DNA from: Escherichia phage 172-1 | Length of the DNA: 64,000 nt | Reading direction: 5' to 3' (one strand) | Sequence record: NC_028903.1 | Shown: positions 1 through 64,000 of the stretch, piece after piece | Numbering within the stretch: position 1 is the stretch's first letter | How the letters are laid out: the number at the start of each line of letters is the position of its first letter | Translations under genes and position numbers: made by a program | Notes under the pieces: generated by a model | Database searches by the model: none | Seen by the model: only the letters and a program-made list of their open reading frames with translations | Told to the model about the DNA's origin: nothing

Positions 1-42
1 CTCCCTTCTTTTATTTAAGCTATCAACCGAGGGAGAGAATAG

Positions 43-2286
43 ATGGCTAAGCAAAAATATAGTGAAGAGGTGTTGGACGAGTTACGTGTTGACCTTCAAC
101 GTCGTTTTAATTACGCTCAAGGCTACGTAGACACAGCTGTTAAGGGCTATGCTCGTGAAGCTTGGGAATATTTCTATGGTAACTTACCTGCACCAGTAAC
201 TGCTGGCAGCTCTAGTTGGGTAGATCGTACTGTTTGGGAATCTGTTAACGGTACACTGCAAGATATTATTAACGTATTCTGTTCTGGTGATGAAGCAGTT
301 ACTTTTGTAGCTGACAACCAACAGGACTCTGATGCTGCTGATGTAGCAACTAAATTAGTTAACCAAATTCTTCTGCGTGATAATCCGGGATACAATATTA
401 TCTCCTCTGCTGCACAAGAATGTCTGGTTACTCGTAACTCTTTTATCAAATACTATTGGGATGAGCACACTTCTACTCAAACTGAAGAAGCTGAAGGTGT
501 ACCACCGGAAGCATTGGCTGCATATGTTCAGGGATTAGAAGCTGGTGGACTCAAGAATCTGGAAATCTTCACTGAAGAAAACGAAGATGGTACAGTTGAT
601 GTTAAAGTTACTTACGAACAAACTGTTAAACGTGTGAAAGTTGAATATGTTCCTTCAGAGCAAATCTTTGTTGATGAACATGCTACCTCTTTTGCAGATG
701 CACAATACTTCTGTCATCGTGTACGTCGTTCTAAAGAAGATCTGGTTGCTATGGGCTTCCCTAAAGATGAGATTGAAGCATTCAACGACTGGACAGACAC
801 GATGGATACCACTCAATCTACAGTTGCTTGGTCTCGTACTGACTGGCGTCAGGACATTGATGCTGACATTGGTACAGATACTGAAGATATCGCTACTATG
901 GTTTGGGTTTATGAGCACTACATCCGTACTGGTGTTCTAGATAAGAATAAAGAATCTAAACTCTATCAGGTTATTCAAGCTGGTGAGCATATCCTTCACA
1001 CTGAAGAAGTAACTCACATTCCGTTTGTAACCTTCTGTCCGTATCCGATTCCGGGTTCCTTCTACGGTCAATCAGTCTATGACATTACGAAAGATATTCA
1101 GGATTTACGTACCGCGTTAGTTCGTGGTTATATTGATAACGTCAACAATGCTAACTATGGTCGATACAAAGCTCTTGTTGGTGCATACGATCGTCGCTCT
1201 CTGCTTGATAACCGTCCCGGTGGAGTGGTTGAAATGGAACGTCAGGACGCTATTGATCTGTTCCCATACCATAACCTACCTCAAGGTATTGACGGCCTCC
1301 TAGGCATGTCTGAGGAGCTTAAAGAGACACGTACCGGTGTAACTAAACTTGGCATGGGTATCAACCCTGATGTGTTTAAGAATGATAACGCTTATGCAAC
1401 CGTAGGATTGATGATGAATGCTGCACAGAACCGTCTCCGTATGGTATGTCGTAACATTGCTCACAATGGTATGGTTGAATTGATGCGTGGTATTTACAGC
1501 CTTATCAGAGAAAACGGTGAAGTTCCTATTGAGGTACAAACCCCTCGTGGTATGGTTCAGGTTAACCCGAAACAATTACCAGCTCGTCATAATCTTCAAG
1601 TTGTTGTAGCCATCTCTCCTAATGAGAAAGCAGAACGTGCACAGAAACTGATTAGCTTGAAACAGCTGATTGCAGCAGATGCACAGTTAGCACCTCTCTT
1701 CGGTTTGGAGCAAGACCGTTACATGACTGCACAGATCTTTGAGTTGATGGGTATTAAGGACACTCATAAATACTTACTGCCTCTGGAACAGTATCAGCCT
1801 CCTGAGCCGTCTCCGATGGAAATCCTCCAGCTTGAGATGACTAAAGCACAGGTTGAGAACGTACAGGCTTCTTCTCAGAAGATGATTGCTGATGCATTCG
1901 ACCAGCGTGAACGTACTACATTCGAACAGCAGAAAGCTGCGGATGAATTAAGTCTGCGTCAGGAAGAGTTGCAGTTCAAGCAAGAAAATGCAGCAGATGC
2001 TATGACTCTGGAAAACCGTAAAGAAGATAACAATGCAACTCTGGAACAAGCTAAGCACAAGTTAGCTCTTATGCAACAGCAGGTCCGTCAGTATGAGTCT
2101 GTACTGAAAGAATTGCAGATGGTTATGGAACATCAGGTTGACCAAGAGAAGATTGTTCAGCAAACTCGTGTTCAGGATAAAACTTTGGAACTCCAGAAGA
2201 AAGAAGCAAATGTAACTAAGAAAGAGCAACAAGCTTCTCTCAAAGATTCACGGATTCCAGGCAAACGTCTTGGAAGTAAAAAGTAA
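43..2286 (+). CDS. portal protein (putative)
   Basis: 747-aa ORF opening the + strand morphogenesis block, directly upstream of acidic scaffold and capsid genes; charged coiled-coil C-terminal tail; call by position and size. Confidence 0.55.
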   Translation: MAKQKYSEEVLDELRVDLQRRFNYAQGYVDTAVKGYAREAWEYFYGNLPAPVTAGSSSWVDRTVWESVNGTLQDIINVFCSGDEAVTFVADNQQDSDAADVATKLVNQILLRDNPGYNIISSAAQECLVTRNSFIKYYWDEHTSTQTEEAEGVPPEALAAYVQGLEAGGLKNLEIFTEENEDGTVDVKVTYEQTVKRVKVEYVPSEQIFVDEHATSFADAQYFCHRVRRSKEDLVAMGFPKDEIEAFNDWTDTMDTTQSTVAWSRTDWRQDIDADIGTDTEDIATMVWVYEHYIRTGVLDKNKESKLYQVIQAGEHILHTEEVTHIPFVTFCPYPIPGSFYGQSVYDITKDIQDLRTALVRGYIDNVNNANYGRYKALVGAYDRRSLLDNRPGGVVEMERQDAIDLFPYHNLPQGIDGLLGMSEELKETRTGVTKLGMGINPDVFKNDNAYATVGLMMNAAQNRLRMVCRNIAHNGMVELMRGIYSLIRENGEVPIEVQTPRGMVQVNPKQLPARHNLQVVVAISPNEKAERAQKLISLKQLIAADAQLAPLFGLEQDRYMTAQIFELMGIKDTHKYLLPLEQYQPPEPSPMEILQLEMTKAQVENVQASSQKMIADAFDQRERTTFEQQKAADELSLRQEELQFKQENAADAMTLENRKEDNNATLEQAKHKLALMQQQVRQYESVLKELQMVMEHQVDQEKIVQQTRVQDKTLELQKKEANVTKKEQQASLKDSRIPGKRLGSKK

Positions 2287-2295
2287 GGACGTCGA

Positions 2296-2532
2296 ATGAA
2301 CATTAGGCATCAATTCAATAAAGAGCACGCCGCCGCTTTGGCGGCTCTCAATCTTAACGGCAGTCTTGACGCAGCATTAGAGGCATTGAAAGAAAGACTC
2401 ATGACAGAGATAGTTCAAACTGAACCTCATGAGAATAAGAAACGCGAAGATTGTTATCAAAAGTATAAAATGGTGGGTAGCTTAAAAGAGGTCATAAAAG
2501 CTGCTATCAATAGTGCAGGAGATGTTTCATAA
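2296..2532 (+). CDS. hypothetical small protein
   Basis: 78-aa ORF between portal and scaffold genes, same strand, tight spacing. Confidence 0.4.
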   Translation: MNIRHQFNKEHAAALAALNLNGSLDAALEALKERLMTEIVQTEPHENKKREDCYQKYKMVGSLKEVIKAAINSAGDVS

Positions 2533-3617
2533 TGCCACAAGATAATTATATTGACCCGAACGATTTTAAATCTTTCCTCCAACTGGATGACCTGAAAGGC
2601 TCTTTTAAAGAAGAGCTTGGTCGATTAGAATCTGAACAAGAACCAGAAGTGGACATTGACGACGAGTTCCCGGAAGATACCGGTGACAACTTCGACTTTG
2701 ATACCGACCTTCTCGGTGAAAGCGATGAGCTTAAGTTCGAAGATGAAGATGGTTGGGAAGATCATGATGAGGAAGGCGAAGTCGAAGAAGATGGGGATGA
2801 CTCTGACGAAGGTGATGAAAACACTGAAGCAGAAGAGGAAGACTCAAGCGATGCAGGATATGAAGATGATTCTGCTGACGGTGATGGTGAAGTCTTTGAT
2901 GTAGACTACGAAACCGTTATCACCCTTCCTGATGGACGTGAGATGACTATTGAAGAACTCTCCAATGGCTATCTTACTGGTGCTGACATGACTGAACGAG
3001 AATCAACTCTTCAGCGTCACATGGAAGCATTTGAGGAACGTGTAGTAGGTTTGAAGGATGTATTAGAATTAGCGTCTTTAGAAGCAGACCGAGTAATTGA
3101 AGATTACAACGGATTTGATTGGGACAAGCTTGCAGTAGAAGATCCTCAAGCATATGTTGAAAACAAACGTTTCCTAGAGAAGTACACAGCTCGTCGTAAC
3201 CAGCTTGAACAGGCTCAGATGCGTGTTAAGCAGGAAGCAGCAGCTAAAGAACAGGAAGCTTTCCAAGCCAAAAGTGTTGAGTGCGTTAATATTCTGAAAC
3301 GTGAGATTCCAAATTGGGATGAAAACTTATATCAAAACTTAATGCAATATGCAATTGACTTAGGTGCTACTGAAGAAGAAGTATTGAAGGAAAACCGTCC
3401 GTCTATTTTCCTAGCTCTCCATAAAGCATACCAATTTGATAAAGGTAAGCAGCAGGTGATGGCTAAGATTAAACGTCCCGGTGCTCCACGCAAGGTTGTG
3501 AAGTCTGATGCTGCAAAGTCTCGTACTTCCAATAAGCCAGACAACGCTAAGGTTGCCAAGGCATTCGCAGAGGGTCGCGTTAGTCACGAAGACGCATTCA
3601 AATTCCTCGTAGATTAA
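2532..3617 (+). CDS. scaffolding protein (putative)
   Basis: 361 aa, extremely Asp/Glu-rich N-terminal half, helical C-terminus, located between portal and capsid. Confidence 0.55.
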   Translation: MPQDNYIDPNDFKSFLQLDDLKGSFKEELGRLESEQEPEVDIDDEFPEDTGDNFDFDTDLLGESDELKFEDEDGWEDHDEEGEVEEDGDDSDEGDENTEAEEEDSSDAGYEDDSADGDGEVFDVDYETVITLPDGREMTIEELSNGYLTGADMTERESTLQRHMEAFEERVVGLKDVLELASLEADRVIEDYNGFDWDKLAVEDPQAYVENKRFLEKYTARRNQLEQAQMRVKQEAAAKEQEAFQAKSVECVNILKREIPNWDENLYQNLMQYAIDLGATEEEVLKENRPSIFLALHKAYQFDKGKQQVMAKIKRPGAPRKVVKSDAAKSRTSNKPDNAKVAKAFAEGRVSHEDAFKFLVD

Positions 3618-3658
3618 TCGACAAATTAATTATTTAATAGTATAGGAGCTAACATAAC

Positions 3659-4720
3659 ATGGCTAATCCAACTTTATTTGTATCGTATGACCAGAATGGT
3701 AAAAAACTTTCTTTTGCTAACTGGATTTCTGTTCTGTCCCCTCAGGATACTCCGTTCGTATCTATGACCGGTAAAGAGTCTATCAACCAGACTATCTTTA
3801 GCTGGCAGACCGATGCACTGGCAAGCGTTGATGGTAATAACGCACACGTCGAAGGCTCTCGTGCTGAAGACGGCGAAATGAAACCGACTGTTATCAAGTC
3901 TAACGTTACTCAGATTCTGCGTAAGGTTGTTCGTGTTTCTGACACTGCTAACACCACCGCTAACTACGGTCGTGGTCGTGAACTGATGTATCAGCTGGAG
4001 AAGAAAGGTAAAGAGATCAAGCGTGACCTCGAGAAAATCCTTCTGTCCGGTCAGGCTCGTACCGACGTTCTGGCTGACCAGTATCTGACTAACTCCGCAG
4101 CTGATCCGACTCAGATTGGTAAGAACGACACCCATGCAGCTCGTAAGACTGGTGCATTCCAGTTCCTGTGTGCTCACGGCGGTCTGACTGGTGGCGTTGT
4201 TGACAAAACCAAGAATGGTCCTGCTGACCCAGATACCGGTGCTGTAACTGTTAAAGTTGCACAGAACACTTCTAACCCGGCTACTAACATCGGTTTTGAT
4301 GAAGCAGATATCTTTGATATGACTCTGCAACTTTACACCGCTGGTTCTGAAGCAGATATCATCATGATTAACCCGGCTCATGCTAAGATCTTCGCTGGTC
4401 TGCAAGAAAACACTCAGGGTTCACGTAAGCGTATCTTTGAGAACACCAAGCAGTTCATCTACGAAGTTAACAGCATCACTGACCCGCTGGGCCAGAGCTA
4501 CAAAATCATCGTTAACCGTTGGATGCCTACCGATGCAGTTTACTTCTTCCGTAGCGCTGACTGGACCCAGATGGTTCTGCGTGCTCCGAAACGTACCGAA
4601 CTGGCAAAAGATGGTTCTTACGAAAAATGGATGATTGAGATGGAAGTTGGTCTGCGTCACCGCAACCCGTATGCTTCCGGTGTTCTGTTCACTGCTGCGG
4701 GAAAGGCAGTGGCGGCGTAA
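3659..4720 (+). CDS. major capsid protein
   Basis: 353-aa ORF after scaffold gene with RBS aggag upstream; size and position typical of HK97-fold capsid; followed by Ig-domain frame. Confidence 0.65.
   Translation: MANPTLFVSYDQNGKKLSFANWISVLSPQDTPFVSMTGKESINQTIFSWQTDALASVDGNNAHVEGSRAEDGEMKPTVIKSNVTQILRKVVRVSDTANTTANYGRGRELMYQLEKKGKEIKRDLEKILLSGQARTDVLADQYLTNSAADPTQIGKNDTHAARKTGAFQFLCAHGGLTGGVVDKTKNGPADPDTGAVTVKVAQNTSNPATNIGFDEADIFDMTLQLYTAGSEADIIMINPAHAKIFAGLQENTQGSRKRIFENTKQFIYEVNSITDPLGQSYKIIVNRWMPTDAVYFFRSADWTQMVLRAPKRTELAKDGSYEKWMIEMEVGLRHRNPYASGVLFTAAGKAVAA
4699..4705 (+). other. putative -1 programmed ribosomal frameshift slippery heptamer G_GGA_AAG
   Basis: GGGAAAG in capsid 0-frame (codons gga aag), 13 nt before capsid stop; -1 frame open from 4639 to 5247. 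Confidence 0.5.
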
Positions 4721-5247
4721 CAGTAGATACCATAACTGTTAGTCCTTCGTCGGTTGCAAGCCTTCCGACGGGGGCTACTCAGCAGTTTACAGCTACAGCA
4801 CAAATGAGTGATAGCTCCACATCAACAACTGGATTTGTTTGGTCCGTTGAGGGTGGTGGGGCTATTTCTGTTTCTGGACTGTACACTGCACCGAGTGCGT
4901 CGCAAGAAACCCCGATCACAGTGAAAGCTACTAAAGGTGGTAAATCCGGTACATCTACAATCTCAGCTATTGCTGACCCTGAACCTACAATTGTAAGTCG
5001 TGGTCCTATTGCTGGTAAAGTCGGTGGTTCTACTACTGCCTTCTCTACAATGTTTACTGTAACCAATTCTGCTGGTAGTGATTATGATTTTGTTGTAACC
5101 CCTACTGAAGCAGGTGCTGTCAGTGCAGCTGGTCTTTTGACTCTTGCTGATGCTGCTACTGGTACAGTCTCTGTTGCAGCTACACACAAGACTAAACCTC
5201 TTGTAACAGCCACTTGTGAATTCACAGGTGTTACCCCCAAAGCCTAA
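4699..5247 (+). CDS. capsid C-terminal extension with Ig-like (Big_2) domains, predicted -1 frameshift product
   Basis: -1 frame after slip reads GKGSGGVTVDTITVSPSSVASLPTGATQQFTATA..., a Gly linker plus Big_2-type motif that starts upstream of the ATG at 4804 of the listed ORF 4804..5247; no SD before that ATG. Confidence 0.5.
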   Translation, partial: GKGSGGVTVDTITVSPSSVASLPTGATQQFTATAQMSDSSTSTTGFVWSVEGGGAISVSGLYTAPSASQETPITVKATKGGKSGTSTISAIADPEPTIVSRGPIAGKVGGSTTAFSTMFTVTNSAGSDYDFVVTPTEAGAVSAAGLLTLADAATGTVSVAATHKTKPLVTATCEFTGVTPKA

Positions 5248-5253
5248 AACTAA

Positions 5254-5282
5254 AGCTGCCTTCGGGTGGCTTTTCTTGTTTT
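5254..5282 (+). terminator. rho-independent terminator (UUCG tetraloop hairpin + T-run)
   Basis: agctgcc-ttcg-ggtggct followed by ttttcttgtttt. Confidence 0.6.
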
Positions 5283-5304
5283 AAGACCTATACAAGCTAG
5301 TGTG

Positions 5305-5313
5305 TAATGTATA
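5305..5313 (+). promoter_or_regulatory. TAATGTATA promoter-like motif
   Basis: exact 9-mer 33 nt upstream of ATG 5347; same 9-mer recurs at 22172, 31700 and in reverse at 31628. Confidence 0.35.
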
Positions 5314-5346
5314 TTCTTTGTCTACATATAACAAGGAGGACAACCT

Positions 5347-6099
5347 ATGGCGATGCCAGAAGTGCAAAACCCGATTAACACGTATGGCTGGCTTAAGAAA
5401 GCTGTTGCCTTGTGGGCCGATCGAGACGATGATGAATTTGTTAATCAAATTCCAAACTTTATTAACTTTGCAGAGAAAGAGATTTATCGTAACTTACGTA
5501 TCCCTCCTCTGGAAAAAGAAGTGTATTTAGATATTAAAGATGGAGTAGCTTACATTCCTCCTGATTACTTAGAAGCTCAGTGGATGATGAGAGCCAAAGA
5601 TGGTACAATCTTCCAAGTAACGTCTCCTGAAGAGATTAGCTATCGTAGACAGCATGGAACAATTAACCCATCTCATTGGAATAACCAACCTGTTAACTTT
5701 GCTCGTTTCGGTAGTCGTTTCATTTTCTATCCTAGCATCGAAGCAGATACTCCTGTTTATCCTGATGATGGAAGCCCTTTGATTCCAGCAGAAAACTCAG
5801 TAATTCTCAGTTATTATGCAGACCCACCGGAATTCCATGAAGATACAGACACTAGTGCTATCCTTACTATTGCACCAGAACTTCTTCTATATTTCACTCT
5901 ACGTCATGCTTGCTTGTTTGTTCAAGATGATAATGGAGTTCAGAAATGGTCTGCATTAGGAAAAGCTATCCTTGATGAAATGGTAGAGCAGAATAAGAAA
6001 CAAGAGTACTCAGGTTCACCTATCGCAATTCCGAATAACATGACTCGGCTTCAGAGCAGCTTGCCTGACATTTATGGTATTCGTACTTCTCGTGTATAA
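5347..6099 (+). CDS. virion structural protein (adaptor or tail tubular candidate)
   Basis: 250-aa ORF with strong RBS aaggagga, positioned between capsid and tail fiber genes. Confidence 0.4.
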   Translation: MAMPEVQNPINTYGWLKKAVALWADRDDDEFVNQIPNFINFAEKEIYRNLRIPPLEKEVYLDIKDGVAYIPPDYLEAQWMMRAKDGTIFQVTSPEEISYRRQHGTINPSHWNNQPVNFARFGSRFIFYPSIEADTPVYPDDGSPLIPAENSVILSYYADPPEFHEDTDTSAILTIAPELLLYFTLRHACLFVQDDNGVQKWSALGKAILDEMVEQNKKQEYSGSPIAIPNNMTRLQSSLPDIYGIRTSRV

Positions 6100-6108
6100 G
6101 GAGATAAT

Positions 6109-8667
6109 ATGATCGTTTATAATAACCAAGCACCTGATGCAGTGAATAACGTTGGGCAGTTTGGTGCTACTGAAGGCTCTATCGGAGCTTACAAGCAAGC
6201 AGCAGAATACGCAGCTGACTCCAAATATTGGGCACTGCTAGCGGAATCTAAGTTTGGTACAATTGATGACTTGATCGCTGAAGTAGAACGTCTGTATCAA
6301 CAAGGTGTTCTGATGAAGCAGGATATTGAAGATCTTAAACAAGATTTTAAAGATCAAGATGCTCGTCTTATGACCTTGATTGCCCAGACTAACGCAGCTG
6401 TTTCTGATGCGAATAACGCTGTTGCTTTAATCAATCAGAAACTTATTGAAGTCCAGAATCAGCTTGACGTTCTGTTAGGAATGTCCGTTGATGTAACCAC
6501 ACTTCCTCCGGGAACTCCGGCTACTGGTTCTTTTAATCCTAACACTGGTGTAATCTCTCTAGGTATCCCAGAAGGCGAACCCGGAAAGGATGGTTCTGTT
6601 AAGGATTTAGACACAGCTCCTACTGGTGTTCCAGAGCTAGGTGATTTAGGTTTCTATGTTGACAAAGATGACAATACCGTCCACAAAACTACTCTAGATA
6701 ACATTGCTAACTTAATCCCATCTGTTCGTTCTGTCTCTATTAACGGCGGTCCAGCTCTTGATGGAGAGGTTGCTCTAACACTTAACAAAGAGACGGTAGG
6801 TTTAGGAAATGTTCTGAACGTCGCTCAGTACAGTCGTCAAGAGATTAATGACAAATTTGACAAGACTACCAAGACATACCAATCAAAAGCAGAAGCTGAT
6901 GCTGATGCTCAGTATCGTCAAGTAGGTGAGAAAGTTTTAGTTTGGGAAGCTACTAAGTATGAATTCTATACTGTTGCTGCTAACAAAACACTGACTCCTG
7001 TTAAAACTGAAGGTAGAATTCTTACCGTTAACTCTCGCTCTCCAGACTCAAGCGGTAATATCGATATCACGATTCCAACAGGTAACCCGTCTTTGTATCT
7101 TGGTGAAATGGTAATGTTCCCTTACGACCCATCTAAGAATATCTCCTACCCAGGAGTTCTTCCTGCTGATGGTCGTCTGGTATCAAAAGAATCTGCTCTC
7201 GACTTAGGCCCATCTCTTGTCAGTGGTCAGCTTCCTGTAGTCTCTGAAACTGAATGGCAAGCAGGGTCTAAACAATATTTCTCATGGGGTAAGCTAGCAG
7301 ATGGGATTACTGATGCGGATTCTACTAATTTCATCAATATTCGACTTCCTGATTGGACTGGAGGGGAGGCAATAAGAGCACCAGATTCTGATAAAGATTC
7401 TCAATACAATGGGTCTGTACAGGCTCAGAAACCTTATGTTGTCACGGTAAATAACCAAGCTCCTGATGAGATTACAGGGAACGTAACCCTCTCCAGATCT
7501 ATCTTGGGAGCAGCTTCTTCTGGTGCAAACTCTGATATAACATCCCTGACAGGACTCACTACAGCTCTCTCTATCGCTCAAGGTGGTACAGGAGGGAAAA
7601 CTCCATCTGAAGCTAGGGCAAACCTAAATCTTGAAAGATTTCAACAAGACAACTCGCAGACTTTGATATATTCTCCTGATTATGCCCGTCGTGTTTATGT
7701 TGACAACACTGGTGGTTCTTGGGGGTGCCAGAACGTAACAGATGGCGGTTTTATTGCTCTTGGTATTCCTCAAGGGGGTACAGGAGCTAAGGATGCTGCT
7801 GGTGCACGAAGTAATCTCGGTTTGGGTTCAGTGTCCACACTAAACAATATACCCGTAGCTAATGGAGGTACTGGAGCAACTACTGCTGCTGGTGCTCGTT
7901 CCAACTTAGGTCTTGGGAGTGTTTCTACTCTGGATAATGTACCTATTGCTAATGGTGGGACAGGGGCAGCTGATGCTGCTGGTGCAAGGTTTAATATTGG
8001 AGCACTAAGTAGCACCCCAGCAAATACAGGTGTTGGTGGTACTGGTAATCGCGTCCAACATGCATCCGGGAATGGCCTGTTTACTTTAGACATGTTTAAC
8101 TGCTACTGGTATATGCAGCCAGAGGATACTAACTTCTGGGTTGCCCACAGTGTATCATATGCAGGATCTGGTGGCGAAGCCTCTGGATACGGTCGTATAA
8201 CTTACGCAATAAAGATTGCAGATGGAACAACAAAATATGTCCATTGTCTTACAAACAAAAATACTATTACCGATGTAAGCGGTTTTATCAAAGCGGCATC
8301 TCCGGTAGTTAATATTTACGCCAACGGTCGATATGAGACGAACGATGAATCTGAGGGGGTCAATGTCATTCGGCAAGGTGTCGGTGAGTATTTGATTACC
8401 GGTTGCCTAGGCTTAAACGCAGATGCAAAATGGGGAGGTATCGACGGCGGCTTTGAAATCCCTATTGACCGCAACAAACAGCCTAGGGTTTGGCTTGATT
8501 ATGAGGTTAAAGAAGATGGTTCTATTTTAGTCAAGACCTATCACAGAACCCATTCAACATCCCCAGTTTTTGCTAGAAACGAGTTGGAAGGTTTTTCTGA
8601 CGGTGACCCAATCGATATCCCTGCCGATGCTTTCGTATCAGTTCGTGTTGAAATGCCTTCTAATTAA
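6109..8667 (+). CDS. tail fiber protein
   Basis: 852 aa; tandem fiber-type repeats GGTGA..AAGARSNLGLGSVSTL(N/D)N(I/V)P(V/I)ANGGTGA in the central region. Confidence 0.6.
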   Translation: MIVYNNQAPDAVNNVGQFGATEGSIGAYKQAAEYAADSKYWALLAESKFGTIDDLIAEVERLYQQGVLMKQDIEDLKQDFKDQDARLMTLIAQTNAAVSDANNAVALINQKLIEVQNQLDVLLGMSVDVTTLPPGTPATGSFNPNTGVISLGIPEGEPGKDGSVKDLDTAPTGVPELGDLGFYVDKDDNTVHKTTLDNIANLIPSVRSVSINGGPALDGEVALTLNKETVGLGNVLNVAQYSRQEINDKFDKTTKTYQSKAEADADAQYRQVGEKVLVWEATKYEFYTVAANKTLTPVKTEGRILTVNSRSPDSSGNIDITIPTGNPSLYLGEMVMFPYDPSKNISYPGVLPADGRLVSKESALDLGPSLVSGQLPVVSETEWQAGSKQYFSWGKLADGITDADSTNFINIRLPDWTGGEAIRAPDSDKDSQYNGSVQAQKPYVVTVNNQAPDEITGNVTLSRSILGAASSGANSDITSLTGLTTALSIAQGGTGGKTPSEARANLNLERFQQDNSQTLIYSPDYARRVYVDNTGGSWGCQNVTDGGFIALGIPQGGTGAKDAAGARSNLGLGSVSTLNNIPVANGGTGATTAAGARSNLGLGSVSTLDNVPIANGGTGAADAAGARFNIGALSSTPANTGVGGTGNRVQHASGNGLFTLDMFNCYWYMQPEDTNFWVAHSVSYAGSGGEASGYGRITYAIKIADGTTKYVHCLTNKNTITDVSGFIKAASPVVNIYANGRYETNDESEGVNVIRQGVGEYLITGCLGLNADAKWGGIDGGFEIPIDRNKQPRVWLDYEVKEDGSILVKTYHRTHSTSPVFARNELEGFSDGDPIDIPADAFVSVRVEMPSN

Positions 8668-8676
8668 TTTAACAAC

Positions 8677-8695
8677 GCTCCCTTCGGGGAGCTTT
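8677..8695 (+). terminator. UUCG-tetraloop hairpin, weak terminator
   Basis: gctccc-ttcg-gggagc followed by ttt only. Confidence 0.3.
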
Positions 8696-8707
8696 AAGGA
8701 GATTTAA

Positions 8708-10915
8708 ATGGCTAGAGAATTAATGCCCAAATCTGGCATAATGATGCCTCATGTAGTTGTGACTAGAGATGCGGCAGTTGTTGGTGTTTCTACAGTAGAT
8801 GGTCAGGCAGGAGCTGTGAATCTGACTGATAAATACTTACAGAAGACAGACGCAGCTGCTACATATCAAACTAAAGTGGAAGGAGCATCTAAAGATTTTG
8901 TACTGGATTCGATTCAACCTATTATGTCTGGTGCCCTATTCAGGGAAGATCCTTGGGTTGTTAACGACACTCCTTTCCGTTCTACTGGCGCTAACGGTGT
9001 AGAGTCAGTTGATATGATGAAGGTTACTTCTGATAACTCAATCAAGATTGGTAGCTATGCCTCTTCAGTTCAAGGGGTAGAGATTCATTCTGCCGGACGT
9101 CTTCAAGTAGTAGACCAGAACGACTCTGGAGTAGAAACTAAATATCCAGTTTATTCTAAACGTTATCGCCCAGAGATTGAGGATTTGCCTTTTGCTGCAA
9201 TTGGTTCTTATGTCAAAGATTCTAAGGGTCGTACTGTTGGGGTTACTCGTACAGGGATTAACTCTGATATCAAACAACTCACACAGAAGGTTACTTTCTC
9301 TCAACCTGTAACTGTTCCTGATGCAGTTGGAGATTATGATGCAGTTACTTTGAGGCAGCTTCGTAATAGCGGTGGTGGTTCTGGTGGTCCTACAATGAGT
9401 GGCATTTCTAACTTTGGGGTTGGGGATTTTCATTTACGTGATAGTCGTGCTTTCATCCCAGCTTTTGAGGTGGTGTCTGATGGTCAGCTTTTAAACCGCG
9501 CTGACTATCCAGATCTGTGGGCTTACGCTCAGCTCTTATCCCCTATTTCTGACGAGGTTTGGAAATCCTCAATGTACAACAGAGGTAAGTACTCTACTGG
9601 CGACGGTTCTACTACTTTCCGCGTCCCTGACCGAAATGGTGTGCAGAGAAATGGTGTTAATGGCTTTACTGGTGAAGACTCTCTCGGTGCCTTATATGGT
9701 AGAGGTGATGGTGGAGGGTCTTCTAGCAATGGCCTCGTTTTTGATTCAGCAGCGCCTAATATCACTGGTTTTATTAGAACAGCTACAAATGCTTCTGTTT
9801 TCGAGTCTGGGTTAAATGGAACATCTGGTGTTTTTTATGGAGAAGAGTTTCAGAGGTATGCAAACATACAGCCAACAGAGGGGGCGACAAGCTCCTACCC
9901 AAGAACTGTCCAGTTTAATGCATCTAGGAGTAGCCCTATCTATGGACGCTCTGATGGTGAAATCATGGGTCGTAACTTTGTTGGTGTTTGGACTATTCGT
10001 GCTCATGGTGGCTTTACTGCTGCTAACACTTCTTGGTCTGTTATTAATAGTGATGCTTCAGAACAACCTTCAGGTACTCCTATTACTGGTGGATTGGTTT
10101 CTTCTAAGTATGTAGTTGGAGGTGTGGATAAGTATCGGTCTTCTATCCAGTTGATAGGGTCTAATGAAGTTGATTTATCAACTAGAATTACGACTATAAA
10201 TGATAGATATTCCATCGGGGCTGCAACTTGGGATTTTAAGTTAGATGGTAAACTTGTGTTCAACAAGAGTCTGAATCCTATGGGAACAGGGAATTCTCCT
10301 GGAAACACCTATTTAACTCTAGCTAATACTTGGATGAGTTCTTCATACGCTGGATATGTAGGGCTTGTTGGTGGTGGGGTTGGGGTTTCTAACGGAGGTT
10401 GGAGAAACTTCATTTCTTTAGGCGCTCTAATCTACCCGAACAGTGCTCACCCAACTGCTGTTATTTCTCAGGTTTATGACTATGACCTTCCTACAGGAAA
10501 TCAACCTAATGGAGATATTGTCAGAAACACCTCTTTCAATGCGGAGAGCTATGATATCACTTTCGGGAACAACAGTGGGACTACTAATTACATCTTCAGT
10601 AAATCTCCAGTCTCTGACGAGCGTCTAAAACATAGCATCAAAGAGGAGGGGACAGCCACAGCTCTTTCTAACCTAAACAAGATGGAGTATAAAACCTTTA
10701 TCTATAATTATGATGAGAAAGCAACTGTAAGGCGTGGGTTTATTGCCCAGCAACTTGAAGCTATTGACCCTCAATATGTTAGGAAGTATAAAACCTTCAA
10801 AGGTACTGATACCCTAGCTTTAGATGAGAATGTGTTGCTTTTAGATGCAATTGCTGCTATCCAAGAGCTTTCTAAAAAGGTTGAGGCTTTAGAAGCAAAA
10901 CTAGCAGAGAAGTAA
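8708..10915 (+). CDS. tail spike or fiber with C-terminal intramolecular chaperone (peptidase S74-like) domain
   Basis: 735 aa; C-terminal ~100 aa begins VSDERLKHSIKEEG and ends in a coiled coil, matching the autoproteolytic chaperone domain of endosialidase-type spikes. Confidence 0.6.
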   Translation: MARELMPKSGIMMPHVVVTRDAAVVGVSTVDGQAGAVNLTDKYLQKTDAAATYQTKVEGASKDFVLDSIQPIMSGALFREDPWVVNDTPFRSTGANGVESVDMMKVTSDNSIKIGSYASSVQGVEIHSAGRLQVVDQNDSGVETKYPVYSKRYRPEIEDLPFAAIGSYVKDSKGRTVGVTRTGINSDIKQLTQKVTFSQPVTVPDAVGDYDAVTLRQLRNSGGGSGGPTMSGISNFGVGDFHLRDSRAFIPAFEVVSDGQLLNRADYPDLWAYAQLLSPISDEVWKSSMYNRGKYSTGDGSTTFRVPDRNGVQRNGVNGFTGEDSLGALYGRGDGGGSSSNGLVFDSAAPNITGFIRTATNASVFESGLNGTSGVFYGEEFQRYANIQPTEGATSSYPRTVQFNASRSSPIYGRSDGEIMGRNFVGVWTIRAHGGFTAANTSWSVINSDASEQPSGTPITGGLVSSKYVVGGVDKYRSSIQLIGSNEVDLSTRITTINDRYSIGAATWDFKLDGKLVFNKSLNPMGTGNSPGNTYLTLANTWMSSSYAGYVGLVGGGVGVSNGGWRNFISLGALIYPNSAHPTAVISQVYDYDLPTGNQPNGDIVRNTSFNAESYDITFGNNSGTTNYIFSKSPVSDERLKHSIKEEGTATALSNLNKMEYKTFIYNYDEKATVRRGFIAQQLEAIDPQYVRKYKTFKGTDTLALDENVLLLDAIAAIQELSKKVEALEAKLAEK

Positions 10916-10919
10916 GATA

Positions 10920-10937
10920 AGCCCCTTCGGGGGCTTT
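10920..10937 (+). terminator. UUCG-tetraloop hairpin, weak terminator
   Basis: agcccc-ttcg-ggggct then tt. Confidence 0.35.
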
Positions 10938-10986
10938 AGTAGTGAGTACCCTTAGTAAGTAATGAAACTAATATATCCCAAGAGGT

Positions 10987-10995
10987 TAATATATA
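10987..10995 (+). promoter_or_regulatory. TAATATATA promoter-like motif (1 mismatch to TAATGTATA)
   Basis: 12 nt upstream of the ATG at 11008, ahead of the lysis genes. Confidence 0.25.
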
Positions 10996-11007
10996 GGAGA
11001 CAATCAA

Positions 11008-11226
11008 ATGAAAATGATGAAACAGGCTGCATACGGTTTAATCTGTTTAGGTGCAGGTGTTGTGGTGTCAACCGCAGTTCCTGTAAGCGCAGTTCATCCA
11101 TTAGTAACTGTCCCTGCTCCAGTAGAGAAGCTTAGCTCTCAATGTAAGCAGAGAACAATTCAAAATAACCTAGTTGTTATTTGTCCTGATGCTGAATCTA
11201 ACGCTCTGAGAAAGATACTACCTTAA
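11008..11226 (+). CDS. small membrane or secreted protein, holin candidate
   Basis: 72 aa with one N-terminal hydrophobic segment AAYGLICLGAGVVVSTAVPVSAV, directly upstream of endolysin. Confidence 0.3.
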   Translation: MKMMKQAAYGLICLGAGVVVSTAVPVSAVHPLVTVPAPVEKLSSQCKQRTIQNNLVVICPDAESNALRKILP

Positions 11227-11254
11227 TTTAAAGGGACTACAAAGGAGGTTAGAA

Positions 11255-11746
11255 ATGGATAACGCCGCATTGCCACCTGTACAACTAAACTTAAGCCCAG
11301 CTGGAATGGAATTCATCATGAAGCATGAGGGTATGAGAACCAAAGCTTATAAAGATTCCGCAGGTATCTGGACGATATGTGTAGGGGCTACGCGCGATAT
11401 GAATGGTTATCCGGTTAGACAAGGATTAACGTATTCTATAGAGGATTGTCTAGCTCTGCTAGATAGAGACACACAAGACTCTGTTCGTGCTACTCAGAAG
11501 AACATAAAGGTTCCTTTACTAGTTCACGAGTTTGATGCACTCACTTCTTTCAACTTCAATGTTGGCAGTGGTGCTTTGAGAACATCTAAGTTAAGGAAGG
11601 TTATCAATGGAGAAGTGAAAGGGGATGTTTATTCCGAATTTCTTCGTTGGGATAAAATAACGGTCAGGGGAGAAAAGCAGAGAAGTCAGGGTCTTCATAA
11701 CAGAAGGGTTGCAGAAGCTGATCTTTACACTGAAGGTAAATATTAA
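11255..11746 (+). CDS. endolysin, GH24 (T4-type) lysozyme
   Basis: MEFIMKHEGMRTKAYKDSAGIWTICVGAT... matches the E/D/T catalytic region and fold signature of phage lysozymes. Confidence 0.75.
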   Translation: MDNAALPPVQLNLSPAGMEFIMKHEGMRTKAYKDSAGIWTICVGATRDMNGYPVRQGLTYSIEDCLALLDRDTQDSVRATQKNIKVPLLVHEFDALTSFNFNVGSGALRTSKLRKVINGEVKGDVYSEFLRWDKITVRGEKQRSQGLHNRRVAEADLYTEGKY

Positions 11747-11758
11747 TGGAGGTGCCTT

Positions 11759-12562
11759 TTGGCTATCGAAACTAATGCGGTAGTTATTACCGACTTAAAC
11801 CCACTCTATCCTAGAGACAGGGATTACATCTACGAAGGGGCGGCTCAAATCCGCCTCATTAAACAAACACTACAGAATACATTCCCCAATGTTACAGAAC
11901 CAGTTGATATAGATTCTGATACCTTTAAGATTATGTCAGAGAAGCTCAAGTTTACTGGCGATGCAATGGATGTTGGTGGTCTGATGATTAAGAACGTCAC
12001 TCCGGGGACTGGTGACAAAGATGTTGTTACTAAGGGTCAGATGGAAGCGTTCATGAAGAACTGGATGGAGAATAAACTCTATCGAATTGGCTCTTACTAT
12101 ATCACTGAAGAAGATATTAACCCCGGTGATTCTATCTCCTTAGGGTTTGGCTCTTGGGCTAAAGTGACTGGTGTTATCATGGGTACTGGTGTTGTAAACC
12201 CTGATGGCTCTGTTCCTAATGCTCAGAGAGTTGAGTTCCAAGCAGGTGGCACAGGTGGTCGTGTCTTCAATACTATTCGTACAGAGAACGTACCTTTGAT
12301 GACAGTTAATGGCTCTAGCTTCTCCTTATCCAGCAACACCCATAGTCACAACATGGTGTTTGGTCGTGGGGATGCTAGTGGTCATAACAGCTCACCTAAC
12401 TGGTATAGTCCGGGTGGTGGTTACAGTCAGAGAACAGAGAATGATACACACTCTCATACAATCTCTGGTAGTGTAAGTCTTGGTCGTGATGATATCTCTC
12501 GTCAACCTATTAACACTTTGCCACCATTCAGAGCGGCTCACATTTGGAGACGTATTAGCTAA
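11759..12562 (+). CDS. virion or tail-associated protein, hypothetical
   Basis: 267-aa ORF in the structural block, no recognised motif. Confidence 0.4.
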   Translation: MAIETNAVVITDLNPLYPRDRDYIYEGAAQIRLIKQTLQNTFPNVTEPVDIDSDTFKIMSEKLKFTGDAMDVGGLMIKNVTPGTGDKDVVTKGQMEAFMKNWMENKLYRIGSYYITEEDINPGDSISLGFGSWAKVTGVIMGTGVVNPDGSVPNAQRVEFQAGGTGGRVFNTIRTENVPLMTVNGSSFSLSSNTHSHNMVFGRGDASGHNSSPNWYSPGGGYSQRTENDTHSHTISGSVSLGRDDISRQPINTLPPFRAAHIWRRIS

Positions 12563-12571
12563 GGAGGAATT

Positions 12572-15500
12572 ATGGCGCTGTATCCAATAAAGTCACTAGG
12601 TGCTGTAGGCGTTATCGCTGATCAAGCTCCGACAGACTTAGCTCCTAATGCTTTCACTAATGCTATAAATGCTCGATTTGTTGAGCAGAGAGTATTTAAG
12701 ACGGGGGGCAATGCCCCTCTTTCTTATGTAGACGAAGATAAGGACTTAACCCCTCTGTCTTTCGTGTCTATGCCTTTCGATTATTATAGCGCAGGTAATA
12801 GCTTTCTTGTTGTAGGTACGGATAAGAAGTTATATAAACTGACAGATGAAAGCTTGACTGACATTAGCCGTAAGGTTGCTACAGTCACTAAAAAGGCTTC
12901 TGCCTCAATTAAGATTTATCCAGTTGTTTCTCAAATCGTTCCTAAAGAATCAACCATCTCAATGAACTTCAATCAGACTAAGAATCTAGAAGTTTCTCTT
13001 CTTCCTGCTGATGCTAACAATACCGATCTTGTTTGGGAGGTTAGTAATTCAACCTATGGGAGTATTACAGTAGACCCTGATGATTCTAAACTTGCTACTC
13101 TAACATCTTTTGAGAGAGAGGGTAATCTTGTAGTAACCATCTCTACTGCTGATGATTCTGTAGTGGCTCAGATTGCTGTGAACATTATAGATGGTGATTC
13201 AGGCATCTTCTTGAGTCAAGATACTGTTACTATCCGTAAAGGAGGGACTACCACTCTTACGGCTGTTACTGGTAAAACCCCTGTAACTTGGTCCAGCAGC
13301 AATGCTTCTATTGTATCCGTAACCCCTAACGCTAATTCCCTAACTGCTGTTATTGCTGCTAATGGTGAGGGCAATGTAACAATCACTGCTGATAATGGAA
13401 CGAAGACTGCTTCTTGTGAGGTTGTTTCCATTCCTCAGATTGACAGTATCACTTTAAGCCAGTCAGATGTGATAGTTAGTAGAGGTTCTCAATACATCTT
13501 AACTGCTACCCTTTCTCCTGCTAACGCCCCTAATCAAAACATTACTTGGACTTCTTCTAATCCAAATATTGCAACAGTATCAGGGACCAGCACACAAGGG
13601 ACGATCAATGCTTTACTTGCAGGCTTTACTGAGATTACGGCTACCACTGAAGAAGGTAACAGGGTTGCTGTCTGTACTGTACGTGTAGATTTAGCTGGTA
13701 GGACAATGAGAACAAGTGCTATGGCATTTGCTGCTCCTGTATCAGAGCCAATTGGATCACAAGAGGAAGAAGTAGTAACTCCACCTGAAAGTGAAGAGAC
13801 GGTTTATTTTGCTGAGCCTACGTCTGGTATTGACACATCTGGTATGTACGAAGGTAACAGCTTCTACGACTATTCTAACGTAAACGATATTGAAGGTTTT
13901 GCAAGAGCTTCTTTGTTCGCAACTCCTTTGTCATCCGTAACCTTAGATGTTGTCAGCGCTTCTCTCGATGTTGGTGAAGAGATTGTTATCACAGCTACAG
14001 CTTCTCCAGAAGGTGAGTATTCCTATCAGTGGTCTGTTGATAAGACTGGTTATGTTTCTACAACTTCAGTTACTGGTAAATCTATCAAACTGGTTGCTCT
14101 TCGTAAAGGAGAGGTTAACGTAACATGTACTGTCAGTCAGATGACTCAGAAGGATTACGATGCTTTTGATGACTATCCTTGGTATCACGCTGTTATCTCT
14201 AACTGTGCAGTTGCTACAACCCACTATGAAACTCCTCAGGTAAAAGAATTCGAATCAGAATACTTTGTAGACCTTCCGGGATGGGGTGAGCAAACAGTTG
14301 TTGATAACGATGGAAACCCTTCAGTCAAGAAGTTTAACTGGAAATGTGAGAGAGTAAGATCTTTTAACAACCGTCTTTTTGCTCTGAATATGAGAGAGGC
14401 TAATGCTTCTGGTGTTACCACTAACTACCCGCTTCGTCTTCGTTGGTCTAACTTTGCCAATGAGAACAAAGCTCCTACACTGTGGGATGACTTTGCCTAT
14501 GATCGAGTTGTGTCTTCGGACTTAGCTTCTAATATCGTAGGACAGACTCAGGCTTTGGAGAATGGGTATGCTGGTTACATTGACCTAGCGGACTCTAATG
14601 GTAGCTTGATTGATATTCTTCCTCTTAAAGATTACTTGTTCGTTTATACAGAGTTTGAAACGTATATTGGTTCTCCGACTAATAACACATACCAACCTCT
14701 GATGTTCAAGAAACTCTTTAATGACTCTGGTATCCTTGCTCCTGAGTGTGTGGTTGAAGTAGAAGGTAGCCACTTCGTAGTTACTCAGAACGATGTAATC
14801 CTACACAATGGTGCAACCAAGAAGTCAATTGCATCTAACCGTGTTAAGAACATGCTGATTAATGAGGTGTGTCTGGTTAACCCTCTAGCAACTCGAGTAC
14901 ACTTGCATCAGGATAAGAAAGAAGTTTGGGTTCTCTATGTAGGTCCGGGAGAGCCGAAAGAAAGCTTCGCTTGCACTAAAGCTGCTGTATGGAACTACGA
15001 GTTTGATACTTGGTCTTTCCGTACTATCCCTTATGCTCAGTGTATCGGTCTGGTTGATCCTCCTGTTCTAGAGAGAGGTCCAATCTGGTCTGACTTCCAA
15101 GAGATCACTTGGGATGACCCATCTATCAAAGAACTCGTTTGGAGAAAGGATGCAACAAACTTTAGACAGAGGGTTACGATAGTAGGTTCGTTCTTGAGGG
15201 GATTCTACCAAGTGGATGTAGGTGCTCTTGATTATTTCTATGACAGGTTAAATGATGTTGTTATAGAGAAGCCTCTGGAGATGAGGTTGGAGAGAACTGG
15301 TCTAGATTTTGATAATGTGACAAATGAGTGGAATCAGAAGCATATTAACAGATTCCGTCCTCAGACAACCGGCTCAGGCACTTATACCTTTGAAGCTGGA
15401 GGTAGTCAATTCTCAAATGAATATGGACACCCACACACATCTAAGACTTATACAATCGGTGTTGACAGGCATGTCTCGGTGAGACTGAACCATCCATACC

Positions 15501-15589
15501 TTTTCTATAATGTTATAGATAATGATGTTAACAGTAATGCTGCTATCAATGGGTTAACGATAGAGTTTGCTGTTGGCGGACGGAGATAA
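12572..15589 (+). CDS. large virion protein with multiple Big_2 Ig-like domains
   Basis: 1005 aa; repeated Ig-like segments (VTIRKGGTTTLTAVTG..., ITLSQSDVIVSRGSQYILTATLSPANAPNQNITWTSSN...). Confidence 0.55.
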   Translation: MALYPIKSLGAVGVIADQAPTDLAPNAFTNAINARFVEQRVFKTGGNAPLSYVDEDKDLTPLSFVSMPFDYYSAGNSFLVVGTDKKLYKLTDESLTDISRKVATVTKKASASIKIYPVVSQIVPKESTISMNFNQTKNLEVSLLPADANNTDLVWEVSNSTYGSITVDPDDSKLATLTSFEREGNLVVTISTADDSVVAQIAVNIIDGDSGIFLSQDTVTIRKGGTTTLTAVTGKTPVTWSSSNASIVSVTPNANSLTAVIAANGEGNVTITADNGTKTASCEVVSIPQIDSITLSQSDVIVSRGSQYILTATLSPANAPNQNITWTSSNPNIATVSGTSTQGTINALLAGFTEITATTEEGNRVAVCTVRVDLAGRTMRTSAMAFAAPVSEPIGSQEEEVVTPPESEETVYFAEPTSGIDTSGMYEGNSFYDYSNVNDIEGFARASLFATPLSSVTLDVVSASLDVGEEIVITATASPEGEYSYQWSVDKTGYVSTTSVTGKSIKLVALRKGEVNVTCTVSQMTQKDYDAFDDYPWYHAVISNCAVATTHYETPQVKEFESEYFVDLPGWGEQTVVDNDGNPSVKKFNWKCERVRSFNNRLFALNMREANASGVTTNYPLRLRWSNFANENKAPTLWDDFAYDRVVSSDLASNIVGQTQALENGYAGYIDLADSNGSLIDILPLKDYLFVYTEFETYIGSPTNNTYQPLMFKKLFNDSGILAPECVVEVEGSHFVVTQNDVILHNGATKKSIASNRVKNMLINEVCLVNPLATRVHLHQDKKEVWVLYVGPGEPKESFACTKAAVWNYEFDTWSFRTIPYAQCIGLVDPPVLERGPIWSDFQEITWDDPSIKELVWRKDATNFRQRVTIVGSFLRGFYQVDVGALDYFYDRLNDVVIEKPLEMRLERTGLDFDNVTNEWNQKHINRFRPQTTGSGTYTFEAGGSQFSNEYGHPHTSKTYTIGVDRHVSVRLNHPYLFYNVIDNDVNSNAAINGLTIEFAVGGRR

Positions 15590-15595
15590 CAACAA

Positions 15596-15620
15596 GGGGC
15601 TTCGTGCCCCTTTTATTGTT
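15596..15620 (+). terminator. rho-independent terminator
   Basis: ggggc-ttcg-tgcccc followed by ttttattgtt. Confidence 0.6.
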
Positions 15621-15632
15621 TTGGAGGAACTT

Positions 15633-16601
15633 ATGGGTGCAGGTGGTTTTCGTAAGAACACTGGTCGTAATAACACCACACTCCCGTACAACGTTGGGTT
15701 TCTCAATAATGTACAGGACACAGAAACATATAACGTAGCCGTATATGACGAGCTACAGAAAGTCAGTACAGCTACTAACCAAATGTTCCAAGCTATTGAT
15801 GAGATTCACGATGAGATTGATGTTCGTATCAAAGCTCTTCATGCGATGAATCTACAATTTGATGAGCTTGAGAACAGAATTACCACAGAGATTGAAACAG
15901 CTATCGCAGATATTATAACACAGATGGGGAATCTCTCCACTGAAGATATTTGGGATAATTCTGTTCAACCTCCTGTAAAATTAGAAAGCACTGTATCTGG
16001 CTTTAAGACAAGTATTGAAGGTAACACAACTAAGATTCAAACGGTAGAAGGGATTGTTAACGACCAAGGTCAAGAGATTGCTTTAGTTCAGACAGAGATT
16101 CAAAATATCAATGGAAGCCTCTCTCAGTATATGAAGCTTTCTGAGTATGAAGCTACTTGGGGTGTTAACTCTACGGTCAACGGAAGATACGCTGGGGTCA
16201 AGTTAACTAACAACGGAACAAACAGTCAATTCCAAGTAACAGCTAACAAGTTTATTGTTGGTGATGGCAGCTCTGGTAATACCCCTTTTGTATTTGAAGG
16301 CGGAAGAGCTAGGATGGAATTCGCTGACATAAAGAACGTCAACATCACAACAGCTCAGATTGCCAACGCTAGAATTCAATGGGCACAGATTGATAACGTA
16401 TCTATCTCCAATGCTCAAATTCAGAACTTATCAGCGGATAAAATCACTGCTGGTTCTATGTGGGGTTCTAACTGGAGACTTACTGTTGGGGGTGACTTTG
16501 TTATGGGTGGCACAGGTGGTTCTCAGTTGTGGATGAATGGTAATAGAATAGATTTTTATGATGGGAGTGGAACTCTTCGCATAAGAATAGGGAGTTGGTA
16601 A
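15633..16601 (+). CDS. virion protein, hypothetical
   Basis: listed ORF 15567..16601 trimmed to the ATG at 15633, which has RBS ggagg and lies after the terminator. Confidence 0.45.
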   Translation: MGAGGFRKNTGRNNTTLPYNVGFLNNVQDTETYNVAVYDELQKVSTATNQMFQAIDEIHDEIDVRIKALHAMNLQFDELENRITTEIETAIADIITQMGNLSTEDIWDNSVQPPVKLESTVSGFKTSIEGNTTKIQTVEGIVNDQGQEIALVQTEIQNINGSLSQYMKLSEYEATWGVNSTVNGRYAGVKLTNNGTNSQFQVTANKFIVGDGSSGNTPFVFEGGRARMEFADIKNVNITTAQIANARIQWAQIDNVSISNAQIQNLSADKITAGSMWGSNWRLTVGGDFVMGGTGGSQLWMNGNRIDFYDGSGTLRIRIGSW

Positions 16602-16602
16602 T

Positions 16603-17637
16603 ATGGCGTATGGAATATGGACAAGACCGGTCGGTCCGGGGCCAGCAGCACCTGCTGATATTTACATTGACAGTGGTAGCACATTCCCTCAGTTAAGAAA
16701 CAGGGTCAGTGGTAATTTTTCTTTTAATGGTAACACATGTGATCTACCTATAAGCGGTTGGGATGGAAGTGGTCAGATAGTTGTAGTCCCAACAGGGTCT
16801 GTTGTTTGGGAGAGATACATACCTCCTAATGTAACATCTGATGTGTATTGGCTAACGGATATATCTGTTATTAATAACTCAACCTTCAGAGTTACTATGG
16901 ATTATAATGTAAACGGTTGGGTATTTGATATGGCTTTTAATGTATATCAAATATGGCCTAGAGCTAACAGGAACTATGGAATCACATTCTCCAACTCTGC
17001 TGACTATTTCTCAATCTCTGATTCTGGAGTTGTTGGTCAATGTATTTGGGCTTGGGAGGGTGACATAAATGGTGCTCTTCAAATACCAGATATTGGTGGT
17101 TTTGATATGAGCCGAGCAACTGTCTACGCGAATTGGAGTAACGGCGGAGCAGGTCTGCTATACAACCCATCCAATAGGGTTGTTTATGTGTACCAGAACA
17201 GGTCTCATGATAATGGTAACACAAACCAAACAGGGTACATTGGTGGTGTTAGGATTGCCGTCTTCTGTGATGGTTCGGGAGTACCAACCCACAATGGAGG
17301 TTTAAATATCTTTTCTCCAAATGGGTCTCAGTGTGTTTTTTCTACATATAGAACCCCTTTTAGTGTTGAGGGGTTTATGCCTATGAGTGGTGGTAACACA
17401 TCTTTGGCCTATCCAATGATACCTCTATCTTATGGTGCTGGAGCAATAAGAGGTAAGGCTAGTGGTTGGTATTTTCAACACACAAGATCTCACATGATGA
17501 ATGGCTCTTCTTTTGGTACAGGTTTCGGAAGGATGATTTACTCTTGGAGTAGTCAATATGATTTAGGAGGGGGTGGTGCCCTCGGGTTAAGTATTCCAAT
17601 ATTAGATGCTAGAAAGATATTCAGGAGTATACAATAA
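16603..17637 (+). CDS. virion protein, hypothetical
   Basis: 344-aa ORF, start overlaps the previous stop. Confidence 0.4.
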   Translation: MAYGIWTRPVGPGPAAPADIYIDSGSTFPQLRNRVSGNFSFNGNTCDLPISGWDGSGQIVVVPTGSVVWERYIPPNVTSDVYWLTDISVINNSTFRVTMDYNVNGWVFDMAFNVYQIWPRANRNYGITFSNSADYFSISDSGVVGQCIWAWEGDINGALQIPDIGGFDMSRATVYANWSNGGAGLLYNPSNRVVYVYQNRSHDNGNTNQTGYIGGVRIAVFCDGSGVPTHNGGLNIFSPNGSQCVFSTYRTPFSVEGFMPMSGGNTSLAYPMIPLSYGAGAIRGKASGWYFQHTRSHMMNGSSFGTGFGRMIYSWSSQYDLGGGGALGLSIPILDARKIFRSIQ

Positions 17638-17646
17638 GGAGATATT

Positions 17647-18429
17647 ATGGCAATTAGAATGGGTATCGAAGAACTAGACCCAATGGTACAGCAAGCTTCA
17701 AAGAAGTATGGGATTCCTGCTGCTTTGATTCATGCTGTAATCCAAAGAGAGTCTAGTGGACGTCCTAAAGTAGCCTCTGGAACTGGTCCTGTAGGTCTAA
17801 TGCAGATCAGTAAAGGGTTGGCTAAAGACTATGGATACAAACTAGAAGATAGACTGGACCCAGCAAAGAATATTGACATGGGTGCTCGTTATATCAGAGA
17901 TAACTTAAAAGCTTTTAATGGTGATGTTAAGAAAGCAATGGTTGGTTACTCTGAAGGGACAGGGGGTGCTAGGCAGATGTTTGCTGGTAAGAAAGGGTTT
18001 ACCCCTCAGGCTCTAGACTCAATGAACAATAAACATTTTCTTCCTTTTTACGGTGATGCAGCTTCTCAGATTGCTAACCCAATTGGGGCTTTACAAGCTG
18101 TTCAACCAGCCAATCAGTTTAATCCTGACCTGTTAGATAGAGAGAAGGCTGCACAAGCTCCCACTCAGGCAGAGATTGCTGCTTCTAAGACGGGTGCTTT
18201 AGGTGGTAATCCGGTAGAGTTTTACTCTGATGAAGTACAGGAGGGTGAAGACCAGAAGCCTCAACAGAACTTTGGTAATGCAGTATTAGGAGTAGCTGCT
18301 ATGCTTGCTGGTAAACCTCCTACTTCTCAAACAGTTCAGAGGGCAAGTGCACCTCATGCAGCAGGTTCTCAGTACAGTCCACAAACACAAGCAGTGCTTA
18401 GACGTTTGGCTAGCATTGGTGTTAAGTAA
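17647..18429 (+). CDS. lytic transglycosylase (SLT domain) virion protein
   Basis: ALIHAVIQRESSGRPKVASGTGPVGLMQISKGLAKDYGY matches the SLT catalytic region (ES...GLMQ). Confidence 0.65.
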   Translation: MAIRMGIEELDPMVQQASKKYGIPAALIHAVIQRESSGRPKVASGTGPVGLMQISKGLAKDYGYKLEDRLDPAKNIDMGARYIRDNLKAFNGDVKKAMVGYSEGTGGARQMFAGKKGFTPQALDSMNNKHFLPFYGDAASQIANPIGALQAVQPANQFNPDLLDREKAAQAPTQAEIAASKTGALGGNPVEFYSDEVQEGEDQKPQQNFGNAVLGVAAMLAGKPPTSQTVQRASAPHAAGSQYSPQTQAVLRRLASIGVK

Positions 18430-18448
18430 TAGTCATTAAGGAGGACTT

Positions 18449-19501
18449 ATGTCTTTATTTGGAAAATCAGCTTCTAGCAAAACCACAGTGGCTCCTTCCT
18501 CTCAGGTTGATGCCCTGCTGAAGCAGATTGTTGCTAATGCTCAGAATATGCAGAACAACGATCAGGGATTTATTTCCCAACAGCTGGCTGGGTTTAATGG
18601 CAACCAACAAGGTGCTCTGAATAACTTAGCAGCTTCTACAACTCAAAAACAATTGGCTGATATGTACACACCTCGTACACAGCAAGGTTTGGACCAACTG
18701 AACTCTCTTGCCAAACAGTATCAGAATATTGTTAATGGTGGCGGTTTAACTGCTGATGGTGTTAACAACTTTAGTAAAGGATTAAATAGCTCAGCTCTTT
18801 CTCAGGCTACTAGCAAAGCAGCTTCTAATGTTTCTCTTGGCAATGGCTCTGATTCAGGCTCTCTCCGTAGGGCTGCGGCTCAAGGGGCGGCTTTGAATGG
18901 TGCTAATACAAATCTATCTCGTACCATCAATGGTAAGAACATGGGAATCAGTGCTCTTCAACAAGACCAGAACTTCCAGAGAGGTTTGCTTGGTGCTCAG
19001 TCTGGTTTAGCTGGACAGAATCTCAATCTTGGTGCTCAAGGTGTTCAGTCAACTCAGCAAGCTATCCAGAATCAACTTATGGCTGGTAATCTACAACAGC
19101 AACAAGCTCAAGCTCAAGCAGATATCAATTGGCAAAACGCTATTGGTTCTCAGCAGTATGGATGGAATCAGCTTAACAACCAGCTTAATGTATTAAACAG
19201 TGTAAGCCCGATGGCTGGATACACAATTAAGAATGCTGCTCCGGGAGTTAATACTGGACAACAGCTCCTAGGTGCTGGTATCACTGGCTTGGGTATTGCA
19301 GGTCGTTTGGGTGCTTTCTCTCCTAACCAACAGACCCAGAATGCTTGGAGTTCCTATAACAACTCAGGTGGGCAGTCTGGTATGGCTGGTCCTATGATTG
19401 GAGGTTCTAATCTTTCTCAACAGAAAGGTCAGTCTAACTGGTTATCCACAACGGGTAATAATATCTTAGGCGGCGTCTTAGGGGCATTCGGAGCAAACTA
19501 A
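18449..19501 (+). CDS. Gln/Asn/Gly-rich low-complexity virion protein
   Basis: 350 aa; paralogous to the next ORF (shared MxLFG..SKTT N-terminus and GFN.NQ..ALNNLA motif). Confidence 0.5.
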   Translation: MSLFGKSASSKTTVAPSSQVDALLKQIVANAQNMQNNDQGFISQQLAGFNGNQQGALNNLAASTTQKQLADMYTPRTQQGLDQLNSLAKQYQNIVNGGGLTADGVNNFSKGLNSSALSQATSKAASNVSLGNGSDSGSLRRAAAQGAALNGANTNLSRTINGKNMGISALQQDQNFQRGLLGAQSGLAGQNLNLGAQGVQSTQQAIQNQLMAGNLQQQQAQAQADINWQNAIGSQQYGWNQLNNQLNVLNSVSPMAGYTIKNAAPGVNTGQQLLGAGITGLGIAGRLGAFSPNQQTQNAWSSYNNSGGQSGMAGPMIGGSNLSQQKGQSNWLSTTGNNILGGVLGAFGAN

Positions 19502-19513
19502 AGGAGATTTAAT

Positions 19514-20482
19514 ATGGCACTTTTCGGAGGCGGGGGTAGTAAGACTACTTCTCAAATGATTCGCCCTGAATACATCCAACAGTATATTGACCAGCTTAAT
19601 CAACAGATTGGTAATACTAGTTCAGGGGATTATGTTTATCGTGACAATGTAGGATTCAATAACAACCAGACAGAAGCTCTTAACAACTTAGCACAATCTG
19701 GTGCCCTAGGGACTCTCTCACAGCAATACATGGATGCAGCAGGTCAAGGGTTGGGTTATCTAGATAATGCCTATAAAGGCTATCAGAGCCTCTCTGGACA
19801 AGGTGGGATTACTGGGGAACAGATTGGTGCTCTTGCTGGTCAACTGTATGATGACGATGCTGTTCAGGCAGCTATTACAGCTAATAATGAACAAGTTCAG
19901 CAGAACCTAGCACGCAACGCTCTTCCTCAGCTAGCTCAGCAGTATGCTGGTCAGCAGGGTTCAGGTGCTCGTATGGCTAAATCTTTTGCTCAAGGTGATG
20001 CTCTGAATCAGATGCAAAGCCAAGCAACAGATATTACTAACAGTGCTTATAACTCGGCTATCAACCAAGCTGAAAGCATTCTCTCTGGTAATAGACAGAA
20101 TCAGGCAGCTGCTCTCTCAGGTCTTTCTACTATTGGTTCTAACCTTTCCAATTTAGGTCAACAAGGTGCTGATCTATCTCAACAACAAATATTAAACCAA
20201 TGGAAGGCTGGGTTGCAGCAACAACAGCAACAACAGAATGAATATGATAATGCCTACCAGAATGCTCAGAACGCAGCTAATTGGGGATGGCAAGATATCA
20301 ACAACCAACTCGGTGCAGCAGGTGTACTTAACGGCGCTCTCGGACAAACTACAACTACTAAAACATCTGGTGGGGGTGGTGGCTTCTTAGGTGGAGCTAT
20401 GAGTGGTGCAGCAGCTGGCTCTTCTTTTGGTCCTTGGGGTGCCTTGGCTGGAGGGGTGATTGGCGGGATGGCTAGTTCTTAA
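19514..20482 (+). CDS. Gln/Asn/Gly-rich low-complexity virion protein (paralog)
   Basis: 322 aa; paralog of 18449..19501. Confidence 0.5.
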   Translation: MALFGGGGSKTTSQMIRPEYIQQYIDQLNQQIGNTSSGDYVYRDNVGFNNNQTEALNNLAQSGALGTLSQQYMDAAGQGLGYLDNAYKGYQSLSGQGGITGEQIGALAGQLYDDDAVQAAITANNEQVQQNLARNALPQLAQQYAGQQGSGARMAKSFAQGDALNQMQSQATDITNSAYNSAINQAESILSGNRQNQAAALSGLSTIGSNLSNLGQQGADLSQQQILNQWKAGLQQQQQQQNEYDNAYQNAQNAANWGWQDINNQLGAAGVLNGALGQTTTTKTSGGGGGFLGGAMSGAAAGSSFGPWGALAGGVIGGMASS

Positions 20483-20495
20483 TTAGGAGATAAAT

Positions 20496-22151
20496 ATGCA
20501 ACAGACAACTTACGCTCAGGTCAGAAGTCGTGACCCGAGAAATACTTTCTATGGTGTTAATCCGGGAGCGGCTTCGGCCTCTCCTTATATGGCTAGACCT
20601 ACTCAGACAGCGGATGTTTCTATGTACCAGCGTCCTGCTGTACCTTCATCTCTCGCAGGTCTTGTCTCTCAGGCAGAAGAAGATCAGAATGCTATGGTGA
20701 ATCCGGGATTCCAGCAACGTCTTATGGAACAACAGAATCAAGGAACCCCAACAAGTCTTCAGGGTATTGACATTGGAGCACCAGCCCCTGTAGCAGCTAA
20801 TCCTAATTTATCTACTGATCAAGGTTTGCAGGATGCTGGACTTATGCCTAGTGACCCTCTTCCGGTGACACCTCCTGCCAAGCCACTAGAAACTGGTCCT
20901 ATGGAGTTTACTCCTTCTCAGGTTGAACAAGCACAAGGTGTTGTTAATACTCTTGCTCAAGGACAAGACACCGGTGACGGAATGGCTGCTGCTACTCGTA
21001 CTAAAGATCAAGAGCGTGTTAACAATGATATCTTGCAAGTTGCAAAAGCTAAAGATCCTTCAGAAGCTTGGAAGAAGTTACAGAAAGAACCTTTCTATCA
21101 GAACTCTAGTTTCTATACAGGTTTAATGGGTGTAGGTCTTTCTATCATGTCAGGTAAATCTCCTATCGAAGCATTCCAGATTGGTCAGGGGATGGCTAAT
21201 CAAGATGAGACTAAAAAGCAACTGGAAGCTAACCGTGATGCTCTGATTGAACAAGGTTTCTCTCAAGACTCAATTGCAGCTGCTATAGCTCAGGGTGATC
21301 CTTCTCTTCTGAAGATGAAAGCTAAAGACCCTCTTCAACAGGAAGCTCTGTATGCTGCTCGTGAAGAACGTCAGAATGCTGAATGGGATAGACGTCAACA
21401 GATTCAAGAGCAGTCTATGCGTGAACGTGCTGAGGAAACTCGTCGTGCTGCTGAAAAGAGAACTGACATGAACTTTGAACGTCAGAAAGAGTTGATTGGT
21501 TATCGTGATAAAGTTAAGGCTGAACGTGCTGAACAAGTTGCTCAGAGTTTTAACTTCCCCACGAAAGAAATTCGTAACGCTCAGAATACAGCTGAAGGTA
21601 CAATTGCTAAGCAGTGGGCAGAGAAAGGTGGCCTGTTTAACCAGTCTAACAAAGACTTGGATTTGGCTGATAAAGCTGTTAAGGACAAGGATTACCAGAC
21701 GGCCCGTTCTGCTTACATGCAGGCTATCATGAACTCCGCAAGGGCTGAAATCGGCTCTACTCGTTCTCTTACTGAAGAAGACTTGGGACATTTTGCAGAA
21801 GACCCATCAATCTTTATCCGTGTAGGTAACAAGTTCGCTCTGAAGTCTGGGTGGCGTCCTACTGATTCTGCTCTTGCTTATGCTCGTAAACAGGCTAACG
21901 TCGGTCATACCTCTGCTATGAAAGGTGTTGCTGATGCTAAGAGAGATACTATCAACGCTTATGTTGGTTCTGGTATGGATAAGAAGAGAGCTACTGCATT
22001 GGTTAACCGTGCAATTCCTTCTGGCGGTTTCTATGACCCTCTCGGTGTTTTCTCTGATGAAGCAGAAGATTATGTTGGTGGTGCAGCAACCAACCCTAAA
22101 CTGAACGGTGCTTTATCAGCTGTCGAAGACACTAGCTGGTTCACGCAATAA
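20496..22151 (+). CDS. internal virion protein, hypothetical
   Basis: 551-aa ORF in the late block. Confidence 0.45.
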   Translation: MQQTTYAQVRSRDPRNTFYGVNPGAASASPYMARPTQTADVSMYQRPAVPSSLAGLVSQAEEDQNAMVNPGFQQRLMEQQNQGTPTSLQGIDIGAPAPVAANPNLSTDQGLQDAGLMPSDPLPVTPPAKPLETGPMEFTPSQVEQAQGVVNTLAQGQDTGDGMAAATRTKDQERVNNDILQVAKAKDPSEAWKKLQKEPFYQNSSFYTGLMGVGLSIMSGKSPIEAFQIGQGMANQDETKKQLEANRDALIEQGFSQDSIAAAIAQGDPSLLKMKAKDPLQQEALYAAREERQNAEWDRRQQIQEQSMRERAEETRRAAEKRTDMNFERQKELIGYRDKVKAERAEQVAQSFNFPTKEIRNAQNTAEGTIAKQWAEKGGLFNQSNKDLDLADKAVKDKDYQTARSAYMQAIMNSARAEIGSTRSLTEEDLGHFAEDPSIFIRVGNKFALKSGWRPTDSALAYARKQANVGHTSAMKGVADAKRDTINAYVGSGMDKKRATALVNRAIPSGGFYDPLGVFSDEAEDYVGGAATNPKLNGALSAVEDTSWFTQ

Positions 22152-22171
22152 GACCTAAGTCCTGCCTTCTA

Positions 22172-22180
22172 TAATGTATA
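22172..22180 (+). promoter_or_regulatory. TAATGTATA promoter-like motif
   Basis: exact 9-mer 38 nt upstream of ATG 22219. Confidence 0.35.
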
Positions 22181-22218
22181 TAGGGGGTAGGACATTTTTA
22201 TTTATAAAAGGAGACGTT

Positions 22219-25200
22219 ATGGCTAACATTAAACCGTGGGAAGAAGCTTCCAAAGCTCCTGCGTATCTGAATGCCTCTCCGGAGCAGCAAGCTCAAATGA
22301 GAGAACAATATAAGGCAGCAGGTGGCTCTATTCCTGAGGAACAGCCAGTAGCACAACCACAACAAGAAGAACGTGGTGTTATAGGTGAGTTTGCTCAAGG
22401 TGTGTCAAATGCTCTTCAATCTGGTGGTGCAAATATTGCAGCTAGTGCTGCTAAAGGTATTGGTGGTTTAGTTGAGATTGGTGAGAATCTAGCTGGAGCA
22501 CAAACTAGTTATGGAAAGCGTATCCAAGAGAACTCTCAGAACCTTCTGAAAGAACGTATGGATAAGATTGAGGATGGGATTGGTAAAACTGCTGGGCAAT
22601 ATGCTGGCGTTGTTGGTGATATTGGTTTGACTGTTGCTAACCCATTAGCTGCCGCTGCTATCATTGCAGGTCGTGAGACAGGTCGTGCATATGCAGACCA
22701 AACTCCTGAAGAGGGAGAAGATAAGTCTGTTCTGGATGCCGCTCTAGTTGGTGGTGCTAACTATGCAGCTCAGAGAATCCTTCCGGGTGCTGTTGGTACA
22801 GCTGAGTCTACACTTGGTCGTATTGGTCAGAACGTTGCTAGTAACGCAGTGGCTGGTGCTAAAGGTGGTGCTCTTGTAGGTGCTGCTGAAGCTCAGAACA
22901 AACATGGTGATGACACAACCTTTGCTAATGTCTTAGAAGGTGCTATTGAAGAAGGCGCTATGGGTGCTGCATTCGGTGGTGCAGTTGGTGGTGTTCATGG
23001 TTTGATTAGTCGTCCAGATTCTACTGTCTTCAAGAATACTCCAGAGTATGCGAAGACTGATATTGCTGCTGATGATGAACTGATTCGTAGTGCTAAGAAT
23101 GTTGATGAACTGAAAGAAGCTTATTCTAAAGCTGAAACTGCTAACGCTGCTTCCGCTCTTAATCTTCTGGATGAGAATGGATTCCGTATTACTGATGCTG
23201 TTGCTGTAGACTCTCCTGCTGCTCAGCGTATTCTTAATACAGACCAAGCTCGTGCTGAGAAAGCTGCTTCTGCTCAGAAAGAGCATTCTAACATTCCAGG
23301 ACTCAATCCTTTGGCTTCTCCTGCTAAGGTTCGTGGTAAAGCATTCGCTGATAATGAGCACAATCAGAAGCAAGCTGTCGCTATGAAAGATGCAATGGCT
23401 GACTACACCAAGGATAACACGAAAGCTCTTACAGATGTTCTAGATAACCTAGACCGTGAATTAACTTCTCTTAGAGCATCTGGACACTTCACCGGTAGTC
23501 CACTTGACGTTAAGAATCGCACACAAGCTGACCGTGATTTCATTGATGCTTACAAGACTTTCTACAACGAGGCGAATCGATTCAAAGCTCGTGATGGTGA
23601 AGACTTTAATAACTTTGTAGAGAAAGCTGCTGAGCTACAGAAGATGGCTGATAACGTTTCTCCAGAGATGAAGAAAGCTATTGGCGGGTTGAAGAAACTG
23701 AAAGGTATGCCTGAAGGTTTTAATCCCATTCAAGATGCCTACACTCTGAACAATACAGCTAAATTCATGAGCAACCAAGACCGTGGTTGGACTTCCCTGA
23801 CTGATGATGGCTTCCGTGAGACTTCTTCTCCTAGTCTGGTTATGAACACCCTTGGTGCTGCTAAGTATGCTATAAACCGCTTCTCTTCTCAGCGTGCTCG
23901 CTCTCAACGTGTTAAGCAACAAGAGGCTAACAGTGAAGCTATCCGCTCTCTGGCTCGTGGTGATTTGGAAGTTGCTCGTGCTAAATCTACTGCTGATGAA
24001 GCTCGTGCTAAAATGGAAGAAGAACCAGTTGTTGATGACATTAAATTCAAGACGCAAAATGACGTAGAAACCGAACCGGTTCGGGAGCCTTCTTCTAGTA
24101 CTGTGACGGAAGAAAATCTTCCTTCTTCTGCTCCTCAAGAATCTCCTCTTACAGCTCGTGATTTAGTTGCGCAAAGACGTGCTATCCGTCAGGCTGAACA
24201 GCGTCGTGCTGAAGAAGAGGCAGCTGCTGCTCAAGAAGCTCCGGTTGAACAGGCTCCACAGGCTGAACCACTCCCTGCTCGTAATCCTTTAGAGGAACGT
24301 CGTGCAATGGAACAGCAACGTGCTCAAGAAGAGGCCGCACAGGCTCCAGAACCAACCGTAGAGGAACCAACAGCCAAAGCTGAGCCATTACCTGCTCGTG
24401 CTCCTAAAGCTCCTGAGGAAGCTGTACAGGACGTTAAACCGGAAAGCGGTATAGAGTACCTAGCTGCTATGTCAAGTACTGCTCGTCAAGTTGCTAGAGA
24501 TCGTGCAACACGTTTTGCTAAATCCTTATACTCTAAGGCTGCTAAGGCTAAAGCTACTGCTGAAAACTTCTTAGCTTACAAAGGCGACCCTTTGGAGTTG
24601 ATGCGTCGTATTCGTCGGGAAGATAATGCTATCAACACTGAACGTCATGAAGAGATGGCTCGTAATCAGTTAGCTTCTCAGCAAGGTATTGCTACTGCTA
24701 AGAACAACACTGTACGAACTAATTTTGCTGAATGGGTTAAGGAACGTGGTCTGCCAGAAGACATTGCTACTAAGGCATTACGTGCTGAAGAGAAAGGTTT
24801 AGGTGGGAACGTGACTAACTTAGATAGTCTGAAACGTCGTGCTGAGAGATTGTATCAGAAGCAGCGTGAGGATGAGTTTGATAGGCTGTACCAAGAAGCT
24901 CTGGAAGAGAACAAAGCTTTCGATAAGAAGGATGCTCCTAAATTGGTTGACCAGAAGAAAGAGCTTCAGTCTGAGATTGATACTTTGATTGATTCAGAAC
25001 CTTTACGTCCTGCTCAGAAAGATGCTATGCGCAAGCTGATGAATGATTATGTAGATGGGAAGTTTAAATCTTCAGAGAAGGCTGGTAGAGAAGAGGCTTT
25101 GGAAGTTGGTCAGATGAAGGATGTTTGGGATGGGTTTATTAACACCTATAACAGAGAAGTGAATGCCTTCAACAAAGCTAACAAGAACTCTCAATACGAA

Positions 25201-26640
25201 GCTGCTGCTAAACACTTGCAGGCTCGTGAAGAACGTCTTGCTACTCTGAGAAATAAAGCTCAGGCTCGTTCAGATGCTAAAGCTGCTGTTGAAAATGAAC
25301 GTAAAACTCTAGAGGCTATTGCAGCTCAGAAGAGTGAGATTGAGAAGATGATGGAAGGTTTACCTAAGCCTGTTCGTGAAGCTCAGGAATCTCGTACATT
25401 GAAACAGTTGGCTGCTCACCATGATAAGAACTCTCCAGTTCCTCCAGAGAAGTTCCGTAGTTACATTGAACGTATCCATAACGCCGAGTCAGATTACCTT
25501 GACCGTCAGCGTCGTTTAACTGATGCAGAGGAAGATGCTCGTCAGGCTAAGTGGAATAAGATGTATGAGCAAGCGGAAGAGATGGACCGTAAATTTGATA
25601 TAGACAAAAGAGTTAAACGCAGTGAAGAGCTTAAAGCGGCTCAGAAGCGTGAGAATGATCTCATGGCAGTACAACGTCAACGTGACGACATTCATCGTCG
25701 CCTGATGCATACTTTGGAAGATAAAGGCATATCTAAAGAGGATGCTGAAGCATTTGCTGGTTCCTACATGGATAACCGTTATGCACTTCTTGATAAGCCT
25801 ATGACTCCTACTGAACATCAGAATGCTCGTTCTCGTATCGAAGCTGATGTTGAGAAGTTTGCTAAGAAGTACGAATCAATGACCCCTATCGAGAAAGAGA
25901 TTGTTAAGATTACTGGAGATACTGAAGGTAAGCTTGATAACTTGGATGCGGATACTAGGAAGGCTGTTGAGGAGGCTCAGAAGGTTGACTCTGATATTAA
26001 GAAACTGCAAGAGGAAGAGTTGGAGATGGAGAAGATTCGTTCTGCTCTGCCTGACGATGAAAAATCTCAAGCAAATTCTGATATCTTGGAAAGTATTAAA
26101 CAGCAGGAAGAAGTCTTTGCTGATAAAGTAGAGAAAGCTTTCTTGAGTGGGAAGAGCTTGGATGAGTTGGCTAGTGTGGCTGAAGTTTTAGACAGGGTTC
26201 ATGGTGCAGACAAGGCTGGTAACAACCGTCGCTTTGTACGTGCATTGCAGACTGCTGCTGAAAACAAGAAGAAGTATGGTGATAATCCGGTAGCTTGGTT
26301 TAGTGCTGATGATTATTCTGCTATTGCTAAACTTGGTGCTTCTTCCGCAGGTGGTAACAAATCTAGAGCACTGGAGAAGATCTTTGGTTCTACAGCTGAA
26401 CAAGCTAAGAGTAAGTTGCTTGGTAGGGATGATGTAGCGAAGATGAGACGTGTAATTGAAGAGAACCCTGATGTTAAGATTCCTTCTTACAAGACAACGA
26501 ATCGTACTGAGTACTTGCAGTTCTTGGAGAAGTTTAATGACGAAGGGAAGCCGAAGATTAAACGTGGCTCATTGTCAGAGAAGCTTGAACGCAGTAAGCG
26601 TCAATCGAGACTCCGTGTAAGAGTTCGACCTAAGGAGTGA
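22219..26640 (+). CDS. large internal virion (ejection or core) protein
   Basis: listed ORF trimmed to the ATG at 22219 with RBS aaaggaga; 1473 aa, Ala/Glu/Lys-rich coiled-coil with internal repeats. Confidence 0.55.
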   Translation: MANIKPWEEASKAPAYLNASPEQQAQMREQYKAAGGSIPEEQPVAQPQQEERGVIGEFAQGVSNALQSGGANIAASAAKGIGGLVEIGENLAGAQTSYGKRIQENSQNLLKERMDKIEDGIGKTAGQYAGVVGDIGLTVANPLAAAAIIAGRETGRAYADQTPEEGEDKSVLDAALVGGANYAAQRILPGAVGTAESTLGRIGQNVASNAVAGAKGGALVGAAEAQNKHGDDTTFANVLEGAIEEGAMGAAFGGAVGGVHGLISRPDSTVFKNTPEYAKTDIAADDELIRSAKNVDELKEAYSKAETANAASALNLLDENGFRITDAVAVDSPAAQRILNTDQARAEKAASAQKEHSNIPGLNPLASPAKVRGKAFADNEHNQKQAVAMKDAMADYTKDNTKALTDVLDNLDRELTSLRASGHFTGSPLDVKNRTQADRDFIDAYKTFYNEANRFKARDGEDFNNFVEKAAELQKMADNVSPEMKKAIGGLKKLKGMPEGFNPIQDAYTLNNTAKFMSNQDRGWTSLTDDGFRETSSPSLVMNTLGAAKYAINRFSSQRARSQRVKQQEANSEAIRSLARGDLEVARAKSTADEARAKMEEEPVVDDIKFKTQNDVETEPVREPSSSTVTEENLPSSAPQESPLTARDLVAQRRAIRQAEQRRAEEEAAAAQEAPVEQAPQAEPLPARNPLEERRAMEQQRAQEEAAQAPEPTVEEPTAKAEPLPARAPKAPEEAVQDVKPESGIEYLAAMSSTARQVARDRATRFAKSLYSKAAKAKATAENFLAYKGDPLELMRRIRREDNAINTERHEEMARNQLASQQGIATAKNNTVRTNFAEWVKERGLPEDIATKALRAEEKGLGGNVTNLDSLKRRAERLYQKQREDEFDRLYQEALEENKAFDKKDAPKLVDQKKELQSEIDTLIDSEPLRPAQKDAMRKLMNDYVDGKFKSSEKAGREEALEVGQMKDVWDGFINTYNREVNAFNKANKNSQYEAAAKHLQAREERLATLRNKAQARSDAKAAVENERKTLEAIAAQKSEIEKMMEGLPKPVREAQESRTLKQLAAHHDKNSPVPPEKFRSYIERIHNAESDYLDRQRRLTDAEEDARQAKWNKMYEQAEEMDRKFDIDKRVKRSEELKAAQKRENDLMAVQRQRDDIHRRLMHTLEDKGISKEDAEAFAGSYMDNRYALLDKPMTPTEHQNARSRIEADVEKFAKKYESMTPIEKEIVKITGDTEGKLDNLDADTRKAVEEAQKVDSDIKKLQEEELEMEKIRSALPDDEKSQANSDILESIKQQEEVFADKVEKAFLSGKSLDELASVAEVLDRVHGADKAGNNRRFVRALQTAAENKKKYGDNPVAWFSADDYSAIAKLGASSAGGNKSRALEKIFGSTAEQAKSKLLGRDDVAKMRRVIEENPDVKIPSYKTTNRTEYLQFLEKFNDEGKPKIKRGSLSEKLERSKRQSRLRVRVRPKE

Positions 26641-26649
26641 TAAAAGAAA

Positions 26650-26683
26650 AGCCCCAACCGAAAGGAAGGGGCTTTATTTATTT
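26650..26683. terminator. bidirectional rho-independent terminator at the convergence point
   Basis: hairpin agcccc...ggggct flanked by A-run on one side and T-run on the other; ends both convergent blocks. Confidence 0.6.
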
Positions 26684-26919
26684 CTAGATTTTCTTGTAAG
26701 TGATAGTTCCTTCTTTAACAGCTTTATCATAAGCCGCTTTGAACTTTTTCATCATATCAATTTTGCTCTGTTTTATCTTTTCAAAAACCATCAAATTCGT
26801 CATACATCCCAATTCTCTTCAGAAGTCTGGATGTTCATCTTCAAAGCATCCTGAGATGCCTCCGTAGAACCAATCTGATTTACTGCCAAGGATAACAACT
26901 TCTTCATTCATATACCCTC

Positions 26920-27081
26920 CTAGATTGTGTTTATAAAATTAGTAAGTTTCTCTTCGCTTTCATCAAAAGCTTTTCCAGCTGCTTCCATCTCCCAAGTCTC
27001 GGCATTGTCAATAAAGCTCTGAGCTTCTAATAGATCGTGGATTAAGTCGAAGAGTTTATTTTTATCTGCTTGTGTGATCAT
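26920..27081 (-). CDS. small ORF (53 aa), hypothetical
   Basis: ATG with aggaa RBS; reads MITQADKNKLFDLIHDLLEAQSF...; not in the ORF track (under 60 aa). Confidence 0.3.
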   Translation of the reverse strand: MITQADKNKLFDLIHDLLEAQSFIDNAETWEMEAAGKAFDESEEKLTNFINTI

Positions 27082-27089
27082 GTCAGTTC

Positions 27090-27317
27090 CTAGATTAAAT
27101 CGTAATACTGAATAATGTCAGAGAGTTTGAACTCTCGAATCTCATCTTTCTCTATATCTATCGCTGTCATAATCCAACAAGGTTTGCCACCGTTATGAAA
27201 ACGGGAGCTAGCAACGGAGGTTCGGAGTGGAATAACGGACCGGTCAGCAACCTCGCCTCTCCAATTGCGATAGCGAAAGCGAAGCACTTGTTGCGTAGAT
27301 TTTTGATCATCACTCAT
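27090..27317 (-). CDS. hypothetical protein
   Basis: listed ORF trimmed to the internal Met (MSDDQK...) just downstream of the HNH gene stop. Confidence 0.35.
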   Translation of the reverse strand: MSDDQKSTQQVLRFRYRNWRGEVADRSVIPLRTSVASSRFHNGGKPCWIMTAIDIEKDEIREFKLSDIIQYYDLI

Positions 27318-27762
27318 TTCCTTTTTTGAATTGTTTTCTTGCATCATTCTCTTCTTTTGTTTTAATCTTATGACAAGGGTCTTTACATAGAACCTGAAAA
27401 CCCTCTTTCTCACACAGAGCACGAGAGATGATTTCATCCCAAGTTGCTTCATGGTCAAGAGGAACTATAGGCTCTATGTGGTCAATAGCCATATCCTTTA
27501 CAGGGTGGTCAGAACCACACATGGCACACTTAAAGTGCATTGCCAGTCTGCCTGTCTTTGGATTAATCTTCTGCTCTGTCTTGGCGTCTGCTAGTGCATC
27601 GAACATGGGCTTCCACTTTCTAGTCAGAGAACGAATCCCTGACTTGATGAAAGAATTATAACGAGCTTCAGTCCACATGCCGGAGCATCTAGTTTTCTCA
27701 GACTTCGCCATAATCAGCTTCTTCCCATACGCGCTTACCCACTCGATGTGATACTTTTTCAC
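27310..27762 (-). mobile_element. HNH endonuclease
   Basis: motifs AIDHIEPIV and VLCKDPCHKIK (HNH with Cys/His zinc ligands). Confidence 0.6.
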
Positions 27763-27890
27763 GCTTTTCTTTAATATAGCGACTTCCTAATTCATGGCTA
27801 TACTTAATGCGCTGCTCCTTACGAGATTCACGATTGGAGGAGTTTTCATCATATGAACGATAATCAAATTTACCCATTATAATATCCTTA

Positions 27891-28709
27891 TTACCAAGAT
27901 TTGTCTAACCATGTCCAGTCGAACAGGTCTTCCGGAGTCTGACCAACAAAGAGCAGCCGAGCATTCTCAAGCATCTTCTCTTCATCTTCAGTATCGAACT
28001 TCTTATAATACTCCATTCGTACTATATGATACATGGTCCATTTGTCTGTAACACCAGCCAACAACTTAGCTGCTGCTTTCTTCCCTACTCCTTGGCGTCG
28101 AAGCTGAAGCTTACCGCCCCACATAACTTCTTTACGTTCTCCACATCCGGGGATATTATCTGTTCCATCTCCAATCAACATCTGATAGAAGAAGTTTTGC
28201 CATGAAACTAAATCAGATACATAGTGAGGAGGAACTTCTTTCTGCCTTTCTCCACAAGCCCAACGGTAGTGCCATCCGGGAGTTATCAACAAATCTTTGT
28301 CTCTAGTACAGATGATAGTGTTCTTATCTCTACGTTGCCTTTCAGCTAGTGCATCATCAGCCTCTCTCCCAAATACATCTATGTATTCATATTTACCTTT
28401 AATATAATCACCAACATTTTGCCAGTGAAAAGGTCTTTCTCCGGGAGGTCTATTTGCCTTGTAGTCTTGCTGCTTAGCAACATCGAAACGGAAGTTACCA
28501 CCTTCGCTGAAGTAGAACACAACCTTACTGCAACCTGAGCGAGCAATGATAGTATCTATCTTGTACTGAAGTCGTTCAATCATGAAATTGTAATCAACTG
28601 GAACACGTCCTGTGTCAAGGAAAGGATGCTCCTGAGTAAGAGCACCCACTTCATATCGAAGAACGTCAGCATCCACTATAGCTACTTCAGGGAGCTTAAC
28701 GTCTTCCAT
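27891..28709 (-). CDS. 5'-3' exonuclease / flap endonuclease
   Basis: LIGDGTDNIPGCG matches the Pol I 5'-nuclease / FEN signature (GDxxDNIPG). Confidence 0.65.
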   Translation of the reverse strand: MEDVKLPEVAIVDADVLRYEVGALTQEHPFLDTGRVPVDYNFMIERLQYKIDTIIARSGCSKVVFYFSEGGNFRFDVAKQQDYKANRPPGERPFHWQNVGDYIKGKYEYIDVFGREADDALAERQRRDKNTIICTRDKDLLITPGWHYRWACGERQKEVPPHYVSDLVSWQNFFYQMLIGDGTDNIPGCGERKEVMWGGKLQLRRQGVGKKAAAKLLAGVTDKWTMYHIVRMEYYKKFDTEDEEKMLENARLLFVGQTPEDLFDWTWLDKSW

Positions 28710-28710
28710 A

Positions 28711-29234
28711 TTATTCTCCTAACAGCTTACGAATTTCATTGCGGAAATTATCATACTCTTCAGGGTATTCAAACCCACATTCGAGAAGAGCGTAGTGAAC
28801 AACCTTCAACAAATCCTGAGCCTTATTCTTATCCTTGTGTCGATAAGCATATTTGATCATGTTGGTTTGTTGGAAGTTCAACTGAGGGTTTGCATGGTAA
28901 AACTCAACAGGCTGAATTATCTTATTATTGGGATTGTAGTGAGAACCTCCCACCATAGATGCTAGTGCTGGATTGCCTTGAGATGCCATTTCTAATTGCT
29001 CCGTGTGGTCATGTGAGTAGTCTACTAAAGAAGCCTTGTTACCAGTCACTTTAGGTAAAATTGCTCTAGCTATTTCTATGTACTTACCGCCATCAACATT
29101 AATTTGAAACTCCACAAGTTCATCCTGTAGTTCATACCCTGATAAACTTGATAGCCCCTCTAGCTCATCTCTGAGAAAATCTAAAAGTTTGCTTTTAATT
29201 GCAAGAGCTTTCTTTAAAGATATCATCCCTTCAC

Positions 29235-29244
<10 letters not shown>
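28711..29244 (-). CDS. DUF3310-like protein
   Basis: HYNPNNKIIQPVEFYHANPQLNFQQTNMIKYAYRHKDKNKAQDLLKVVHYA resembles the DUF3310 signature. Confidence 0.4.
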
Positions 29245-30528
<1,284 letters not shown>

Positions 30529-30776
30529 AATGCATCTCTTTATAAACGGTTTCCGTGTTCTTCTTCCAGCTAGATAAACCGGTAAGAACTCTCTGAGCAA
30601 CTTCATCGGCTGCCTTACTTCTTTCAATCTCTAACTCTTGTTGATGTTTCTCTTTGTCTAGATTACTACTGTCTGTTTGGTACTCATTAAACTTCATACC
30701 ACCAAAGAATACAAGAGCTGAGAAAACGATAAACCCTAAGTTATCACTTAATGTGTTTTGCATGTTGTCTCCAACG

Positions 30777-30799
30777 AAAAAAGCCACCCGAAGGTGGCT
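30777..30799 (-). terminator. rho-independent terminator (minus strand)
   Basis: agccacc-uucg-ggtggct + UUUUU on the minus strand, just after the SSB gene. Confidence 0.5.
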
Positions 30800-30821
30800 A
30801 AGCTATAACAAGGAGAGTTAC

Positions 30822-31568
30822 TTAGAATGGGCTATCGTTGTCGTCTTCATAAGTAGAAGCAGGTTCTTTATCAATCGTAGGGATTGAAGGAGTAGCTTCT
30901 TTCTGTTCTGTTTCAGAAGCACGAGTAATTTCACGACCAGCCAGAGGCATGTTCTTAGCGTCATTAGCTTGAGTAAGCAGGTTGCGCTGGAACGGGAACA
31001 TCAGTTGATAGGATGCTACGTTCTCATCGGTTTCTGCATACGGTTCGAAGAATACCAGAGGACTGCGAGCTTCACCAACTGCTGCACGATATTTGGTTGG
31101 GATTGGAGAAATGGTTTTGATGGAGTTTTTAACTTCACCAGCTTTATTAGTGTAAGAGTTAACCAGAATGTTAACAGGCTGACCTAACAGCACATCCTTA
31201 AACCAAGACAGATCACCTTTCAGTGCTTGAATGCTTGGGTCAATCATCTTGCAGAGATCAAGGATACCAGAGTTCTTAGCTCGTGGGTTTACATCATAGC
31301 TCTTGAACTGGCAAGCAGGACGTGGTTCTAATGCCTTACCATCGGAATCTTTACCAGTAGCATCAACACCAATCAGCTCGAAAGCCAAATCCATACGGAA
31401 AGCTGGATTCTTAGGAGTTACTGCTTTGGTCTTCGGGTCAATCCAAGGGTCACGATTGTGAACACCCAAACCTACTACACGAACAATACGTGCTTCGTAC
31501 TCACCATCAGGGATGACGTCGTAGTTGGATTTACGGGAAGAAGTTGCGATAGTTGGAATCATAGACAT
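30822..31568 (-). CDS. single-stranded DNA-binding protein
   Basis: 248 aa ending in acidic tail EDDNDSPF (compare SSB C-terminal DDDIPF). Confidence 0.55.
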   Translation of the reverse strand: MSMIPTIATSSRKSNYDVIPDGEYEARIVRVVGLGVHNRDPWIDPKTKAVTPKNPAFRMDLAFELIGVDATGKDSDGKALEPRPACQFKSYDVNPRAKNSGILDLCKMIDPSIQALKGDLSWFKDVLLGQPVNILVNSYTNKAGEVKNSIKTISPIPTKYRAAVGEARSPLVFFEPYAETDENVASYQLMFPFQRNLLTQANDAKNMPLAGREITRASETEQKEATPSIPTIDKEPASTYEDDNDSPF

Positions 31569-31984
31569 ATTTTAATTTCCTTATTTAATTTGAAAGATTG
31601 TTGCTCTCTTTGAGCGGTTATGTATAGTATACATTACGCTTATACCGATAAGAGTACTATATAATATAAGTATCTTTGGTAGTAGATATAACACACTAGT
31701 AATGTATATATTGTATAGCTGATAAAGTTATTGCAGGCTTGTATATTGGGCAATTCACAGAATCCCTTGCAAGTACCGAAGGGCAGGAGCCACCTGCGAG
31801 ATAAAAATAGAGAATTAAGGAATCCTTGATTTAGGTTGTAGGGACTCCTAGGGACTTTGATTCTCTATTTAAAAGAATATTAATTACTTACTACCTAAAT
31901 AATTAACTAACTTACTTAAACCAAATTCAAGAATGATAGATAAAAAGATTATTCCTAAGAAAGCTAAGAAGTAAAGTATATAAG
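31569..31984. promoter_or_regulatory. AT-rich noncoding regulatory region (promoters, possible origin)
   Basis: about 416 bp without ORFs; TAATGTATA in both orientations (31628-31636 reverse, 31700-31708 forward); 11-bp inverted repeat AAATAGAGAAT/ATTCTCTATTT (31805-31815 / 31860-31870); direct repeat TAGGGACT x2 (31839-31856). Confidence 0.4.
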
Positions 31985-32114
31985 TTACCATTCAAGTAAA
32001 CCTTTAAAGTTAGATTGTTCTACTATCCTCTGATAACGAAGATTAGAATCAGCTTGTTTCTTTAACATCTCATTATATTTATCTCTGATAGAGTCTTTAT
32101 AAACTACAGGTTCT

Positions 32115-32615
32115 TTAAATAACGAGATCTTCTTTTCTTCTTTCATCGAAAACCTTCCTAATCTCTTGCAGAGAAACAGCTTTATAATCAATTTGCTCCA
32201 TTGATGTACAGAAATATCTCCAATCATCAATTACATGGTTATGTGTATGAGCATAAATATTAAACTTCCCTCTCATTTCATCAGAGTGAATAGGGATATG
32301 AGTTACCCAAAACTCTTTATATTTAAAATCACCAGAGATTCTACGAAAGACTTTCATCATATCAGGGAGAAGTTCTAACCTATCATGATTCCCTAAGACC
32401 AGATGCTTCTCTCCTTTTACTTCAGCGATAATATCAAGGGCATACTTTTCAAATACCCAATCACCAGTAAAAAAGATTTTATCACGTTTGGTTACGTGGT
32501 CAAAAGCAGCTAGAATTGCTTTGTCATGTTCTTCGATGTTTTTAAATTGCTTACGAAAACTACAGATGTTTCGATGACCTAAGTGACCATCTCCTGCAAA
32601 ATAAACTTCAGCCAT
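32115..32615 (-). CDS. metallophosphoesterase (calcineurin-like phosphatase)
   Basis: GDGHLGH ... GNHD ... THIP ... HTHNH metal-binding motifs. Confidence 0.65.
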   Translation of the reverse strand: MAEVYFAGDGHLGHRNICSFRKQFKNIEEHDKAILAAFDHVTKRDKIFFTGDWVFEKYALDIIAEVKGEKHLVLGNHDRLELLPDMMKVFRRISGDFKYKEFWVTHIPIHSDEMRGKFNIYAHTHNHVIDDWRYFCTSMEQIDYKAVSLQEIRKVFDERRKEDLVI

Positions 32616-32624
32616 AAAGACCTC

Positions 32625-33107
32625 TTAGATAGTTAATTTGTGATCTTCCTCCGCTCTGTTTCTAACAGAGACGGCTTCCTCTAGGGTTGAGAAAGTTCCT
32701 AGGTATTTAGTTTTACCCTTAATGTGGATATTGGCTATGTACTTCCCTCTTGAATTGAGGTATACACCCTTAGCCCCTGATGTGTTGTTAGAGTTCAAAC
32801 CCTTGTTCCAAGAATTATTCTCGTTGTTAACTTCTCTAAGGTTGCCTATGGAATCATTGGAAGGGTTTCGATCAATGTGATCTATTTGATCTTTAGGTAA
32901 AACGCCATTAGCAAAATACCAAATGATGTGGTATCTGTAAATGGATCTTCCTTTCACTCGGATAAGTACTCTTCCATCCTTTTTTGAAGTTCCTGCCTCA
33001 TCGCCCCGCCTGCATTTTGTTCCGTTGTGAATTCTCCAGAACACTTTTCCAGATGATAAATCACAAACAAAGAACTCATCCAGAAGATCTTCTATCATAT
33101 CATGCAA
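32625..33107 (-). mobile_element. HNH-AP2 homing endonuclease
   Basis: IDHIDRNPSNDSIGNLREV (HNH) plus AP2-like DNA-binding segment GKYIANIHIKGKTKYLGTFSTLEEA. Confidence 0.6.
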
Positions 33108-33295
33108 CCATCACATACGAAATCCCCGCTCAGAGATTCTTGTAACAAACGACTTTGTTCATCGGAGACTAATTGATTAACAACTTTCTGTAACTCCAGC
33201 AGTTGATCAAAATCTATATATCCCCCTTCTTCAAGGACATTGGTTTCAATTCCCCATAAAGGTGATGGCATGTTTCCACTTGCTTTAAAAATCAT
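33095..33295 (-). CDS. hypothetical small protein
   Basis: 66-aa ORF with RBS taaggag. Confidence 0.3.
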   Translation of the reverse strand: MIFKASGNMPSPLWGIETNVLEEGGYIDFDQLLELQKVVNQLVSDEQSRLLQESLSGDFVCDGCMI

Positions 33296-33304
33296 TATAT
33301 CTCC

Positions 33305-33448
33305 TTAGCTCCAAGATTTAGCTTTTACTTCAACGTAGGTTTTAACCTCACCTTTCAGTACTTCCTGAGAAGCATTTGCACTTTCTTCAGAGGTGTGCAC
33401 AACGGTGATCTCTTTCTTTCCAATCTTATAAGTGTGAACCCAAATCAT
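33305..33448 (-). CDS. small ORF (47 aa), hypothetical
   Basis: ATGA overlap with the upstream small ORF; not in ORF track. Confidence 0.25.
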   Translation of the reverse strand: MIWVHTYKIGKKEITVVHTSEESANASQEVLKGEVKTYVEVKAKSWS

Positions 33449-33612
33449 TCCTCTTCCTCGTATTCCCAATTTCTTTCATAATATCCAGAGTTGTAGTTTA
33501 GGGCGCATTTCTCAGCCTCTTCTATGTCATCGGTATTTAGGATATTAACCCATCCACCAACTTCATCAAAACCTTCATCTACTTCATTAAACCATACACT
33601 GTACTTTTTCAT
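33445..33612 (-). CDS. small ORF (55 aa), acidic C-terminus
   Basis: ATG overlaps the stop of 33609..34001 (ATGA coupling); reads MKKYSVWFNEVDEGF...; not in ORF track. Confidence 0.3.
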   Translation of the reverse strand: MKKYSVWFNEVDEGFDEVGGWVNILNTDDIEEAEKCALNYNSGYYERNWEYEEEE

Positions 33613-34001
33613 CGAATCACCAGAGGCTCTTCAGAGTACACAGGAGCGGCTATTTCTACAGGAGGTGCTGCCCTAAGGTCGTTGAGTCTTACGCCCTTCA
33701 GCATCCCATCTAGGTGGTCCTTTTTGGGGATTCCAACAGGGAAGTCGTCAATCCAGATATCTACAAAGAAACCTAGTTGTCGACATACATCATCCTTCTG
33801 GACACCATTGCAAAAGATGATAGGAATTTGCAAACACTCTGCATCAATCTTAATGTCGTGATTATCATATCCATTAGGCTCTGCAAAGCGATAAGTTACA
33901 AAACGTACATCATAACCCTTCGCTTGCATTAATGTCACCACAGAGCGCCACAGCTCCTTATCTGAGGTGTAAGTATCATCATAATCTAAACCAATATTCA
34001 T
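33609..34001 (-). CDS. hypothetical protein
   Basis: 130-aa ORF; N-terminal IGLDYDDTY is weakly HAD-like. Confidence 0.4.
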   Translation of the reverse strand: MNIGLDYDDTYTSDKELWRSVVTLMQAKGYDVRFVTYRFAEPNGYDNHDIKIDAECLQIPIIFCNGVQKDDVCRQLGFFVDIWIDDFPVGIPKKDHLDGMLKGVRLNDLRAAPPVEIAAPVYSEEPLVIR

Positions 34002-34234
34002 TTCTAAATCCTTTAGACAAGAAAAGCCGCCCTAAGGCAGCTTCTTATTTAACTATTCACTTTAGCTTCAAGAGTTTCATTTTCAATACTCAAGTCAATC
34101 ACTACACCAGTAAGCTCAACAACTGCTTGGCGAAGGGCATCTTTACCCATAGAGTGTACTTGAGATAAGAAGAAAGCTTTACCTTCTTCAGTGGACAGGG
34201 TTTCTTTTAATTCAGAAGCAGTCATTGATATTCC

Positions 34235-34429
34235 TTATGTTATGTTATAAATTCGCATGATTGTACCGCCATTGGCTTCAATAGCAGCAACCATTTGGTT
34301 TCGTTCTTCATCCGTGTAAACTAACACACTTCTAAACTCACCCGTTGCATCAGTATAAAGGATGTTGTATTTCGGAGGTGGCTTACGGTAGATACCTTCC
34401 ATCATTCTTTCTCCTCTCGTTCTTTCCAC
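34235..34429 (-). CDS. hypothetical small protein
   Basis: 64-aa ORF in the minus block. Confidence 0.3.
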   Translation of the reverse strand: MERTRGERMMEGIYRKPPPKYNILYTDATGEFRSVLVYTDEERNQMVAAIEANGGTIMRIYNIT

Positions 34430-34585
34430 AGTTCAGCAAGTTCTAAATAAAACTCAGCTTCATCAGGACGTCCTTGTTCATTACAGATGGCGCTCTGACG
34501 ATAACACCAATCCGATGGCATCTCTTCCACTTCAATCTCCTTGTTACGAACCAATCAATAAGAATAGTTCATTCGTCTTATTTAT

Positions 34586-34777
34586 TCACTCTACCAACGC
34601 AGGCACTTCTATCCTTTTAACTGTGAATGTCTTGTTTGGAAACTTTCGAACTAACTCTGCTGCTTTGGTTATTGCTAAGTTCTCTGTCTCAAAGATACAC
34701 AGTTGACCATTTAATGCTACAAGAGTGGAGCCACCACTGAAGATGGCCCAAGATTCATAATAACCTTTAACACTCAT
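34586..34777 (-). CDS. hypothetical small protein
   Basis: 63-aa ORF immediately upstream of the polymerase gene. Confidence 0.3.
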   Translation of the reverse strand: MSVKGYYESWAIFSGGSTLVALNGQLCIFETENLAITKAAELVRKFPNKTFTVKRIEVPALVE

Positions 34778-34785
34778 AATTTACC

Positions 34786-36630
34786 TTAGTGCGTATGCAT
34801 CCAGTTGAGTCCAATCTGACAATCAGATGCCAGAGGACATTCCATGTTCAAATACTCACCAGCCTTCTTAACACAAAGCTCGGTGTGCTCTTTGAGTTTC
34901 TGTACATCATTACGATTAACTGAGAACTGGCCCTCATCATGCATATCAATTACCTTAGCACAACGAACTCCATCCTTCTCAATCCACTTGTTAAGGAACA
35001 TCATAGCATATTTCATAACAACAGCACCAGCACATTGCAGGAGAGTGTTAAGTGCTTTATGAACCATAACCTTACCAGTGGCATCTCGTCTCATTGTAAT
35101 CTTACGACCATCAACACCAATCAAGTACCCTTGAGCTGCTTTCTCTGTCATACGATCAATGAGGATTGCAATACATGGGTTCTCTGCCAAGAAACGTGCT
35201 CGCATCACTGAACCTTCATCAGCCCCACCACCTACAATTGAACCAAGCTTAGCATCACCAGCACCATAGTTGAATGCGTAGATAAACGTCTTAGCGTTGT
35301 CACGAGTAGGAAGACCAGCAAGTCTCTGGTTGTGGGAGTGGATATCACCTTCAAGGAGAATATCACGATACATAATAGCAGAAGCTAAACCACGTTCTGC
35401 CAGAGCTTTCTTAGCTGGATTATTCTCTTCTATTGCTTCAGCAAGCATATCCCTACACTCTTTAATGAGGTAGTGTGCGAGCATACGCAATTCTAATCCA
35501 GAACCATCATACCCTAAGAATACTTCTTTACCAGCGGGTATGTAATATTTGTAAGCACCTACAGGTTTGTCTTTCTTCCCCGGCTTACCTTTCTCATAAA
35601 TTACGTTAGTACCTTTTCGTATATAACAACCATCAGGAACAACGTTAGTAATAACGAAAGGACGAGAGTGATCATCATCTGAGTTATAGTCAGACTCAAA
35701 CAAACCGCGACACTCATGACCAAACAAACCACGGGAGGGAATATTAACCACGATACGATGTTTGAATCGAAAAGTCGGAGTAGCGCAGCTGTTAGCTTCT
35801 GCCGAAAGTTTACCATCTTCGCGTTCCTTTGCTATAAGTCCACTGATAAGACCTAGCCTGTGAGCCGCTACAACGCGTCTCTTAAGCAAACTTCCGACAC
35901 TCCCTAGCTCACCCCCTAACCCTTCTTCAAGAGTCTCCTCGAGGTTTGTAGGAGCTGTAGGCCACTTGTTTGAGGTAGCTAGTGCTATCTTAATCTCATC
36001 AAAAGTGATAGGTCTACGTCGGTTAGGATTTAAACCTAAACCAAAAACATAAGCCTTCATGTAGTTCTTAGTTTTAAACCTAAAGTGCTTCTCTAAGAAC
36101 TTTCTGATATCAGCGTCAACCATCTCGGCTGTCTGCTTCTGTTTAGAATTACCTCGCATCCAAGCTGAATACCATGCTTGGTATGTTCCATACTTTCGCA
36201 TATCTTTCTTGATTTCAAAAGTATTCCAAGGTTTCTTTGATACGTTAAACTCTGGAGGAAGAAAACCCTCATCCATAAGGGCTTCTTTAACTCGTGCATC
36301 TTTCGATGGGTCAAAGTCCACGTATTCAACACAGGTGAATGCTCCACCAATGTCCTCTCTCTTAAGTCCAACTCTATCACAATAGGCTTGAGGCCACTTC
36401 TGTAAAGCTCCAGACTTCTTAAATGGCTTCATATAAGTAGAGCCATCTAATCTCATCTTAGGTAAGAGAGGAATTAATTCTTTGTCAATATTAACAATAA
36501 TCTCTTTAAGGAGGTGAACATACCACCGAGCATTTCTTTGGTTGAAACTCACTCCGTGCTTCGCTTGCTTAGAGATTATATCAGCGACAGTCATCTCTGT
36601 CAAAAATGGGAGAGCGTCCGGGTTGCTCAC
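34786..36630 (-). CDS. DNA polymerase, family A polymerase domain
   Basis: motif A GYDGSGLELRMLAHY, motif B RDNAKTFIYAFNYGAGDAKLG, motif C VIDMHDEG; no exonuclease motifs in this ORF. Confidence 0.8.
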   Translation of the reverse strand: MSNPDALPFLTEMTVADIISKQAKHGVSFNQRNARWYVHLLKEIIVNIDKELIPLLPKMRLDGSTYMKPFKKSGALQKWPQAYCDRVGLKREDIGGAFTCVEYVDFDPSKDARVKEALMDEGFLPPEFNVSKKPWNTFEIKKDMRKYGTYQAWYSAWMRGNSKQKQTAEMVDADIRKFLEKHFRFKTKNYMKAYVFGLGLNPNRRRPITFDEIKIALATSNKWPTAPTNLEETLEEGLGGELGSVGSLLKRRVVAAHRLGLISGLIAKEREDGKLSAEANSCATPTFRFKHRIVVNIPSRGLFGHECRGLFESDYNSDDDHSRPFVITNVVPDGCYIRKGTNVIYEKGKPGKKDKPVGAYKYYIPAGKEVFLGYDGSGLELRMLAHYLIKECRDMLAEAIEENNPAKKALAERGLASAIMYRDILLEGDIHSHNQRLAGLPTRDNAKTFIYAFNYGAGDAKLGSIVGGGADEGSVMRARFLAENPCIAILIDRMTEKAAQGYLIGVDGRKITMRRDATGKVMVHKALNTLLQCAGAVVMKYAMMFLNKWIEKDGVRCAKVIDMHDEGQFSVNRNDVQKLKEHTELCVKKAGEYLNMECPLASDCQIGLNWMHTH

Positions 36631-36646
36631 TTTATACTCCTTTAAA

Positions 36647-37069
36647 TTATTGGTAAATCAAATCCGTAAATGCTTGATTGTCTTCTATCACATCTAACAC
36701 GGTAGCTTCATAACTGTAAGCCCTAACCGCCCCGTTAACAACTATCCGAGGAGTAGGTGGAGGTGGTGCATGGTTAGCCCTAGCTTCACGAGGTTGCTCT
36801 CGTACTAAATGAGCCACAACCCTTTGGTTAGCGACTTCTTCTCTTTCTCGAATAGCTCTCTGAATGTAAGCTAACTTCATACCCCAAACTTCTTCAAACT
36901 CTTGAGGGTGTTTATCGCTGATAACTACATACTGACGTTCAGGAATACCAGAGCGAATCTCTGACAAAAGCTCATGGAACAAATCAAGTTCATGTTCAGT
37001 GAGATTCATTTCGATATCATCCCACTTGAGAACTAGGAATCTGTTTTGGTGTCTAGCTGGTAATGGCAT
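36647..37069 (-). CDS. hypothetical protein
   Basis: 140-aa ORF upstream of the polymerase gene. Confidence 0.4.
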   Translation of the reverse strand: MPLPARHQNRFLVLKWDDIEMNLTEHELDLFHELLSEIRSGIPERQYVVISDKHPQEFEEVWGMKLAYIQRAIREREEVANQRVVAHLVREQPREARANHAPPPPTPRIVVNGAVRAYSYEATVLDVIEDNQAFTDLIYQ

Positions 37070-37232
37070 TCTACTCCACCTCTACTCTAACGTAAGTTCT
37101 CTCGCCAACATCATCTTTCCAGACCCATGCCTTGGCATCTTCTTCAGACTTAAAAGCTTTCACAACGCTGTATCCACCTTCCCATTCATCACCGAACCAG
37201 CGCTGTCCTACGTAAACATATTCTTTCATTAT

Positions 37233-37508
37233 TTAACCTTTTGGGAATGGCATTAAAGATTCCATAGCAGATTTAATTTCGCTATTGATTCGAGCATCTC
37301 GATAAGAGATAAACTTACCTTTGCTATCTCGTAACATCACATGGGTTCTAGCTGTTACGTGGGGAAGTAATGTAATACTAGTTGGGATAGTGTCAATCCC
37401 TACAGAAAATTTGTCAATAGTCTTGCTTTCACTTAACAGATAAGACCAAGTTTGCTTCGGATGGTTAGGGTATGTGTCTCGAATTTGAACCATAGCTAAC
37501 TTATTCAT
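37233..37508 (-). CDS. small protein, paralog pair member
   Basis: shares ..TART.V.LR...GKFISY.......LxPFPKG with 37510..37761. Confidence 0.45.
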   Translation of the reverse strand: MNKLAMVQIRDTYPNHPKQTWSYLLSESKTIDKFSVGIDTIPTSITLLPHVTARTHVMLRDSKGKFISYRDARINSEIKSAMESLMPFPKG

Positions 37509-37509
37509 A

Positions 37510-37761
37510 TTAAACTCCTTTAGGGAATGGGATGAGGTTTTCTACTGCAACACGGAACTCTTTCTCTACGTTTTTATTCTTATAAGAAATGAATTTACCA
37601 TCAGCCCCACGGAGGATTACGTTAGTACGAGCTGTTTTTGGGTTATGACCAATCTGGTTTGCAATAATATTAGCAATGCCGTGGTTATTGGTAAATTTCC
37701 ATTTAACCATACGATTGTTAGACATTACATCAATGATATTTACAGATTTTACAATAGACAT
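37510..37761 (-). CDS. small protein, paralog pair member
   Basis: paralog of 37233..37508. Confidence 0.45.
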   Translation of the reverse strand: MSIVKSVNIIDVMSNNRMVKWKFTNNHGIANIIANQIGHNPKTARTNVILRGADGKFISYKNKNVEKEFRVAVENLIPFPKGV

Positions 37762-37795
37762 ATTTATTACCTAAGAAGTTTAATTTGGTTTATAT

Positions 37796-37824
37796 AAAAG
37801 AAAAGGCCACCCATTTGGGTAGCC
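37796..37824 (-). terminator. rho-independent terminator (minus strand)
   Basis: ggctaccc-aaau-gggtggcc + UUUUCUUUU on the minus strand. Confidence 0.5.
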
Positions 37825-37829
37825 TCATA

Positions 37830-38153
37830 TTACGATGAGCTTAAAGCTCCTTTTCGCTTAGCAGCACCAGCTGCTTTTCCAGCTCGATTACCACTTTTGC
37901 CGCCGTTTGAACGGTTTGAGCTGACTGATTCAACACGTAAGTTGCTTGACGCATTAGAGCCTCCAGACTTGACAGCTCGTTTGTGTCCAACATCTTTACC
38001 TCTGACAGCAGCTTTTCCATCGCGCTTTTCAACGATGCGACGTGCACGGTGGCGCTGAGCATCTCCGCTCTTGCTCCCAACGCCTGTCTCACCACGGGCA
38101 ATTGCGGTACGTCTTTCTTGTGCATAATCTCTCTTTCCTACATGATCTGCCAT
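37830..38153 (-). CDS. basic low-complexity protein
   Basis: strong RBS aaggag; T-rich third codon positions like other genes here; Lys/Arg/Gly/Ser-rich. Confidence 0.4.
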   Translation of the reverse strand: MADHVGKRDYAQERRTAIARGETGVGSKSGDAQRHRARRIVEKRDGKAAVRGKDVGHKRAVKSGGSNASSNLRVESVSSNRSNGGKSGNRAGKAAGAAKRKGALSSS

Positions 38154-38209
38154 TTAAAACTCCTTAATATATCAGTGTACACTAAGGAGTATACATTATA
38201 AGTTGCTGT

Positions 38210-38947
38210 TTAAGCTTTCTTTTCCATTGCTTTAACAATAGCTTTACAGAAACCAGAACGAACAATGTCATCTGATTCGCCGTCTACAATCTCAGCGAAC
38301 TCATACAGATCATGTTCATCAATAAAGTTAGTAGCCCAAGTAAGACCACTCTCACGACCACGCATATCATGCTGGTTAGTGTCACCCATGCAGAACAATT
38401 GAGAGGTTTCTCCCAATCGAGTCATGATTGAGAAGGCTTCATCTTTAGTGGTGTTCTGGAACTCATCTACGATAACAATAGCATCGTTGAAAGAACGACC
38501 ACGGAGATACTCCAGAGGTACGAACTCAATATTACTGTTACCGAGCTGGCATTCATAGAACCCTTTACCATATCGCTGAGTAATAACATCAATGATAGGC
38601 ATCAAATATGGTTCAAACTTCTCACGCATCCCTCCCGGAAGCAACCCAAGAGAATTACCCATGCCGACCGAAGGGCGACTCAGGATAATCTTCTGAATCT
38701 TACCACTCTTCAGTGCATCGATAACCGTGGAAGTGATTACAAAGGTCTTACCACAGCCCGCAGGAGCGTCTGTGAACACAACTTGTTTAGTCTTGATAGC
38801 ATTGAGCAGTTCAGACTGGAACTGGTTCTGAGGGACTACAGGCTTTGCTAAAACCACCTCTTCAAACTCGCGCTTACCCTTACGAGTGACAAGTACTTCC
38901 CGACGAAGGTCTTTCCGTGATTCTTTCCGTGATTGACGACGACTCAT
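38210..38947 (-). CDS. phoH: PhoH-like ATPase
   Basis: DAPAGCGKTFV Walker A and conserved PhoH core (ILSRPSVGMG..LGLLPGG, IVIVDEFQNTT). Confidence 0.7.
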   Translation of the reverse strand: MSRRQSRKESRKDLRREVLVTRKGKREFEEVVLAKPVVPQNQFQSELLNAIKTKQVVFTDAPAGCGKTFVITSTVIDALKSGKIQKIILSRPSVGMGNSLGLLPGGMREKFEPYLMPIIDVITQRYGKGFYECQLGNSNIEFVPLEYLRGRSFNDAIVIVDEFQNTTKDEAFSIMTRLGETSQLFCMGDTNQHDMRGRESGLTWATNFIDEHDLYEFAEIVDGESDDIVRSGFCKAIVKAMEKKA

Positions 38948-39156
38948 TTACGCTCTCCAATTTCTTCGTAATGACATTCAGTAGTTAAACAATCTTTACA
39001 GATTGCTGTATAAACCCTGACGTTAGTAAATCGTTTGTTCTTCCCTTTGGTTGGAGAGCCTTTGGCAAGCTCTCTGATAACCTTGTTACTTAAATGAAGG
39101 TTTGTCCCTTCACATCTAGAGCACTTCACCACAATGTCCATTCGGTAAGAGACCAC
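38944..39156 (-). CDS. zinc-ribbon small protein
   Basis: CSRCEG ... CKDCLTTEC Cys pairs. Confidence 0.35.
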   Translation of the reverse strand: MVSYRMDIVVKCSRCEGTNLHLSNKVIRELAKGSPTKGKNKRFTNVRVYTAICKDCLTTECHYEEIGERK

Positions 39157-39326
39157 AGAGAGTCACCTATGTGGGCATTGTCATTCCTGATGAGGTCTTT
39201 GATTTTATCAACATCAGTTAAGTGAGTCACATTCAAAATATCCTCAACATCTGGGGCATATTTAAATATGGCAACAATACTGTTGTGATCTTCAGCATAT
39301 CTTTCTAGAACATAAACTACGCTCAT
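39126..39326 (-). CDS. hypothetical small protein
   Basis: 66-aa ORF. Confidence 0.3.
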   Translation of the reverse strand: MSVVYVLERYAEDHNSIVAIFKYAPDVEDILNVTHLTDVDKIKDLIRNDNAHIGDSLWSLTEWTLW

Positions 39327-39646
39327 GCGAAGTTAACCTCTTTATGAAGTCTGTAAACAGCTGTCGCCATACAAGCAACAGCTTCGTTATGTGGGAGATG
39401 CATCCCTGTAGAACCATCCCAATCTTTGAACTCATTGTCAAAGACTCCGGTAGGCTCTGGATACAAGGCTTGCAACTCAACCAAATCGTTAGCAACTTGT
39501 TGCCATTTATCATCAGACCAGATAGGGTCATCCAACCAGTAATACAAATAGGAATGGATGATCAATTGCCTTCTGTGCCGATTGATTACTTCAGCGGGAC
39601 TTATCTCACTTCCATTTGAAGTCCTAAATGTATTACTGTCAATCAT
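39323..39646 (-). CDS. hypothetical protein
   Basis: 107-aa ORF. Confidence 0.35.
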   Translation of the reverse strand: MIDSNTFRTSNGSEISPAEVINRHRRQLIIHSYLYYWLDDPIWSDDKWQQVANDLVELQALYPEPTGVFDNEFKDWDGSTGMHLPHNEAVACMATAVYRLHKEVNFA

Positions 39647-39891
39647 TTCACAACCTTAAATTTGAATGTTGTTGGGTGATAATAATGCAACCTGTTAATG
39701 GTGTGCTTTGTTTCAAGATATATCCTACAAGAGTGACACATCACATGATTCAGACCAGTTACAGGATTAGGTTTAAAGTTGGCGATAGGCTTCTCTTTCT
39801 TACAGAAGCTACAGACTTTCTTTTCCATCTTTTCTCCAGTGGTCAACGAACTGCTGAAACACTTTACGGTCAAATGTGAAATTACGAGCAA
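39643..39891 (-). CDS. zinc-finger small protein
   Basis: CSFCKK ... CHSCR motif; true start may be the internal Met. Confidence 0.35.
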   Translation of the reverse strand: MLVISHLTVKCFSSSLTTGEKMEKKVCSFCKKEKPIANFKPNPVTGLNHVMCHSCRIYLETKHTINRLHYYHPTTFKFKVVK

Positions 39892-40042
39892 TTCCGCATT
39901 CTCTAAAAGTGGCAGGCATATAATCTACATCACCTTCAGATGTATGACCATAGACTTGAATAAGTTTCTTAATCTTATCCTTCTCTCTTCGAGGAAGCAT
40001 TCTAAATGCCTCCTGAATATCTGTAATATGTTTTATCTTCAT
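39809..40042 (-). CDS. hypothetical small protein
   Basis: 77-aa ORF. Confidence 0.3.
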   Translation of the reverse strand: MKIKHITDIQEAFRMLPRREKDKIKKLIQVYGHTSEGDVDYMPATFRECGIARNFTFDRKVFQQFVDHWRKDGKESL

Positions 40043-40188
40043 CAGAAATTCCTGCTAATCCTCTGAGTTGTGGGAACAGCAATATTCACATACTCCACAA
40101 CAAGGGCAAATTTCTACACTTGGGTCATATGCATCATCAACTGTCATCCCACACTTGGTGCAGAACACATCATCATCTTCTTCCAATA

Positions 40189-40845
40189 TTAATTCTCCAA
40201 AGTTTTCTTCAGAGCTGCCCACGAGATTGGGTAGAGTTTAGCCATCTCTTCATCCAGAGATTGAGCAAACACTCGAACTTCATACTGAGCATGGGAGGAT
40301 AGTCGCTGACGACACAACTCAAACCAGCCATACAAAGAACCAGTCCACACCCACTCAGTGATCATTCCCTGAGGAAGAACAAATCGGGCTTGTTCTGGTG
40401 CAACGAACTCAATCAACTTGTCATATGCTGCTAGAGAAGCTTCATATGCATCGTTAATCAACATTAATGCTTCAGCTCGCTCTCCATTGATGAGTTGAAC
40501 CCCTGAACCTGCATGGAGGTCCGAAGGTCTCGCAAAAATCTCTTTAGGGATGAAGACTTCAACTGCTCCGTCTTTATACCTCCGGGACATTTCGTTCCAC
40601 GAAAACCCAATTTGGTGCTTGCCCAACTGTCTCGCAATTGCGATAGGTGCTTTGCATCGGAAACTGACTTGTGGGTGTCGGAATGGAGTAACATGCTTCT
40701 CTCTTGCGAGGAAGTTGATGAGACGTTCATCACGTTCATTTAAATCACCTTCACGGGTTACGCCAAAGGAAACTCGAGCTGCGTTTACTACGCTACGATC
40801 ACTTCCCATAGCTTCGATTAATGTTGCTTGTAATTGTTCATTCAT
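40189..40845 (-). CDS. thyX: flavin-dependent thymidylate synthase
   Basis: AARVSFG ... HVTPFRHPQVSF ... ARQLGKHQIGFSWNEMSRRY resembles the ThyX signature region (RHR-x7-S..SxRY). Confidence 0.7.
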   Translation of the reverse strand: MNEQLQATLIEAMGSDRSVVNAARVSFGVTREGDLNERDERLINFLAREKHVTPFRHPQVSFRCKAPIAIARQLGKHQIGFSWNEMSRRYKDGAVEVFIPKEIFARPSDLHAGSGVQLINGERAEALMLINDAYEASLAAYDKLIEFVAPEQARFVLPQGMITEWVWTGSLYGWFELCRQRLSSHAQYEVRVFAQSLDEEMAKLYPISWAALKKTLEN

Positions 40846-40860
40846 CCGTGAATTTCCTTA

Positions 40861-41070
40861 TTAATATTCTTTTACATAATAAACCACTAAGGTTCCCATC
40901 TCTGACAATGTTGATTTATGTAAGCTTACTTTACTATAAATCTTTGGGGCCATCTTAAGAGCCTTCTTAAAACGGCGAGCATCTTTACGAGTAGCAAAGT
41001 GCTCTGTAACAGGTATAGCCGGGTCTTGGTAGAGGTAATATACCACCGTCCAATATTTTTTCATAATCAA
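40861..41070 (-). CDS. small protein, paralog family B
   Basis: MKK.W.V ... TRK.ARRFKK ... VYY pattern shared with 42925, 43134, 43343. Confidence 0.4.
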   Translation of the reverse strand: MIMKKYWTVVYYLYQDPAIPVTEHFATRKDARRFKKALKMAPKIYSKVSLHKSTLSEMGTLVVYYVKEY

Positions 41071-41393
41071 ACACCTAGGGCAGTAGTTAAGAATGCTTTC
41101 AGGTTTGCTTCGGTCTGCATACCAGAGAGACTATAGTGTGCACCACTATTACGGTCAGGTACAACGAAAGCAGGGATGCTTCTTACACCATACTTAACAG
41201 CTTGTTCACGACCATCACCTTCAAGGATGTTAATCTCTTCTACTTCTACATCGAACTCCTTAACAACCTTCTCAAAGGTAGGAGCCATTGCTTTACATGG
41301 AGCACACTGATCACTATAAAACTTAATCACTTTAGACATTCTATTCCTTGTTAATAAACAGGTTGATATGACGTTGGGTAGCAGGAACAACAA
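41067..41393 (-). CDS. thioredoxin-like protein
   Basis: CAPC active-site motif in a 108-aa thioredoxin-sized ORF. Confidence 0.6.
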   Translation of the reverse strand: MLFLLPNVISTCLLTRNRMSKVIKFYSDQCAPCKAMAPTFEKVVKEFDVEVEEINILEGDGREQAVKYGVRSIPAFVVPDRNSGAHYSLSGMQTEANLKAFLTTALGV

Positions 41394-41529
41394 TAAAAGA
41401 TTTATACTGACCTTTTGCTAAGTCATGAGCAATCTTCTTTGTCTGACCAAGACCCATCACACAGCCACTAACAATAATGGCGTGTGCTTGCAACTCTTCA
41501 GGGAGTTTTAGTTTCATTCTTCAGGTTCC

Positions 41530-41715
41530 TTACAGCATAGCAAGAATGATAATAAGAGGTAATGTTATAGCGAAATTAATAAGAACAGCGCTGCCTAGCT
41601 TGATAGCTTTAACATCCTCTTCTGATGGGTTTTCTTTAATTGCTAAATTTCGAGCTTTATATATAACAGTACCAATTATTAACGACCACACGGCCCACAC
41701 AATCAGTGAAATCAT
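41530..41715 (-). CDS. small two-TM membrane protein
   Basis: 61 aa, two hydrophobic helices; paralog of the adjacent unlisted ORF. Confidence 0.4.
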   Translation of the reverse strand: MISLIVWAVWSLIIGTVIYKARNLAIKENPSEEDVKAIKLGSAVLINFAITLPLIIILAML

Positions 41716-41724
41716 ATCAAACCC

Positions 41725-41904
41725 TTATGCAGTCAGGAGGTGAAGCAGGAATGGGATAACAACAGCTACGACAACCATGATGGTTGATGCTGTTTGAATC
41801 TCACCTTTCTTGTCAGGAGTTTCTTCAATAAGCTTGCCAGAAGCCCAATAGATACCACCACCAATAAAGACAGCCCAAATACCCCATACGATTGCTGATA
41901 ACAT
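41725..41904 (-). CDS. small two-TM membrane protein (paralog, unlisted)
   Basis: 59-aa ORF MLSAIVWGIWAVFIGGGIYWASGKLIEETPDKKGEIQTASTIMVVVAVVIPFLLHLLTA, similar to 41530..41715. Confidence 0.3.
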   Translation of the reverse strand: MLSAIVWGIWAVFIGGGIYWASGKLIEETPDKKGEIQTASTIMVVVAVVIPFLLHLLTA

Positions 41905-41965
41905 ATATCTATATCCTTATAAATAAGTTCGCCCCACCTCGGGTTAGGAGACAGGGCGGAGGTTT

Positions 41966-42565
41966 TTAGTAAGACACATCGCCACTTGAGTGGGACATGT
42001 TGCTCTTGACGAAGTAGCAATACTTGCCAAGACCTTCATTAATTTCTTGAAGCATACTCTGATCAACTGGATAAGTGGCTAAATCACCATCAAACTCATC
42101 CATCTTCTCAATAATACACATCAAGGTCATGCACATATCAGAGAGCATACCGTCCATATCTAGGTCAGCATTACCCTCTGAGAACCAAGCATGGGAGAGA
42201 TAATTGGCTGCTGTGGCGTCCACTTTAACACAGTGGTAACGCATACGTTCAGCAATACGATCTCCTACTTGTCGTGCGTAATCTTCCAGCTCATCAAACA
42301 TACCATGAACACCCTGAAATCCTGCACCAGAGACGTTCCAATGGTAGTTTTTAGCTTTGATATGCAAGAGTTCCATGTTAGCTTGTAAGCAGCTCAGGAT
42401 GTGTTCTAGGCTGTTTCCACTAATCATACCCTGCATTGTTTCAAGGCGAGAGATTGAAAGCTCGGACCGGTCTAACATATTGTATTCGACACGACCAATA
42501 TCAGGTAAATCAAAGACATTCTTATGCATTTGGGTTATCTCCATCAAGTTCAACTGAATTAGCAA
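41966..42565 (-). CDS. Dps-like ferritin-fold protein
   Basis: NYHWNVSGAGFQGVHGMFDELEDYARQVGDRIAERM matches the Dps ferroxidase-site region. Confidence 0.6.
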   Translation of the reverse strand: MLIQLNLMEITQMHKNVFDLPDIGRVEYNMLDRSELSISRLETMQGMISGNSLEHILSCLQANMELLHIKAKNYHWNVSGAGFQGVHGMFDELEDYARQVGDRIAERMRYHCVKVDATAANYLSHAWFSEGNADLDMDGMLSDMCMTLMCIIEKMDEFDGDLATYPVDQSMLQEINEGLGKYCYFVKSNMSHSSGDVSY

Positions 42566-42851
42566 CGTTACGTTCGATGTTTGCCATCACTTGCTGCGTT
42601 ATGACAATACAGTTCTGTGGGTCTACTGACTTAGAACGCCCCATTTCAGGGTCATACACCTTAACTCGCTTAGCAGTTGAACCTGTAACCTGAAGAACCT
42701 TCAACAGATATCCCTGATTACCAATAGACCAAGCAACAACATCACGATTCTTGATAAAGCGACCAAGCATATCACGATGATAAAACTGTTGCATCACCTT
42801 GGATTTTGTAATCTCTTCAGTGGGCGGGGCCACTTTACTCAAATCTAACAT
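42522..42851 (-). CDS. hypothetical protein
   Basis: 109-aa ORF; AAATGTATA motif about 41 nt upstream (42892-42900, reverse). Confidence 0.35.
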   Translation of the reverse strand: MLDLSKVAPPTEEITKSKVMQQFYHRDMLGRFIKNRDVVAWSIGNQGYLLKVLQVTGSTAKRVKVYDPEMGRSKSVDPQNCIVITQQVMANIERNVANSVELDGDNPNA

Positions 42852-42924
42852 AACTCTCTCCTGTAAAAATACAAATTCTTATTGTACTCTATATACATTT
42901 GAGAGTTACCATATCTACTACCAA

Positions 42925-43134
42925 TCAGTAGTAAACATTCCGAGATAGCATACAAGTACTTTCTGAGAATTCAACCCAACGGTGTATGCTAACATGCTCA
43001 ACCGTACCGACCAGAGCTTTCATATTCTTTTTAGCAATACGAGCCTCTTTGCGAGTGTTAAACAGTTTGATATTATCTTTTCCCAAGTGTTGCTCGTGAT
43101 TCCAAACAACACGAATAGCCCACATCTTTTTCAT
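42925..43134 (-). CDS. small protein, paralog family B
   Basis: tandem paralog (..TRKEARIAKKNMK ... VYY). Confidence 0.45.
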   Translation of the reverse strand: MKKMWAIRVVWNHEQHLGKDNIKLFNTRKEARIAKKNMKALVGTVEHVSIHRWVEFSESTCMLSRNVYY

Positions 43135-43343
43135 CAGTAGTGTACCTTTCCGCTGATATAAACACGACCAGAGGAATACTCTCTGGCCTTATGAATACTG
43201 ATGCTCTTGATCATATCTATATTAAACATGGACTTTTTAAAATCTCGAGCTTGTTGGCGAGTAGGTAGTGCAGTCATAGTCATACCGCCTGATGCCCACT
43301 TAATCTTTGCTAACCAAAACTGTCTCATAGTGATTGGTCTCAT
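43134..43343 (-). CDS. small protein, paralog family B
   Basis: tandem paralog (..TRQQARDFKKSM ... VHY). Confidence 0.45.
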   Translation of the reverse strand: MRPITMRQFWLAKIKWASGGMTMTALPTRQQARDFKKSMFNIDMIKSISIHKAREYSSGRVYISGKVHY

Positions 43344-43540
43344 TAATAATAAACCTTGCTGTTGGCAAAAAGAGCACCTTCGTTATTCACAATAGCTTTT
43401 CCTATTGTAACCTTATTGAGTCTAAAAGTAGACTTGTATTGGTTTTTGACCCTACGGGCGTGTTCTCGAGTATTAACAAAATCTACAGCTACTAACTCTC
43501 CAGTCGTGTTATCATGTACACGAACAATCCACTTTTTCAT
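43343..43540 (-). CDS. small protein, paralog family B
   Basis: tandem paralog (..TREHARRVKNQYK ... VYY). Confidence 0.45.
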   Translation of the reverse strand: MKKWIVRVHDNTTGELVAVDFVNTREHARRVKNQYKSTFRLNKVTIGKAIVNNEGALFANSKVYY

Positions 43541-43743
43541 TTTACTAAACCCTTCATAAAGTTATAAAGATCATTAGAGGCTTTACCCCATTCAAGGTGC
43601 TTCTTATCCATATAGCTCTTACATGCTTCTTTACTACTTTCGACGCATATATCAAATTGATGACATGCTCGACCAAATGTCATAGCTTTTAATTGAACCT
43701 CGGTAGTCAAACCTTTCAGTTCTTGGAACTCTTCTTCAGTCAT
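43537..43743 (-). CDS. hypothetical small protein
   Basis: 68-aa ORF. Confidence 0.35.
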   Translation of the reverse strand: MTEEEFQELKGLTTEVQLKAMTFGRACHQFDICVESSKEACKSYMDKKHLEWGKASNDLYNFMKGLVK

Positions 43744-44277
43744 TTACACACCCTTAGATGCAACAACACCTTCAGAGTTATTATAACGACCCTTCACTGC
43801 ATAGGAATGTTCCCCTGCATGAGAGTGCTCAAACATCACCATCTGACCAACACGCATACCAGCACGAACTCGTAAGCTATGATGCTTGGTTACGTTGTGG
43901 AATTCAAACGTCAGCTTACTGCTATTAAATCCAGCATCAGCCCATCCAGCATGTAGGTGGTTCAAACCACAACGAGCCATAGATGAACGAAGAACAAACA
44001 GGCTTGAGATATTATCTGGAAGATTAAACTCCTCCATGGAGTGAGCCAAGAAGAACTGACCCGGAGTGATAACCAAACCCTCTTCAGGAATCTTTACTTC
44101 CTTCCACTGAAGATTTTCTTTCGCATCAATATCAACGATGCCATCAGCCTGTTCTTCAACAAGGATAGTATCACCAATACGGATATCCACACTAGCAGCG
44201 TTAACATACTTATGCTCCGCATCCAGATAGCCATTGTCAATTACATCGTGCAGTTCAACACTTCCTAGTAAACTCAT
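43744..44277 (-). CDS. dCTP deaminase / dUTPase-family protein
   Basis: VDIRIGD ... ITPGQFFLAHSMEEFNLP ... LRSSMARCGLNH ... FEFHN ... GMRVGQMVMFEH parallels E. coli Dcd. Confidence 0.7.
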   Translation of the reverse strand: MSLLGSVELHDVIDNGYLDAEHKYVNAASVDIRIGDTILVEEQADGIVDIDAKENLQWKEVKIPEEGLVITPGQFFLAHSMEEFNLPDNISSLFVLRSSMARCGLNHLHAGWADAGFNSSKLTFEFHNVTKHHSLRVRAGMRVGQMVMFEHSHAGEHSYAVKGRYNNSEGVVASKGV

Positions 44278-44286
44278 TCTTATTCC

Positions 44287-45699
44287 TTAGTTATTTGTTT
44301 CCATGTCAAAAGAGATTCCACGACCCGCTTCATCGGCAAACCGAACTGTACGGGTTTGAGGCTGCAATACTTCAGGGTTATCAGCAACAAAGCGATCAGC
44401 GAGACTGCGGCTGACGGTCTCAGCTAATTCACCATGAGAAGGGATATTAAGATCGGCGAGATTATCAACCACATCTTGGGCCACGTCTTCATCAGTCCAT
44501 ACAGCCCTAACAGGTGCGTTGAAACTCTGACCAGAGAACTGGTGACGGCTAACAGTCAAACCATTTGATTGACCATTAGAACGTCTAGACAACCACTGCT
44601 CAAATGAATCGCCAGTAACACCAAGAGCTTCTTCAAAAGATGTTCTACGAGTAGAGCTTAGATTTCGTGCTTCGTTTGCTCGACGTCTTGCAGGGGCTAC
44701 AAACACCCCTTCAACTGCATTGTGCCGATTAGGTTCATCTTCTCGACCAAGGAGATCTCCTCCTGTATTAGTTGTTAAGTTTGTCAACCCTTCAGACCAA
44801 TATGCACGAATCTGGCTAGAGCCATGAACACTTGACATTAACTGAATCTCTTCGTAAGGTATTCCAAAGAATAGACTCATGTCTCGGTTAACACAGTATT
44901 GAGCACTTGTTGTATCCTCAATAAGAGAAACCTGACCTAATCCATTAACCAGATGACTAACTGGCTGAGGTGTAGGAAGGTATCGAGTTTGGGCCATATA
45001 TTGATATGCAACAGATGGAGCTGAGAATCTTAACACTTGTGAATTAGGCCACTTTTTGTGAACGTATCTGATTTCACGACTAGAAACAACCACAGGGCAA
45101 GGAGCGGTCATAGCTAAATATCCATGAGGAGTCATGAATAGGTTGTCAAGAGTCATCGCACCACGGCACATCATAGGAAAATTATCCAATACCTCTTCAA
45201 TAGAAGTAGGATAATTAAACATGAATTGAATGCGGGTTCCATTCCACTGAAACTCAATAATATCAGTGAATGTTAATTGAGAACCCCCAGCATATGATTC
45301 GTTTGTAGCTTCAGCAAGAAGGGATGCATACTCGATATCTTGTGATTCAAGCCACTCTTTCACATTGCTTTCAATCTCTCGTCCAAGAGCTTGCCAATGA
45401 TCAACTGTAGTGAAAGTATTTTGAGTCCCTGGCGTCTGTCCTCTGACAACGAAGATATCAATATCGTGAGGTGCTATGTTATTAAGCACGGCATCACGAA
45501 CAGCCCCACCAGTAATGATAGGGCAAATGCCGTCTGGAATCAAGTTGTTGTTAATCAACTGTTCAATGAAGTGACGACCAACAGTGATATCAGGTTGTTG
45601 AGCAACCTTATCTTCAATTCGGTTAATCGGGATAACAATCATTTTACATTTTCCAATATAATGAAGGTGGGTCGTAAGGGTCAAATCCCGTGAGTTCAC
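44287..45699 (-). CDS. nucleotidyltransferase, CCA-adding enzyme / poly(A) polymerase-like head domain
   Basis: [23 protein letters not shown] matches the class II NTase signature GGxVRD...DxD. Confidence 0.55.
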
Positions 45700-46198
45700 A
45701 CAAGTATTTATAAACCTTAACGGTTAAGTTAACGTCCTGTTCACAGTAAGTAAACATATCTTCAGTGAAAGCATCCCATGCTTCCTCTTGCTCACCGTAG
45801 TCTCCTTTAAGTTCCTCTAAGAACTCACCCCATTGCTTCAAACCATGACCTCTTGGGCCATGTCTAGGGTCACCTTTCGGATACTCAGGACTGTCACCAA
45901 TACGGTCAGGTTTAAGATATCGACTAAGACACAAGGTGTCGAAGACGTTAAAACGATAGTCGATCAGATTGGGATACATCTTCTTCAGAGCACAAAGGTC
46001 GAAGTCAATAATATTATGACCTACGAGCACATCAGCTTCTGTAAGTTTACGAATCCCATCTTCAATTTGGTGAGGCCGATAGCCCCACCTTTCACCAGTT
46101 TCAACATCGAAGATGTAAATACACCACACTTTAGTTATGTCATCGTACAGTGCATTACTCTCGATATCAAATGCAAACACTTTCTTTTTCTTTACCAC
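45644..46198 (-). CDS. 3'-5' exonuclease (DEDDy, DNA polymerase proofreading-like)
   Basis: Exo I FAFDIES, Exo II HNIIDFD, Exo III YCEQD. Confidence 0.65.
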
Positions 46199-47982
46199 GG
46201 TGAAGCTCCATCTGCTTGATTGACGAGAGAAGCTGCATCCTCTCCGTTAGTCAAAACGAATGGATTATCTTCATCAACTTCAAAGTCTTCCCTTTCTACA
46301 AGTCTACCGGTTTCGCTGATATACTTAGTATAACAGACACCCGTCTGACCATAGTTACGTTCTTTCAGTAATCGAATGACTGAGAGGTTCTTAGCTAAGC
46401 CGTCAGCTTGCTTATCACGCTCAAAGCCAATGATACACTGACACCAACGCATAAGAGAACGAGAGCCAGTGAACTGTACTTCACGTACCTGTCCACCTTC
46501 TTCGTGAGGAGCACCACCTGCCGGAGCATTAAGGTGAGATAGCACGAAAGCGGTAAAGTCTAATTCTTTACACATACCAGCAAGCTCGGAAGCAATCTTA
46601 CTGATTTCAGTGTTAATCTCTGAAGGTGTTAAATGAGATACCAGAGCGGTAATGTTATCAAGAATGATGAACTTACACTGGTTTTCAACTACCCAGAAAC
46701 GGATACACTGTTTAATATCTTCCCATTCGTTCTGCCCAAAGTTGTCATACAAGAAGAATTTGTCTGCATAACGAAGTGCTTCATTACGCAAATCCTCCTC
46801 GTCATATTCAACATCGGGTCGGTGGAAAGGAATTGATGCTGACTTACCAGCGATGTTCTTAACAGACATGCCTACCTTCTCTTCCAAGAAGAAGCCACCC
46901 CCATTAAAGCCATGCTCTAAGCACAGATGAGCAACCAGTTCGTGAGCAATTAGTGTTTTACCACTACCTACACCACCACCGATGGCTACTACCTCTCCCC
47001 ATCGAATACCGAAGGTCATCTCATTAAGAGTTTTCCACGGATATGGAATACCCCACTCCGCTTTCTTCAGAGCATCATCAAGGCAATCAAAGATTGTTAC
47101 AGCACCAGCAGGAGATTCCCGCTTTGCTGAATACTTGAGAATGTTGAATAACTCTTGACCACGACCAGACAGAAGCATGTCATTCGCATCCTTAATCTCT
47201 TTCTCCACACCGTTGTATGGGAAAGTTCCTTTAGGAATACGAGCAAACTTGACATGAGGGAATAAAGAACGACCTTTTGTTAAAGCTATCTCACCTGCAT
47301 CGTCATTGTCCATGCAGAGCACAACCTCCTCAAAACCATTTACGAAGTCTCGATTACGAGACAACACAGAAGAGATTGAACCTGCACCGAACGGTAAAGA
47401 AACACATGCTGGCTTAATATTTGTTGCATTTGTAAAAGCTGTAAGGACATGGAAACCAGACATACAAGATAGCGGGTCTTCAAAAATAAACAGCTTCTTG
47501 TTGTACACATCTCCACGTTGAGCTTGTGCCATACCAAATAAGTCTGCTTCTTTCACACTGCCAACGTAATAAAACTTCTTACTATCTAGCAGCTTAACCT
47601 CGTAACCAACAATGTTTCCATCACGTTCACGAGGAAAGAAGTAGCTGTCTGGAGTCTGACCATCAGTCTGACTTAGACCAATGCGACACTCAAAACGCTC
47701 TGATACAGCTTTAGGGATTAAACGTCGAGTAAGTTCACCCTGAGGAAGCTCTAAGCAATCATCTAAGACTTCTCTCAATTCTTCAGGGGATAACTCTTTC
47801 TTCTCGTTTGGAGTGGGTGTAGTGCCCTTTTCGAACACTTCGTAATTCCCACAACGGTTACAACTTCCCCACTCCTCACCTGTCTCTTCGTTACGGAAGA
47901 GAATCATGTGGTTGTGGGTTTTATCACGACCATGAGAGATACATTCCTTACAACCTGTGTCTCCCAAAATGATCTTTGACAT
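46192..47982 (-). CDS. DNA primase-helicase
   Basis: N-terminal Cys4 zinc ribbon (CKEC...CNRC), central primase region, C-terminal Walker [10 protein letters not shown] helicase. Confidence 0.8.
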
Positions 47983-48008
47983 GCTCTTCCTCCTTGGAAT
48001 CCTTGAGC

Positions 48009-48212
48009 TTAGTAGAACGAACGAATTTCATCCCACACTTGTTCCTGTTCTTTCCTATAAAAAGAAAGTTGGGTCTTGAACATCTCCACTGATGATTCAA
48101 AGTTTTTAGATTGTGCAGCTTCAACGAAACGTTCATGTCGGTTGATTTTGCACCGTAGCATTAAATACTTGGCTTCAAGTCTCCGAAGAGCCTGTCTTTT
48201 CTCAAGATTCAC
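48009..48212 (-). CDS. hypothetical small protein
   Basis: 67-aa ORF ending 27 nt upstream of the primase start. Confidence 0.3.
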   Translation of the reverse strand: MNLEKRQALRRLEAKYLMLRCKINRHERFVEAAQSKNFESSVEMFKTQLSFYRKEQEQVWDEIRSFY

Positions 48213-48621
48213 TTTTCAGATACTCTGACCAGTCGCCAGATTCAACCAGAACGTCTTGTTCTTCGTCAATGTGATAAATCCAAGCGATAACAGTTTCACC
48301 TGAGTCCAGCTTAACGGCAATCTGGGTGCGTTGATAGAAGCTATCTTCAGGGCTACGTTTGTTGTAACCTTCCAGTCGGTCATATGGACCTTCCAGACCT
48401 GCTTTGTCAGTAGCAAACACTTCTACACGAACAGGCTTATTGTTATTGCTGTGTGCGAGAGAGATGCTTGGGAAGTAGGAACCACCATAACGGAACAGAT
48501 CGAAGTTGTCTTCAGTCCAACCTTCACCGATTGACTTAGCACCAGCTCGGTCATTAACTAAATAGTTAGCTTGACCACGACGAAGAGAACCATAAGTTGC
48601 TACGTAAATTACTTCTGACAT
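48202..48621 (-). CDS. gamma-glutamyl cyclotransferase-like (GGCT/AIG2 family) protein
   Basis: YVATYGSLRRGQANY matches the GGCT-fold YGSL motif. Confidence 0.5.
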   Translation of the reverse strand: MSEVIYVATYGSLRRGQANYLVNDRAGAKSIGEGWTEDNFDLFRYGGSYFPSISLAHSNNNKPVRVEVFATDKAGLEGPYDRLEGYNKRSPEDSFYQRTQIAVKLDSGETVIAWIYHIDEEQDVLVESGDWSEYLKSES

Positions 48622-48690
48622 TATCTATACCTTTGTTGGTTTGTTTAGTTTATCCGAACTAGCCTCCTCTTTCGAAGAGGCTAAAGCAGA

Positions 48691-48876
48691 TTACTCTGTA
48701 ATAAAGATTTTGATTACACCGCAGATTACTTCATCATTAAAAGAAGCAACAACTTCTTTATCCTGACAGAACTCTATCTTATTGTTATAAGAGTTGAAGT
48801 AATCAGCGTCAATATCCATTGCTCGCATTTCGCCAGCTGCATTGGTATCTTTAAACAGAACTTTATATTTATTCAT
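48691..48876 (-). CDS. hypothetical small protein
   Basis: 61-aa ORF. Confidence 0.3.
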   Translation of the reverse strand: MNKYKVLFKDTNAAGEMRAMDIDADYFNSYNNKIEFCQDKEVVASFNDEVICGVIKIFITE

Positions 48877-49121
48877 AGATAAGTTACTCCCTTGTCTTGT
48901 TGTGCTTCAGTGATGATACGTTCTACGCATTCCATAGAGTATTTATCACCACGTTTTAGGAAAGTCACAATTGCGGAGAACTGATTACCAATCATTCGCT
49001 GATTAGTAATACCCCACTCCTCACACAAATTACGCAACTCTTTACGAGAGCCTACAATAAGAGGCTCTTTTTGTTCCATCATTCCATTTTGTACTAGATC
49101 TTCCAATGAAAACATATCCAT
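48873..49121 (-). CDS. hypothetical small protein
   Basis: 82-aa ORF. Confidence 0.3.
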   Translation of the reverse strand: MDMFSLEDLVQNGMMEQKEPLIVGSRKELRNLCEEWGITNQRMIGNQFSAIVTFLKRGDKYSMECVERIITEAQQDKGVTYL

Positions 49122-49127
49122 ATATCC

Positions 49128-50324
49128 TTAGTAGTTTACAACAGTGCCATCATTCAGGGTAAGGCTATTAATCTGCAACACACGACCAAGCTGACGATCA
49201 CTAATTGGTGCGTTCCATCCAGAGCGGTAGAAGTTACGACCACAGAAGAACAAGATCACATTACTTGCTACAGTCGAACCGTTTTCAGGATGCTTGATGT
49301 TAGCGATATAATAGCCACGACGTAGATTACGACGGGTTACCGGGTTGATCTCTAACCCTTGTTCTTCAACTTGCATTGTTTCAGGAACAGGCTCCGAAGA
49401 CTCTTCAGCAACTGGCTCAGCTGACAATGCGAAGTTCTCGTCATCTGCTGATTCAGCAAATTCTTCTTCCACTTCTTCAACAGGCAGTTCGTAAGCAACG
49501 CGGTAGTCAGGATCAACACCAGAGAAGCTCTTAACAAACTCAACAATATTATGAGTGTAAGTTTCTAGAGTTGTTCCAGTCAGGCCCGGAGCTGTATTAA
49601 CTTCCAGAACCCAAGCGTTAGTACCTTTGCTAATCAGGTCAACAGCACCGAAGTTCAAACCCAGAGCAGATACAGCTTTGTGAGCTTGAATCAGAACTTG
49701 ATCAGGAGGCGCTTCAGTGAAGGAGTTAGAATAAACCCAACCAGTGTGATGGTTACGAATATCTTCACGATATGTTGACAGATCGCGATAACCGTTACGA
49801 CGAATCTTCTTCTGAACGTAAGTGATAACGCCTTCGAACACATGAACACGCCATTCACGACGTGGGCCTTGAATACCTTTGGTATATAGAGGGGCACGGG
49901 AAATACCTTCCGTCGGAAGACGAACAATAATACCTTCACCGGAGTGCCCATTTAGGATTCCACGCTCATAAACAATTTCGTTCTGGTTCCAATCTGAAGC
50001 CACACTCTGACTTACGGTATACTCTACAGTAGATACTCCAGCAGCTTCCAAAGTTTGAAAAGCTGTAACCTTATTAGCTGCTCGGTTCAATGCCACTACA
50101 GAGTTCAATACAGTTGCCCCACCAAAGAAAGAATCGTTGTATCGACGGTTTCCGTAGTTGACAACAATATCACCAACCCGAGAACGATAACGAGAACCCT
50201 CTGATACCAGAGACATTACGTTAGCGTTTAAGCGGAGTTCCTGAATCTTAGTGTTAATTGCAGAAGTAAGTTCACGAACTGAATCAGAAGGGCCATAAGG
50301 AAGAACACGGATACGAGTAGTCAT
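49128..50324 (-). CDS. ATP-grasp ligase (RimK-like) with acidic linker and C-terminal domain
   Basis: GAVDLISKGTNAWVLEVNTAPGL matches the ATP-grasp C-terminal motif (GVD..x..VLEVNxxPG). Confidence 0.6.
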   Translation of the reverse strand: MTTRIRVLPYGPSDSVRELTSAINTKIQELRLNANVMSLVSEGSRYRSRVGDIVVNYGNRRYNDSFFGGATVLNSVVALNRAANKVTAFQTLEAAGVSTVEYTVSQSVASDWNQNEIVYERGILNGHSGEGIIVRLPTEGISRAPLYTKGIQGPRREWRVHVFEGVITYVQKKIRRNGYRDLSTYREDIRNHHTGWVYSNSFTEAPPDQVLIQAHKAVSALGLNFGAVDLISKGTNAWVLEVNTAPGLTGTTLETYTHNIVEFVKSFSGVDPDYRVAYELPVEEVEEEFAESADDENFALSAEPVAEESSEPVPETMQVEEQGLEINPVTRRNLRRGYYIANIKHPENGSTVASNVILFFCGRNFYRSGWNAPISDRQLGRVLQINSLTLNDGTVVNY

Positions 50325-50326
50325 TG

Positions 50327-50551
50327 TTAGATACCTTTAAGTTTAAGAATTTCGTTACGAGTTTTTTGAATCTGAGCTTCAATTTCGAAGTAGTCGTTGA
50401 ACGCATCGTTCTCTACTTCATCGGATGGTGCATCAATCAGACCGAAAGCGAACGGATACAGCTTTCGCTGCTCCGTTACTAATTCGATATGAACTCCTAT
50501 GTAATACTGTAGGAGAGTGATCTTCGGTTTCTTAGGAACCAGATTTGACAT
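50327..50551 (-). CDS. hypothetical small protein
   Basis: 74-aa ORF. Confidence 0.3.
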   Translation of the reverse strand: MSNLVPKKPKITLLQYYIGVHIELVTEQRKLYPFAFGLIDAPSDEVENDAFNDYFEIEAQIQKTRNEILKLKGI

Positions 50552-50765
50552 GAGGTTCTACCTTAATGCCTTTGATTTTTACATAATCAGCAAGTACGTT
50601 ATTGATCACCGTTGGGAAAGGAACCTCAACCTGTGTCTCAAGTACTTGACCAATACCAGCTTGCATCCACTTCTGGATTGCACGAAGGTTGTCACATCCT
50701 GTGCTCGTCATCGGGATACGTCGAGTAGTTACAACGTTATCCAGCATCATCTTACGAATTTCCAT
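50532..50765 (-). CDS. hypothetical small protein
   Basis: 77-aa ORF. Confidence 0.3.
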   Translation of the reverse strand: MEIRKMMLDNVVTTRRIPMTSTGCDNLRAIQKWMQAGIGQVLETQVEVPFPTVINNVLADYVKIKGIKVEPHVKSGS

Positions 50766-50767
50766 AC

Positions 50768-52799
50768 TTAACCTCTATTCAATGAACATTTAGGAGAATT
50801 ACAATAAACTTGATTCATAGAACCAAGCGTACAACTTTCAGCATCGCGCCACGGAATCTGCTTAAAACACTCTGAGCAGTAGCCGAGGGTTGACCACATG
50901 GCTTTGGTGAAGTCAGTGCTTCGGTTTCCGTCGAAGCTGACAACAGTTTTGCGGAGAGCTGTTCGTGATTCAGGAAACACACCTGCTTTCTCAGCAGGTT
51001 CCTCCTTTTTTGGCTTAGTTGAGATTGCAAAAACACTGTTGCTACGTTTCTCAACATAAGCATCAACAACATCCTCCAGAGTGATGCCTGTCTGTTTCGC
51101 TGAGGAAGGTAATACAGTCATACGACCAATCATATCTTCAGTTACACGTAAAGCAAATTCAGGACGGCGGGCGTTTGTTGTATCTGTTGCTTTAATCCAG
51201 ACATAACCATCTTTGATTGTAGCATTAGATACTTTCTTCTTTACATCTACAGCGCAGACTTTACAGATATCTTCACCACGAAGACGACTAAGCTCTTCAT
51301 CGAACTCATTCTCCGTTTTAACTTCACCACAGATTTCACAAACACCAATAGGAGTTTCCTCCTCTTCTTCATCTTTAGGTTTAGTCAAACCTTCCAGACA
51401 TTCAGGGTGCCAGTAGCACTGATATGCGAAGACTGCTTTAGGTGCATCCTTCCAATCAATGTGTTTGTCACAACCACCACAATCACCATGAGAGTGTGCT
51501 TCCCAGAATTTACGAGTGATAGTAACGCCATTCTTATTGACGAAACTATCATTCATGTCAAAAGGGATATCATCATCGAAGTCAGCAGTAGTAGACTCAG
51601 GCTCCTTTTTCTCCAGAGATGGGTCAACAAAACGACCTGCTGTGATTACTAAACGAACCATAGCATTAACTTCGGAGATGCAGGATACTGTCCCACGGTA
51701 AACGATTTTAGGGTCTTTCAGGGCATCCTGATAAGCCTTAATGTCTACGTTATGAACATCGCCTTCAATATACTCTTGAGACTTCTCATCGTAGATATAA
51801 CCAATCATCTTACCACGAGAAGGAACAGCACCAGCTGTTGCATAAGGAACAAACTCATGTGGTGTGATTTCCACAGTCATGTCGCGGCGAATGTCAATGT
51901 TTCGATCGCTTGCGATTTTGTTTTGACTTACCACTGCGTTTCTTCGACGAACGTCTGCCGCTGTCACTCCCGGCTTCGTGTCGTAAGGATTGCTTGTACT
52001 GCTTTTTGAGGAACTTTGATAATTGCTTTGGCTGTAGTTGTTCGAGTAGTAATTGCCCCAACGATTGATTACCGTAAAAACCGGAAGCTCGTGGGCGACC
52101 TCTTCAACTAGAGTCATACTGTTGTTTGACATATCAAAGATATATTCTGTACCAACTTTACATTCAAAGTGCTCATCAATTCGGTTTTTGTGAGACTTAG
52201 AACGCTTCAGAATCCACATCAACATGTCTTCTTCAGAAGCACCAAACCAATCTCTGTTACAACGTGCGAGATGGAAAGGACGCTCTTCATTACGGATGAT
52301 ATGAAGGCGGTTATCAGAAGCATCATGCCAGATTAAGGTGAAAGCACCATCCAGCTTTTGAATAGTCTCTGCTGCACCAATAGTGTTAATAGAGTGGCAG
52401 ATGTTCTCACTGTCTACCTCGAAGTTTTTGCTGTCAGGTAACAGATCTTGGTCCATCAAGGTTCCATTATGAACCAGCGTGATGTTACCATGTTGGAAAG
52501 GATGGGCGTTCTTGGCGTTAACTGCACCTTTCGTTGCATGACGGCTGTGACCAACAATCCATGAAGGTGCTACAGTGTAAGCTGTTTCACCAGTGGTGTG
52601 CTTCTTGTACTCATCTTGAAGGATGAATGCGAAAGAAAGGAAGAGCTTCTTTATAAGTGAAGACTTCCTTAGTGCTCTTACGCTGACCAAAGATACCAGA
52701 GGAATGTTGCCCTCGGAATACTCCAGCATAAAAGAGTTGGTTAAATACGTCTAAATCAGTGCTTGACAGATTACCGCCAGCTAATACGATGCCACAAAT
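50768..52799 (-). CDS. class II (Ntn) glutamine amidotransferase domain protein with Cys-rich C-terminal domain; frame-disrupted with apparent AUU start
   Basis: listed ORF 50768..52729 has GHSRHATKG..NAHPF..LVHNGTL (GATase II) but lacks Cys1; the upstream frame encodes (M)CGIVLAGGNLSSTDLDVFNQLFYAGVFRGQHSSGIFGQ starting at ATT 52799 with SD aggtgg 8 nt upstream; the frames differ by +1. Confidence 0.5.
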
Positions 52800-52878
52800 T
52801 TTCTAATCCACCTGAAGGGTAAACCCTTTCATCTAATTAACCTTTAAATTGTGCCCCTTTTTCAGAGGCACCCATTGA

Positions 52879-53982
52879 TTACAGCGCTTGCTCTAACTGA
52901 TTTTCCAGATGATCTGGAATGTACCTTGTGATATTGCTATCACTGTGACCTGACTCACGCAGTAAGTCAAAGATAGCACGGATACGTTGTTCTGGAGCGT
53001 GTCTTACTTGAGACAGGTCAGTTGTACGAAGCATAACCAGAATCTCTTGGTACAAGTTGTTAGCATTCCCTCGGACATACCCAAGGAATCCGTAGAAGTC
53101 TGACATATAACGTAAGTCAACAAGAACATCTCCGTTGGAGTTGGTTCGACGTAAACGAATACGACCAGACTGCTCTACTTCATGAGAACGGCAATACAAA
53201 ACATCACGGGCCATACAATACCCTGAATGCAAATCCGACTCGTCCAGATTGTAATCCAGAGGAAGGTAAGGAAGCATTGGGGCAAATCGTACAGTATTTA
53301 AATGCTCAATAAACTGATCATTGCTCATCTCTGCGTTATCTAAAGCCAGCTTCTTCAACATCAAGAAGCGGTTAACCAGATTGAGAAGTTGACCACGTTT
53401 CCACTTAGGCTCGCTGATACGGAACTCAATTGAACCGTATTGGGCAAGTGGCAGAAGATTCAGGGATGTATACTTATCCCATGAACGAACCAGACGGTTG
53501 AAGAACTCTTCATCGTCGTAGTTAAATGCGTCAGAGGCATTCATTACTTGTGCTTGTACCACTGCGAAAGCAGGGCAGAAGTTGCTACGGTAACGATGAT
53601 AGCCTGAACACTTGAACAACATCTTTTCATAGAAGGTCCAAGCGAGAATGGTTTTCTTGAGGATATTACTATCAGCATCCCTCATATCCATATGAACGTG
53701 AGTAGAGCAACGCCAAGTCCCCTCGGCGTGCGATTCAGCTACTGCTTCACTCAGGTTGTTGATAGCGTCTAACAACTCCTGTCCGTTGTAAGGTCGTGAA
53801 CATACCATTTCACAACCATTACGCAGGGAACCATCCTCTGTACAATCCCACATATCTGCTTCGATATGATCGGAACCTTCGAGTTCAAGTTCAATACCGA
53901 CACCGCACTGAAGTGCAATTGAACTATGCGCCTCAGTTAAACGACCTTCTCGATATCCAAAAGTTTGCGCTACAGTTGTCAT
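52879..53982 (-). CDS. carboxylate-amine (COOH-NH2) ligase-like, amidoligase family
   Basis: GVGIELELEGSD and STHVHMDM motifs resembling the glutamine-synthetase/GCS2-type amidoligase metal-binding pattern. Confidence 0.45.
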   Translation of the reverse strand: MTTVAQTFGYREGRLTEAHSSIALQCGVGIELELEGSDHIEADMWDCTEDGSLRNGCEMVCSRPYNGQELLDAINNLSEAVAESHAEGTWRCSTHVHMDMRDADSNILKKTILAWTFYEKMLFKCSGYHRYRSNFCPAFAVVQAQVMNASDAFNYDDEEFFNRLVRSWDKYTSLNLLPLAQYGSIEFRISEPKWKRGQLLNLVNRFLMLKKLALDNAEMSNDQFIEHLNTVRFAPMLPYLPLDYNLDESDLHSGYCMARDVLYCRSHEVEQSGRIRLRRTNSNGDVLVDLRYMSDFYGFLGYVRGNANNLYQEILVMLRTTDLSQVRHAPEQRIRAIFDLLRESGHSDSNITRYIPDHLENQLEQAL

Positions 53983-54596
53983 AACGAATCCACCAACGTA
54001 ATATTGTAATTGCTAAGGTTTTCAGAAATGTGATGAAAGTGTTCCAGAAGTCGCATCGGTTGCTGACCGTAAGAGTCACGAGGCGCTTCCAGATCTACTT
54101 GCCCTACCAGTGCACCTTTATAGTGCACCTTACCATCAGTAGGGTTGATGTAAATGTAACGAGTGACCAATCCATCAAACTCAGGATTGAACAAACTGTA
54201 AACCATCTCCCCAGAGATAGAACGACCAATCCCAGGAGCATTTCGAATCTTGTTACCCATCAAACCCTTCGCTCTCTGACGAACAGGGTTAATATGAGTC
54301 CAGCTTACAGTGTTACCGTTATGGAACAGATAACCAACATCAGGTGATTCAAGAATCAAGGTTGGGTCGAACACTGGAATGTTCATCGTAGTGTTTCGAA
54401 GATTCCCTTGCTCGTTCTTGTACCATTGCTCTACAACAAAGTACAGAGCCTGTTCTGCTTCGTGAGAGAAGTCATCACTGCGGAAGTTACCGCTCTGCTC
54501 AACACCGATCACAAAACACGGAAGGTTGATATTACCTGCTCGTTTAGCAATCCATGTACCATTATAGTAATGAGAAAAATCAGCTACTAAGCTCAC
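53979..54596 (-). CDS. hypothetical protein (ligase cluster member)
   Basis: 205-aa ORF translationally coupled to both neighbours. Confidence 0.4.
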   Translation of the reverse strand: MSLVADFSHYYNGTWIAKRAGNINLPCFVIGVEQSGNFRSDDFSHEAEQALYFVVEQWYKNEQGNLRNTTMNIPVFDPTLILESPDVGYLFHNGNTVSWTHINPVRQRAKGLMGNKIRNAPGIGRSISGEMVYSLFNPEFDGLVTRYIYINPTDGKVHYKGALVGQVDLEAPRDSYGQQPMRLLEHFHHISENLSNYNITLVDSL

Positions 54597-54605
54597 GATA
54601 ACCTC

Positions 54606-55412
54606 TTATGCTACCTGAAGGAGTTTGATCTGCTGGTCCGCTTCTTTAACATTGTTGCCGTTAATGATTTCATGAAGCTTCTCAATCGGAAGGCGAGAGT
54701 GCAATGCCATCAGAGTGGACATATCACACTGCTGAACAACTTTGTCAACCTGATCGTAAACAAACTTACGGTTTTCACGATCACTAATCCAGAAGTTAGA
54801 CAGTGAACGATACTCAATACCATAATCTTTATAACGGATTGCAGACGCTTTACCGTAGAGTTCTTTACGGCGAGTATCTTTATCCATAATAACTGCTGGG
54901 AGGGACAGGAAGTAGTCACACAGCACACCCAGCATCATTTGAGTTTGCAGGGTGATATCCAAAGCACCAACTACGCCAAGATGTACGTGACCACCGGCAG
55001 TACGAAGCCCCTTGTTCTGAGAAGTCGGGGATGGATTCTTCTGACCAGTGAAAGCGTTGAAATCAGGAGTACATCCGAAGATGAACGCTGATTCATTGAA
55101 AGTCTTCATCTCTTCTTCAGTGAAGATGTGAGAGCTAACACCCGGAGCTGTTTCCATGTCCAGTTTGTTCAGGACATTGTTGGTGAGATCGATACCACGT
55201 TGCATGTTATCGTTAAACGCGTCAAAGCCGCTCTGTGGGTCGATATCAAACTCAGCCAGTACGTTGTCCTCTTGAAGACGAACATCCTTAGCCAGAGTGA
55301 TCTTATCATCCTTAGAACAGCCTAACAGACCAGCCACAGAAGTGATGATGCCATTGCTGGTACGAACAAACATTTCAGGATCAGAGCCGATAAGGAATTT
55401 GCGCTTAGTCAT
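54606..55412 (-). CDS. GCS2/YbdK-like carboxylate-amine ligase-like protein
   Basis: LIGSDPEMFV and GGHVHLGV resemble YbdK motifs (GIELEM, GQHVHVG). Confidence 0.4.
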   Translation of the reverse strand: MTKRKFLIGSDPEMFVRTSNGIITSVAGLLGCSKDDKITLAKDVRLQEDNVLAEFDIDPQSGFDAFNDNMQRGIDLTNNVLNKLDMETAPGVSSHIFTEEEMKTFNESAFIFGCTPDFNAFTGQKNPSPTSQNKGLRTAGGHVHLGVVGALDITLQTQMMLGVLCDYFLSLPAVIMDKDTRRKELYGKASAIRYKDYGIEYRSLSNFWISDRENRKFVYDQVDKVVQQCDMSTLMALHSRLPIEKLHEIINGNNVKEADQQIKLLQVA

Positions 55413-56376
55413 TGTAATACTCCACTAGTTCAGAAAAGAGAGATGAGATTGTGTTACCAACTTCTTCAGTAGTAAGGCCAGAGCTTGGGCCAGTACGCTG
55501 AATTAGTCGGGCTGTAAAGTTTTGTACTGTAATGTTTTCCAACTTATTGTCTATTGCTTCACGTTTGTGACCATGGCAGTTGGACCAGAGTTGTAACCAC
55601 TCTGACATTGTTTGGTACTCGTCCGGGTCTTGATCTTTAGCTTGAGCAAAAGCAGTCAGAGCCTCTAGGTCGTGGTTTCGAACATAACCGTTGTGGTTTC
55701 TACCTTCACCAAACATACCTTGCACCCACACCTGATCTGTATACTCATCAGAGTCTACAACCAAAGGTAAGAATGCTGCTGCTGACATATCACCATTAAT
55801 GGCAACAGATGTACTTTCACTTGAGCTGTTAGCTCTTCCTCGTTGAGACCACCCACCGAAGAAGTCACGACCCAACCCAGCTAACACTAGAGCGATGCCG
55901 ATGCGTTTACGCTTCAGCCACTCTTCCCTGTCTTCAATTCCTTCTGCTAGGAAATCCATTCCACGATACTGCCCTTCCAGAATACTACGGAAAAGCATAA
56001 GTCCTGTGAAGATTTGATCTGCTGGATGCTCACGGAGGTTGACAGCTACACTATTCGCTGAAGTGATTGTAAATACATCACGATAGCAAGACATAGAGTT
56101 CATAATGTCTGCTGTTTCAACCAAGTTCCTTTCAATATAAGATGTAGTCTGACCATGAAAAGAGTGAGTCCAGTAATTCAACATCTCCAATTGCAAGTTG
56201 ATATCACGGTTGAAGCGTCTATAACGCCCATCTTCAGTGATAACTTCACCATTAATATCATTTACACACTGGCCTTGCATGTAGTTGTGGATACCGAAGC
56301 ACCCACGACCTAAGAACTTCTGTTCCCCTAAATCCTGTTGAAGATTCAGAGGTACGATCGTTGTGGAGATTGACAT
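55405..56376 (-). CDS. hypothetical protein (ligase cluster member)
   Basis: 323-aa ORF overlapping its neighbour's start. Confidence 0.4.
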   Translation of the reverse strand: MSISTTIVPLNLQQDLGEQKFLGRGCFGIHNYMQGQCVNDINGEVITEDGRYRRFNRDINLQLEMLNYWTHSFHGQTTSYIERNLVETADIMNSMSCYRDVFTITSANSVAVNLREHPADQIFTGLMLFRSILEGQYRGMDFLAEGIEDREEWLKRKRIGIALVLAGLGRDFFGGWSQRGRANSSSESTSVAINGDMSAAAFLPLVVDSDEYTDQVWVQGMFGEGRNHNGYVRNHDLEALTAFAQAKDQDPDEYQTMSEWLQLWSNCHGHKREAIDNKLENITVQNFTARLIQRTGPSSGLTTEEVGNTISSLFSELVEYYND

Positions 56377-56386
56377 AACTAACCTT

Positions 56387-57580
56387 TTATTTTCCTAAAA
56401 ATAATCCGCTCATAATACCATCCCACTCAGAGGATGGAATCACTGAATACACTGAACTTTGGTCCATAGTTCCACTACTAAATCGCTGAACAATGTTATA
56501 AATGTTGAACAGATCTTTAGTCTCAGCACGGATGCCGTAGATTAGACTATTAGCTGTTCTCTCATCTTTAGATACGCGACGGGTAAAGTTAATCAGAAGG
56601 TTGTCACATTTCAGGATTTCTGATTCATTCTCTACTAAATCAGGGTGCATCACCGGCAAGAACATCGAGTTATTAACTCGTAATTCTGCTGTTTCATCAT
56701 TCTCATAATGAATCCACTTAAAGTCTTCATCACGGAAGTGACCACACCCATCCCTATACGACTGTTGACGCCAAGGTACTTGGAATGCTTCAGCATACTT
56801 ATCAGCCATGCCTACTGTAAACAGCGACGCTGGGAAAATACAGGCATCCCAATCATTACCAACCAGAGTTGCTTTTGTTTCACCCAAGAGGTTAGTGTAA
56901 GTGCTAACCATTCGTGAGTAAACGTAAGCCTGAAGAATTGTCCAGCCTTCAACCAACCATTTATGAAGGAAGGTTTCAACTTGACTCTCTTCATCATCAC
57001 AATAGAAGGTTCGATCTAACATTAAATAGAACAGACAACGATCAGCAGGAACATTCTCAGTTGCTACACCCATAAAACCTTTTTCGTGCCAGCGTAAACA
57101 GGAGGGACGATCTTTGTCCACAAATGCTTCCATAGCTTCCAGTACAGCACGAGGTGAGGTTTGATACTCAGGGTTTTTATCATTCCAGTGCTCAATGTTA
57201 TTTTTAAGCTCGCCTTCGTGATCAATTGCACCCCAACCTAAATCTGCGGATACAGGTTTTTCATCACGCCATCGTCTAAAACCTAACATCTTCATGTGAG
57301 TTCCTGAGTTCCAGATATGTTTGATTTTACACATATCCATCTCTCGGCTTAGCAGGAATTCTTCCCCATCAGCACTACGAACGTTAGCTTCTTCATGCCA
57401 CACTCGAACGTGCATATTCCACCCATGAGTTGCCTCATACATGTTAGGGTCGAAGTATTCATCTTCGTAATCATCTTCATCAACGCCACCATTATAGTTG
57501 CGAAGCTGAAGGAACCCATAACAAGGAGGGTGGACCGTTAAAACATTACCTTCAGTATCTTCTAATGTTACTGGAAACAT
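56387..57580 (-). CDS. hypothetical protein (ligase cluster member)
   Basis: 397-aa ORF, first gene of the cluster in transcription order. Confidence 0.4.
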   Translation of the reverse strand: MFPVTLEDTEGNVLTVHPPCYGFLQLRNYNGGVDEDDYEDEYFDPNMYEATHGWNMHVRVWHEEANVRSADGEEFLLSREMDMCKIKHIWNSGTHMKMLGFRRWRDEKPVSADLGWGAIDHEGELKNNIEHWNDKNPEYQTSPRAVLEAMEAFVDKDRPSCLRWHEKGFMGVATENVPADRCLFYLMLDRTFYCDDEESQVETFLHKWLVEGWTILQAYVYSRMVSTYTNLLGETKATLVGNDWDACIFPASLFTVGMADKYAEAFQVPWRQQSYRDGCGHFRDEDFKWIHYENDETAELRVNNSMFLPVMHPDLVENESEILKCDNLLINFTRRVSKDERTANSLIYGIRAETKDLFNIYNIVQRFSSGTMDQSSVYSVIPSSEWDGIMSGLFLGK

Positions 57581-57591
57581 TATACCAACCT

Positions 57592-57954
57592 CTATTGGTT
57601 TTTAATCAACTCAATCGACTTACGGATATAAAGAATATCTCGGAAGTTTCGATAGTTGTTCATAAATTGGTGCTTCTGGAAAGTAGCTTCTTCCAGAGCT
57701 TTCTTTGCTTCTGCGTAGTTTTTACGGGCAAGATGTACAACCCGCTCTGGTAACACATTTGCACGACGGATGATATACTTGTGAGCTTTCATGTTGCTTT
57801 GCTCACGAGTAATCTTACCTTTAGCAACTTTGATACCATTTGCAATCCAAGCAAGTTCTTGCTCAAGCTCATCGTTGGACATTCCACCGAGATTTGATGC
57901 AACCTTGTTCAGAGTTTCAATATTAACGTTGCCCTTAATGGGACGTGTATTCAT
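57592..57954 (-). CDS. hypothetical protein
   Basis: 120-aa ORF. Confidence 0.35.
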   Translation of the reverse strand: MNTRPIKGNVNIETLNKVASNLGGMSNDELEQELAWIANGIKVAKGKITREQSNMKAHKYIIRRANVLPERVVHLARKNYAEAKKALEEATFQKHQFMNNYRNFRDILYIRKSIELIKNQ

Positions 57955-57956
57955 AC

Positions 57957-58109
57957 TTACTCCTGTTGTTTACACTCGTCAATAACCCACTGATAAGTGG
58001 ATTGCCCAGAAAAGAAACACTGAATAAATCCAGATGTTCTCTGCGTTACCAGTGCTAGTGCACAAATCACTACCGCTGCTGCTAGCAGTTTTAAATCTAA
58101 TTTAGACAT
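57957..58109 (-). CDS. small hydrophobic protein (50 aa, unlisted)
   Basis: ATG with RBS gagagg; MSKLDLKLLAAAVVICALALVTQ... has a signal/TM-like segment. Confidence 0.3.
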   Translation of the reverse strand: MSKLDLKLLAAAVVICALALVTQRTSGFIQCFFSGQSTYQWVIDECKQQE

Positions 58110-58128
58110 ATTTCCTCTCATTGAATTT

Positions 58129-58153
58129 AAAAAAGGACTCTCCGAAAAGAGTC
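58129..58153 (-). terminator. rho-independent terminator (minus strand)
   Basis: gacucu-uuucgg-agaguc + UUUUUU on the minus strand. Confidence 0.45.
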
Positions 58154-58335
58154 AAGCTTTAAATCCAAAAAGATATTACCCAATATCTGTGGATAACCTG
58201 CTCTTAAAATATCTATCCGACGGATGTTTGAGGATTATTCCTCGCCCTAGCATCGGCCCCATACGGGAAATATATTAAGATTAGGTTAGTTGAGTTAGAA
58301 TAACTCACATAGCCCTCCGAAGAAGGCTATAAATG

Positions 58336-58800
58336 TCACTCTATCTTAACTGAAGGGCAGTATTTCTCTTTCTTGCTGCGATACATCACAACAATCCAGT
58401 TTGAATCACGACGTTGCTTTTTAAGTCGTTTCTTTTCAGCACGAACTTCATATGTACTGTTTCGACGATCTCGGAGTTTGTCACGCACCTTAGATAAAAG
58501 CCACGTTGCGCCAATTATGAAACCGACTAGGCTTCCAGCAGCACCTAAACCAACCATAGGAGCAGCAAACCAAGTCCACCATACAAACGTACCTGCTGTA
58601 TCATGTCCTAGCAGTACACCACCAATAAGGCTTAACGCTGCATATACCATAGCGGATAGCACTATTAATATGGCAAAGTTTTGCACTGTTCGCCAGAAGT
58701 ATTCACAGAAGTTAGTCATGTTGTCCCAATGATAATTAGGGAGGCTTGACATGGCTTTGTTGAATTTGTGCAACCAGCCGTTCTTGTTAACCTTGATCAT
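58336..58800 (-). CDS. integral membrane protein (about 3 TM)
   Basis: hydrophobic helices FAILIVLSAMVYAALSLIGGVLLG, WWTWFAAPMVGLGAAGSLVGFIIGATWLL; basic C-terminus. Confidence 0.45.
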   Translation of the reverse strand: MIKVNKNGWLHKFNKAMSSLPNYHWDNMTNFCEYFWRTVQNFAILIVLSAMVYAALSLIGGVLLGHDTAGTFVWWTWFAAPMVGLGAAGSLVGFIIGATWLLSKVRDKLRDRRNSTYEVRAEKKRLKKQRRDSNWIVVMYRSKKEKYCPSVKIE

Positions 58801-59033
58801 TACTCACCTTTCTTGGCACGATCTTTGGCAGTTTTGCCAGTGCGGATACGATGGGAAACGTTAACCAGAGTGCCACCATCAATTACGGTAACGCTCTTGT
58901 TTTTAGCCAGATCAAACACAGTCTTCTCTGTGCCACCCAAGCGAATTTGCTTAGGCTCGCTGAAGGTTTGGGTTGATTTGGATTGGAACTGGAACGGTTG
59001 ACGGATTGCATCGATTGCGCTTACTTTAGACAT
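58800..59033 (-). CDS. hypothetical small protein
   Basis: 77-aa ORF. Confidence 0.35.
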   Translation of the reverse strand: MSKVSAIDAIRQPFQFQSKSTQTFSEPKQIRLGGTEKTVFDLAKNKSVTVIDGGTLVNVSHRIRTGKTAKDRAKKGE

Positions 59034-59264
59034 AGGGGAAATTCCTTAAAAAGTTATGGCTGCGTAGAGGGAATTCCCTACGCAAATTGGGCCGCCCACA
59101 GAGAGGCGTCATAGTACTAAAAGGAGGAGAGAAGAGGGCTTATTTAGCTACCTTTTTCTGTCCATTTACGAACCAGATAATTGAACCATCAGGCTGTCGT
59201 TGACCGAAGCCTTTCTGGTTAATCATATCGTCATAAGAATATGCTTTACGTCTCATTTATTTTC

Positions 59265-59507
59265 CTATGGAGTTAAGATAATTTCAGCCTTACTAAACTT
59301 CTCACCAACTTCAAGAGTATCAGCAACAGGACGGGGCACACCTGTACCCAAACAAACAGCCCTTCGATACCCTCCAGTCACAGGCATCATCAAATAGATG
59401 ATCTGATTATCATCTTCTTTTAAAGTGAAGATATCAGCGATCGATAGATCTTTAACAAAGAGTTTCTTTTCTTCTTCATGATGAACTTTGATATGTATTG
59501 TGCTCAT
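59265..59507 (-). CDS. small protein, paralog family A (divergent member)
   Basis: tandem array position and size; weaker motif match. Confidence 0.4.
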   Translation of the reverse strand: MSTIHIKVHHEEEKKLFVKDLSIADIFTLKEDDNQIIYLMMPVTGGYRRAVCLGTGVPRPVADTLEVGEKFSKAEIILTP

Positions 59508-59509
59508 AC

Positions 59510-59755
59510 CTACTCCTGAACAACTGACATACGAATCATTTCAACCTGTTCGTCAGCACCTTTAACACACAGCACACCTGTTAATAGATTCACTACAGGA
59601 ATCCAACCACTGGCTATACGGATGTTACCAGAGGCATTTTCAACCCTCATATAATACTGAGGGGAGGCACTTCCGTGCTGAATCACGAAAGGGTTTCCGG
59701 GAATGATTGTTTCCAATCGTACAGTATTATCCTTTTTCTTTGGGATGATTTTCAT
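59510..59755 (-). CDS. small protein, paralog family A
   Basis: VRLETIIPGNPF ... GNIRIASGWIPVV. Confidence 0.45.
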   Translation of the reverse strand: MKIIPKKKDNTVRLETIIPGNPFVIQHGSASPQYYMRVENASGNIRIASGWIPVVNLLTGVLCVKGADEQVEMIRMSVVQE

Positions 59756-60003
59756 TATGTGTTATCCACCAAAAGTTCTGCTGACACAGGAACAACTTGG
59801 CACCAGCTAGACGGTGCTGTTACGTTACCATCAGATAGACGGAGAGTGAGTACTCGATCAGAGTTAACGGTTACATTAGGACTTTCAGATACAATCCCTT
59901 TGACGTAGAGAGTATCACTCTCAGGGAATTTAAACACTGCTCCGCTGGGAAGCGCGTTGAGATCAACCTTGGTCACTTCTTCTTTCTTGTGAGTAATCTT
60001 CAT
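59755..60003 (-). CDS. small protein, paralog family A
   Basis: VDLNALPSGAVF ... GNVTAPSSWCQVVPV. Confidence 0.45.
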   Translation of the reverse strand: MKITHKKEEVTKVDLNALPSGAVFKFPESDTLYVKGIVSESPNVTVNSDRVLTLRLSDGNVTAPSSWCQVVPVSAELLVDNT

Positions 60004-60251
60004 TTAGAACCCTTAATAACGTTAGCTTCAACTTGGACAGGGATCACTTTGGTTGTTCTTAACGGACAACGTATCTTACCATTTGCTATATCAACAACAA
60101 CCATACGATCTGAGCTGACTTTTAAATACTCAGAGTAACTAGGTTCCGCAAGAATCATCACGTTATCATGAAGAGATCCCATCCGGAAAGTCTCTCCCGG
60201 TCTGATGTTCTGTAATTGGACCTGAAGAGGGTTTGGCATATTTACTTTCAT
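60000..60251 (-). CDS. small protein, paralog family A
   Basis: VQLQNIRPGETF ... GKIRCPLRTTKVIPV. Confidence 0.45.
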   Translation of the reverse strand: MKVNMPNPLQVQLQNIRPGETFRMGSLHDNVMILAEPSYSEYLKVSSDRMVVVDIANGKIRCPLRTTKVIPVQVEANVIKGSK

Positions 60252-60259
60252 ATTGATTC

Positions 60260-60571
60260 CTATTTAAGTTTGAGGCTAATGTTAAGGTGCATACATGCCC
60301 TGTTCTGTACAGCAGCATAGCTTCTACCGAGCATGTCAGCCATTCTCTGAATAGACATGAACCCAGCATTACGGATAAGGAACTGGTCTTCTTCTTTAGA
60401 CCACTTGACTCGGATTGCAGCTCTTGATATACCAAACTTAGTACAAGCTGTATTAACTGCATTCTCCGTTACATTCATAATCTGAGCAACCTCTTGAACA
60501 GAGTACTCTTTGATTAATCTCCGAAGATTTTCAATCTGCATCGGAGTCCATATAGTTCTTCGAGCTTTCAT
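60260..60571 (-). CDS. HTH DNA-binding protein (putative transcriptional regulator)
   Basis: two HTH-like segments YSVQEVAQIMNVTENAVNTA and SIQRMADMLGRSYAAVQNRA. Confidence 0.45.
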   Translation of the reverse strand: MKARRTIWTPMQIENLRRLIKEYSVQEVAQIMNVTENAVNTACTKFGISRAAIRVKWSKEEDQFLIRNAGFMSIQRMADMLGRSYAAVQNRACMHLNISLKLK

Positions 60572-60862
60572 ACATCCTCCAATTAAACATTTATATAAGA
60601 CTTGCTTAGATAAAGATTCAATAAAATAGGGGGAGGGGACGAATCCTCCCTTATCCTATTAATTAAGTTTGCATGTAAGATCTAACAATCGGTTGCCTTT
60701 GTAGGAATAAGCGTTATGCCAATCCAGCACTAAACTCCCGCCCCCTTAGTGGGCTGGGTTATTAAAGGGTAACGCCCTTATGGGCTAGTTACATGAATGT
60801 TAGTTTGATAGGAGATCTGAAGTCCTATCTCAAAGGACTCTCGTAAGAATCCTTCACGATAG

Positions 60863-61054
60863 TCACCCTTTATAGGTGGTACAGATTAATGTTGCATGTC
60901 TTTGGTTATACAGTTCGAAGTAACGAGGCTTGCTCCAGTCTCTGTCTCTGGTAAATGATTGAAGGATGAAGTGTCTGTCACATCCAAGCCACTCAGAAAC
61001 ATCCATCGCTAGACGTATAGGAGAACCTCTGAACTCTCTTCGCTCCATAGCCAC
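60863..61054 (-). CDS. hypothetical small protein
   Basis: 63-aa ORF. Confidence 0.25.
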   Translation of the reverse strand: MAMERREFRGSPIRLAMDVSEWLGCDRHFILQSFTRDRDWSKPRYFELYNQRHATLICTTYKG

Positions 61055-61386
61055 CCCTTAATATTACTTATTCATCTCTCGTCGGCTATCTCTCCAAGCC
61101 AACCAAGTGTAGGTTTTCAGCTCTTCAAAATCTTCTGGAGAGAATAGGTATTCTTTGAAGGTATCACCAAACCATTTTAAAAACTCTTCAGTCATAAAAC
61201 CTCTTAACAAGATTGATCACAAGGCTGATCTCCACATGTTTTACAGATCACTGGTGAATAACTACAGGCAGGATATACTGACACGCCATCAAACGTTTCA
61301 CACCCACAGTCAGGGCATTCTCCATTAGAAGTCATGTCATCGTCGTCATCCACTTCACCGCCACCATAACAGCTCATATGAACCCC

Positions 61387-61608
61387 TTAATAAACTAAAC
61401 CTATAGCCTTTGCGTCAGGCTGAGGGACTACTTTTGCATTAGGGCGATAGCCATCTACTGAGCCATTCCAAAGATTGACACAGGTAATATACCCATCGTT
61501 CAAGTAGTCTGTTTTAATCCAGAAGTGTTTATCATGACCAAAAATACTTCCGTTTGGCAGCGTGGACAGTTCAACAGTTTTAAGAGATTGTTTAGAATCT
61601 AATTTCAT
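61387..61608 (-). CDS. small protein, paralog family A
   Basis: VELSTLPNGSIF ... GSVDGYRPNAKVVP. Confidence 0.4.
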   Translation of the reverse strand: MKLDSKQSLKTVELSTLPNGSIFGHDKHFWIKTDYLNDGYITCVNLWNGSVDGYRPNAKVVPQPDAKAIGLVY

Positions 61609-61617
61609 ATAAGTTCC

Positions 61618-61815
61618 TTAATACACCAAGCCATGTAAGAGAAACACTCTCTTAGTTAACTCTGCTTTAGCTCTGTAATAAGCCTTAGAACCTAACAGGC
61701 GGCGTTTAACAAAGAACTTAATGTCATTGCTAACATCTTGTATTAAACGCTCCTGTACAGCTTCTGAGGAGCTATTAATCGAATCAATTAACACCTTTGT
61801 AGATGTATAATTCAT
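61618..61815 (-). CDS. hypothetical small protein
   Basis: listed ORF trimmed to the Met at 61815 with RBS taaggag. Confidence 0.35.
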   Translation of the reverse strand: MNYTSTKVLIDSINSSSEAVQERLIQDVSNDIKFFVKRRLLGSKAYYRAKAELTKRVFLLHGLVY

Positions 61816-61816
61816 A

Positions 61817-62116
61817 TCACCACTCCTTACCGGTTGTAGTCGTAGAGCCACCACACCACAACGCTGTGTCAATCACAACATTGTCTGGCGTAGACTTCTC
61901 TTCATTGATAGAAGGATTAGCATTAGAGCAGGTTGCTCCATTCCAGCGCATATCAATCTCACCAGAAGGAACCTTCTCACCTTTATGCCAGCGAGATACA
62001 CAAATACCATCCACTGCTACTGCACACCATCCATCAGGACGGCTCTGTACGCAGCCTGTAAGGGCCACACAGACAAGGAAGATACAGATTAAGGATATTA
62101 CACCACCCCAACTCAT
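61817..62116 (-). CDS. Cys-rich lipoprotein, superinfection-exclusion candidate
   Basis: signal peptide with lipobox LTGC (MSWGGVISLICIFLVCVALTGC); small mature domain with several Cys. Confidence 0.5.
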   Translation of the reverse strand: MSWGGVISLICIFLVCVALTGCVQSRPDGWCAVAVDGICVSRWHKGEKVPSGEIDMRWNGATCSNANPSINEEKSTPDNVVIDTALWCGGSTTTTGKEW

Positions 62117-62135
62117 AACAACCTCTCATTCAATT

Positions 62136-62212
62136 TGGCGCACCGTGGAGGATTCTAACCTCCAACCAATTTCTTAGAAGGAAACTGCTCTATACAATTG
62201 AGCTAACGGCGC
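62136..62212 (-). tRNA. tRNA-Arg (anticodon UCU)
   Basis: hand-folded cloverleaf: acceptor GCGCCGU/ACGGUGC, D stem GCUC/GAGC, anticodon stem GUUUC/GAAAU with loop CUUCUAA, T stem GGAGG/CCUCC with loop UUAGAAU, discriminator G and encoded CCA. Confidence 0.65.
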
Positions 62213-62220
62213 AGAATTAT

Positions 62221-62529
62221 TTATAAGGAGAAAGACTTCTTACAATCCTTCTCTTCAAAAGTGTAGTAGCCTGTTGTATCAGGGAAGTAGGCATACTTTG
62301 TTTCTTTGCCATCAATAACCATGACACGATTACCAGAAGTTGTTTCTACAAACAGAAGCCCATCTCTTACCATACCATGAGATTCTTTGATACCAGTTAA
62401 GCTATGCTCTTTAAGAGTGCATTGCTGAACACTCTGATACTTAACTCCAATCTCTGCACTATTAACAGAGATGATACCAATGGTTGTCATTAGTAGTAAG
62501 GTTGAGATGATAAAATGCTTTTGTTTCAC
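62221..62529 (-). CDS. secreted (periplasmic) protein
   Basis: N-terminal signal peptide MKQKHFIISTLLLMTTIGIISVNSA. Confidence 0.45.
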   Translation of the reverse strand: MKQKHFIISTLLLMTTIGIISVNSAEIGVKYQSVQQCTLKEHSLTGIKESHGMVRDGLLFVETTSGNRVMVIDGKETKYAYFPDTTGYYTFEEKDCKKSFSL

Positions 62530-62547
62530 ATTAACCTCTGAATTTGT

Positions 62548-62757
62548 TTAACTGAAGATACGCAAGGCCACATCATGACCTATATGACCGGGAACTTTAT
62601 GCTGCTCTATTTTCAAACAGCGTTTACAGATACGAGATACACGAGATTCTTTTCTCTCGACTGGAGTGTCTTTAGCGTGAGTGATTTGAAGATTCTCAGT
62701 GATCACCCACTCATGTTTACACTCAGAATCTTCGGGCTTTTTCTTACGGAAGAACAT
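62548..62757 (-). CDS. zinc-ribbon small protein
   Basis: C..H ... CKRC pattern in a 69-aa ORF. Confidence 0.35.
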   Translation of the reverse strand: MFFRKKKPEDSECKHEWVITENLQITHAKDTPVERKESRVSRICKRCLKIEQHKVPGHIGHDVALRIFS

Positions 62758-63051
62758 AACACCCCTTAGATTACATCACGATGACTGACTTCACCACACA
62801 CCTTACACTGGATAATGTAACGTGTGCCCTTGTCATTGTTTCCATCTGAATCTGTATAGACCAGAGGGCGAGTATTAATAATCTTCCAATCATGACAATG
62901 AAAGACACGCTTTAGCCACTTGAACATAGTTAACCTCAACTATTTACCGAAGATTCCATGCATACACATACTGAATACAATACCAAAGCAAAAACATGCA
63001 GCAGCGAATCTAATCAAGTCCCATCCAGTACACACTTCATTCATATTAACC

Positions 63052-63303
63052 TCAAGCACAAGCAGGGAGAGTAATGATTTTATACTTGCCATCAAACTCG
63101 CTAAATAAACCCAAGAATGTAGGACTGTAAGTACCAGTACAAACAAACTCATCAAACAGTTCGTTATAACTAGGCTTAATTTTCCAAGCCCATACATAAC
63201 CCATCTTGTCAATTGCAATGTAACGAGTGTTCAGAGGAACAGTCATCATCACATCATCAACTTCGATCACTTTAGTTATTGGTGCAGCTTGGAAGTTTTT
63301 CAT
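63052..63303 (-). CDS. hypothetical small protein
   Basis: listed ORF trimmed to MKNFQAAP with RBS aggagag; ATGA overlap with the upstream gene. Confidence 0.4.
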   Translation of the reverse strand: MKNFQAAPITKVIEVDDVMMTVPLNTRYIAIDKMGYVWAWKIKPSYNELFDEFVCTGTYSPTFLGLFSEFDGKYKIITLPACA

Positions 63304-63524
63304 CCTACTCTCCTGACGTTTAGGGTAGCTTGATAAAATTTGACAGGACAACTTCTGTCAAACGTAAATCTTGTTTCAGGGTTATTTATACAGATAGCAT
63401 GTCTGTGCATAACCTTCATATATAAAGGAGGTTTTGTATCCCCATCTATCTCTAGAGAGAACACATCACCATTACGTAGACTACCAAAAGTATTATCTCT
63501 AGGCTCAGAGCGGATGATAATCAT
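63300..63524 (-). CDS. hypothetical small protein (possible family A relative)
   Basis: 74 aa; FGSLRNGDVFSLE is loosely like the family A motif. Confidence 0.35.
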   Translation of the reverse strand: MIIIRSEPRDNTFGSLRNGDVFSLEIDGDTKPPLYMKVMHRHAICINNPETRFTFDRSCPVKFYQATLNVRRVG

Positions 63525-63697
63525 ACTTTACCTTTAATAAAAATGTCATTACCACAGACACAGCATGAACGAACAACAGTAGCGCCACGCTGAACGATAC
63601 GAACCTCTTCCTTAACCAGATTAACACGAGCACCACAGCAAGGGGAGTTAACATAAGAGTAACCAGCTTGTGTATTCTTGATTGTTTGCTTAGACAT
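63521..63697 (-). CDS. small Cys-rich zinc-ribbon protein (58 aa, unlisted)
   Basis: ATG with RBS aggaag; MSKQTIKNTQAGYSYVNSPCCGARVN...SCCVCGND; ATGA overlap with the downstream gene. Confidence 0.3.
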   Translation of the reverse strand: MSKQTIKNTQAGYSYVNSPCCGARVNLVKEEVRIVQRGATVVRSCCVCGNDIFIKGKV

Positions 63698-63740
63698 TTG
63701 AGCTTCCTATTGTTAGTTTAAGTAAGAGCTATCCCTTAAT

Positions 63741-63785
63741 TAAAACAACAAAGGCCACCCGATTGGGCAGCCTTTTATTTATTTC
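63741..63785. terminator. bidirectional hairpin terminator
   Basis: ggccaccc-gatt-gggcagcc flanked by A-run and T-run. Confidence 0.4.
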
Positions 63786-63988
63786 TGTTTTAAACCAAGC
63801 AGACGGTTTTGTAAAAACTCATCTTCTGCGTTATAAAGGAATGCGAACATTAATTCCTTAGCCATATCTCTTGAGCAATTAAGACACTTAGAGATTTGCG
63901 TTAGTTGCATGTTGCGATCAGTGTGTTCCATCAAGGCAATGCGAATGATCTCTCGCATACCTATTACATGGGTTGTTTTAACCGGCAT
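63779..63988 (-). CDS. hypothetical small protein, possible DNA-binding
   Basis: 69-aa ORF followed by the terminator. Confidence 0.35.
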   Translation of the reverse strand: MPVKTTHVIGMREIIRIALMEHTDRNMQLTQISKCLNCSRDMAKELMFAFLYNAEDEFLQNRLLGLKQK

Positions 63989-64000
63989 AGGTCCAATTAC

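Follow-up and report, generated by a model that had tools for sequence, protein, structure and literature searches.

A family of small proteins with a predicted SH3-like fold encoded by tandem and solitary genes of Escherichia phage 172-1

The small early ORFans of phages are less well understood than any other part of their genomes. The 64,000-nucleotide stretch of DNA analysed here (referred to as the window in the rest of the paper) belongs to Escherichia phage 172-1, a Kuravirus, i.e., a phiEco32-like E. coli podophage, and carries several ORFs of about 80 codons that the original prediction described as a tandem array of fast-diverging early paralogs. Are these ORFs related at all, what in them changes rapidly, and what could their products do in the infected cell?

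Six homologous genes in the early region

All six ORFs were found where they had been predicted, every one on the minus strand. A1 (59265..59507, 80 aa), A2 (59510..59755, 81 aa), A3 (59755..60003, 82 aa) and A4 (60000..60251, 83 aa) are packed in tandem with gaps or overlaps of 0-4 nt, overlapping stop and start codons, and a Shine-Dalgarno sequence before each gene. A5 (61387..61608, 73 aa) and A6 (63300..63524, 74 aa) are solitary. A4 occupies the first slot of the array, which is hypervariable, immediately downstream of a gene for an HTH regulator, and A1 is the most divergent member of the tandem block. The six proteins are full-length members of PHROG families (E = 1e-24 to 1e-41): A1 belongs to phrog_12612, A2 to phrog_7431, A3 and A4 to phrog_7832 (E = 2.7e-24 for A4), A5 to phrog_6570 and A6 to phrog_10911. 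A1, A2, A3, A5 and A6 are orthologues of phiEco32 gp95, gp96, gp97, gp104 and gp109, respectively, and A4 corresponds to gp98. These phiEco32 genes lie within the early gene cluster of that phage, an experimentally defined early class (PMC8948821, PMC9965538), and the early location initially proposed for the block agrees with this correspondence, by which the six genes of 172-1 probably belong to the early class as well. Scans for DNA repeats, Rfam families, promoters and terminators returned nothing tied to the six genes.

The shared motif V-x-L-x-x-[LI]-P-x-G-x-x-F on which the family had been proposed is matched in its literal form by A3 and A5 only. A relaxed version matched A2 to A5 plus one unrelated ORF, with 0.8 matches expected by chance. 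The N-terminal MK(I/V/L) does not hold for A1, which begins with MSTIHIK and in which the motif Gly is replaced by Ala. Pairwise Smith-Waterman alignments with shuffled controls gave z-scores of 9.9 for A3-A4, 5.3 for A3-A5, 3.8 for A1-A6 and about 3 for A2 against the other copies, the remaining pairs being not significant; taken as sequence comparisons, they suggest relatedness but are only partly convincing. In contrast, profile searches joined all six ORFs. An iterative HMM search covering 1412 six-frame ORFs of the window and seven relatives settled on 60 proteins, every one of them encoded on the coding strand; all six window ORFs were among them. When each orthologue group was left out of the profile in turn, every group was recovered (A1, 1e-7 to 8e-4; A2, 5e-9; A3, 1e-12; A4, 1.1e-9; A5, 1.5e-12; A6, 1e-6 to 2e-5), unrelated ORFs scoring at E of about 1. 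A profile made exclusively from 71 distant relatives, each less than 35% identical to any kuravirus member, recovered A2 (7.7e-17), A3 (2.5e-16), A5 (7.9e-14), A4 (6.4e-13), A6 (1.6e-6) and A1 (2.3e-5), with the next window ORF at 0.45. A6, initially listed as a possible distant sixth member, is thus a real one, since it is significant in both kinds of profile.

Recovery by both sets of profiles confirms that the six ORFs are homologous, bona fide genes of one family, so that the proposed paralogy stands even where the literal motif does not. That the ORFs resemble each other only by chance or composition, as the insignificant majority of pairwise alignments and the presence of the literal motif in just two ORFs might suggest, is already refuted by leave-one-out and independent distant-profile E-values down to 1e-17, by the recovery of nothing but coding-strand annotated genes among 1400-3400 six-frame ORFs, by the agreement of both structure predictions and by purifying selection (see below).

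A wider phage family with a predicted SH3-like fold

Searching a library of 1.84 billion proteins clustered at 50% identity, we found about 330 cluster representatives matching the family at E<=1e-3, nearly all of them 67-90 aa long and aligned over their full length; a third homologue search added few distant members. A4 had just two close database clusters. Among the members are N4 gp21, which matches the family profiles at 2e-14 to 8e-16 and phrog_7431, also the PHROG of A2, at 2.2e-24, and LUZ24 gp7 (E = 1.3e-11 with the family HMM; phrog_8365). Both are true family members, alike in length and predicted fold, although they show no BLAST connection to the kuravirus copies. Accordingly, tblastn with N4 gp21 or with the distant representative P0125 gave zero cross-group matches, indicating that BLAST is blind to the family, and a locus scan with a single member found five viral loci only. 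At least ten PHROGs cover the family (7832, 7431, 6570, 12612, 10911, 8365, 16423, 9955, 34455 and 29867); PHROGs keeps these groups separate, each labelled 'unknown function', and distant relatives cross-match several of them. Pfam and NCBIfam have no model for the family, and its unity is recorded neither there nor in PHROGs. Searches of Pfam, NCBIfam and PDB sequences with the six proteins and 124 relatives returned nothing meaningful. Our literature search found no paper mentioning these PHROG families and no functional data for phiEco32 gp95-gp109, the PHROG identifiers or the toxicity of kuravirus early genes.

Natural fusions with two family domains per chain were found in P0129, P0178, P0188, P0222 and P0235, and P0181 contains about six repeats that look like genuine tandem family domains. 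The short repeated stretches by which P0105, P0133 and P0155 match probably belong to unrelated beta-rich repeats, and these three proteins were rejected. No informative partner domain was found when the fusions were scanned.

AlphaFold2 modelled A1 as a six-stranded all-beta protein (pLDDT 89.2, pTM 0.77) and A3 with a pLDDT of 86. The two, which are the least and the most typical members, have matching strand order in a six-stranded SH3-like barrel, bearing out structure prediction as a check on the family. The BFVD neighbours of A1 are phage proteins that A3 also matches, small and uncharacterised ones spread over many phage groups, with N4 Gp21 and PaP3 ORF65 listed among them. Because ORF65 is a structural neighbour, we considered PaP3 gp70.1, an RpoS binder, but it is an unrelated 131-aa protein. 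Another lead, suggested by a similar N-terminal motif ('L..G..v'), was the DUF2829/Tad2-type anti-Thoeris sponge; it was dropped, as the Pfam DUF2829 model was unmatched. Taken together, profile comparisons and models indicate that these proteins, SH3-like small beta-barrels found in virulent phages, make up a single large superfamily that has yet to be named.

Good conservation is confined to columns M1, I3, L15, L18, G21, V23, F24, Y33, M34, V54, L56, G59, V70, V73 and L77. These positions are hydrophobic or glycine; Asp, His, Cys, Ser and Glu are conserved nowhere. The window proteins, single domains of 73-83 aa, carry the core pattern MKI...-L..L..G.vF-...YMK-...V.L.tG-...V.PV...L, which is expected in chains of about 67-90 aa, A1 and A6 departing from it at one or two positions. 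Two surface-type positions are semi-conserved, K/R in column 35 (71%) and N in column 55 (48%). The pI of the six copies spans 5.2 to 9.6, with A2, A4 and A6 basic (8.9-9.6), and 61% of the distant members are acidic (median pI 5.3).

The closest known SH3-like small barrels are the ribosomal L2 C-terminal domain, EF-P domain I/KOW, FeoA, the DtxR/IdeR C-terminal domain, Tudor/PWWP domains and the VapX antitoxin. At the sequence level, the KOW, Ribosomal_L2_C and EFP_N models were unmatched by the window proteins, and the canonical features of Sm/LSm/Hfq proteins (N-terminal alpha-helix, five bent strands, Sm1/Sm2 motifs) were not found. [quoted passage not shown] 2025 and which are dispensable (PMC12152347). 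Both groups consist of small early proteins of virulent coliphages with several sequence-divergent paralogs per genome, and both contain a bent anti-parallel beta-barrel, with FeoA and DtxR/IdeR-type SH3-like domains as the nearest neighbours in the PDB. However, the T4 proteins (119-141 aa) combine the barrel with a flexible linker and an extra C-terminal domain, whereas in the window proteins the barrel is the whole chain; unlike the T4 group, the window family numbers up to 6-11 copies in a genome and is spread over many groups of phages. Homology to GoF and MotB.1 was rejected: the family HMMs scored them at about 0-1 bit in hmmsearch, hhalign gave probabilities of 0.6% and 0.3%, and the sets of matching PHROGs were disjoint even at E<=1.

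Old duplications and variable gene content

phiEco32-like phages share a layout of two tandem arrays and two solitary genes, and both of the latter fall within the window together with one of the arrays; in the relatives, the second array lies past the window's end. As expected from the original prediction, copy number varies among related phages, with 6, 7, 8, 9, 10 or 11 copies per genome. A single copy was found in LUZ24, and one in the first 22 kb of N4, the part searched.

The description of the proteins as fast-diverging was not upheld. Identity between paralogs is no more than about 20-30%, and no DNA-level repeat or similarity was detected between copies, which indicates that the duplications are old; they already exist in the Grimontviridae relatives as well as in further families of phages. 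Within orthologue groups, dN/dS ranged from 0.04 to 0.21 in nine of ten cases, indicating purifying selection (A1, 0.20; A2, 0.13; A5, 0.10; A6, 0.085).

What changes fast is which cassettes are present, above all in the A4 slot, which in relatives is either empty or filled by one of three mutually divergent variants. A3 is missing in PE006 and SU10, and A6 in PE006, IMEP8 and Paul. PE006, the closest relative of 172-1 (97% identical), lacks A3, A4 and A6. Aligned by blastn, PE006 matches window positions 59000-59755 at 95.5% and positions 60247-60700 at 98.2%; in its own genome these two segments lie directly side by side, so that an A4+A3 two-gene cassette (59756..60246, minus strand) is absent. 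The overall alignment coverage of 84%, in two pieces, agrees with this absence. The gap in PE006 is exact: the breakpoints of the cassette fall at the two ATGAAA start codons. Such presence/absence variants between near-identical phages provide a ready-made natural knock-out series.

Candidate roles of the early barrels

The original prediction took the proteins for host-takeover or anti-defence effectors with different targets, which is a reasonable inference and no more. The best explanation overall, to which we give an even chance of being right, is that the copies are non-enzymatic binding modules with different partners and an accessory function. The family would have expanded long ago in phiEco32-like phages, its copies residing in a sigma-70-driven early operon. 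Each copy would use the conserved hydrophobic core to display differing loops, mainly in the segment of variable length that lies between strands three and four, and would bind its own partner stoichiometrically, a protein being a likelier partner than a nucleic acid. What the copies do would be accessory and dependent on the host strain, for instance countering a defence or modulating a host factor, and would amount neither to an essential step nor to a lethal host shut-off.

Several observations suggest this reading. The lack of any conserved polar or catalytic residue points to a non-enzymatic scaffold. The spread of pI and the mostly acidic distant members make a protein partner likelier than a nucleic acid, and the differing sets of copies, down to the three genes lacking in PE006, argue for an accessory role. 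The fold itself is non-specific about ligand, since its neighbours L2, EF-P, KOW, Tudor and PWWP bind RNA, DNA or modified peptides. On the other hand, the basic A2, A4 and A6 count against this explanation, and the semi-conserved columns 35 and 55 could mark a common ligand rather than diversified ones.

In a bolder version, which we regard as possible but unlikely, the family would serve phages as a binder scaffold, in which a single rigid mini-barrel has been diversified into stoichiometric inhibitors, each neutralising a different host defence or factor; recombination at the conserved RBS-ATGAAA starts of the genes would move cassettes into and out of the early operon.

A rather improbable alternative to binding modules with different partners is that of small LSm/KOW-type barrels which bind RNA and, early in infection, tune the stability, termination or translation of phage or host transcripts, as proposed for the T4 GoF family. 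Most family members are acidic, however, and have no conserved basic or aromatic surface patch; the A1 and A3 models are without an N-terminal helix or Sm motifs, and no sequence or profile link leads to GoF or MotB.1. In addition, wild-type GoF itself showed no effect on RNA.

Sm-like barrels commonly oligomerise, and the paralogs might accordingly be subunits of a single machine, such as an Sm-like ring or heterodimers, instead of independent effectors. Translational coupling of the array genes, the five two-domain fusions and the repeats of P0181 are compatible with such an assembly, but we consider it highly unlikely, given that subunit sets vary between close relatives, that single genes are lost cleanly and that LUZ24, N4 (in the 22 kb covered) and other phage-like contigs have one copy.

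Least probable among the roles considered is that of host shut-off or takeover toxins inhibiting essential machinery such as RNA polymerase, replication or cell division. It would fit the location in the early gene cluster, assumed in the literature to hold host takeover genes, and the contacts that the Tudor/SH3-like domains of UvrD and KOW domains make with RNA polymerase (structure matches 7egs_B and Spt5). However, in a screen of 13 early proteins, of which four inhibited host growth, LUZ24 gp7 was not one of the inhibitors, which argues against a lethal shut-off, although this is a distant relative from another host and its lack of toxicity may not transfer. Furthermore, RNA polymerase purified from phiEco32-infected cells carried gp36 and gp79 only, and natural isolates dispense with individual copies.

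As it stands, the result is the definition of a phage accessory gene family, solid but fairly ordinary, with no new mechanism discovered. Should the copies have no measurable effect, they would remain just that; should they be diversified inhibitors, proteins that counter defences or modulate the host could usefully be drawn from the family. If the scaffold version were true, the 330+ clusters in many virulent phage groups would hold a great store of unexploited anti-defence proteins, and a considerable fraction of small early ORFans would be accounted for. By uniting at least ten PHROGs, N4 gp21 and LUZ24 gp7 with as many as 11 genes per kuravirus in one superfamily with a confidently predicted fold, the analysis offers a single handle on many unannotated genes.

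Homology of the six ORFs

All six ORFs of the original prediction were found on the minus strand: A1 to A4 in tandem (59265-59507, 59510-59755, 59755-60003 and 60000-60251), A5 at 61387-61608 and the tentative sixth copy, A6, at 63300-63524. A1 to A4 follow one another tightly, with overlapping stop and start codons (TAAATG and TAATG, for example), and a Shine-Dalgarno sequence precedes every one of them. Pairwise alignment was clearly significant only for A3-A4 (z 9.9) and A3-A5 (z 5.3), with A2 marginal (z about 3) and A1 linked to A6 only (z 3.8); a claim of homology would not rest on such alignments alone. The predicted shared motif, V-x-L-x-x-[LI]-P-x-G-x-x-F, occurs in its literal form in A3 and A5 and is missing from the other four, while a relaxed form matches A2 to A5 and one unrelated ORF (0.8 expected by chance). 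PHROG models cross-link A2, A3, A4 and A5.

Profile methods were decisive. An iterative HMM search, run over every six-frame ORF (1412) of the window and of the early regions in seven relatives, converged at 60 proteins, all of them coding-strand annotated genes and the six window ORFs among them. Upon leaving out one orthologue group at a time, every omitted group was still recovered, with unrelated ORFs at E about 1; the weakest recoveries were those of A1 (1e-7 to 8e-4) and A6 (1e-6 to 2e-5). With a profile restricted to 71 distant relatives, none of them reaching 35% identity to any kuravirus member, E-values for the six ORFs were 7.7e-17 to 2.3e-5, against 0.45 for the next ORF of the window. 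These results confirm the tandem paralog family, with A6 as a true member; the original observation is correct, even understated.

Predicted fold and extent of the family

AlphaFold2 models of A3 (pLDDT 86, pTM 0.73) and of A1, the most divergent copy (pLDDT 89, pTM 0.77), show the same all-beta arrangement, in which four short strands are surrounded by mutually paired long N- and C-terminal strands. In an alignment of 178 members of this SH3-like barrel family, good conservation is confined to hydrophobic and glycine columns, with no conserved acidic residue, histidine, cysteine or serine, and length varies most between the third and fourth strands. Such a conservation pattern reads as the signature of a structural scaffold rather than of an enzyme.

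When 1.84 billion representative proteins were searched exhaustively with the profile, 330 clusters matched at E<=1e-3, almost all of them 67-90 aa long and matched end to end. Two-domain fusions account for a few of the matches, and one protein has about six repeats. Members include N4 gp21 and LUZ24 gp7, and two metagenomic members lie on phage-like contigs amid small unknown genes. The family has no model in Pfam or NCBIfam, and none of its relatives has a solved structure. BLAST fails to link the subfamilies, which PHROGs scatters over at least ten 'unknown function' families. The paralogs go unmentioned in the kuravirus literature examined (PMC8948821, PMC9965538, PMC4281155). Three very long repeat proteins (P0105, P0133 and P0155; 796-1858 aa) also matched the profile (E 1e-6 to 1e-12) through many short partial stretches; these are probably beta-rich repeats with no relation to the family, and they illustrate that a profile match to so short and hydrophobic-patterned a domain should be verified over the full length.

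Among described proteins, the nearest analogue is the T4 GoF/MotB.1/Frd.2 group of 'LSm-like' early proteins, which shares the barrel type and its FeoA/IdeR neighbours; like the present family, these proteins occur as several divergent paralogs in one genome, are dispensable and are of unknown function. However, the T4 proteins carry an extra C-terminal domain, and direct tests of homology to GoF and MotB.1 were negative (HMM scores about 0-1 bit, hhalign probability below 1%, no overlap of PHROG sets). The barrel family is therefore alike in kind and not a member of the T4 family.

Putative early operon and gene turnover

The 3-kb stretch around the original observation matches 107 phage records, nearly all phiEco32-group E. 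coli podophages, with PE006 (97%) and NJ01 (93%) closest; both NJ01 and phiEco32 belong to Kuravirus (Gordonclarkvirinae). Window genes are colinear with phiEco32, A1-A6 corresponding to gp95, gp96, gp97, the gp98 slot, gp104 and gp109. Homology supports A1-A6 as putative early genes, because the right-hand leftward-transcribed block of phiEco32 is an experimentally defined early class transcribed from sigma-70 promoters at the extreme right (PMC8948821, PMC9965538, PMC4281155).

The ORFs are flanked by a 'D5-like transcriptional regulator' (60260-60571, minus strand; gp99 homologue) with two Sigma70_r4_2-like helix-turn-helix stretches (residues 18-41 and about 63-90), always immediately upstream of the downstream array in the kuraviruses examined; a terminator-like hairpin (60650-60631) lies just upstream of its gene. 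Further downstream (about 50-57 kb) is an amidoligase/COOH-NH2 ligase/glutamine amidotransferase/ATP-grasp cluster common to phiEco32-like phages, 7-11 (locus L023) and LUZ24 (locus L013, 7377-11434), a Pseudomonas phage that is unrelated in other respects and whose early region also encodes one family member. Within the early operon, a tRNA-Arg gene (anticodon TCT; 62136-62212, minus strand), also annotated in phiEco32, IMEP8, Paul, EP335 and Ptacy1532, separates a putative lipoprotein gene (61817-62116, minus strand; lipobox LTGC, homologue of gp106, 'putative phage lipoprotein') from the small ORFs that follow. The lipoprotein and a 102-aa signal-peptide protein (62221-62529, minus strand; phrog_23590) may be candidates for superinfection exclusion or receptor blocking. 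Four Cys-rich proteins of 57-69 aa with paired CxxC (61204-61377, 62548-62757, 62766-62939 and 63521-63697, all minus strand) resemble zinc ribbons. Of these, two adjoin A5 and A6 directly, and the metagenomic P0190 (172 aa) fuses a Cys-rich C-terminal tail to the family domain, a weak hint of a functional link.

Copy number among related phages varies, from 4 to 11 per genome: 6 in PE006, 7 in IMEP8, 8 in Paul, 9 each in phiEco32, NJ01, SU10, KBNP1711, Ptacy1532 and one IMG/VR contig, 10 in KM01 and 11 in EP335; among Grimontviridae, PKM.Lu.22.1 has 6 and Salmonella phage 7-11 has 4. A further tandem array, of three to five copies (phiEco32 gp113-115 and neighbours), is present in related genomes 1.5-3 kb upstream of A6; in phage 172-1 this position would fall just past the window end at 64000.

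Copies share no DNA similarity and are about 20-30% identical in amino-acid sequence, and the expansion predates the Gordonclarkvirinae/Grimontviridae split. Within orthologue groups dN/dS is 0.04-0.21; selection therefore maintains each copy, and their description as fast-diverging is not accurate. In conservation A5 and A6 equal the genes next to them, while the A1-A4 block is more mosaic. Turnover affects gene content: A3 is absent from PE006 and SU10, A6 from PE006, IMEP8 and Paul, and A5 from IMEP8, and at the A4 position there is either no gene or one of three variants that diverge from one another. The A4-A3 pair (59756-60246) is an exact two-gene indel relative to PE006 (locus L003, about 12743-12747), with breakpoints at the ATGAAA start codons of A2 and A4, which suggests that cassettes may be gained or lost via recombination at conserved gene starts or translation-initiation regions. 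Separately, an RBS motif of the TATTAAGGGG type (repeat families D3 and D4) recurs before several of the neighbouring genes. The slot downstream of the gp93 homologue also varies, encoding a 154-aa membrane protein here (58336-58800, minus strand), in phiEco32 and in SU10, an extra family member in EP335 (L020, 10200-10442) and KBNP1711 (L015, 10117-10359), and a 71-aa ORF in Paul and PE006.

Possible roles

Individual copies are dispensable in nature. The reading we favour, which we give an even chance of being right, is that each copy would be a non-enzymatic module binding its own partner, in roles that would be accessory and host-dependent. RNA-binding, LSm/KOW-like regulators are an unlikely alternative: pI ranges from 5.2 to 9.6 among window copies, and distant members have a median of 5.3, 61% being acidic, and this lack of uniform net charge makes a common nucleic-acid-binding role less likely. 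That the copies are subunits of a hetero-oligomer is more doubtful still. Marginally behind comes a role as host shut-off toxins; LUZ24 gp7 was included in a set of 13 early proteins produced in P. aeruginosa and fell outside the four growth inhibitors (PMC4635203). Chance similarity of the six ORFs is, after the profile results, extremely improbable. Since only gp36 and gp79 were bound to RNA polymerase purified from phiEco32-infected cells (PMC12276001), stable binding of that enzyme by family proteins is also unlikely. The original interpretation as host-takeover or anti-defence effectors with different targets is plausible, though the evidence supports it only in part.

A new mechanism is not among these results; the family is a good candidate for experimental follow-up. 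Its small SH3-like early phage proteins make up a superfamily that is widespread, clearly delimited and unnamed, and whose copy number in phiEco32-like phages is unusual.

What the first reader, a model, noticed from the sequence alone, without database searches (positions are those of the whole stretch)
62136..62212. tRNA-Arg(UCU) with atypical D and T loops
The hand-folded cloverleaf is canonical in stems and anticodon loop (U33, UCU, A37) but the D loop (AAUUGUAUA) lacks the usual GG and the T loop reads UUAGAAU (A instead of C56), suggesting a co-varying D-loop/T-loop tertiary contact. It sits between a lipoprotein gene and a secreted-protein gene in the early region. AGA/AGG-decoding tRNAs are a common phage supplement to a rare host codon.
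Basis: seen in the sequence. Interest (0 to 1): 0.45.

Follow-up and report, generated by a model that had tools for sequence, protein, structure and literature searches.

The report
Phage arginine tRNA with swapped elbow pair
This is a genuine arginine tRNA gene of a phiEco32-like E. coli phage (a known feature of that group), and the nearly universal G19:C56 pair at the corner of its L-shape is replaced by a matching U:A pair, a compensated swap that recurs mainly in viral arginine tRNAs.

Summary
Confirmed. ARAGORN and the Rfam tRNA model (62.5 bits, threshold 29) both call a 77-nt tRNA-Arg(UCU) with encoded CCA at 62136-62212. It lies on the minus strand. The phage is a Kuravirus (phiEco32/NJ01-like). 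That group is already known to carry one tRNA-Arg(TCT) matching its AGA-rich codon usage: AGA is 20.6% of Arg codons here, against a published 3.6% in E. coli K-12.

The odd loops are real.
- The closest kuravirus alleles have C19:G56; more distant ones and host argU have G19:C56.
- In IMG/VR, all 19 distinct argU-like tRNA-Arg(UCU) cores with neither G19 nor C56 form Watson-Crick pairs.
- The Levitt pair co-varies too (A15:U48).
- In the sampled loci the swaps are enriched in tRNA-Arg.
- The same double-variant pattern found 3 hits in 185,579 bacterial and archaeal genomes, against 39 viral loci.

An identical allele occurs in one metagenome contig, so this is not a sequencing error.

Side findings:
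- The kuravirus tRNA locus holds at least 8 very different tRNA-Arg(UCU) bodies between near-identical flanks, some next to HNH endonucleases.
- This allele carries G3·U70, the main alanine identity pair.

Why the elbow changes is unresolved. Overall: an ordinary gene with a modestly novel structural variant.

The parts
62136..62212 (-). tRNA-Arg(UCU) gene, 77 nt, with the 3' CCA encoded (62138-62136)
   Evidence: ARAGORN. Rfam RF00005, 62.5 bits. Cloverleaf MFE. On 22 homologues, 99.6% of cells pair and 16 pairs show changes on both sides.
62191..62199 (-). D loop AAUUGUAUA = A14 A15 U16 U17 G18 U19 A20 U20a A21. U19 is at 62194, G18 at 62195, and A20 (the ArgRS determinant) at 62193.
   Evidence: Sequence. 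Register fixed by alignment to K-12 argU, whose D loop is AGUUGGAUA. A20 and G18 are invariant in the alignment.
62152..62158 (-). T loop UUAGAAU = U54 U55 A56 G57 A58 A59 U60. A56 is at 62156 and pairs with U19.
   Evidence: Sequence. 19:56 counts on 22 homologues: GC 15, CG 5, UA 1, one mismatch. All 19 distinct IMG/VR double variants are Watson-Crick.
62164..62164 (-). U48, Levitt-pair partner of A15 (62198). It is A15:U48 here and G15:C48 in host argU.
   Evidence: 15:48 = AU 19, GC 3, never unpaired.
62176..62178 (-). Anticodon U34 C35 U36, in the loop CUUCUAA, which is identical to host argU
62142..62142 (-). U70, which pairs with G3 (62210) as a G·U wobble, the major AlaRS determinant. 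Host argU has G3:C70.
   Evidence: Sequence. Alignment to argU. 3:70 = GU in 9 of 22 homologues. Identity sets from PMC9976931.
61817..62116 (-). Downstream ORF, 99 aa, with a lipobox (LTGC). Its start codon is 19 nt after the tRNA 3' end, with GAGAGG as the ribosome-binding site.
   Evidence: phrog_4281, function unknown.
62221..62529 (-). Upstream ORF, 102 aa, with a signal-peptide-like N-terminus. Its stop codon is 8 nt before the tRNA 5' end.
   Evidence: phrog_23590, function unknown.

Best explanation
This is a functional phage tRNA-Arg(UCU).

How it most likely works:
- Expression (inferred): it is transcribed with the minus-strand early genes as part of a polycistronic RNA. Gaps of 8 nt and 19 nt separate it from the neighbouring ORFs. 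Host RNase P and 3' processing enzymes would cut it out. CCA is encoded, so it need not be added.
- Charging (determinants shown, charging inferred): host ArgRS would charge it through A20, C35, U36 and G73.
- Decoding (codon bias shown): it reads AGA, and AGG by wobble. The phage uses these codons about 5-6 times more than E. coli does.

Its unusual loops are not damage. The two tertiary pairs that hold the L-shape together have been exchanged for equally shaped Watson-Crick pairs: G19:C56 to U19:A56 at the elbow, and G15:C48 to A15:U48. G18, U54, U55, G57 and A58 are kept. The flat stacking face that RNase P, the ribosome and other elbow readers use should therefore be preserved (inferred).

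The swap is one instance of a recurrent, always compensated change. It is found mainly in viral tRNA-Arg genes.

The cause is most likely near-neutral compensated drift. tRNA-Arg may tolerate this unusually well, and A/T mutation pressure helps in AT-rich phages. An adaptive cause is not excluded.
For: Gene call:
- Searches identify it as a tRNA well above threshold.

Constraint on structure (alignment of 22 argU-like alleles):
- 99.6% of cells form standard pairs.
- 16 of 24 pairs show a change on both sides.
- 0 of 500 shuffles reach the observed values, and slid controls collapse to 26-44% paired.
- Between this allele and its nearest relatives (88-91% identity), two of the differences are double compensatory changes, at 19:56 and 50:64.

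Identity and anticodon loop:
-.

Codon usage:
-, and PMC9965538.

Elbow covariation:
- Kuravirus alleles carry U:A, C:G and G:C.
- An unselected IMG/VR sample gave 80 G:C, 3 A:U, 1 U:A and no one-sided change among 84 distinct cores (Fisher p=5e-7).
- A full IMG/VR scan for non-G19 with non-C56 gave 39 loci and 19 distinct cores, all Watson-Crick.

Isotype bias:
- Non-canonical elbows occur in 6 of 94 distinct tRNA-Arg against 0 of 170 distinct tRNAs of other isotypes in the same IMG/VR loci (p=0.0018).
- Same-contig controls: L134 has Arg(UCU) A:U and Arg(CCU) U:A next to a canonical tRNA-Lys. L066 has Arg(UCU) U:A next to canonical tRNA-Ser and tRNA-Val.

A/T pressure:
- Loci with swapped elbows have a median GC of 34.7%, against 41.7% for canonical ones (p=2e-7).

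Independent occurrence of this exact allele:
-.

Precedent:
- U19:A56 is the natural elbow pair of tRNA-Pyl (PMC5758916).
Against: - No expression, processing or charging data exist for this allele. All functional steps are inferred.
- Neutral drift does not obviously explain the enrichment in tRNA-Arg.
- Neutral drift also does not explain why one 42%-GC phage genus holds three different pairs, including C:G, which A/T pressure cannot produce.
- G3·U70 could allow some charging by AlaRS.
- The statistics count distinct sequences, not independent evolutionary events. Many IMG/VR hits come from one sample (3300045988).
- The isotype comparison uses loci that were selected for holding a tRNA-Arg(UCU).
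Confidence: 0.85

Rival explanations
1. The altered elbow, and the many different tRNA bodies at this locus, are counter-defence. A host or competitor nuclease depletes or cleaves tRNA-Arg, or recognises phage tRNA, by reading the elbow or body. Variant alleles escape it while keeping the anticodon.
For: - The kuravirus locus holds at least 8 very different tRNA-Arg(UCU) bodies, although the flanks are 90-98% identical.
- Three different Watson-Crick pairs occur at 19:56 within one genus.
- Elbow swaps are enriched in tRNA-Arg and in viruses: 39 IMG/VR loci against 3 hits in 185,579 species genomes.
Against: - No tRNA-Arg-elbow-directed nuclease turned up in my literature searches.
- The anticodon loop, the usual target of such nucleases, is identical to host argU.
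- The whole kuravirus early region is mosaic, so allele turnover need not be selected.
- The BASEL screen found kuraviruses sensitive only to Fun/Z among the defence systems tested (PMC11990801).
- The number of canonical matches in the genome collection was not measured.
Confidence: 0.12
2. Homing-endonuclease pressure drives the changes. HNH endonucleases that cut within the tRNA gene favour alleles with changed DNA sequence in the D arm or T arm. Because the RNA must still fold, an escape change at position 19 is followed by a compensating change at 56.
For: - HNH or homing-endonuclease ORFs abut the tRNA in O18-011 and Bas91, with a degraded remnant in CHD5UKE1. The HNH calls are confirmed by PHROGs.
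- In Ptacy1479, an HNH gene plus an intact tRNA-Arg of another family lie between two remnants. One is a 27-nt 5' remnant identical to the window allele. The other is a 3' remnant identical to the MN03 allele.
- Window and NJ01 differ by a tRNA-sized cassette whose borders lie within about 10 nt of the gene.
- T4 SegB is a homing endonuclease that acts in a tRNA gene cluster, and SegB homologues co-localise with tRNA genes (PMC2330249; PMC13096335).
Against: - The cleavage sites of these HNH enzymes are unknown.
- The window has no HNH gene beside its tRNA.
- Elbow swaps also occur in many large phages for which I did not check endonuclease neighbours.
- This idea does not explain the enrichment in tRNA-Arg.
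Confidence: 0.08
3. The tRNA has dual or altered identity. Through G3·U70 it is charged partly with alanine, so some AGA codons are read as Ala.
For: - G3·U70 is present here, whereas host argU has G3:C70.
- It is kept in 9 of 22 related alleles, including phiEco32 and Vibrio phage D69.
- G3·U70 is the major AlaRS determinant and confers alanine acceptance when moved into other tRNAs (PMC9976931).
- The discriminator base varies (G, U or A) among close alleles.
Against: - The other bacterial Ala determinants are absent. This tRNA has G73, C2:G71, C4:G69 and A20, where the Ala set has A73, G2:C71, G4:C69 and G20.
- The full ArgRS set is present.
- AGA is 1.1% of phage codons, so systematic Arg-to-Ala replacement would damage the phage's own proteins (inference).
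- Bas88 and other alleles have A3:U70 or G3:C70, so the wobble pair is not required.
Confidence: 0.05
4. It is a decaying or non-functional tRNA gene, and its odd loops are damage.
For: - It scores about 10 bits below host argU on the Rfam model.
- A related E. coli chromosomal tRNA-Arg (L010) has an uncompensated U19 with C56.
Against: - All four stems are intact and both tertiary pairs are compensated.
- The identity elements and anticodon loop are intact, and CCA is encoded.
- The identical allele occurs in a second genome whose flanks have diverged to 90-93% identity.
- Every kuravirus locus fetched here holds an intact tRNA-Arg(UCU) at this site, and each listed entry of the group table shown in PMC9965538 has one tRNA.
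Confidence: 0.03

Closest known systems
The single tRNA-Arg(TCT) gene of phiEco32-like phages (Kuravirus, Gordonclarkvirinae), e.g. phiEco32, YF01, IMEP8 and NJ01
   Same: - Same genome position, in the early region next to the same lipoprotein-like ORF.
- Same anticodon and same orientation.
- Same proposed role as an AGA supplement (PMC9965538).
   Different: - This exact sequence is absent from 50,697 GenBank phage records. The best full-length match is 90.9%.
- It carries U19:A56, where the nearest alleles carry C19:G56 and the others G19:C56.
- Several kuraviruses carry unrelated tRNA-Arg(UCU) bodies at the same site.
E. coli argU, tRNA-Arg(UCU)
   Same: - Same length (77 nt), with encoded CCA.
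- Same D-loop length and the same anticodon loop, CUUCUAA.
- Same A20, C35, U36 and G73.
   Different: - G19:C56 is replaced by U19:A56.
- G15:C48 is replaced by A15:U48.
- G3:C70 is replaced by G3·U70.
- The anticodon stem differs, and several stem pairs carry compensated changes.
The tRNA-Pyl elbow (U19:A56)
   Same: [quoted passage not shown]
   Different: tRNA-Pyl is an archaeal and bacterial amber-decoding tRNA with a compact, otherwise atypical core. In that study, changing the pair to G19:C56 gave the best suppressor among the single-site (M-series) designs. The window tRNA is otherwise a canonical class I elongator tRNA.
Anti-defence phage tRNAs, and tRNA loci linked to homing endonucleases (T5-like tRNA-Tyr against retron-Eco7; the T6 tRNA-Tyr/SegB locus against Septu; T4 SegB)
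   Same: A phage tRNA that duplicates a host isoacceptor. In relatives, homing-endonuclease genes are associated with the tRNA gene (PMC13096335; PMC2330249).
   Different: No defence system that targets tRNA-Arg(UCU) has been linked to these phages. The anticodon loop is unchanged from the host. The endonucleases here are HNH, not GIY-YIG SegB. This window has no endonuclease beside the tRNA.

Membership tests
Canonical class I elongator tRNA (Rfam RF00005) | Cloverleaf with 7/4/5/5-bp stems, a 7-nt anticodon loop with U33, and a 7-nt T loop | tested here: met
   All 21 secondary pairs are standard in this sequence.
Canonical class I elongator tRNA (Rfam RF00005) | Conserved core nucleotides U8, A14, G18, G19, A21, G53, U54, U55, C56, A58 and C61 (list in PMC10424219) | tested here: not met
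   Nine of the eleven are present. G19 is U and C56 is A. The two changes are complementary, so the pair is kept although the bases are not.
Canonical class I elongator tRNA (Rfam RF00005) | Score at or above the curated gathering threshold | tested here: met
   62.5 bits against a threshold of 29.
Substrate of E. coli ArgRS (bacterial arginine identity set) | A20, C35, U/G36 and A/G73 | tested here: met
   All are present. The set is from PMC9976931. Actual charging cannot be tested here.
Substrate of E. coli AlaRS (bacterial alanine identity set) | G3·U70 wobble pair (the major determinant) | tested here: met
   G3 (62210) pairs with U70 (62142).
Substrate of E. coli AlaRS (bacterial alanine identity set) | A73, G2:C71, G4:C69 and G20 (minor determinants) | tested here: not met
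   The tRNA has G73, C2:G71, C4:G69 and A20.
Codon-supplementing phage tRNA | The cognate codon is used much more by the phage than by the host | tested here: met
   AGA is 20.6% of Arg codons in window ORFs, against 3.6% in K-12 (PMC9965538).
Codon-supplementing phage tRNA | Expressed and aminoacylated during infection | not testable with these tools
   No expression data. The promoter and terminator scans were at chance level.
Anti-defence phage tRNA (escape from a tRNA-targeting nuclease) | Sequence differs from the host isoacceptor at the nuclease's recognition or cleavage site, classically the anticodon loop | tested here: not met
   The anticodon loop is identical to argU. Differences lie in the elbow, stems and variable loop. 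No nuclease is known to read these in tRNA-Arg.
Anti-defence phage tRNA (escape from a tRNA-targeting nuclease) | A host defence that cleaves the matching host tRNA, and rescue by the phage tRNA | not testable with these tools
   Needs infection experiments.

The most novel reading that the evidence does not exclude
The elbow pair of phage tRNA-Arg is under diversifying selection rather than drift. Something specific to tRNA-Arg reads the 19:56 corner next to A20. It could be a defence or competitor nuclease, a homing endonuclease acting on the gene, or ArgRS itself. Under this reading, phages repeatedly change the pair while keeping it Watson-Crick. The hyper-polymorphic kuravirus tRNA locus, with U:A, C:G and G:C alleles and HNH cassettes, would be a live example of that arms race.
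Probability: 0.15. Interest if true: 0.75.

Novelty: new variant of a known kind. Interest (0 to 1): 0.4.

Why it matters
G19:C56 is among the most conserved features of tRNA. It is the surface that RNase P, the ribosome (L1 stalk, L5, A-site finger) and other factors stack on. Natural coliphage tRNAs carrying U:A, C:G or A:U at this position must still work with the E. coli machinery. They therefore provide ready-made isosteric variants for asking whether the identity of the pair matters or only its shape. They may also be useful for tRNA engineering.

Two observations are not explained by simple codon supplementation: the enrichment of swaps in tRNA-Arg, and the extreme allele diversity at one kuravirus locus. 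Both could point to an unrecognised selective agent acting on phage tRNA-Arg. If not, the finding remains a tidy textbook case of tertiary-pair covariation in an otherwise ordinary, already annotated phage tRNA.

Tried and rejected
- Sequencing error or chance fold. Rejected: an identical allele occurs in MAVE01000056.1, and the covariation is strong.
- Pseudogene. Rejected (see rival explanations).
- A dedicated promoter or terminator for the tRNA. The sigma-70-like and terminator-like scans gave no more hits than shuffled sequence (7 against 9.2, and 2 against 2.1). The one promoter-like hit ends 4 nt before the tRNA and would start transcription inside it, so I do not rely on it.
- Late-gene bias in AGA use. 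Not seen.
- Searching E. coli genomes for the allele. This found only prophage or plasmid argU-like tRNAs at 75-82% identity. argU itself shares no 11-mer with the query, so I fetched it by accession.
- A census of kuraviruses through IMG/VR using the neighbouring lipoprotein. This gave only 4 loci, so the allele census rests on 20 kuravirus loci (19 fetched plus the window) and is incomplete.
- Literature searches for 'phiEco32' with 'tRNA-Arg', and for a phage-tRNA-related defence that cleaves tRNA-Arg. Both found nothing relevant. Pavlova et al. 2012 (PMC3275717) is not held.
- The first viral-contig scan failed because the machine was busy and was repeated. Two literature calls failed on syntax.
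- A/T mutation pressure as the sole cause. It is supported for the A19:U56 variants in AT-rich phages. It does not account for C19:G56 in kuraviruses at 42% GC.

Full report
**What is there**

ARAGORN finds exactly one tRNA in the 64-kb window: tRNA-Arg, anticodon tct, at 62136-62212 on the minus strand. The Rfam tRNA covariance model matches 62139-62212 (-) over its full length at 62.5 bits (gathering score 29, E=3.6e-11). Host argU scores 72.1, phiEco32's tRNA 67.6, IMEP8's 59.2 and NJ01's 57.0. The minimum-energy fold is the cloverleaf.

The RNA reads GCGCCGU-UA-GCUC-AAUUGUAUA-GAGC-A-GUUUC-CUUCUAA-GAAAU-UGGUU-GGAGG-UUAGAAU-CCUCC-ACGGUGC-G-CCA, with CCA encoded. Two corrections apply. The gene is on the minus strand. 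The D loop keeps G18 and lacks only G19.

- Downstream is a 99-aa ORF with an LTGC lipobox, starting 19 nt after the tRNA.
- Upstream is a 102-aa ORF with a signal-like N-terminus, ending 8 nt before the tRNA.

PHROGs lists both as function unknown.

**Which phage, and what was already known**

The flanks match Kuravirus genomes (phiEco32-like podoviruses, Gordonclarkvirinae). There are 94 matching records, mostly at 90-95% identity, and NJ01 is best at 94%. Many of these records annotate a tRNA-Arg at this spot.

The literature already states that these phages carry a single tRNA with a TCT anticodon. It reports that AGA makes up about 20.2% of Arg codons in phage YF01 against 3.6% in E. coli K-12. 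It also places the early genes at the right end of the genome (PMC9965538).

My own count on greedily chosen ORFs of the window agrees. AGA is 10.9 and AGG 4.25 per 1000 codons, and AGA is 20.6% of Arg codons. There is no difference between the strand carrying the large structural genes and the other strand.

The gene as such, and the codon-supplement reading, are therefore known.

**Charging and decoding**

The bacterial arginine identity set is A20, C35, U/G36 and A/G73 (PMC9976931), and all are present. The anticodon loop CUUCUAA is identical to K-12 argU. Processing, modification and charging by host enzymes are inferred from this. They are not shown.

**The elbow**

Aligned to argU (D loop AGUUGGAUA, T loop UUCGAAU), the window tRNA has U19 and A56 where argU has G19 and C56. 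It has A15 and U48 where argU has G15 and C48. Both tertiary pairs are thus changed on both sides to another Watson-Crick pair.

The comparison among relatives is decisive:
- The nearest alleles (IMEP8, Bas89, SDYTW1, 4E8 and one IMG/VR kuravirus, at 88-91% identity) have C19 and G56.
- Bas88, EcoN5, MN03, phiEco32, Vibrio phage D69 and the unrelated kuravirus allele families have G19:C56.

On 22 argU-like sequences, a structure string that included the tertiary pairs gave:
- 99.6% of cells paired;
- 16 of 24 pairs with changes on both sides;
- 0 of 500 shuffles reaching the observed values;
- a collapse to 26-44% paired when the partners are slid.

At 19:56 the counts were GC 15, CG 5, UA 1 and one mismatch. 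The mismatch is an E. coli chromosomal tRNA-Arg (L010) with U19 and C56. It is a plausible intermediate on the path from G:C to U:A.

**How general is the swap**

A pattern scan of IMG/VR with N at positions 19 and 56 was stopped at 120 loci. It gave 84 distinct cores: 80 G:C, 3 A:U, 1 U:A and no one-sided change (Fisher p=5e-7).

A complete scan for non-G19 together with non-C56 gave 39 loci and 19 distinct cores. All are Watson-Crick: 15 A:U, 2 C:G and 2 U:A. The same pattern hit only 3 contigs among 185,579 species-representative bacterial and archaeal genomes, all A19:U56. I could not measure how many canonical matches that collection holds, so the contrast is suggestive only.

I ran ARAGORN on all fetched loci. 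In the IMG/VR loci, non-canonical elbows occur in 6 of 94 distinct tRNA-Arg against 0 of 170 distinct tRNAs of other isotypes (p=0.0018).

Controls within single contigs point the same way:
- L134 has Arg(UCU) A:U and Arg(CCU) U:A beside a canonical tRNA-Lys.
- L066 has Arg(UCU) U:A beside canonical tRNA-Ser and tRNA-Val.
- In the 39 swap loci, other Arg isoacceptors (ACG, CCU) are often swapped as well. Only about 4 of roughly 95 non-Arg tRNAs fail the canonical test. Three of those (Thr, Gly, Pro) are A19:U56.

Swap loci are AT-richer than canonical ones (median 34.7% against 41.7% GC, p=2e-7). A/T pressure therefore explains part of the pattern. It does not explain C:G, or the three different pairs within one 42%-GC genus.

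These tests count distinct sequences, not independent events. Many hits also come from a single sample.

**Is the allele real and new**

No GenBank phage record holds it. The best full-length match is 90.9%. An identical 77-nt gene lies in metagenome contig MAVE01000056.1, behind a different upstream gene and with flanks at 90-93% identity. Its first 27 nt are a remnant in Ptacy1479.

U19:A56 is not unprecedented as a pair. It is the natural elbow pair of tRNA-Pyl (PMC5758916). G18, G19 and C56 are listed among the most conserved tRNA nucleotides, and the exposed 19:56 face is what many partners stack on (PMC10424219; PMC4810234; PMC7912444). I found no paper describing elbow swaps in phage tRNA-Arg. 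My literature access is partial.

**The locus is unusually variable**

Among the kuravirus loci I fetched there are at least eight tRNA-Arg(UCU) body types at the same site. Window and NJ01 share 97.7% identity over 993 nt upstream and 97.4% downstream, yet their tRNAs are unalignable. The borders of the swap lie within about 10 nt of the gene. The NJ01 type occurs in only about 8 records, and the window's allele family in about 7.

Homing endonucleases are nearby in some relatives:
- In O18-011 and Bas91 an HNH or homing-endonuclease ORF abuts a distinct allele type (CGGGGCG...).
- In Ptacy1479 an HNH gene plus an intact tRNA of yet another type lie between a window-type 5' remnant and an MN03-type 3' remnant.

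This recalls T4 SegB and the wider link between homing endonucleases and tRNA genes (PMC2330249; PMC13096335). It offers a mechanism for allele replacement, and possibly for selection on the DNA sequence of the gene.

**G3·U70**

The acceptor stem has a G3·U70 wobble pair where argU has G3:C70. This pair is the major AlaRS determinant. It is present in 9 of 22 related alleles, including phiEco32 and Vibrio phage D69. The minor Ala determinants are absent and the Arg set is complete. I therefore rate alanine charging as unlikely to matter, but it has not been tested.

**Verdict**

The feature is a functional-looking, already known type of phage tRNA. It carries a compensated, isosteric replacement of the elbow pair, and of the Levitt pair as well. 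They also add two observations that codon supplementation alone does not explain: the enrichment of swaps in viral tRNA-Arg, and a hyper-polymorphic kuravirus tRNA locus associated with HNH endonucleases.

The mechanism I commit to is AGA/AGG decoding after charging by host ArgRS, with the elbow swap being structurally neutral (confidence about 0.85 for function). The cause of the swap remains open. Near-neutral compensated drift is the most likely, and counter-defence or homing-endonuclease escape are the interesting alternatives.

Noticed in passing
window 62136-62212, compared with L001 (NJ01), L003, L004-L008, L030-L036: The kuravirus tRNA-Arg(UCU) site holds at least 8 very different tRNA bodies with the same anticodon, while the flanks stay 90-98% identical. 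Window and NJ01 differ by a tRNA-sized cassette whose borders lie within about 10 nt of the gene. The same allele also sits behind different upstream genes (window against L026).
   Followed up: partly
L003 (Ptacy1479) 2501-3023; L031 (O18-011) 1644-2126; L036 (Bas91) 1551-2036: HNH or homing-endonuclease genes abut the tRNA in some kuraviruses. In Ptacy1479, an HNH gene plus an intact tRNA-Arg of another type lie between two remnants: a 27-nt 5' remnant identical to the window allele and a 3' remnant identical to the MN03 allele. This looks like a cassette inserted into a resident tRNA gene.
   Followed up: partly
window 62210 (G3) and 62142 (U70): The acceptor stem has a G3·U70 wobble pair, the major alanine identity determinant. 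Host argU has G3:C70. The same pair is present in 9 of 22 related phage alleles, including phiEco32 and Vibrio phage D69. The discriminator base varies (G, U or A) among close alleles.
   Followed up: partly
L134 3777-4810; L160, L181 and L182; L183; L169: In several large IMG/VR phage contigs, more than one arginine isoacceptor (UCU, CCU, ACG) has a swapped 19:56 pair, sometimes of a different kind within one contig. Neighbouring tRNAs of other isotypes are canonical, which suggests an arginine-specific cause.
   Followed up: partly
L010 (E. coli MFDS1022581 chromosome) 301-377: A chromosomal argU-like tRNA-Arg(UCU), directly followed by a tRNA-Gly and found in three E. coli genomes, has U19 with C56. 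This is an uncompensated elbow mismatch and a possible intermediate on the way to U19:A56. I did not check whether it lies in a prophage.
   Followed up: no
window 63750-63775 (-) and 60631-60650 (-): Two terminator-like hairpins on the minus strand bracket a block of about 3 kb of small ORFs that contains the tRNA. The number of such hits is no higher than in shuffled sequence, so this is only a hint of a transcription unit.
   Followed up: no
L058, L082 and L117 (IMG/VR): ARAGORN calls tRNAs with a CUA (amber) anticodon, labelled 'tRNA-Pyl', with short D loops lacking GG in three large viral contigs. These may be suppressor tRNAs.
   Followed up: no
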